Sequence record: AF299300.1
Strand: one strand, 5' to 3'
From: Escherichia phage phiX174
DNA: 5,359 nucleotides
Shown here: in pieces, positions 1 to 5,359 of the stretch
How the letters are laid out: every line of letters begins with the position of its first letter
Position numbering within the stretch: the stretch's first letter is position 1
The notes under the pieces: generated by a model
Told to the model about the DNA's origin: nothing
Databases searched by the model: none
What the model saw: only the letters and a program-made list of their open reading frames with translations
Translations under genes and position numbers: made by a program

Positions 1-51
1 GAGTTTTATCGCTTCCATGACGCAGAAGTTAACACTTTCGGATATTTCTGA
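1..51 (+). CDS. B: Internal scaffolding protein B, C-terminal 16 codons plus stop; continuation of the ORF that leaves the window at 5359
   Basis: Frame from 1 reads [16 protein letters not shown] then TGA at 49-51, in frame with ATG at 5048. B lies in a different frame inside A. Confidence 0.9.
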
Positions 52-136
52 TGAGTCGAAAAATTATCTTGATAAAGCAGGAATTACTACTGCTTGTTTA
101 CGAATTAAATCGAAGTGGACTGCTGGCGGAAAATGA
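1..136 (+). CDS. A: Replication initiation protein A (and A*), C-terminal 45 codons; continuation of the ORF that leaves the window at 5359 (circular genome wrap)
   Basis: Codon spanning 5358-5359+1 is CAG; frame from 2 reads [44 protein letters not shown] then TGA at 134-136. Contiguous with the open frame 3954..5359. Matches the A C-terminus as I recall it. Confidence 0.9.
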
Positions 137-221
137 GAAAATTCGACCTATCCTTGCGCAGCTCGAGAAGCTCTTACTTTGCGACCTTTCGCCATCAACT
201 AACGATTCTGTCAAAAACTGA
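51..221 (+). CDS. K: Protein K (small accessory protein, 56 aa)
   Basis: ATG at 51 shares one nt with the B stop (TGATG). Translates to [56 protein letters not shown], stop TGA 219-221. Absent from the ORF track only because it is under 60 aa. Overlaps A and C in the third frame. Confidence 0.88.
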
Positions 222-393
222 CGCGTTGGATGAGGAGAAGTGGCTTAATATGCTTGGCACGTTCGTCAAGGACTGGTTTAGATATGAGTCACATTTTGTT
301 CATGGTAGAGATTCTCTTGTTGACATTTTAAAAGAGCGTGGATTACTATCTGAGTCCGATGCTGTTCAACCACTAATAGGTAAGAAATCATGA
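133..393 (+). CDS. C: Protein C (DNA maturation / ssDNA synthesis switch, 86 aa)
   Basis: ORF track frame 115..393; canonical start is the ATG at 133 ([10 protein letters not shown]...), which overlaps the A stop as ATGA (133-136). Stop TGA 391-393 overlaps the D start. Confidence 0.9.
320..358 (+). promoter_or_regulatory. Candidate sigma70 promoter PD inside gene C, driving the D-E-J-F-G-H transcripts
   Basis: TTGACA at 320-325, 18-nt spacer, TACTAT at 344-349; predicted start near 356-358. Consistent with the phiX174 D promoter being located within C. Confidence 0.5.
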
Positions 394-848
394 GTCAAGT
401 TACTGAACAATCCGTACGTTTCCAGACCGCTTTGGCCTCTATTAAGCTCATTCAGGCTTCTGCCGTTTTGGATTTAACCGAAGATGATTTCGATTTTCTG
501 ACGAGTAACAAAGTTTGGATTGCTACTGACCGCTCTCGTGCTCGTCGCTGCGTTGAGGCTTGCGTTTATGGTACGCTGGACTTTGTGGGATACCCTCGCT
601 TTCCTGCTCCTGTTGAGTTTATTGCTGCCGTCATTGCTTATTATGTTCATCCCGTCAACATTCAAACGGCCTGTCTCATCATGGAAGGCGCTGAATTTAC
701 GGAAAACATTATTAATGGCGTCGAGCGTCCGGTTAAAGCCGCTGAATTGTTCGCGCTTACCTTGCGTGTACGCGCAGGAAACACTGACGTTCTTACTGAC
801 GCAGAAGAAAACGTGCGTCAAAAATTACGTGCAGAAGGAGTGATGTAA
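390..848 (+). CDS. D: External scaffolding protein D (152 aa)
   Basis: ORF track 390..848, 152 aa, [19 protein letters not shown]...AEGVM. ATG 390 overlaps the C stop (ATGA); stop TAA 846-848 overlaps the J start (TAATG). Confidence 0.95.
   Translation: MSQVTEQSVRFQTALASIKLIQASAVLDLTEDDFDFLTSNKVWIATDRSRARRCVEACVYGTLDFVGYPRFPAPVEFIAAVIAYYVHPVNIQTACLIMEGAEFTENIINGVERPVKAAELFALTLRVRAGNTDVLTDAEENVRQKLRAEGVM
568..843 (+). CDS. E: Lysis protein E (91 aa, MraY inhibitor), embedded in D in the +1 frame
   Basis: ORF track frame 520..843; canonical start is the ATG at 568 (MVRWTLWDTLAFLLLLSLLLPSLLIMFIPSTFKRPV...), preceded by GAGG at 556-559. Hydrophobic N-terminal transmembrane segment. Stop TGA 841-843. 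Confidence 0.9.
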   Translation: MVRWTLWDTLAFLLLLSLLLPSLLIMFIPSTFKRPVSSWKALNLRKTLLMASSVRLKPLNCSRLPCVYAQETLTFLLTQKKTCVKNYVQKE

Positions 849-964
849 TGTCTAAAGGTAAAAAACGTTCTGGCGCTCGCCCTGGTCGTCCGCAGCCGTT
901 GCGAGGTACTAAAGGCAAGCGTAAAGGCGCTCGTCTTTGGTATGTAGGTGGTCAACAATTTTAA
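848..964 (+). CDS. J: DNA-binding / packaging protein J (38 aa, highly basic)
   Basis: ATG 848 with GGAG at 837-840. Translates to MSKGKKRSGARPGRPQPLRGTKGKRKGARLWYVGGQQF, stop TAA 962-964. Under 60 aa, so absent from the ORF track. Confidence 0.9.
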   Translation: MSKGKKRSGARPGRPQPLRGTKGKRKGARLWYVGGQQF

Positions 965-973
965 GGATAAATT
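965..973 (+). other. J-F intercistronic spacer, only 9 nt (GGATAAATT); carries the F Shine-Dalgarno; the hairpin expected here is absent
   Basis: J stop at 962-964 and F ATG at 974 are 9 nt apart. AAGGA at 963-967 (overlapping the J stop codon) sits 6 nt before the F ATG. No inverted repeat is present. Confidence 0.8.
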
Positions 974-2257
974 ATGTCTAATATTCAAACTGGCGCCGAG
1001 CGTATGCCGCATGACCTTTCCCATCTTGGCTTCCTTGCTGGTCAGATTGGTCGTCTTATTACCATTTCAACTACTCCGGTTATCGCTGGCGACTCCTTCG
1101 AGATGGACGCCGTTGGCGCTCTCCGTCTTTCTCCATTGCGTCGTGGCCTTGCTATTGACTCTACTGTAGACATTTTTACTTTTTATGTCCCTCATCGTCA
1201 CGTTTATGGTGAACAGTGGATTAAGTTCATGAAGGATGGTGTTAATGCCACTCCTCTCCCGACTGTTAACACTACTGGTTATATTGACCATGCCGCTTTT
1301 CTTGGCACGATTAACCCTGATACCAATAAAATCCCTAAGCATTTGTTTCAGGGTTATTTGAATATCTATAACAACTATTTTAAAGCGCCGTGGATGCCTG
1401 ACCGTACCGAGGCTAACCCTAATGAGCTTAATCAAGATGATGCTCGTTATGGTTTCCGTTGCTGCCATCTCAAAAACATTTGGACTGCTCCGCTTCCTCC
1501 TGAGACTGAGCTTTCTCGCCAAATGACGACTTCTACCACATCTATTGACATTATGGGTCTGCAAGCTGCTTATGCTAATTTGCATACTGACCAAGAACGT
1601 GATTACTTCATGCAGCGTTACCGTGATGTTATTTCTTCATTTGGAGGTAAAACCTCTTATGACGCTGACAACCGTCCTTTACTTGTCATGCGCTCTAATC
1701 TCTGGGCATCTGGCTATGATGTTGATGGAACTGACCAAACGTCGTTAGGCCAGTTTTCTGGTCGTGTTCAACAGACCTATAAACATTCTGTGCCGCGTTT
1801 CTTTGTTCCTGAGCATGGCACTATGTTTACTCTTGCGCTTGTTCGTTTTCCGCCTACTGCGACTAAAGAGATTCAGTACCTTAACGCTAAAGGTGCTTTG
1901 ACTTATACCGATATTGCTGGCGACCCTGTTTTGTATGGCAACTTGCCGCCGCGTGAAATTTCTATGAAGGATGTTTTCCGTTCTGGTGATCCGTCTAAGA
2001 AGTTTAAGATTGCTGAGGGTCAGTGGTATCGTTATGCGCCTTCGTATGTTTCTCCTGCTTATCACCTTCTTGAAGGCTTCCCATTCATTCAGGAACCGCC
2101 TTCTGGTGATTTGCAAGAACGCGTACTTATTCGCCACCATGATTATGACCAGTGTTTCCAGTCCGTTCAGTTGTTGCAGTGGAATAGTCAGGTTAAATTT
2201 AATGTGACCGTTTATCGCAATCTGCCGACCACTCGCGATTCAATCATGACTTCGTGA
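974..2257 (+). CDS. F: Major capsid protein F (427 aa)
   Basis: ORF track 974..2257, 427 aa, MSNIQTGAERMPHDLSHLGFLAGQIGRL...RDSIMTS. Recognised as the microvirus major coat protein. Confidence 0.96.
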   Translation: MSNIQTGAERMPHDLSHLGFLAGQIGRLITISTTPVIAGDSFEMDAVGALRLSPLRRGLAIDSTVDIFTFYVPHRHVYGEQWIKFMKDGVNATPLPTVNTTGYIDHAAFLGTINPDTNKIPKHLFQGYLNIYNNYFKAPWMPDRTEANPNELNQDDARYGFRCCHLKNIWTAPLPPETELSRQMTTSTTSIDIMGLQAAYANLHTDQERDYFMQRYRDVISSFGGKTSYDADNRPLLVMRSNLWASGYDVDGTDQTSLGQFSGRVQQTYKHSVPRFFVPEHGTMFTLALVRFPPTATKEIQYLNAKGALTYTDIAGDPVLYGNLPPREISMKDVFRSGDPSKKFKIAEGQWYRYAPSYVSPAYHLLEGFPFIQEPPSGDLQERVLIRHHDYDQCFQSVQLLQWNSQVKFNVTVYRNLPTTRDSIMTS

Positions 2258-2289
2258 TAAAAGATTGAGTGTGAGGTTATAACGCCGAA

Positions 2290-2315
2290 GCGGTAAAAAT
2301 TTTAATTTTTGCCGC
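2290..2315 (+). terminator. F-G intergenic stem-loop, candidate weak terminator / RNA-stability element (TF region)
   Basis: Inverted repeat GCGGTAAAAATT (2290-2301) / AATTTTTGCCGC (2304-2315), about 11-12 bp stem with one G-U pair. No clean downstream U-tract, so termination would be inefficient. A second small hairpin GCGAAGCGC lies at 2331-2339. Confidence 0.3.
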
Positions 2316-2367
2316 TGAGGGGTTGACCAAGCGAAGCGCGGTAGGTTTTCTGCTTAGGAGTTTAATC

Positions 2368-2895
2368 ATGTTTCAGACTTTTATTTCTCGCCATAATTCA
2401 AACTTTTTTTCTGATAAGCTGGTTCTCACTTCTGTTACTCCAGCTTCTTCGGCACCTGTTTTACAGACACCTAAAGCTACATCGTCAACGTTATATTTTG
2501 ATAGTTTGACGGTTAATGCTGGTAATGGTGGTTTTCTTCATTGCATTCAGATGGATACATCTGTCAACGCCGCTAATCAGGTTGTTTCTGTTGGTGCTGA
2601 TATTGCTTTTGATGCCGACCCTAAATTTTTTGCCTGTTTGGTTCGCTTTGAGTCTTCTTCGGTTCCGACTACCCTCTCGACTGCCTATGATGTTTATCCT
2701 TTGAATGGTCGCCATGATGGTGGTTATTATACCGTCAAGGACTGTGTGACTATTGACGTCCTTCCCCGTACGCCGGGCAATAATGTTTATGTTGGTTTCA
2801 TGGTTTGGTCTAACTTTACCGCTACTAAATGCCGCGGATTGGTTTCGCTGAATCAGGTTATTAAAGAGATTATTTGTCTCCAGCCACTTAAGTGA
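2368..2895 (+). CDS. G: Major spike protein G (175 aa)
   Basis: ORF track frame 2323..2895; canonical start is the ATG at 2368 ([18 protein letters not shown]...), preceded by AGGAG at 2356-2360 with 7-nt spacing. Stop TGA 2893-2895 lies inside the H Shine-Dalgarno. Confidence 0.93.
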
Positions 2896-2903
2896 GGTGA
2901 TTT

Positions 2904-3890
2904 ATGTTTGGTGCTATTGCTGGCGGTATTGCTTCTGCTCTTGCTGGTGGCGTCATGTCTAAATTGTTTGGAGGCGGTCAAAAAGCCGCCTCCGGTGGCA
3001 TTCAAGGTGATGTGCTTGCTACCGATAGCAATACTGTAGGCATGGGTGATGCTGGTATTAAATCTGCCATTCAAGGCTCTAATGTTCCTAACTCTGATGA
3101 GTCCGCCCCTAGTTTTGTTTCTGGTGTTATGGCTAAAGCTGGTAAAGGACTTCTTGAAGGTACGTTGCAGGCTGGCACTTCTGCCGTTTCTGATAAGTTG
3201 CTTGATTTGGTTGGACTTGGTGGCAAGTCTGCCGCTGATAAAGGAAAGGATACTCGTGATTATCTTGCTGCTGCATTTCCTGAGCTTAATGCTTGGGAGC
3301 GTGCTGGTGCTGATGCTTCCTCTGCTGGTATGGTTGACGCCGGATTTGAGAATCAAAAAGAGCTTACTAAAATGCAACTGGACAATCAGAAAGAGATTGC
3401 CGAGATGCAAGATGAGACTCAAAAAGAGATTGCTGGCATTCAGTCGGCGACTTCACGCCAGAATACGAAAGACCAGGTATATGCACAAAATGAGATGCTT
3501 GCTTATCAACAGAAGGAGTCTACTGCTCGCGTTGCGTCTATTATGGAAAACACCAATCTTTCCAAGCAACAGCAGGTTTCCGAGATTATGCGCCAAATGC
3601 TTACTCAAGCTCAAACGGCTGGTCAGTATTTTACCAATGACCAAATCAAAGAAATGACTCGCAAGGTTAGTGCTGAGGTTGACTTAGTTCATCAGCAAAC
3701 GCAGAATCAGCGGTATGGCTCTTCTCATATTGGCGCTACTGCAAAGGATATTTCTAATGTCGTCACTGATGCTGCTTCTGGTGTGGTTGATATTTTTCAT
3801 GGTATTGATAAAGCTGTTGCCGATACTTGGAACAATTTCTGGAAAGACGGTAAAGCTGATGGTATTGGCTCTAATTTGTCTAGGAAATAA
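2904..3890 (+). CDS. H: Minor spike / DNA pilot protein H (328 aa)
   Basis: ORF track 2904..3890, 328 aa, [16 protein letters not shown]...[16 protein letters not shown] precedes the ATG. Gly/Ala-rich N-terminus and Gln-rich coiled-coil region typical of H. Confidence 0.95.
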
Positions 3891-3899
3891 CCGTCAGGA

Positions 3900-3935
3900 T
3901 TGACACCCTCCCAATTGTATGTTTTCATGCCTCCA
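3900..3935 (+). promoter_or_regulatory. Candidate sigma70 promoter PA in the H-A intergenic region
   Basis: TTGACA at 3900-3905, 17-nt spacer, TTTCAT at 3923-3928 (weak -10); predicted start around 3935, inside the downstream hairpin. Confidence 0.45.
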
Positions 3936-3953
3936 AATCTTGGAGGCTTTTTT
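3929..3953 (+). terminator. Intrinsic terminator after H (TH): perfect 8-bp stem, 3-nt loop, T6 tract
   Basis: GCCTCCAA-ATC-TTGGAGGC at 3929-3947 followed by TTTTTT at 3948-3953. The 3' arm GGAGG (3942-3946) doubles as the Shine-Dalgarno for gene A (ATG 3954). Confidence 0.75.
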
Positions 3954-5359
3954 ATGGTTCGTTCTTATTACCCTTCTGAATGTCACGCTGATTATTTTGA
4001 CTTTGAGCGTATCGAGGCTCTTAAACCTGCTATTGAGGCTTGTGGCATTTCTACTCTTTCTCAATCCCCAATGCTTGGCTTCCATAAGCAGATGGATAAC
4101 CGCATCAAGCTCTTGGAAGAGATTCTGTCTTTTCGTATGCAGGGCGTTGAGTTCGATAATGGTGATATGTATGTTGACGGCCATAAGGCTGCTTCTGACG
4201 TTCGTGATGAGTTTGTATCTGTTACTGAGAAGTTAATGGATGAATTGGCACAATGCTACAATGTGCTCCCCCAACTTGATATTAATAACACTATAGACCA
4301 CCGCCCCGAAGGGGACGAAAAATGGTTTTTAGAGAACGAGAAGACGGTTACGCAGTTTTGCCGCAAGCTGGCTGCTGAACGCCCTCTTAAGGATATTCGC
4401 GATGAGTATAATTACCCCAAAAAGAAAGGTATTAAGGATGAGTGTTCAAGATTGCTGGAGGCCTCCACTATGAAATCGCGTAGAGGCTTTACTATTCAGC
4501 GTTTGATGAATGCAATGCGACAGGCTCATGCTGATGGTTGGTTTATCGTTTTTGACACTCTCACGTTGGCTGACGACCGATTAGAGGCGTTTTATGATAA
4601 TCCCAATGCTTTGCGTGACTATTTTCGTGATATTGGTCGTATGGTTCTTGCTGCCGAGGGTCGCAAGGCTAATGATTCACACGCCGACTGCTATCAGTAT
4701 TTTTGTGTGCCTGAGTATGGTACAGCTAATGGCCGTCTTCATTTCCATGCGGTGCATTTTATGCGGACACTTCCTACGGGTAGCGTTGACCCTAATTTTG
4801 GTCGTCGGGTACGCAATCGCCGCCAGTTAAATAGCTTGCAAAATACGTGGCCTTATGGTTACAGTATGCCCATCGCAGTTCGCTACACGCAGGACGCTTT
4901 TTCACGTTCTGGTTGGTTGTGGCCTGTTGATGCTAAAGGTGAGCCGCTTAAAGCTACCAGTTATATGGCTGTTGGTTTCTATGTGGCTAAATACGTTAAC
5001 AAAAAGTCAGATATGGACCTTGCTGCTAAAGGTCTAGGAGCTAAAGAATGGAACAACTCACTAAAAACCAAGCTGTCGCTACTTCCCAAGAAGCTGTTCA
5101 GAATCAGAATGAGCCGCAACTTCGGGATGAAAATGCTCACAATGACAAATCTGTCCACGGAGTGCTTAATCCAACTTACCAAGCTGGGTTACGACGCGAC
5201 GCCGTTCAACCAGATATTGAAGCAGAACGCAAAAAGAGAGATGAGATTGAGGCTGGGAAAAGTTACTGTAGCCGACGTTTTGGCGGCGCAACCTGTGACG
5301 ACAAATCTGCTCAAATTTATGCGCGCTTCGATAAAAATGATTGGCGTATCCAACCTGCA
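3954..5359 (+). CDS. A: Replication initiation protein A (rolling-circle endonuclease), N-terminal 468 codons; ORF continues at position 1 and ends at 136 (513 aa in total)
   Basis: ATG 3954 (MVRSYYPSECHADYFDFERIEALK...). The frame is open to the window end, which is why the ORF track does not list it. Contains the HFHAVHF and YVAKYVNKKSD motifs typical of a rolling-circle initiator. Confidence 0.93.
   Translation, partial: MVRSYYPSECHADYFDFERIEALKPAIEACGISTLSQSPMLGFHKQMDNRIKLLEEILSFRMQGVEFDNGDMYVDGHKAASDVRDEFVSVTEKLMDELAQCYNVLPQLDINNTIDHRPEGDEKWFLENEKTVTQFCRKLAAERPLKDIRDEYNYPKKKGIKDECSRLLEASTMKSRRGFTIQRLMNAMRQAHADGWFIVFDTLTLADDRLEAFYDNPNALRDYFRDIGRMVLAAEGRKANDSHADCYQYFCVPEYGTANGRLHFHAVHFMRTLPTGSVDPNFGRRVRNRRQLNSLQNTWPYGYSMPIAVRYTQDAFSRSGWLWPVDAKGEPLKATSYMAVGFYVAKYVNKKSDMDLAAKGLGAKEWNNSLKTKLSLLPKKLFRIRMSRNFGMKMLTMTNLSTECLIQLTKLGYDATPFNQILKQNAKREMRLRLGKVTVADVLAAQPVTTNLLKFMRASIKMIGVSNL
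4272..4301 (+). other. Origin of viral-strand (rolling-circle) replication: conserved 30-nt A-protein recognition and nick sequence inside gene A
   Basis: CAACTTGATATTAATAACACTATAGACCAC at 4272-4301. The A-protein nick falls between G4278 and A4279 (CTTG/ATATT). Followed by the small palindrome CCCCGAAGGGG. Confidence 0.8.
4470..5359 (+). CDS. A*: Protein A* (in-frame internal initiation within A), N-terminal part; continues at 1..136
   Basis: ATG 4470 is in the A frame and preceded by GGAGG at 4457-4461 with 8-nt spacing. Translates to MKSRRGFTIQRLMNAMRQAHADGWF... Confidence 0.75.
   Translation, partial: MKSRRGFTIQRLMNAMRQAHADGWFIVFDTLTLADDRLEAFYDNPNALRDYFRDIGRMVLAAEGRKANDSHADCYQYFCVPEYGTANGRLHFHAVHFMRTLPTGSVDPNFGRRVRNRRQLNSLQNTWPYGYSMPIAVRYTQDAFSRSGWLWPVDAKGEPLKATSYMAVGFYVAKYVNKKSDMDLAAKGLGAKEWNNSLKTKLSLLPKKLFRIRMSRNFGMKMLTMTNLSTECLIQLTKLGYDATPFNQILKQNAKREMRLRLGKVTVADVLAAQPVTTNLLKFMRASIKMIGVSNL
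4836..4872 (+). promoter_or_regulatory. Candidate promoter PB inside gene A, upstream of B
   Basis: TTGCAA at 4836-4841 with possible -10 TTACAG/TACAGT at 4859-4865. Weak match; exact position uncertain. Confidence 0.3.
5048..5359 (+). CDS. B: Internal scaffolding protein B, N-terminal 104 codons; continues at 1..51 (120 aa in total)
   Basis: ATG 5048 preceded by AGGAG at 5036-5040 with 7-nt spacing. Translates to MEQLTKNQAVATSQEAVQNQNEPQLRDENAHNDKSVHGVLNPTYQAGLRRDAVQPDIEAERKKRDEIEAGKSYCSRRFGGATCDDKSAQIYARFDKNDWRIQPA. Frame open to the window end, different frame from A. Confidence 0.92.
   Translation, partial: MEQLTKNQAVATSQEAVQNQNEPQLRDENAHNDKSVHGVLNPTYQAGLRRDAVQPDIEAERKKRDEIEAGKSYCSRRFGGATCDDKSAQIYARFDKNDWRIQPA

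Follow-up and report, generated by a model that had tools for sequence, protein, structure and literature searches.

The window, the whole 5,359-nt stretch of DNA analysed here (positions 1..5359), is a full circular genome of phiX174, given as the viral + strand and shorter than the 5,386-nt reference by 27 nt. Genes A, A*, B, K, C, D, E, J, F, G and H lie in that order on one strand, all 11 intact at reference lengths and with the canonical overlaps kept: B and K are nested within A, E is within D and A* is in frame within A (Table 1). The 10 proteins put to a Pfam scan (all but A*) score well beyond the curated cut-offs of their own Microviridae families, and a search of the window against Rfam returned no family at the gathering threshold. 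No DNA genome was sequenced before that of phiX174. In its established life cycle, rolling-circle synthesis is driven by protein A, which nicks the origin; procapsids of F, G and H form on the scaffolds B and D; packaging of the DNA depends on C and J; and after lysis by E the pilot protein H delivers the DNA to a new cell. On its sequence, the window is assigned to Sinsheimervirus phiX174 (Microviridae, Bullavirinae), and its identity to phiX174 further suggests a single-stranded DNA virion, a T=1 icosahedral capsid and a rough-enterobacteria host.

Table 1. Genes, signals and sequence changes in the window. Positions are those of the window; reference numbering is used in the names of nucleotide substitutions. 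A slash marks the nick in the origin.
Feature	Position	Strand	Family match or state
Gene A (replication initiator, HUH nickase)	3954..5359 then 1-136; ATG 3954, TGA 134-136; 513 aa	+	PF05840 Phage_GPA, 5e-62
Gene A*	from 4470 (ATG); same stop as A; 341 aa	+	with gene A
Gene B (internal scaffolding protein)	5048..5359 then 1-51; ATG 5048, TGA 49-51; 120 aa	+	PF02304 Phage_B, 3e-50
Gene K	51..221, 56 aa	+	PF12283
Gene C	133..393, 86 aa	+	PF12025
Promoter PD, -35/-10 match TTGACA-18-TACTAT	320-349, inside gene C		promoter-like site, unchanged
Gene D (external scaffold)	390..848, 152 aa	+	PF02925; F123L (T756C)
Gene E (lysis)	568-843, overlaps D	+	PF04517; T756C silent in E
Gene J (DNA-binding protein)	848..964, 38 aa, TAA 962-964	+	PF04726
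27-nt deletion scar	964..965	+	alignments; missing sequence TTGCAGGGGCTTCGGCCCCTTACTTGA
Gene F (major capsid protein)	974..2257, 427 aa	+	PF02305, 3.5e-170; S340P (T2018C, window 1991)
GATC (Dam/MutH) site	1988..1991		created by T2018C; sole one in genome
Gene G (major spike protein)	2368..2895, 175 aa	+	PF02306; P104S (C2704T, window 2677)
Gene H (DNA pilot protein)	2904..3890, 328 aa	+	PF04687, 2e-213; six substitutions
TH terminator, hairpin and T-run, H-A intergenic	3929..3953	+	unchanged
Viral-strand origin 30-mer, CAACTTG/ATATTAATAACACTATAGACCAC	4272..4301	+	intact, exact match to CAACTTGATATTAATAACACTATAGACCAC
A4805G	4778	+	silent in A/A* (T275); alignment

When the end of the window was joined to its start and translated, the frames of A, A* and B ran through the 5359/1 junction with no stop and no frameshift, as the sequence-only reading had proposed in taking the window for an entire microvirus circle. 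The terminal CTGCA and the first G together rebuild CTGCAG (5355-5359/1), the sole PstI site of the circle and the conventional phiX174 coordinate origin, at which the molecule is linearised. A megablast of the window against 50,697 phage records returned 127 at >=99% identity. Window 1-5359 aligns to positions 1-5386 of NC_001422/J02482 at 99.7%, to AF299302 at 99.9% and to AF299304 1-5359 as one ungapped piece, also at 99.9%. Since these alignments span the records from position 1 to their end, the window begins and ends at the conventional phiX174 origin; it has no terminal redundancy, and its sole missing part is the internal 27-nt deletion. The origin nick also agrees, the rep_origin annotation of NC_001422 at 4306 corresponding to window 4279. 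The near-identity foreseen by the sequence-only reading thus holds over the full length, at 99.7-99.9%, and marks phiX174 itself and not a distant relative, but that reading made no mention of the missing hairpin between J and F. It was right to find no support for an undescribed system, the window being a phiX174 variant already in public databases, and right again to place the interest in the differences from the reference, which come to 15 substitutions and one 27-nt deletion relative to the Sanger sequence.

Five of these 15 substitutions, read from the alignment, are the markers of the laboratory ancestor AF176034, all of which the window carries (833A, 1650G, 2811T, 4518A, 4784T). The 10 further substitutions and the deletion are experimental-evolution changes. 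Nine of the 10 are missense, six in H and one each in F, G and D, and one is silent in A, so that the A protein is identical to that of the ancestor. The H substitutions are A17V, N42S, P64S, A67S, A75V and N170D (window 2953, 3028, 3093, 3102, 3127 and 3411); this share of the 10 is an enrichment (P = 0.004), and an exact look-up of the H protein matches AF299304 only. The silent change, A4805G, falls where deleterious synonymous sites have been reported to cluster over a predicted promoter (bioRxiv 10.64898/2026.07.25.740675). Base 4804, which adjoins it, mutates in daughter lines. The F substitution creates the genome's only GATC, a motif absent from the ancestor, the Sanger reference and isolate C; 15-20 copies are expected from base composition. 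To our knowledge, the phiX174 genome is without any GATC.

The window can be placed exactly among the evolved isolates. Records AF299300-AF299314 form a host-switching series of unpublished Wichman-laboratory data (PMC2935103, PMC3606162). All four changes of isolate C (AF299302) are in the window (756C, 3055G, 3129T, 3438G), and all of the window's changes are found in CGGlo and CGGhi (AF299303/4) and in their four descendants. Because the window has no private change and the CGG isolates inherit everything it has, it sits exactly at the node between C and CGG. From this tree position, and by elimination among the isolate names, it is almost certainly isolate 'CG' (AF299300), to which it is predicted to be identical; the names of the other 14 records, AF299301 to AF299314, leave 'CG' alone without a record. 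We therefore read the window as a laboratory-evolved derivative of AF176034 via isolate C and the direct ancestor of CGGlo and CGGhi, not the reference strain, with a probability of about 0.95.

Two other origins were weighed, and both appear extremely improbable. A natural, wild phiX-like microvirus that lacks the J-F hairpin would fit with S13 having 2980T and 3120T in common with the window, and with the single GATC present in each of S13 and the wild isolate NC7. However, the window differs from S13, NC7 and NC41 at 120, 210 and 162 sites and from the laboratory ancestor at 10; all three of these relatives keep the hairpin; and the window has all five private markers of the ancestor and occupies an internal node of a named laboratory series. 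Nor does any sequence in IMG/VR, GTDB genomes or JGI metagenomes match the 29-nt deletion junction exactly. The same verdict falls on a commercial or Illumina PhiX control contaminant from which assembly or sequencing dropped the 27 nt at a GC-rich hairpin. The spike-in is a very common contaminant, phiX174 sequence turns up in records that bear the names Mycolicibacterium phage J1 and Protaetiibacter phage SSC1, and GC-rich hairpins may compress Sanger reads. Yet the window reads 587G, 2731A, 2793C and 3111G and so is without am3 or the other commercial markers (2793 being, we presume, one of these). The marker set of commercial phiX DNA, am3 included, is otherwise as quoted in bioRxiv 10.64898/2026.07.25.740675. 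The gap passes the stem by 5-7 nt on each side, its ends are the same in records from two laboratories, it was followed by PCR over successive transfers in one of these (PMC5974221), and 10 other substitutions put the window in the evolved lineage.

The deletion spans reference 965-991, equivalently 964-990. It takes out the TJ terminator hairpin between J and F (GGGGC-UUCG-GCCCC) together with an ACTTG/A pseudo-origin, a copy of the origin nick site. In folding predictions the J-F hairpin of the ancestor has -11.8 kcal/mol and no structure is left in the window. Between the J stop and the F ATG only 9 of the former 36 nt remain, and the TAA of J now abuts the ribosome-binding site of gene F. 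A simple terminator scan was uninformative on the loss of TJ: with just 4 T in 8 in its T-tract, TJ escapes the scan in the ancestor as well.

Identical deletion ends occur in 12 other records from two laboratories. Within the series, CMMloC and CMMhiC carry the deletion and their parents are without it. Outside the series, Kula et al. 2018 have it in their lines E2-E4, in which PCR tracking placed it at transfers 27, 29 and 30 (PMC5974221). The same deletion thus appears to have had separate origins in two or more further lines of the series and in three lines of another laboratory. Within a single laboratory, what look like separate origins might in principle instead reflect cross-contamination or chemostat-to-chemostat recombination; CMMhiC also gained 2980T and 3932G, both seen in the CG clade. 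A text search of the literature for a phiX174 965-991 or 27-nt deletion found none, the key primary papers lying outside its scope. Bull et al. 1997 (Genetics) is said to have listed the 965-991 deletion, which we do not use as evidence, and that paper, Wichman et al. 2000 and 2005 and Hayashi et al. 1983 reportedly described this deletion or J-F mutants.

The deletion and H A16V (C2980T; numbered on the mature protein) have been said to go together (PMC5974221). They do so in the CG clade, in CMMhiC and in E2-E4, but not as a rule: CMMloC has the deletion with 2980C, and E1, S13 and at least 15 full-length records (5386 or 5388 nt) have 2980T without the deletion. The pairing is an association at most, plausibly because 2980T is a frequent early adaptive change; it was seen in 'seven experiments' (PMC3606162).

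Why the deletion is favoured may be explained by loss of the pseudo-origin A/A* site, by relieved termination before F, G and H, or by both. We lean slightly to the pseudo-origin, because substitutions at 986, 987 and 988 in other lines hit the same hexamer and have opposite predicted effects on the T-tract. Positions 986/987 lie within an extra-origin A/A* cleavage site and were mutated in 4/4 50-day chemostats (PMC3606162), and T988C is present in CMMhiMhi. That selection acted mainly on TJ itself, through more read-through into F, G and H or altered mRNA stability and not through the A/A* site, is a serious competitor that we nonetheless regard as somewhat doubtful. TJ is an annotated rho-independent terminator whose hairpin is lost in the window; TJ, TF and TG each blocked just 20-40% of transcription (bioRxiv 10.1101/2020.03.05.979765), so that loss of TJ could raise the downstream transcript by up to about 1.25-1.7-fold. 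In phiX174, adaptive mutations are known that act on regulation and adjust the transcript levels of capsid genes (PMC3003669), and mRNA stability has been tied to the J-F region, to judge by the title of Hayashi et al. 1983 as cited in PMC3606162. Against this, TJ is weak, its efficiency having been fitted at 0.34 or, in one model fit, at about 0 (PMC11527146), and single-nucleotide terminator mutations are mostly tolerated, 14.6% being detrimental (bioRxiv 10.64898/2026.07.25.740675). The commonest point change there, C987T, lengthens the T-tract (PMC3606162) and should therefore strengthen termination, a direction opposite to that of the deletion.

The shortened spacer offers a further explanation: with the J stop only 9 nt away from the F start, J and F would be translationally coupled, or F would gain a stronger ribosome-binding site. 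J and F are both needed at 60 copies per virion, the TAA abutting GGA now reads UAAGGA, and the mean unpaired probability of the initiation region is predicted to rise from 0.46 to 0.59. This gain in accessibility lies upstream of the Shine-Dalgarno sequence and not at it or at the AUG, and we found no experimental support for J-F coupling; we consider the explanation quite unlikely. A stronger ribosome-binding site (UAAGGA vs UGAGGA) was rejected, the predicted duplex with the anti-Shine-Dalgarno sequence being unchanged (-5.9 vs -6.0 kcal/mol).

As to how the deletion forms, slippage between direct repeats is not supported: there is no flanking repeat of >=6 nt, microhomology at the actual breakpoints is 1 nt only (by eye), and a 3-nt TTG...TTG repeat would yield a 23-nt deletion, which none of the 23 genomes compared carries. 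It is tempting to speculate, as an unlikely model, that the phage's own HUH nickase A/A* makes the recurrent deletion, in up to six lines from two laboratories. A/A* would cut the viral strand at the J-F pseudo-origin ACTTG/A and rejoin it upstream, random slippage not being the cause. The product would then be favoured for no longer being open to self-cleavage there, and the phage would in effect be erasing an off-target nick site from its genome. The nick position of the pseudo-origin coincides with the right-hand breakpoint (G990/A991), and on the + strand the ACTTGA hexamer is confined to the origin nick and 986-991. Counted on both strands, the three copies found are not above chance (3.5 expected), and the breakpoint match was noticed post hoc.

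The practical outcome is one of triage, in that the window is to come off lists of candidate new systems. GenBank already contains this variant, with its deletion and most of its substitutions, and related lines have been discussed in print (PMC2935103, PMC3606162, PMC5974221). A narrow residual interest lies in a hairpin, kept in the relatives S13, NC7 and NC41, that is repeatedly lost in laboratory culture with identical ends. The same genome gains a GATC, though the phage is noted for avoiding this motif.

Compared with known phages, the window shares its gene order, overlaps, origin, promoters and PstI coordinate origin with NC_001422/J02482 and AF176034, and departs from them by the J-F deletion, the new GATC and its substitutions, 15 relative to the Sanger sequence and 10 relative to AF176034. 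Isolate C has the window's ancestor markers and four substitutions common to both, but is without the deletion and six of the window's substitutions (2018, 2704, 2980, 3120, 3154 and 4805). CGGhi (AF299304) is like the window in its 5,359-nt length, deletion and H protein and differs by seven extra substitutions (324, 1727, 2591, 3932, 4110, 4168 and 4861). Lines E2-E4 ('beta2-4', HM775309-11; Sci Rep 8:8350) come from the other laboratory and a codon-deoptimised engineered background, and 28-30 of their sites differ from the window. They are also 5,359 nt long, with the 27-nt deletion identical to the base, and apart from this deletion and C2980T they share none of the changes that evolved in the window.

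When the end of the window was joined to its start and translated, three reading frames proved to cross the junction, as the sequence-only reading had proposed: gene A opens with ATG at 3954 and ends after 513 codons with TGA at 134–136, A* starts at ATG 4470 and runs for 341 codons to the stop it shares with A, and gene B, with 120 codons from ATG 5048, ends with TGA at 49–51. The last five bases and the first base form CTGCAG, the sole PstI site of the circle, bearing out the suggested linearisation with PstI. Near-identity to phiX174 had also been foreseen, and by Megablast window 1–5359 aligned to positions 1–5386 of the Sanger sequence (NC_001422 and J02482) at 99.7% identity; among 50,697 phage records, 127 had at least 99% identity to the window, and all 5359 bases aligned to AF299304 in a single ungapped piece at 99.9%. 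Since these alignments are full-length, the window is the entire genome in conventional phiX174 numbering, without terminal redundancy. Observation and interpretation were thus both right: this is no undescribed system but a known object, namely a phiX174 genome that evolved in the laboratory and has been deposited.

All eleven genes are intact, with the lengths and overlaps of the reference, and each of the ten proteins scanned matches its expected Microviridae Pfam family far over the curated threshold (for example, Phage_F 3.5e-170, Microvir_H 2e-213 and Phage_GPA 5e-62). The match to the PD promoter and the TH terminator are unchanged, and an Rfam search of the window found no family. Megablast also matched complete phiX174 sequences inside MZ417522.1, MT947439.1 and CP004084.1, labelled Mycolicibacterium phage J1 (24,953 bp), Protaetiibacter phage SSC1 and 'Enterobacteriaceae bacterium bta3-1', respectively; these most likely reflect sequencing-control contamination of public records.

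In a multiple alignment, the window differs from the Sanger sequence by 15 substitutions and one 27-nt deletion. Five of the 15 are private markers of AF176034 (833A, 1650G, 2811T, 4518A and 4784T), the 'isolate Anc' that is the laboratory ancestor in Bull/Wichman experimental evolution (PMC2935103). Relative to this ancestor, there remain ten substitutions (see table) and the deletion of reference 965–991 (equivalently 964–990). A wild isolate is excluded as the source: 120–210 sites separate the window from the natural relatives S13, NC7 and NC41, compared to 10 for the laboratory ancestor, and all three relatives have the hairpin that the deletion removes. Commercial or Illumina phiX control DNA is also excluded, the window lacking its markers: it reads 587G, 2731A and 3111G at positions quoted for commercial phiX DNA (bioRxiv 10.64898/2026.07.25.740675), and 2793C at a further marker position.

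Substitutions relative to the laboratory ancestor AF176034 (named in reference numbering) and the viral-strand origin
Feature	Effect or state	Window position
T756C	D F123L; silent in E	
T2018C	F S340P	
C2704T	G P104S	
C2980T	H A17V	
A3055G	H N42S	
C3120T	H P64S	
G3129T	H A67S	
C3154T	H A75V	
A3438G	H N170D	
A4805G	silent, A T275	4778
Viral-strand synthesis origin, 30 nt	unchanged	4272–4301

The top matches to the window, AF299302 ('isolate C') and AF299304 ('isolate CGGhi'), belong to a series (AF299300–AF299314; M. W. Rain and H. A. Wichman) that holds the data of one unpublished study, according to Wichman and Brown (PMC2935103). We compared its fourteen records AF299301–AF299314, whose names form a passage tree (CM, C, CGGlo, CGGhi, CMMlo, CMMhi, CMMhiC, CMMhiMhi, CGGhiC, CGGhiMhi, CGGloC, CGGloMhi, CMMloMhi and CMMloC). 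To the four changes of isolate C, all of which it has, the window adds six substitutions and the deletion; all of these were passed on to CGGlo, CGGhi and their four descendants, and the window has no private change relative to the series isolates. It is therefore the node 'CG', the one name absent from the tree, and by elimination among the accessions of the series it is almost certainly AF299300. Brown et al. tally for the series five experiments on Salmonella at 42 °C or above, five on E. coli at 37 °C and one on Salmonella at 37 °C (PMC3606162, Table 2). Because name endings agree with these counts ('Mhi', n=5; 'C', n=5; 'Mlo', n=1), M probably stands for S. typhimurium and C for E. coli C at 37 °C, with 'hi' and 'lo' probably meaning 42 °C or above and 37 °C; 'G' may denote a third host, conceivably Shigella sonnei.

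Other length changes occur elsewhere in the tree. Every isolate of the CM clade (L006–L010, L018 and L020 in our set) lacks 3 nt of gene H, in frame, at reference 3007–3009, and CMMhiMhi also gained one nucleotide after reference 3961, within the H–A intergenic T-run. CGGlo (L005) and CMMhi (L008) independently lost 20 and 15 nt (reference 2288–2307 and 2293–2307), just past the F stop at the 5' edge of the F–G intergenic region, where the window is intact. That region holds the terminator TF and the PriA/complementary-strand origin hairpin. A further point change, C4804T, was added later in CGGlo, CGGhiC and CGGhiMhi at the base next to A4805G (window 4777–4778). A 2026 deep-mutagenesis preprint finds deleterious synonymous sites clustered across A R271–R287, over a previously predicted promoter (bioRxiv 10.64898/2026.07.25.740675).

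The deletion lies between genes J and F, where the ancestral spacer reads TAA-TTGCA-GGGGC-TTCG-GCCCC-TTACTTGA-GGATAAATT-ATG. The GGGGC/GCCCC stem and its UUCG loop have a folding energy of -11.8 kcal/mol; the deletion leaves no structure in the spacer. This hairpin is the terminator TJ, a weak one: RNA-seq gave a 20–40% transcription block for each of TJ, TF and TG (bioRxiv 10.1101/2020.03.05.979765), and fits give TJ an efficiency of 0.34 with qPCR data and of about 0 with RNA-seq data (PMC11527146).

The window and its six descendants carry base-identical 27-nt deletions at window position 964/965. The deletion is also present in CMMloC and CMMhiC but absent from their parents CMMlo and CMMhi, and it recurs in E2, E3 and E4 (HM775309–11) of Kula et al. 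2018, from another laboratory, in whose lines it emerged at transfers 27, 29 and 30 (PMC5974221). This makes as many as six origins between the two laboratories; none of the seven passages through host 'M' yielded the deletion. The 29-nt deletion junction had no exact match in IMG/VR, GTDB genomes or JGI metagenomes. A gap at a hairpin might be suspected as a sequencing artefact, but this is unlikely: it runs past the stem on both sides, a further 12 records, coming from two laboratories, show identical ends, and one of these laboratories tracked it by PCR across transfers (PMC5974221). Kula et al. report that the deletion is linked with H A16V (PMC5974221); as a strict link this fails, for CMMloC pairs the deletion with 2980C, and 2980T occurs in many genomes of full length.

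No direct repeats of 6 nt or more flank the deletion, and its breakpoints have only one base in common. Protein A nicks the origin between G4305 and A4306, within ACTTGA (ancestor 4301–4306), a hexamer with only one other copy on the viral strand, at 986–991 in the J–F spacer; the equivalent position there, G990/A991, is the right-hand breakpoint. An unlikely possibility is that the nickase A/A* itself makes the deletion by cleaving and joining the strand. Point changes also fall inside the spacer hexamer, with A986G or C987T in all four 50-day chemostats of Brown et al. 2013, who place 986 and 987 in an A/A* cleavage site outside the origin (PMC3606162), and T988C in CMMhiMhi.

The deletion abolishes TJ entirely, C987T lengthens its T-tract and T988C shortens it. 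The sole effect common to C987T, T988C and the deletion is the loss of ACTTGA, and for this reason we lean slightly towards the view that the phage would profit from being rid of an off-target A/A* nick site, with terminator loss as the benefit close behind. Tempering this preference, ACTTGA is no more frequent than expected by chance and the breakpoint match was spotted post hoc. A distant third is J–F translational coupling. The TAA of J now abuts GGATAAATTATG, with the spacer from J stop to F start reduced from 36 to 9 nt; predicted pairing of the Shine-Dalgarno (SD) and anti-SD sequences is unchanged (-6.0 vs -5.9 kcal/mol).

Among the substitutions, T2018C creates a GATC at window 1988–1991 (reference 2015–2018), the only one in the genome and retained in all six descendants. 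No GATC occurs in the ancestor, the Sanger sequence or isolate C, against 15–20 predicted from composition; phiX174 has been described as fully devoid of GATC, which has been linked to escape from methyl-directed mismatch repair (PMC5014478). The same change arose independently again in CMMloMhi; it is three codons away from F336, a residue listed among host-recognition sites (PMC2935103).

Gene H, 18% of the genome (window 2904–3890), holds six of the ten substitutions (binomial P = 0.004), five of them within its first 75 codons (P = 0.003). C2980T has appeared in seven experiments, and its location in the N-terminal transmembrane helix has prompted the suggestion that it affects DNA ejection (PMC3606162). 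Codon 64 changed again in the CMMhi lines (at 3121), in E1 and in CMMloC. S13, like the window, has both 2980T and 3120T, a convergence of the laboratory lineage on a natural relative.

What the first reader, a model, noticed from the sequence alone, without database searches (positions are those of the whole stretch)
962..976. 27-nt deletion removing the J-F intercistronic hairpin (terminator after J)
The J stop (962-964) and F start (974) are only 9 nt apart (GGATAAATT). In the phiX174 reference as I recall it, J ends at 964 and F begins at 1001, with a 36-nt spacer holding a GC-rich palindrome (roughly CAGGGGCTTCGGCCCC) that acts as the terminator after J and as a 3' mRNA-stabilising hairpin. 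Every gene after this point sits exactly 27 nt earlier than the reference coordinates I recall, genes before it are unshifted, and the window is 5359 nt against 5386. That fits a single clean 27-nt deletion with its junction at 964/965. The F Shine-Dalgarno (AAGGA, 963-967) is kept and now overlaps the J stop codon. Expected consequences are loss of termination after J, altered J:F expression ratio and transcript stability, and possible translational coupling of F to J. This may be a laboratory or engineered variant, or a natural deletion.
Basis: partly seen in the sequence, partly recalled or inferred. Interest (0 to 1): 0.75.

Follow-up and report, generated by a model that had tools for sequence, protein, structure and literature searches.

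The report
Known lab-evolved phiX174 J-F deletion
The window is a laboratory-evolved phiX174 genome with a real 27-base deletion that removes the hairpin terminator between genes J and F; this same deletion is already published and has arisen repeatedly in evolution experiments, so the finding is correct but not new.

Summary
The window is a complete 5359-nt phiX174 genome. It differs from the 5386-nt reference and from the Bull/Wichman ancestor by a single 27-nt gap (reference 965-991, equally 964-990). Everything else is collinear. The deleted segment holds the whole T_J element: a 6-bp GC stem with a C(UUCG)G tetraloop (-11.8 kcal/mol) and its weak U-tail. It also holds the only ACTTGA origin-like motif outside the replication origin. 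J's stop and F's start are now 9 nt apart, and the F Shine-Dalgarno (UAAGGA) includes J's stop codon.

This is not new. "Deletion 965-991" is listed by Kula et al. 2018 as arising in three of their lines and as present in 12 GenBank genomes. I found the identical junction in 14 records, with at least seven apparent independent gains in two laboratories. The window is almost certainly GenBank AF299300 (isolate CG).

All natural relatives examined keep the hairpin, so it is conserved in nature but repeatedly lost in culture. The likely effect is unimpeded read-through from D/J into F-G-H and loss of the stable J-terminated mRNAs. This effect and its benefit are inferred, not measured.

The parts
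848..964 (+). Gene J (DNA-binding core protein), 38 aa, unchanged from the ancestor
   Evidence: ORF list. The translation is identical to Anc. Annotated as J in HM775309, which has the same coordinates.
962..964 (+). J stop codon TAA, now the first three bases of the F Shine-Dalgarno UAAGGA
   Evidence: Sequence; alignment.
963..965 (+). Deletion junction. 27 nt (reference 964-990 or 965-991; the A at window 964 may derive from A964 or A991) are missing between window 963/964 or 964/965.
   Evidence: MAFFT alignments. A junction-specific 40-mer finds 11 further records.
962..967 (+). F ribosome-binding site UAAGGA (wild type: UGAGGA). Predicted pairing to the 16S 3' end is -5.9 kcal/mol against -6.0 in the ancestor.
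   Evidence: RNAduplex computation. AAGGAT is also the conserved motif upstream of F in G4-, ID52- and alpha3-like phages.
965..973 (+). Residual 9-nt J-F spacer GGATAAATT (36 nt in wild-type phiX174; 34-45 nt in six natural relatives)
974..2257 (+). Gene F (major capsid protein), 427 aa, with one substitution versus the ancestor (S340P). It is the first gene downstream of the lost terminator.

Best explanation
The window is an experimentally evolved phiX174 isolate, almost certainly GenBank AF299300 'isolate CG' of the Bull/Wichman series. It carries the previously described recurrent deletion 965-991. The deletion excises the entire T_J element, meaning the GC stem with its C(UUCG)G tetraloop and the weak U-tail, which lies between J's stop codon and F's Shine-Dalgarno. 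These points are shown: the deletion, the loss of the only stable hairpin in the spacer, the intact J and F reading frames, the retained SD, and the recurrence in independent lines. What follows is inferred. Without T_J, RNA polymerase coming from P_B and P_D no longer stops after J, so F, G and H mRNA should rise relative to D and J. From the measured T_J efficiencies this would be about 1.25-1.7-fold at 37 C and up to 3-fold at 42 C. The unusually stable short mRNAs that end at the hairpin should disappear. J and F also become a close-coupled pair, with stop and start 9 nt apart. More capsid and spike expression per transcript is the most likely reason the allele sweeps in culture. That reason fits high temperature, where T_J over-terminates, and backgrounds where F translation has been weakened by codon deoptimisation. 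The deletion probably arises by replication slippage across the hairpin between the imperfect 4-nt repeats TTAA (961-964) and TTGA (988-991), which lie exactly 27 nt apart.
For: Identity and deletion. The window is one step from isolate C (6 substitutions plus the deletion) and is ancestral to CGGlo (4 substitutions) and CGGhi (7 substitutions). AF299300 'CG' is the only series member absent from the collection. Hairpin lost. T_J location and strength: Logel & Jaschke, 20-40% block; Zhao et al. 2012, read-through 68% at 37 C and 34% at 42 C, and disruption of T_J speeds decay of the short transcripts. Published allele: Kula et al. 2018, 'Deletion 965-991 ... present in 12 complete genomes', arising at transfers 27, 29 and 30 in lines E2-E4. 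Recurrence: the deletion was gained in C->window, CMMlo->CMMloC, CMMhi->CMMhiC and S1->SC1 and in E2-E4. Link to F expression: 3 of 4 E lines, which carry a deoptimised gene-F segment, gained it, whereas the J-deoptimised lines did not. An RNA-level role for the hairpin: UNCG tetraloop hairpins are conserved in 6 of 7 natural Bullavirinae from three genera, and the RNA hairpin is -11.8 kcal/mol against -6.7 as DNA.
Against: No accessible study measured transcripts, proteins or fitness for this allele alone, so the benefit is inferred. Zhao et al. saw no protein-level change matching the mRNA differences at 42 C. Two other recurrent adaptive changes lie in the same tail. One of them, C987T, is expected to strengthen the U-tract, the opposite direction to deleting the terminator. 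[quoted passage not shown] The S line, which also has deoptimised F codons, did not acquire it. The staggered appearance in E2, E3 and E4, and the shared laboratory for the AF series, leave cross-contamination plus recombination formally possible for some of the 'independent' gains. Flanking lineage markers argue against this, for example 1008G only 17 nt downstream in the CMM lines.
Confidence: 0.75

Rival explanations
1. The selected effect is at the DNA level. The deletion removes the only extra-origin ACTTG|A site, where gene A/A* protein can nick viral single-stranded DNA, and so protects progeny genomes or replication intermediates. The same protein might even create the deletion, because the right-hand breakpoint (G990|A991) is exactly the position homologous to the origin nick (G4305|A4306).
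For: ACTTGA occurs only at 986 and at the origin (4301) on the + strand. Brown et al. 2013 state that this is an extra-origin A/A* cleavage site and that the recurrent substitutions A986G and C987T alter its conserved nucleotides. All three recurrent changes (A986G, C987T, deletion) destroy the motif, whereas their predicted effects on termination differ. The motif is specific to the phiX174 clade and absent from the G4-, ID52- and alpha3-like spacers.
Against: S1 already carried A986G, so the motif was destroyed, yet its descendant SC1 still fixed the 27-nt deletion. Removing the motif therefore cannot be the whole benefit. A point mutation is far more accessible than one specific 27-nt deletion. 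Overall similarity to the 30-nt origin is only 13/30, which is not above background. A two-cut-and-join reaction by A/A* giving a 27-nt excision is not a known activity; this last point rests on my own knowledge.
Confidence: 0.15
2. The benefit is translational. Bringing J's stop within 9 nt of F's AUG, and fusing it to the SD, couples F translation to the heavily translated J, which enforces the 1:1 J:F stoichiometry of the virion.
For: The stop-to-start distance falls from 36 to 9 nt and the SD overlaps the stop. D and J are already coupled by an overlapping TAATG at 846-850. F and J are both present at 60 copies per virion (established phiX174 structure, from my own knowledge). Three of the four E lines, which carry a codon-deoptimised segment in gene F, gained the deletion.
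Against: No natural Bullavirinae genome examined uses a short spacer; all have 34-45 nt. Predicted SD strength and RBS opening energy are essentially unchanged. There is no experimental evidence for coupling.
Confidence: 0.15
3. The deletion is neutral or nearly so. It spreads because it is a mutational hotspot that hitch-hikes with beneficial substitutions such as H A17V, or it reflects general streamlining of dispensable intergenic DNA in the laboratory.
For: The deletion co-occurs with H C2980T (A17V) in the window lineage, in CMMhiC and in E2-E4. Sister lines also lost 15 or 20 nt of the F-G spacer. Only 19% of single-nucleotide changes in non-coding regions, and 14.6% of those in terminators, reduce fitness.
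Against: Seven fixations in different backgrounds, including two without A17V (CMMloC, SC1), are hard to explain by hitch-hiking. A 0.5% shorter genome is a negligible replication advantage. The hairpin is conserved across three genera, so it is not junk.
Confidence: 0.1
4. The gap is a sequencing or assembly artefact (for example a GC-hairpin compression), or it is a deliberately engineered J-F mutant.
For: GC-rich hairpins can cause Sanger compressions. Engineered J-F mutants were made in 1980 by Muller and Wells (from memory; the paper is not held).
Against: Exactly 27 nt are missing with identical ends in 14 records from two laboratories. One of those laboratories followed the deletion by PCR product size. 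The window's position in a serial-passage genealogy indicates a spontaneous origin.
Confidence: 0.02

Closest known systems
phiX174 'Deletion 965-991' of experimental-evolution lines (Kula et al. 2018, Sci Rep 8:8350, lines E2-E4, HM775309-11; Crill/Wichman/Bull isolates SC1, SCS1, SCSC1, AF176028/30/32; AF2993xx series)
   Same: The junction is identical, base for base, and sits in the same phiX174 backbone. The window also shares H A17V and P64S with the Kula lines.
   Different: Nothing differs at the locus. The window is simply another, earlier member of one of these lineages, with its own set of 10 substitutions.
T_J, the rho-independent terminator and mRNA-stabilising hairpin of phiX174 and G4 (Hayashi, Hayashi & Muller 1983, as cited; Logel & Jaschke 2020)
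   Same: This is the element that occupies the deleted 27 nt in the wild type.
   Different: The window lacks it entirely. Nothing comparable replaces it, and there is no terminator-like site at the junction.
Engineered J-F intercistronic deletion and insertion mutants of phiX174 (Muller & Wells 1980, J Mol Biol 141; recalled from memory, paper not held)
   Same: They showed that the J-F spacer tolerates alteration and that the phage stays viable. They were used to show the hairpin's role in mRNA stability.
   Different: Those mutants were built in vitro, whereas this allele arose spontaneously and was selected. I could not check whether any of them has the same end points.
F-G intergenic deletions in sister lines (reference 2288-2307 in CGGlo; 2293-2307 in CMMhi)
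   Same: These are also short deletions of intergenic DNA with 1-2 nt of microhomology, fixed during the same laboratory passages.
   Different: They lie in a different spacer, have variable left ends, and leave the T_F / complementary-strand origin hairpin intact. They are not present in the window.

Membership tests
Published phiX174 allele 'deletion 965-991' | phiX174 backbone, collinear with the reference apart from the deletion | tested here: met
   99.7-99.9% identity over the full length, with a single gap.
Published phiX174 allele 'deletion 965-991' | Exactly 27 nt missing, with junction TTTTA|AGGAT | tested here: met
   Identical columns in the window, HM775309, the AF2993xx records and AF176028. 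The 40-mer across the junction matches 11 records at 100%.
Published phiX174 allele 'deletion 965-991' | Origin by laboratory passage rather than from nature | tested here: met
   The window is intermediate between isolate C and CGGlo/CGGhi. All junction-bearing records are experimental isolates. The natural isolate WA4 and six other natural genomes keep the hairpin. The junction is absent from metagenome contigs, though the wild-type control found only 3 contigs.
Intrinsic (rho-independent) terminator, applied to the wild-type J-F element that was lost | GC-rich stem-loop | tested here: met
   A 6-bp stem with 5 G-C pairs and a UUCG loop, -11.8 kcal/mol in the reference. It is absent from the window.
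Intrinsic (rho-independent) terminator, applied to the wild-type J-F element that was lost | U-rich tract immediately 3' of the stem | tested here: inconclusive
   The tail UUACUUGA has only 4 U in 8, and the consensus scan did not call it. This fits the low measured efficiency.
Intrinsic (rho-independent) terminator, applied to the wild-type J-F element that was lost | Measured drop in transcription across the site | not testable with these tools
   From the literature only: a 20-40% block and 32% or 66% termination at 37 or 42 C.
Translationally coupled gene pair (J-F in the window) | Stop and start codons overlap or lie within a few nucleotides, with the SD inside or at the end of the upstream gene | tested here: met
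   The stop at 962-964 and the AUG at 974 are 9 nt apart, and the SD UAAGGA at 962-967 includes the stop.
Translationally coupled gene pair (J-F in the window) | Downstream translation depends on upstream translation | not testable with these tools
   This needs a J nonsense mutant or a reporter assay.
Gene A protein origin-like cleavage site (the wild-type element that was lost) | Core ACTTG|A as at the origin nick | tested here: met
   Reference 986-991 is ACTTGA, the only copy besides the origin at 4301. It is removed in the window.
Gene A protein origin-like cleavage site (the wild-type element that was lost) | Similarity to the full 30-nt origin recognition sequence | tested here: not met
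   13 of 30 positions match. Other places in the genome reach 16-17 of 30.

The most novel reading that the evidence does not exclude
The evidence does not exclude a DNA-level reading. In it, the exact recurrence of this junction is caused or selected by the phage's own initiator nuclease. The right breakpoint coincides with the A/A* nick position in the sole pseudo-origin ACTTG|A. All three recurrent changes in this spacer (A986G, C987T, the deletion) destroy that motif. Laboratory phiX174 would then be repeatedly eliminating a self-nicking site rather than tuning transcription.
Probability: 0.12. Interest if true: 0.45.

Novelty: already known. Interest (0 to 1): 0.15.

Why it matters
The finding correctly identifies this genome as a laboratory-adapted phiX174 and shows what was lost. 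The element is conserved across three genera of natural microviruses yet is repeatedly discarded in culture. That contrast makes it a clean test case for what T_J is for, whether transcript ratio, mRNA stability or protection from the A protein. However, the allele has been in GenBank since about 2000 and is listed in a 2018 paper, so it adds no new biology. The one open point is that its phenotypic effect seems never to have been measured in isolation.

Tried and rejected
- **Literature search on '965-991':** it returned only unrelated page ranges.
- **Primary papers not held:** I could not read Bull 1997, Crill 2000, Wichman 2000 and 2005, Hayashi 1983 or van Mansfeld 1986. What they say is taken only from papers that cite them, or from memory, and is flagged as such.
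- **Accession and isolate-name searches:** searches for AF2993xx accessions or 'CGGhi' found no paper. The experiment behind the C/G/M/hi/lo names therefore remains unidentified.
- **Rfam:** no family matches the wild-type J-F region.
- **Consensus terminator scan:** it does not call T_J even in the reference, because the U-tail is weak. It therefore could not be used to show 'loss' of a terminator, and I relied on folding and the literature instead.
- **RBS change as the main effect:** rejected. SD pairing is -6.0 vs -5.9 kcal/mol, and the RBS opening energy differs by less than 1 kcal/mol with a sign that depends on context.
- **Simple slippage between perfect direct repeats:** rejected. The best flanking repeats, TTAATTG and TTACTTG, are 23 nt apart, not 27. 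At the true 27-nt register there is only TTAA/TTGA, with 1 nt of perfect microhomology.
- **Environmental searches for the junction:** both were negative, but the controls show phiX174 is nearly absent from those collections (0 and 3 wild-type hits). The negative result therefore carries little weight.

Full report
**1. What the window is**

A megablast of the whole window against 50,697 phage records gives full-length matches at 99.6-99.9% identity to phiX174 genomes. Most are 5386 nt and align in two pieces. A few are 5359 nt and align in one piece. The window is therefore a complete phiX174 genome that is 27 nt short.

**2. Checking the observation**

- The sequence reads ...CAACAATTTTAAGGATAAATTATGTCT.... 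J's stop TAA is at 962-964, a 9-nt spacer GGATAAATT follows, and F's ATG is at 974.
- The ORF table puts J at 848-964, F at 974-2257 and H at 2904-3890. The reference annotation has J at 848-964, F at 1001-2284, G at 2395-2922 and H at 2931-3917.
- A MAFFT alignment with NC_001422, the Bull/Wichman ancestor AF176034, and isolates C and CGGhi has exactly one gap in the window, at reference 964-990. Because A964 = A991, this is the same event as "965-991".
- The missing bases are TTGCAGGGGCTTCGGCCCCTTACTTGA.

**3. What was removed**

- As RNA, the reference J-F spacer folds into one hairpin: A969-U984, six pairs (five of them G-C), closed by a C(UUCG)G tetraloop. Its energy is -11.8 kcal/mol as RNA and only -6.7 with DNA parameters.
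- The tail after the stem is UUACUUGA. With four U in eight it fails the simple terminator consensus scan even in the reference. This fits the literature's description of T_J as a leaky terminator:
  - it blocks 20-40% of transcription by RNA-seq (Logel & Jaschke);
  - read-through is 68% at 37 C but only 34% at 42 C by qPCR (Zhao et al. 2012).
- Zhao et al. also summarise Hayashi's work: transcripts ending at T_J are the most stable phiX174 mRNAs, and disrupting the T_J structure accelerates their decay.
- The same 27 nt contain ACTTGA (986-991). On the viral strand this hexamer occurs only here and at the origin nick site, 4301.
- Brown et al. [quoted passage not shown] They note that the recurrent adaptive substitutions A986G and C987T fall in it.
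- In the window, the region 940-988 has no significant structure (-2 kcal/mol, z = +1.2). No terminator-like site is created at the junction.

**4. What was kept**

- J's protein is unchanged, and F has one substitution, S340P.
- The F Shine-Dalgarno changes from UGAGGA to UAAGGA, so J's stop codon now forms its 5' end.
- Predicted pairing with the 16S 3' end is the same (-6.0 vs -5.9 kcal/mol). The energy needed to open the RBS differs by less than 1 kcal/mol, with a sign that depends on the context folded.
- I therefore do not expect a change in the intrinsic strength of F's initiation site.
- The geometry does change. The stop-to-start distance falls from 36 to 9 nt, so a ribosome terminating on J sits on F's RBS. 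D and J are already joined by an overlapping TAATG at 846-850.

**5. Provenance**

- The window differs from isolate C (AF299302, 5386 nt) by six substitutions plus the deletion, from CGGlo (AF299303) by four substitutions, and from CGGhi (AF299304) by seven.
- At every site where the window differs from C, CGGhi has the window's base. The small distance to CGGlo points the same way, so the window looks like the common parent of both.
- The table of GenBank genomes in Kula et al. 2018 lists the series AF299300-AF299314. It names AF299300 as "isolate CG".
- AF299300 is the only member I requested that is absent from the searchable collection.
- The window is therefore almost certainly AF299300. 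I could not find the paper describing the series, so the meaning of C/G/M and hi/lo is unknown to me.

**6. The deletion is already known and recurrent**

- Kula et al. [quoted passage not shown] It was first detected by PCR at transfers 27, 29 and 30.
[quoted passage not shown] Their Table S4 lists it as "Deletion 965-991, present in 12 complete genomes".
- A 40-mer centred on the junction can only match deletion-bearing records. It finds AF299304, 07, 09, 10 and 14, AF176028, 30 and 32, and HM775309-11.
- AF299303, 311 and 312 also carry the deletion, but have T959C nearby and were missed by that search.
- Parent-offspring comparisons show separate gains in C->window, CMMlo->CMMloC, CMMhi->CMMhiC and S1->SC1. 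With the three Kula lines this makes seven apparent origins in two laboratories.
- The CMM derivatives keep their own lineage markers close to the junction (1008G, 1304C, and the 3-nt H deletion at 3007-3009). This argues against simple contamination, although recombination with a contaminant cannot be formally excluded.

**7. Nature versus the laboratory**

- I read the J-F spacer in a natural phiX-like isolate (WA4), three Gequatrovirus genomes (G4, ID204, ID52) and two Alphatrevirus genomes (WA45, NC35).
- All have spacers of 34-45 nt with a GC hairpin followed by AAGGAT. Five have a UUCG loop and one has UACG; G4 has a larger loop.
- The flanking genes are only about 70% identical to phiX174. 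The hairpin, with an RNA-specific UNCG loop, is therefore under purifying selection in nature.
- ACTTGA, by contrast, is confined to the phiX174 clade.
- No natural record carries the deletion.
- Scans of viral and metagenome contigs for the junction were negative. The wild-type control found only 0 and 3 contigs, so this adds little.

**8. How it most likely works**

- Shown: loss of the hairpin and tail, retained coding and SD, and recurrence.
- Inferred: transcription from P_B and P_D now runs into F-G-H without the 20-66% loss at T_J, and the stable D-J-terminated messages disappear.
- Two observations make higher F-G-H expression the most plausible benefit:
  - T_J becomes twice as efficient at 42 C. 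From memory, the Bull/Wichman/Crill chemostats ran at elevated temperature.
  - In the Kula experiment at 37 C, three of the four E lines gained the deletion. Those lines carry a codon-deoptimised segment in gene F, whereas the J-deoptimised lines did not gain it.
- Against this reading:
  - the S line, also F-deoptimised, did not gain it;
  - C987T, which should strengthen the U-tract, is also recurrently selected;
  - Zhao et al. saw no matching protein-level change;
  - nobody appears to have measured this allele alone.

**9. Rivals**

- **(a) Removal of the A/A* pseudo-origin site.**
  - For: all three recurrent changes destroy ACTTGA, and the right breakpoint G990|A991 matches the origin nick position.
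  - Against: S1 already had A986G, yet SC1 still fixed the deletion. The 30-mer similarity to the origin is at background level (13/30).
- **(b) Translational coupling of F to J.** The geometry fits but nothing tests it. No natural relative uses a short spacer.
- **(c) Hitch-hiking or streamlining.**
  - For: the co-occurrence with H A17V noted by Kula holds for the window lineage, CMMhiC and E2-E4.
  - Against: it does not hold for CMMloC or SC1.
- **(d) Artefact or engineering.** This is excluded in practice.

**10. Origin of the mutation**

At the 27-nt register the flanks are TTAA (961-964) and TTGA (988-991), which bracket the hairpin 4 and 3 nt from its base. A nascent viral strand ending in ...TTAA could re-pair across the extruded hairpin to the complement of TTGA and continue. 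That would give exactly the observed TTTTAA|GGAT. This is the classical hairpin-assisted slippage model and is inference only. With population sizes of 10^8 or more, selection for the largest deletion that still spares J's stop and F's SD would also explain why the same junction wins each time.

**11. Verdict**

The finding is real and its interpretation is essentially right. It is also already known: a published, recurrent, laboratory-selected allele of the best-studied microvirus. Novelty is "already known" and interest is low. What remains is a modest open question: which of the functions packed into these 27 nt is being selected against.

Noticed in passing
window 2953, 3028, 3093, 3102, 3127, 3411 (gene H); also 756, 1991, 2677, 4778: Six of the ten substitutions relative to the ancestor AF176034 are missense changes in the pilot protein H: A17V, N42S, P64S, A67S, A75V and N170D. 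The others are D F123L, F S340P, G P104S and a silent change in A. H A17V and P64S also arose repeatedly in the unrelated Kula et al. lines (their A16V and P63S).
   Followed up: partly
L009-L011 (AF299303/311/312), reference 2288-2307; L019/L020 (AF299306/307), reference 2293-2307; the window equivalent 2261-2280 is intact: Descendant and sister isolates lost a further 20 or 15 nt of the F-G spacer. The two deletions have different left ends but the same right end, at 2307, immediately before the T_F / complementary-strand-origin hairpin. This suggests a second recurrent intergenic deletion hotspot in laboratory lines.
   Followed up: partly
L001 986-991 and 4301-4306 (the first site is deleted in the window): ACTTGA occurs on the viral strand only at the replication origin and in the J-F tail. 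The right end of the deletion (G990|A991) is exactly the position homologous to the gene A protein nick. S1 (L022) carries A986G in this motif before its descendant SC1 lost the whole segment.
   Followed up: partly
L012-L017 J-F spacers (G4, WA45, ID204, ID52, WA4, NC35): The J-F hairpin keeps a UNCG-type tetraloop (UUCG in five genomes, UACG in one) across three genera, although the flanking genes are only about 70% identical. This points to an RNA-level function rather than a DNA-level one.
   Followed up: partly
window 918-931 (+), inside gene J: A terminator-like hairpin AGCGTAAAGGCGCT is followed by CGTCTTTGGT. It is present in both the window and the reference. The number of such hits in the genome equals the shuffled expectation, so it is probably chance.
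   Followed up: no
window 846-850: The D stop and J start overlap as TAATG. With the deletion, D, J and F form a chain of closely spaced cistrons.
   Followed up: no
L008, L018-L021 (CM lineage), reference 3007-3009: There is an in-frame 3-nt deletion in gene H, carried by all CM-derived isolates. It is absent from the window.
   Followed up: no
collections viral contigs and metagenome contigs: An exact 37-mer of the wild-type phiX174 J-F region is absent from viral contigs and present in only 3 metagenome contigs (L024-L026). phiX174 has evidently been filtered out of these collections, so negative searches there say little.
   Followed up: yes

Follow-up and report, generated by a model that had tools for sequence, protein, structure and literature searches.

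Laboratory adaptation as the probable source of six substitutions in pilot protein H of an evolved phiX174 genome

Gene H and the pedigree of the genome

The stretch of DNA analyzed here (the window, 5,359 nt) is a complete phiX174-type genome that shares 99.7-99.9% identity with phiX174 records. Gene H lies after G and before A and encodes 328 aa, as in phiX174-type genomes, and its product matches the Pfam family PF04687 (Microvir_H) with E=2e-213 and 707.9 bits against a cut-off of 22.7. When the whole genome is aligned to NC_001422.1, H carries exactly six nucleotide differences and none further, and the two translations disagree only at residues 17, 42, 64, 67, 75 and 170. The features are listed below with the branch of the isolate pedigree on which each change was gained, where Anc is the laboratory ancestor AF176034.

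2904..3890, + strand: gene H (DNA pilot or minor spike protein), 328 aa, from the list of open reading frames; 2931-3917 in NC_001422.1
2952..2954, + strand: codon 17, GCC>GTC, A17V; base 2953 C>T (reference 2980); gained on C to CG
3027..3029, + strand: codon 42, AAC>AGC, N42S; base 3028 A>G (reference 3055); gained on Anc to C
3093..3095, + strand: codon 64, CCT>TCT, P64S; base 3093 C>T (reference 3120); gained on C to CG
3102..3104, + strand: codon 67, GCC>TCC, A67S; base 3102 G>T (reference 3129); gained on Anc to C
3126..3128, + strand: codon 75, GCT>GTT, A75V; base 3127 C>T (reference 3154); gained on C to CG
3411..3413, + strand: codon 170, AAT>GAT, N170D; base 3411 A>G (reference 3438); gained on Anc to C; in hendecad 2 of the tube-forming coiled coil
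2948..2953, + strand: lost NarI site, GGCGCC>GGCGTC, a by-product of A17V

These are the codons at which the earlier note had suspected substitutions relative to the reference. The alignment confirms all six and returns zero other mismatches in the protein. The note had also suspected that the second GGCGCC, near the start of H, might be absent. In the Sanger reference and in Anc this NarI site occurs at 1019 and 2976; the window keeps the first only (window 992), and the second is indeed gone.

The top matches of the window genome are phiX174 records of the AF2993xx group, several of them likewise 5,359 nt long. Records AF299300-AF299314 stem from one unpublished chemostat evolution study, begun from the laboratory ancestor AF176034 (PMC2935103) and credited to Rain & Wichman in PMC2935103 and PMC3606162. 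By isolate name, the 14 named records fall into a pedigree: C, CM, CGGlo with CGGhi, CMMlo with CMMhi, and the tips, whose names end in C or Mhi. We reconstructed it by parsimony from an alignment of 16 genomes as a tree of 14 branches. Relative to the Sanger sequence, the window carries five markers of the laboratory ancestor (833A, 1650G, 2811T, 4518A and 4784T). These lie at window 833, 1623, 2784, 4491 and 4757, correspond to reference changes 833 G>A, 1650 A>G, 2811 C>T, 4518 G>A and 4784 C>T, and are all common to AF176034; they are stock markers and did not evolve in the window lineage. All four changes of isolate C are present in the window, and so is each change common to the CGGhi and CGGlo clades; it lacks those confined to one of the two. 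Nothing separates it from the parsimony ancestor of these clades, and it has no private base. Because the window equals this ancestor and CG is the only node name missing from the records, its most probable identity, reached by elimination, is isolate CG of the Wichman-lab chemostat series. CGGhi and CGGlo each contain every derived state of the window. CGGhi (AF299304.1) has an H gene and H protein identical to those of the window and shares with it a 27-nt deletion between J and F, and differs by seven extra substitutions, at 324, 1727, 2591, 3932, 4110, 4168 and 4861.

Ten substitutions and the 27-nt J-F deletion separate the window from Anc. The earlier note had allowed for differences elsewhere in the genome that it could not detect, and these are present as the deletion and four other derived substitutions:

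756: D:F123L, synonymous in E
1991: F:S340P
2677: G:P104S
4778: A/A* T275T, synonymous

On the branch from Anc to C, N42S, A67S and N170D arose in H together with D:F123L. On the branch from C to CG, A17V, P64S and A75V were joined by F:S340P, G:P104S, the synonymous change in A and the J-F deletion. All six H changes are therefore derived relative to AF176034 and were fixed in two steps, and since they were gained on successive branches, the H cluster is the sum of two passages and not one mutational event.

The culture conditions can be read tentatively from the isolate names. Table 2 of PMC3606162 lists for this series five Salmonella chemostats at 42 C or more, plus six chemostats at 37 C of which five were on E. 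coli and one on Salmonella, and PMC2935103 counts three Shigella lineages and two lineages at 32 C across all experiments. Published environment counts match the fifteen names exactly if C denotes passage on E. coli C at 37 C, M on Salmonella and G on Shigella sonnei, with lo meaning 32 C and hi at least 42 C, and it is from this match that we infer the decoding. A later record from the same town, labelled 'XC+M...', has Salmonella as its listed host. Under the decoding, the window lineage would have grown first on E. coli C and next on Shigella, the latter at 37 C. [quoted passage not shown]

Recurrence and distribution of the H substitutions

We scanned 50,697 phage records by megablast with 55-nt queries centered on each variant, so that every 28-nt megablast seed contains the variant base. 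The alleles were distributed as follows:

A17V: 30 records; S13, wild WA4 and several other experimental series
N42S: 18 records; the AF299300-AF299314 series and EF380021/28/29/30
P64S: 17 records; at least five series
A67S: 22 records; the AF299300-AF299314 series and the GQ1539xx/JF7197xx/JQ7649xx group
A75V: 8 records; the CG clade, AF176032 (SCSC1) and HM775306 ('gamma')
N170D: 11 records; AF2993xx records only

Translation places N42S in AF176032 (SCSC1) too. All alleles except N170D, five of the six, thus recur in other experimental series. Inside the AF2993xx pedigree, A17V was gained again in CMMhiC, and one descendant of the window proceeds to V17I. P64S was gained again in CMMloC, and with other series included its lineages are CG, CMMloC, SC2 and the HM7537xx/HM7753xx/EF380018 records; the same proline is replaced by histidine in CMMhi and EF380021 and by leucine in HM775306. 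Codon 67 carries valine in EF380021. Codon 170 was gained as Asp twice (Anc to C, CMMhi to CMMhiC) and lost twice (CM to CMMhi, CGGlo to CGGloMhi), and D170 is kept in CGGhiMhi and CMMloMhi, so that the reversal is not universal.

Not every recurrence need be an independent event. The GQ/JF/JQ records all share A17V, A67S and E85Q, which points to a probable single origin, and a common stock may lie behind some recurrences that seem independent. The parallels within the series could also be inflated if chemostats contaminated one another or their phages recombined; the recurrences in other series and in natural phages are unaffected by this. The question arises for CMMhiC, which relative to CMMhi gains 2980T, 3438G and 3932G, loses the 27 nt between J and F, and goes back to the earlier state at 560, 1533 and 2167. 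All of these states, gained or reverted, occur in CGGhi-type genomes. The return to E. coli C could have brought parallel changes and reversals, or a contaminating lineage could have recombined with this one; the latter would need several crossovers because the CMMhi-specific H states are retained.

Wichman & Brown regard a site as adaptive when at least three independent events fall on one residue (PMC2935103). Codon 17 reaches this number through CG, CMMhiC and the step to V17I, plus the other series, and codon 64 does so through P64S, P64H and P64L in several lines. Codons 42 (C, SCSC1 and EF3800xx) and 75 (CG, SCSC1 and HM775306) each change in about three lineage groups, which make three events only if the groups are independent. 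The same proviso applies to codon 67, where A67S is found in C and in the GQ/JF/JQ stock and A67V in EF380021. Codon 170 shows four events, all inside one series where chemostat recombination or contamination is possible.

Natural relatives divide the two steps. Val occupies residue 17 in S13 and WA4, and Leu in G4; S13 and G4 share Ser at residue 64; at residue 75, alpha3 has Val and G4 has Ile. The phiX-like phages and G4 all keep N42, A67 and N170. On this comparison of sequences, the second-step trio (A17V, P64S and A75V) converges on natural states, and the first-step trio does not. IMG/VR scans for the N42S, A67S and N170D alleles returned none, a negative that is nearly weightless because the ancestral control pattern matched only one contig.

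Six of the ten substitutions since AF176034 fall in H, which makes up 18.3% of the genome (binomial p=0.004, post hoc), and five of the six H changes lie within 59 codons (scan-statistic p=0.02). That all six are nonsynonymous is not significant for the window alone (p=0.22). Of the 27 substitution events that H underwent over the 14 branches of the series tree, every one is nonsynonymous (P=0.001 under the mutation spectrum observed), and the ratio of nonsynonymous to synonymous events, 27/0 in H vs 70/16 in other coding sequence, differs significantly (Fisher p=0.009). The H events are also unevenly placed along the gene: codons 1-80 hold 16 of the 27 (p=1e-4) and codons 136-170 another nine, and no event lies past codon 189. 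The share of H in the whole series tree (27 of 119 events) shows no significant enrichment (p=0.13). Only the first two branches, and only certain segments of the gene, show the excess in H.

Competing readings and the protein context

The H changes of the window are real, derived and ordered; they recur in independent lineages and converge in part on natural relatives. We conclude that they are very probably laboratory-adaptive substitutions of a known chemostat series. The earlier note had proposed host-range or laboratory adaptation. Laboratory adaptation stands, given the chemostat series, the derived changes and the recurrence of five of the six elsewhere; host range fares poorly, as A17V, P64S and A75V arise in lines on E. 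coli C and in lines on Salmonella alike.

The readings that compete with laboratory adaptation differ in how much of the pattern they can accommodate. We give negligible probability to the idea that the differences from the reference are not real or that the window is a natural phiX-like strain, for example S13. The note had granted that its reading would fail if the reference already had V17, S42, S64, S67, V75 and D170; NC_001422.1 and AF176034 both carry the six ancestral residues A17, N42, P64, A67, A75 and N170. Natural S13 H (AF274751 / M14428) does have V17 and S64, as the window does, but it keeps N42, A67, A75 and N170 and has three other H differences. Across the genome the window differs from S13 by 120 substitutions and from WA4 by 260, whereas it differs from Anc by 10, and it is because of those 120 sites that we reject a natural S13-like strain. 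It is also very improbable that the cluster is neutral or mutation-driven, its members being hitch-hikers or the product of a local mutational hot spot such as cytosine deamination in ssDNA. Three of the six H changes are C>T, the commonest damage-type mutation of single-stranded DNA, as are four of the six substitutions gained from C to CG, all of them within reference 2704-3154, and the six nonsynonymous changes of the window carry no significance alone (p=0.22). Against this stand the 27 nonsynonymous and 0 synonymous H events of the series tree (p=0.001; Fisher p=0.009), the varied residues that replace the same codons (P64S/H/L, A67S/V, A17V then V17I), the reversal and return of codon 170 and the accumulation of the changes in two steps, one branch after the other, instead of all at once.

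For the second-step trio, the rival to be taken most seriously is adaptation of host range to Shigella, in which A17V, P64S and A75V would fit H to the lipopolysaccharide or envelope of a new host (our reading of G as Shigella sonnei). Work cited in PMC2935103 ties H to host recognition on genetic and biochemical grounds and shows that it binds LPS, the name decoding from published counts, including the 5/5/0/1 split in PMC3606162, puts the step from C to CG on Shigella, and G:P104S and F:S340P were gained on this same branch. Even so, we consider host-range adaptation improbable. If the three alleles answered to one host, they should be specific to it and revert when the host is switched; they occur in lines passaged on E. 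coli C, on Salmonella and on 'G'. In passages ending on E. coli C, A17V is found in CMMhiC, P64S in CMMloC and A75V in SCSC1, alleles of the trio are also present in the Salmonella-host records AF176031 and HM753705, and V17 and S64 are natural in S13. In PMC2935103 the compilers state that there is no direct evidence of any H change answering selection for host recognition, and PMC3606162 describes the H hot-spot changes as evenly distributed over environments. Among the six H changes, only N170D shows a partial dependence on conditions.

Laboratory adaptation agrees well with what has been compiled for phiX174. The compiled data hold 105 substitutions at 48 H sites (PMC2935103), and the general picture that Wichman & Brown 2010 (PMC2935103) and also Brown et al. 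2013 (PMC3606162) give for H, of parallel and missense-only changes, matches that of the window. Whatever the host or temperature, residues 136-170 of H form a hot spot (PMC3606162), with N170 of the window at its edge. C2980T (A17V) arose in seven experiments, is also found in wild phage and 'may affect ejection' (PMC3606162). It is the only one of the six window positions named in the available text of PMC2935103 and PMC3606162, the other five being unnamed there. Because H changes are spread over hosts and temperatures, high MOI was proposed as the common selective agent, and other H changes may reflect competition for limited sites of second-strand synthesis (PMC3606162). The finding itself is already known, as an identical H is deposited in AF299304, the series is cited in two syntheses, A17V is named and the 136-170 hot spot is described. 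What is added here is small: the order of the six changes, the convergence of the second step, the loss of proline at codon 64, the series A to V to I at codon 17 and the toggling of codon 170. The window is an experimentally evolved phiX174, neither the reference nor the sequencing-control strain, and its H differences are a familiar signature of chemostat adaptation. This has little importance beyond quality control, apart from nominating concrete residues for the study of the membrane helix, the linker and the coiled-coil tube in genome delivery.

The residues fall into three contexts in the protein. The H protein forms a decameric conduit that carries the genome across the envelope (PMC7354561), and its N-terminal helix has been proposed to serve in passage through the cell wall (PMC3606162). 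The boundaries of the predicted N-terminal membrane helix were taken from the description in PMC3606162 and from reading the sequence directly. Within residues 3-23, small residues form one stripe (G3-G7-S11-G15-S19-G23) and hydrophobic residues spaced i/i+4 form another (I5-I9-L13-A17-L21), of which A17 is the only small member. A second context is the Pro/Ala-rich segment 61-79, a mutational hot spot in which V61I, P64S/H/L, A67S/V, S70N, F71L, V72F, A75V, A77S and A79V are found across lines. That P64 gives way to three different residues suggests that selection favors losing the proline. The solved structure covers H 143-282 (PDB 4JPP chain A), where 139 of 140 residues are identical to the window and N170D is the sole mismatch; the remaining five substitutions fall in the N-terminal portion, outside the solved fragment. 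A single-sequence AlphaFold2 model of H reached a mean pLDDT of 50.8, with residues 1-99 all below 50, too low to place these five changes. Close to them in the gene, an in-frame 3-nt deletion (reference 3007-3009) in seven genomes of the CM clade was scored as K27del, just past the N-terminal Gly-rich helix, and is followed by A28D in one CM sub-lineage.

Residue 170 is position 9 of hendecad 2, directly after Q169 (PMC7354561, Table 1). Gln is repeated at positions 1 and 8 of all three hendecads, Q169 being one of these (PMC7354561). If these Gln positions face the lumen, as we assume, an ideal 11/3 wheel gives a geometric estimate that residue 170 points about 82 degrees off the lumen direction, toward the neighboring helix of the ten-helix barrel. 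By this ideal-wheel estimate, as distinct from coordinates, N170 is probably not lumen-facing. Substitutions of the coiled coil have been made in Fane-lab mutants of the H-tube lumen (T244Q, M251Q and Q241S/Q247S), which have temperature-dependent genome-delivery phenotypes (PMC7354561), and an action of N170D on DNA delivery would thus have a precedent. Those mutants differ in being engineered, inward-facing and near the C-terminal end of the tube, whereas N170 lies in hendecad 2 near the N-terminal end.

Returning to laboratory adaptation, N42S, A67S and N170D were fixed first and A17V, P64S and A75V second, and both sets were very probably positively selected. By the mechanism we propose, the six substitutions may tune early-infection functions of H for dense continuous culture, presumably membrane insertion, assembly or stability of the tube, and delivery to replication sites, while leaving host range unchanged. 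A17V would enlarge the sole small residue in the hydrophobic stripe of the predicted membrane helix, a change that the series continues from V to I. Loss of the proline at 64, together with A67S and A75V, could remodel segment 61-79, and N170D would add a charge in the early hendecads of the coiled coil that, on the ideal wheel, faces the neighboring helix of the decameric DNA-delivery tube. Likely targets of selection would be the speed or efficiency of ejection or tube formation, competition for limited replication sites at high MOI, or both. Any specific biophysical account of the six substitutions is tentative, and we think it rather unlikely to prove right as it stands.

Codon 170 may allow a narrower reading. 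Reversals in the coat protein F on host switching (Crill et al. 2000, summarized in PMC2935103) offer a likeness, as codon 170 was gained in two passages ending in 'C' and lost in two 'Mhi' passages, although here the protein is H and not F. Conceivably, then, codon 170 works in the DNA-delivery tube as a switch that depends on conditions, with Asp favored when the phage grows on E. coli C at 37 C and Asn restored on Salmonella at 42 C or more, a proposal that we regard as unlikely. It would go along with the series A to V to I in the N-terminal membrane helix and the repeated loss of proline at codon 64. If it were true, deposited genomes would name testable residues that tune the assembly or stability of the tube and the membrane insertion of the pilot protein.

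Other changes in the genome and the series

The 27-nt deletion at window 963/964 (reference 964-990) removes the entire J-F intergenic terminator hairpin 'TJ' (GGGGCUUCGGCCCC plus a T-tail). The wild-type stretch folds into a hairpin, whereas the window version is unstructured, and immediately upstream of the F start codon TTGAGGA becomes TTAAGGA. The deletion junction is found in 14 records from three series (AF2993xx, AF176028/30/32 and HM775309-11), and it has three origins in the AF2993xx pedigree: C to CG, CMMlo to CMMloC and CMMhi to CMMhiC. Adaptive changes in the J-F terminator are mentioned in PMC3003669 and PMC3606162.

Next to the base of the synonymous A/A* T275T change, reference 4804 C>T (A:T275M) is present in three separate descendants, CGGlo, CGGhiC and CGGhiMhi. 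Its three separate appearances suggest that it was already polymorphic in the CG population or strongly favored after 4805G. In the F-G intergenic region, where a primosome binding site is located (PMC3606162), two overlapping and independent deletions, of 20 nt and 15 nt, fall within reference 2288-2307 in two different clades, CGGlo and CMMhi.

Complete phiX174 genomes at 99.7% identity are also held in three records filed under other names, MZ417522.1 ('Mycolicibacterium phage J1', 24,953 nt), MT947439.1 ('Protaetiibacter phage SSC1') and PP417747.1 ('Enterobacteria phage ST5386'), and in each the phiX174 sequence looks like carry-over of a sequencing control into the assembly.

What the first reader, a model, noticed from the sequence alone, without database searches (positions are those of the whole stretch)
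3900..3956. H-A intergenic region packs a promoter, a strong terminator hairpin and the gene A ribosome-binding site into 57 nt
The TTGACA -35 box (3900-3905) lies upstream of a perfect 8-bp stem-loop plus T6 tract (3929-3953). The hairpin's 3' arm contains GGAGG, the only Shine-Dalgarno for A, 8 nt before ATG 3954. Transcripts that terminate here end at the T-tract, while transcripts starting from PA would begin within or just before the hairpin. So the terminator can sequester the A ribosome-binding site in readthrough RNA but not in PA-initiated RNA, which is a plausible way of keeping A expression low. The overlap is directly visible; the regulatory reading is inference.
Basis: partly seen in the sequence, partly recalled or inferred. 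Interest (0 to 1): 0.35.

Follow-up and report, generated by a model that had tools for sequence, protein, structure and literature searches.

The report
phiX174 promoter-terminator-RBS overlap before gene A
This is the long-known spot in phage phiX174 where the gene A promoter, the terminator after gene H and gene A's ribosome-binding site overlap; the idea that the terminator hairpin also hides the ribosome site on read-through RNA fits the folding and comparative evidence but has not been tested experimentally.

Summary
The window is phiX174, a 5,359-nt variant lacking 27 nt of the J-F spacer (window = phiX coordinate - 27). An 8-bp perfect hairpin plus T-run occurs in 0.2% of shuffles.

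The composite pA / T_H / gene-A RBS is already annotated and published. GenBank places the A mRNA start at phiX 3962 (window 3935), inside the 5' arm. RNA-seq treats pA-T_H as one overlapping element. Saturation mutagenesis maps the -35, -10 and RBS-in-3'-arm.

New here:
- The layout (-10 abutting the 5' arm, SD in the 3' arm, T-run, ATG) is conserved in all three Bullavirinae genera. The six core pairs are kept in 16 distinct sequences, with compensatory changes (GCCTCC/GGAGGC versus GCCCTC/GAGGGC).
- Predicted cost of opening the SD is 9-11 kcal/mol in read-through RNA and 2-3 kcal/mol in pA-initiated leaders.
- Experimentally evolved lines change promoter and loop but keep stem and masking.

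The regulatory reading (A translated only from pA RNA) is plausible and resembles IS10/IS200 protection from outside transcription. It remains inference. Single 5'-arm mutations are mostly tolerated but would not unmask the SD. Verdict: real, functional, already known.

The parts
3888..3890 (+). Stop codon (TAA) of gene H. It lies 38 nt upstream of the hairpin, so a terminating ribosome should not reach the stem (inference).
   Evidence: ORF 2904..3890; H annotated at phiX 2931-3917; sequence.
3900..3905 (+). pA -35 hexamer TTGACA (6/6 match to consensus).
   Evidence: Sequence. 15 of the 35 detrimental pA mutations fall here (phiX 3927-3932). Conserved as TTGAC[A/T] in all genera. Changed to TTGACG in evolved lines.
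3918..3921 (+). TATG (TRTG-type) upstream extension of the -10.
   Evidence: 9 of 10 mutations are detrimental (phiX 3945-3948). Sequence.
3923..3928 (+). pA -10 hexamer TTTCAT (4/6), 17-nt spacer, directly abutting the hairpin.
   Evidence: phiX 3950-3955, 11 of 18 mutations detrimental. Missed by the consensus scan, which requires A at position 2. A -10 abutting the stem is seen in every relative.
3935..3935 (+). Annotated transcription start of the gene A mRNA (AAAUCUUGG...), at position 7 of the 8-nt 5' arm.
   Evidence: J02482 misc_feature 'transcription start site' at 3962; also listed for NC_001422. It is the 7th base after the -10.
3929..3936 (+). 5' arm of the T_H hairpin (GCCTCCAA). 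Present only in RNA that started upstream.
   Evidence: 3 of 23 mutations detrimental. Co-varies with the 3' arm.
3937..3939 (+). Loop (ATC).
   Evidence: Loop length varies from 3 to 8 nt (5 nt in alpha3-like phages when their extended stem is counted) among relatives. Insertions occur here in evolved lines.
3940..3947 (+). 3' arm of the T_H hairpin (TTGGAGGC).
   Evidence: 17 of 27 mutations detrimental.
3942..3946 (+). Shine-Dalgarno GGAGG of gene A, inside the 3' arm, 7 nt before the ATG.
   Evidence: Sequence. RBS annotated at phiX 3969-3973. Opening cost 9-11 kcal/mol in read-through RNA versus 1.9-3.4 kcal/mol in the pA leader.
3948..3953 (+). T6 tract: the terminator U-tract, and also the SD-to-ATG spacer.
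   Evidence: A T-run is conserved in relatives.
3954..3956 (+). ATG of gene A (the ORF runs across the end of the window).
   Evidence: A annotated at phiX 3981..136. tblastn of the first 149 aa.

Best explanation
The 57 nt are the phiX174 pA / T_H / gene-A RBS composite. One hairpin serves transcripts differently depending on where they started.

Shown or documented:
- pA is a weak sigma-70 promoter: a perfect -35, a degenerate -10 helped by a TATG extension, and a start at A3935.
- The 8-bp hairpin plus T6 is the intrinsic terminator T_H, which stops most polymerases arriving from pB and pD through genes F, G and H.
- The 3' arm carries gene A's only SD.

Inferred:
- RNA arriving from upstream contains both arms. 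It either terminates in the T-tract just before the ATG or, if it reads through, keeps a -11.6 kcal/mol hairpin that buries GGAGG, so it is translated poorly.
- RNA started at pA lacks six of the eight 5'-arm bases. It therefore cannot form the hairpin, is not terminated at the T6 that lies 14-19 nt from its own start, and exposes the SD.
- The net effect is that the hairpin insulates gene A from the heavy late-gene transcription at both the transcriptional and the translational level, which ties synthesis of the cis-acting A protein to the weak pA.
For: Identity and anatomy.

Not chance: 0.2% of shuffles; DNA fold z = -5.2.

Published function:
- pA-T_H overlap, net 0.29-fold transcript level across the element, reported as T_H blocking about 70%.
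- T_H has the strongest hairpin score of the four terminators, and pA transcript is low.
- Mutagenesis maps the -35, TATG, -10 and RBS, with the 3' arm sensitive and the 5' arm tolerant.

Differential masking:
- The hairpin appears in the MFE and centroid structures of read-through RNA, while the pA leader has an unstructured centroid.
- SD opening cost is 9.1-10.7 versus 1.9-3.4 kcal/mol in phiX174. The same contrast holds in G4, ID2, alpha3 and L019: 10-16 versus 2.5-5.2 kcal/mol.

Conservation:
- The same order, with the -10 abutting the 5' arm, is found in phiX-, G4- and alpha3-like phages and in divergent metagenomic relatives.
- The six core pairs are 100% paired in 16 distinct sequences. 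Five of ten pairs change on both sides, and 0 of 500 shuffles reach the observed covariation score.
- The G.U intermediates fit a plus-sense RNA structure.

Evolved lines alter the promoter and loop but keep the stem (-9.3 to -12.4 kcal/mol) and the masking (8.4-11.3 kcal/mol).

NC35 lost the -10 and the 5' arm together while keeping the SD.

A documented analogue exists: the IS200 terminator plus SD-sequestering stem, and IS10.
Against: - There is no measurement of translation from read-through versus pA RNA.
- RNA-seq could not separate pA initiation from T_H read-through, so the share of A mRNA that is read-through is unknown.
- Only 3 of 23 5'-arm mutations are detrimental, so the hairpin as such is not strongly required in that assay. 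Single changes do leave at least 6.1 kcal/mol of predicted masking.
- NC35 is viable without the hairpin.
- In longer pA RNAs, equilibrium folding pairs the SD with coding-region segments that shift with the length folded. The pA leader is therefore less masked rather than demonstrably free.
- The covariation reflects few independent events, mainly the alpha3 clade versus the rest.
- The start site rests on a GenBank annotation from classic in vitro work that I could not read.
Confidence: 0.6

Rival explanations
1. The overlap comes from packing signals into a very small genome and nothing more. The hairpin works only as a terminator and 3'-end stabiliser, and the SD sits in its 3' arm because a G+C-rich stem and a GGAGG are easy to combine. 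Masking of the SD in read-through RNA then has no selected role. A stays low because of termination, the weak pA and the instability of pA RNA.
For: - The literature explains low A mRNA by T_H, the weak pA and instability.
- The 5' arm tolerates mutation while the 3' arm does not, which the authors attribute to the RBS.
- NC35 is viable without the 5' arm.
- Current gene-expression models fit the data without differential translation.
Against: - A terminator alone does not require the -10 to abut the stem, so that the start always falls at the end of the 5' arm or in the loop. Yet this holds in every genus despite divergent spacer sequence.
- When the SD changed (GGAGG to GAGGG), the 5' arm changed to match.
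- Physics still predicts 6-8 kcal/mol of extra masking whether or not it was selected.
- The same design recurs before a second ORF in alpha3-like phages.
Confidence: 0.3
2. The conserved hairpin acts mainly at the DNA level in the single-stranded viral genome or the replicative form. One example would be as part of the 'reduction sequence' (phiX 3705-4200), proposed to bind a limiting host factor needed for complementary-strand synthesis.
For: - The spacer lies inside the cloned fragment that inhibits superinfecting phage.
- The long-term evolution study notes more substitutions in the H-A spacer than expected, and proposes competition for a host replication factor as one explanation.
- The hairpin is also stable as ssDNA (-8.8 kcal/mol, z = -5.2).
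Against: - The determinants of the reduction effect that have been mapped are missense changes in the C-terminal part of H, not in the spacer.
- The complementary-strand origin (PriA site) is in the F-G spacer.
- The same authors note that the substitutions lie in the terminator signal.
- G.U (G.T) intermediates, the T-run and the SD/ATG geometry fit an RNA-level element.
- The evolved changes hit promoter hexamers.
Confidence: 0.07
3. The hairpin is a chance inverted repeat with no function.
For: The generic terminator scan finds as many weak candidates in the window as in shuffles (6 versus 5.8).
Against: - This particular 8-bp stem plus T6 occurs in 0.2% of shuffles.
- It is conserved with compensatory changes across genera.
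- It coincides with a measured drop in transcription.
Confidence: 0.01

Closest known systems
phiX174 promoter pA / terminator T_H / gene A RBS, as already annotated and published
   Same: It is this element, base for base: identical to J02482 3850-4050. The record annotations give Promoter A at 3918-3961 (MN385565) and the transcription start at 3962 (J02482, NC_001422). The papers read give T_H as the terminator in the H-A spacer, its hairpin (3' stem cited as nt 3967-3975) and the RBS at 3969-3973. From my own memory, not read here, the 1977 genome paper already noted that the A mRNA start lies within the terminator hairpin.
   Different: The papers I could read describe the overlap, and note that RBS mutations explain the 3'-arm sensitivity. 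None states that read-through RNA should be translationally silent for A (searches found nothing). The window also lacks the T_J hairpin.
Protection of IS transposase genes from impinging transcription (IS10 'fold-back inhibition'; IS200 left-end terminator plus SD-sequestering stem)
   Same: - Outside transcripts contain a 5' complement that pairs with the SD.
- The element's own promoter starts within or after that complement.
- IS200 also uses a terminator against incoming transcription. IS10 is cited for sequestered translation signals (the mechanistic detail comes from my own knowledge of Davis, Simons and Kleckner 1985).
   Different: - Here a single hairpin does both jobs, termination and SD masking, and it sits in a phage genome rather than a transposon end.
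- Translational repression has been demonstrated for IS10 and IS200 but not here.
Canonical rho-independent terminators
   Same: G+C-rich 8-bp stem, 3-nt loop, and a U6 tract immediately after the stem. It acts in one direction only.
   Different: A promoter's -10 abuts the stem, a transcription start lies inside it, and the 3' arm and U-tract double as the SD and spacer of the next gene.
Other phiX174 terminators that overlap other signals (T_F with the PriA site; terminators overlapping RBSs)
   Same: The mutagenesis study reports several non-coding elements with overlapping annotations and asymmetric stem sensitivity.
   Different: Among the non-coding elements that study lists, only pA-T_H combines a promoter, a terminator and an RBS.

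Membership tests
Rho-independent (intrinsic) terminator | G+C-rich stem of at least 5 bp with a short loop | tested here: met
   8 perfect pairs, 5 of them G-C, with a 3-nt loop. RNA hairpin -11.6 kcal/mol.
Rho-independent (intrinsic) terminator | U/T-tract immediately 3' of the stem | tested here: met
   T6 at 3948-3953, 0 nt after the stem. A T-run is present in all relatives.
Rho-independent (intrinsic) terminator | Measured loss of transcription across the site | not testable with these tools
   Literature only: RNA-seq shows a net 0.29-fold change across pA-T_H, reported as about 70% blocked.
Rho-independent (intrinsic) terminator | Stem maintained by compensatory change in relatives | tested here: met
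   The six core pairs are paired in 16 of 16 distinct sequences. Five of ten pairs change on both sides, and 0 of 500 shuffles reach the observed score. Few independent events underlie this.
Sigma-70 promoter (pA) | -35 hexamer close to TTGACA | tested here: met
   TTGACA, 6/6, at 3900-3905. Mutationally sensitive.
Sigma-70 promoter (pA) | -10 hexamer close to TATAAT at 16-18 nt | tested here: inconclusive
   TTTCAT is 4/6 with a 17-nt spacer and lacks A at position 2, so the consensus scan did not call it. Mutagenesis supports it, together with a TATG extension.
Sigma-70 promoter (pA) | Mapped transcription start about 7 nt after the -10 | not testable with these tools
   GenBank annotation at phiX 3962 = window 3935, the 7th base after the -10. 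The primary mapping papers are not held.
Shine-Dalgarno ribosome-binding site | Purine-rich anti-16S match 5-10 nt before the start codon | tested here: met
   GGAGG at 3942-3946, 7 nt before the ATG at 3954. Mutations here are detrimental.
IS10/IS200-type protection from outside transcription (works-like comparison, not membership) | The SD lies in the 3' half of a stem whose 5' half is upstream of the gene's own transcription start | tested here: met
   The SD is in the 3' arm, and the annotated start is at position 7 of the 8-nt 5' arm. SD opening cost is 9-11 versus 2-3 kcal/mol.
IS10/IS200-type protection from outside transcription (works-like comparison, not membership) | Read-through transcripts are translated much less than own-promoter transcripts | not testable with these tools
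   This needs toeprinting or translational fusions. Only thermodynamic predictions are available.
IS10/IS200-type protection from outside transcription (works-like comparison, not membership) | Located at the end of a transposable element, upstream of a transposase gene | tested here: not met
   The element is in a microvirus genome, upstream of the replication initiator gene A. It is an analogue, not a member.

The most novel reading that the evidence does not exclude
The T_H hairpin is a selected dual insulator conserved across the subfamily. It terminates most late-gene transcripts and also silences translation of gene A on those that escape, so A protein is made only from RNA initiated at pA. 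Alpha3-like phages carry a second copy of the same design in front of a conserved, unannotated 122-aa ORF. Restricting A synthesis to pA transcripts could also contribute to the classic cis-action of A protein; that last step is pure speculation.
Probability: 0.4. Interest if true: 0.4.

Novelty: already known. Interest (0 to 1): 0.22.

Why it matters
phiX174 is a reference genome for gene-expression modelling, genome refactoring and saturation mutagenesis. Current models give every transcript that carries gene A the same translatability. If read-through RNA is in fact silent for A, then A dosage depends on pA alone. That would change how T_H and pA mutations, decompressed genomes and adaptive changes in this spacer are interpreted. 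The effect on the wider field would be modest, because the element itself and this type of mechanism are both already known.

Tried and rejected
- **Per-nucleotide fitness table.** The stored copy of the table from the 2026 mutagenesis preprint is sorted lexicographically and truncated before position 3956. A term search hit only structure files, so I used the main-text numbers.
- **Classic transcript papers.** PMC171030 and PMC171140 are not held. Statements about the 1977-1981 work therefore rest on later citations or on my memory.
- **Literature searches.** Searches for a published statement of the RBS-masking idea found nothing. The searchable library lacks most older papers, so this is weak evidence of absence.
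- **Rfam.** No family matched 3700-4200 at E <= 1.
- **PHROGs.** No family matched the alpha3-like 122-aa ORF.
- **Metagenome scan.** Most hits were phiX174 spike-in, including a misassembled tandem array. About eight divergent loci were useful.
- **Long-range pairing.** Pairing of gene A's SD with the GCCUCCA next to the A* RBS (4461-4467) is not predicted. The SD's predicted partners in long pA RNAs shift with the length folded, so I did not build on them.
- **NC35.** The consensus promoter/terminator scan found nothing in bases 1-800, so how NC35 expresses A is unresolved.
Full report
**What the window is.** The window matches phiX174 at 99.9% over its whole length. It is a 5,359-nt variant. 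Compared with a full-length copy, 27 nt of the J-F spacer are missing (junction 964|965), which removes the T_J terminator hairpin. Everything downstream is therefore shifted by 27: gene H is 2904-3890 (phiX 2931-3917) and the gene A ATG is 3954 (phiX 3981). The 201 nt around the finding are identical to GenBank J02482.

**Checking the observation.** All the described features are at the stated coordinates:
- TTGACA at 3900-3905
- stem GCCTCCAA 3929-3936 / TTGGAGGC 3940-3947, eight perfect pairs, with loop ATC
- T6 at 3948-3953
- GGAGG at 3942-3946, inside the 3' arm
- ATG at 3954

Two independent tools report the same hairpin. It is not a chance feature. A perfect 8-bp hairpin followed by a T-run occurs in 2 of 1,000 dinucleotide-preserving shuffles of the window. 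The segment also folds far better than shuffles as DNA (z = -5.2). It is TTTCAT at 3923-3928, 17 nt after the -35, and it ends exactly where the stem begins. It has only 4 of 6 consensus bases and no A at position 2, which is why the consensus scan missed it.

**What is already documented.** This is the well-known pA / T_H / gene-A RBS composite.
- MN385565 annotates 'Promoter A' at phiX 3918-3961.
- J02482 and NC_001422 annotate a transcription start site at 3962, which is window 3935. That is the seventh base after the -10 and position 7 of the 8-nt 5' arm.
- The RNA-seq map of phiX174 transcription treats pA-T_H as one overlapping element. It reports a net 0.29-fold change in transcript level from the end of H to the start of A. 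It also reports T_H as the most effective of the four terminators, blocking about 70%, and notes that pA initiation cannot be separated from T_H read-through.
- A qPCR study gives T_H the strongest hairpin score and attributes the low pA transcript level largely to mRNA instability, citing Hayashi and Hayashi 1981.
- A 2026 saturation-mutagenesis preprint maps detrimental mutations to the -35 (phiX 3927-3932), to a TATG extension (3945-3948; 9 of 10 detrimental) and to the -10 (3950-3955). It reports asymmetric sensitivity of the T_H stem: 17 of 27 mutations are detrimental in the 3' arm, which carries the RBS GGAGG (3969-3973), against 3 of 23 in the 5' arm.

From memory only, the 1977 genome paper already remarked that the A mRNA starts within this hairpin. 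I could not read that paper or the Hayashi papers.

**Folding.** RNA that includes upstream sequence forms the hairpin in both the minimum-energy and the centroid structures. RNA starting at 3935 has an unstructured centroid. I computed the free-energy cost of making all five SD bases unpaired. It is 9.1-10.7 kcal/mol for read-through RNAs of several lengths, and 1.9-3.4 kcal/mol for pA-initiated leaders. The hairpin alone is -11.6 kcal/mol.

There is a caveat. When several hundred more nucleotides of pA RNA are folded at equilibrium, the SD pairs with coding-region segments, and the partner changes with the length folded (3972-3976, 4191-4197, 4442-4448). I regard these as unreliable, and they lie within the translated ORF. 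They do mean the pA leader is 'much less masked' rather than demonstrably free. The H stop codon lies 38 nt before the stem, so a ribosome terminating on H should not open it (inference).

**Comparative evidence.** I extracted the H-A junction from G4, ID2, ID52, alpha3, WA13, SP14 and SGF3. I added 20 IMG/VR loci and the divergent loci from a metagenome scan. Every genus shows the same order:
- TTGAC[A/T]
- a spacer of 15-19 nt under the search pattern, 17-18 nt in most
- a -10-like hexamer that abuts the first base of the stem
- a hairpin with an SD-like run in its 3' arm
- a T-run
- ATG

The spacer sequences themselves are not alignable between genera. Because the -10 always abuts the stem, the expected start always falls at the end of the 5' arm or in the loop.

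In an alignment of 16 distinct hairpins, the six core pairs are paired in every sequence (three of these are G.U). Five of ten pairs change on both sides. Zero of 500 column shuffles reach the observed covariation score, and sliding the partner by 1-3 columns lowers pairing from 88% to 35-57% (the 12-sequence version is). The clearest case is phiX/G4 GCCTCC...GGAGGC against alpha3 GCCCTC...GAGGGC. There the SD itself changed and the 5' arm changed to match. This rests on few independent events, mainly one clade split plus G.U intermediates. The same contrast in SD opening energy holds in G4, ID2, alpha3 and L019: 10-16 versus 2.5-5.2 kcal/mol.

**Natural and experimental variants.** Phage NC35 (NC_007820) is a viable alpha3-like isolate. 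It carries a 29-nt deletion that removes the -10 and the 5' arm together while keeping the SD. This fits the idea that without its own promoter the gene needs an unmasked SD. It is a single case, however, and how NC35 expresses A is unknown.

Among 161 phiX-like GenBank genomes, 81 differ from the window in the 96 nt around the spacer. Many of these genomes come from evolution experiments. A sample of eight shows the following changes:
- -35 TTGACA to TTGACG
- -10 T3924C
- a spacer change, C3908T
- two stem changes that convert a G-C pair to G.U (C3934T and C3947T); C3947T also makes the SD GGAGGU and the T-run T7
- an extra A in the loop region
- a TG insertion before TGGAGGC, found in 11 records from at least two experiments

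All of these variants keep a hairpin of -9.3 to -12.4 kcal/mol and an SD opening cost of 8.4-11.3 kcal/mol in read-through RNA. Selection in the laboratory therefore retunes the promoter and loop but has not broken the stem.

**Does the mutagenesis argue against masking?** The 5' arm tolerates most single substitutions. I computed all 24 single 5'-arm mutants. The hairpin stays at -4.7 to -12.1 kcal/mol, and the SD opening cost never falls below 6.1 kcal/mol, against 1.9 for the pA leader. Single substitutions are therefore a weak test of the masking model. They do show that full hairpin strength is not critical for fitness in that assay.

**Most likely mechanism.** One hairpin discriminates transcripts by origin. 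RNA from pB and pD carries both arms, so most of it terminates in the T-tract just before the ATG (documented). The remainder keeps the SD buried (inferred). RNA from pA lacks the 5' arm, so it is neither terminated by the T6 that lies 14-19 nt from its own start nor masked (inferred from the annotated start and from folding). Gene A expression is thus insulated from late-gene transcription at two levels.
- I put about 0.97 on the anatomy and the terminator, promoter and RBS assignments.
- I put about 0.6 on the two-level insulation as a real effect.
- Whether it was selected for, rather than being a by-product of compaction, is less certain. The compaction rival gets 0.3.
- A DNA-level role gets 0.07. 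It is suggested by the 'reduction sequence' (phiX 3705-4200), which includes the spacer, and by a proposal that the spacer competes for a host replication factor. The mapped determinants of that effect lie in the H coding part, the known complementary-strand origin is in the F-G spacer, and the geometry is that of an RNA signal.

**Comparison with known systems.** As an object, this is the published phiX174 element. As a mechanism, the closest parallel is the protection of insertion-sequence transposase genes from outside transcription. IS200 has a left-end terminator against impinging transcription and a stem that sequesters the SD. IS10 sequesters its translation signals in transcripts from external promoters (cited; the detail is from my own knowledge). 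Here one hairpin would do both jobs, in a phage rather than a transposon, and the translational half is untested. No Rfam family covers the region.

**Verdict.** It gains support from conservation, covariation and the evolved variants, and it remains unproven. I found no paper stating it, but the searchable library lacks the older literature. Interest is low to moderate.

Noticed in passing
window 962-974 (junction 964|965): The window lacks 27 nt of the J-F spacer (TTGCAGGGGCTTCGGCCCCTTACTTGA in a full-length copy), which is the T_J terminator hairpin. The junction recreates an SD-like TAAGGA before the F ATG at 974. GenBank holds other 5,359-nt phiX174 isolates (AF299304, AF299309, AF299310, AF176030). 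Without T_J, more transcription should reach T_H (inference).
   Followed up: partly
L004 1-209 (alpha3); L006 1-434 (WA13); also L017-L029: Alpha3-like phages have a 758-nt H-A spacer that opens with a second copy of the same design. It reads TTGACA, TATG, a 12-13-bp hairpin (-12 to -17.7 kcal/mol) with AGGAG in its 3' arm, a T-run, then the ATG of a conserved 122-aa ORF. The ORF is cut to 47 aa in the alpha3 reference and 94 aa in L017. It is not annotated in NC_001330 or NC_007821, and it has no PHROG match.
   Followed up: partly
L026 690-730 (phage NC35, NC_007820): This natural alpha3-like isolate has a 29-nt deletion that removes the pA -10 and the 5' arm of the hairpin together while keeping the SD (GAGGA) and the T-run. 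No promoter-like or terminator-like site was found in bases 1-800, so how it expresses gene A is unknown.
   Followed up: partly
window 3900-3953, compared with L105-L112: The spacer is a hotspot in experimentally evolved phiX174. Changes seen are -35 A3905G, C3908T, -10 T3924C, C3934T and C3947T (both G-C to G.U), an extra A in the loop region, and a TG insertion before TGGAGGC in 11 GenBank records from at least two experiments. All keep the stem and the predicted SD masking.
   Followed up: yes
window 2970-2993, 3929-3947 and 4456-4467: GCCTCC occurs 6 times on the two strands against 1.6 expected (1 of 200 shuffles reach 6). Every copy sits next to its own complement:
- a perfect 8-bp hairpin inside gene H (GGAGGCGG...CCGCCTCC)
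- T_H
- the palindrome TGGAGGCCTCCA, which contains the SD of the internal A* start (ATG 4470)

So the A and A* ribosome sites share the heptamer TGGAGGC. Pairing between gene A's SD (3941-3947) and the GCCUCCA beside the A* site (4461-4467) was not predicted.
   Followed up: partly
window 3678-4173 (phiX 3705-4200): The finding lies inside the published 'reduction sequence'. This is a cloned fragment that makes cells resistant to phiX174, apparently by blocking conversion of the incoming single strand to double-stranded form. The mapped determinants are in the C-terminal part of H.
   Followed up: partly
L030-L094 (contig FUFK010037421.1, 327,964 nt): One metagenome contig is made of about 60 tandem copies of phiX174. 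This is almost certainly a misassembled sequencing spike-in. Most metagenome hits to protein A were phiX174 contamination.
   Followed up: no
L008 (PP501405, Salmonella phage SP14): This phiX174-like microvirus (98% identical over the first 149 aa of protein A) is filed under Caudoviricetes in its record. Its gene A is annotated as starting 27 nt upstream of the conserved ATG, inside the promoter/hairpin region.
   Followed up: no
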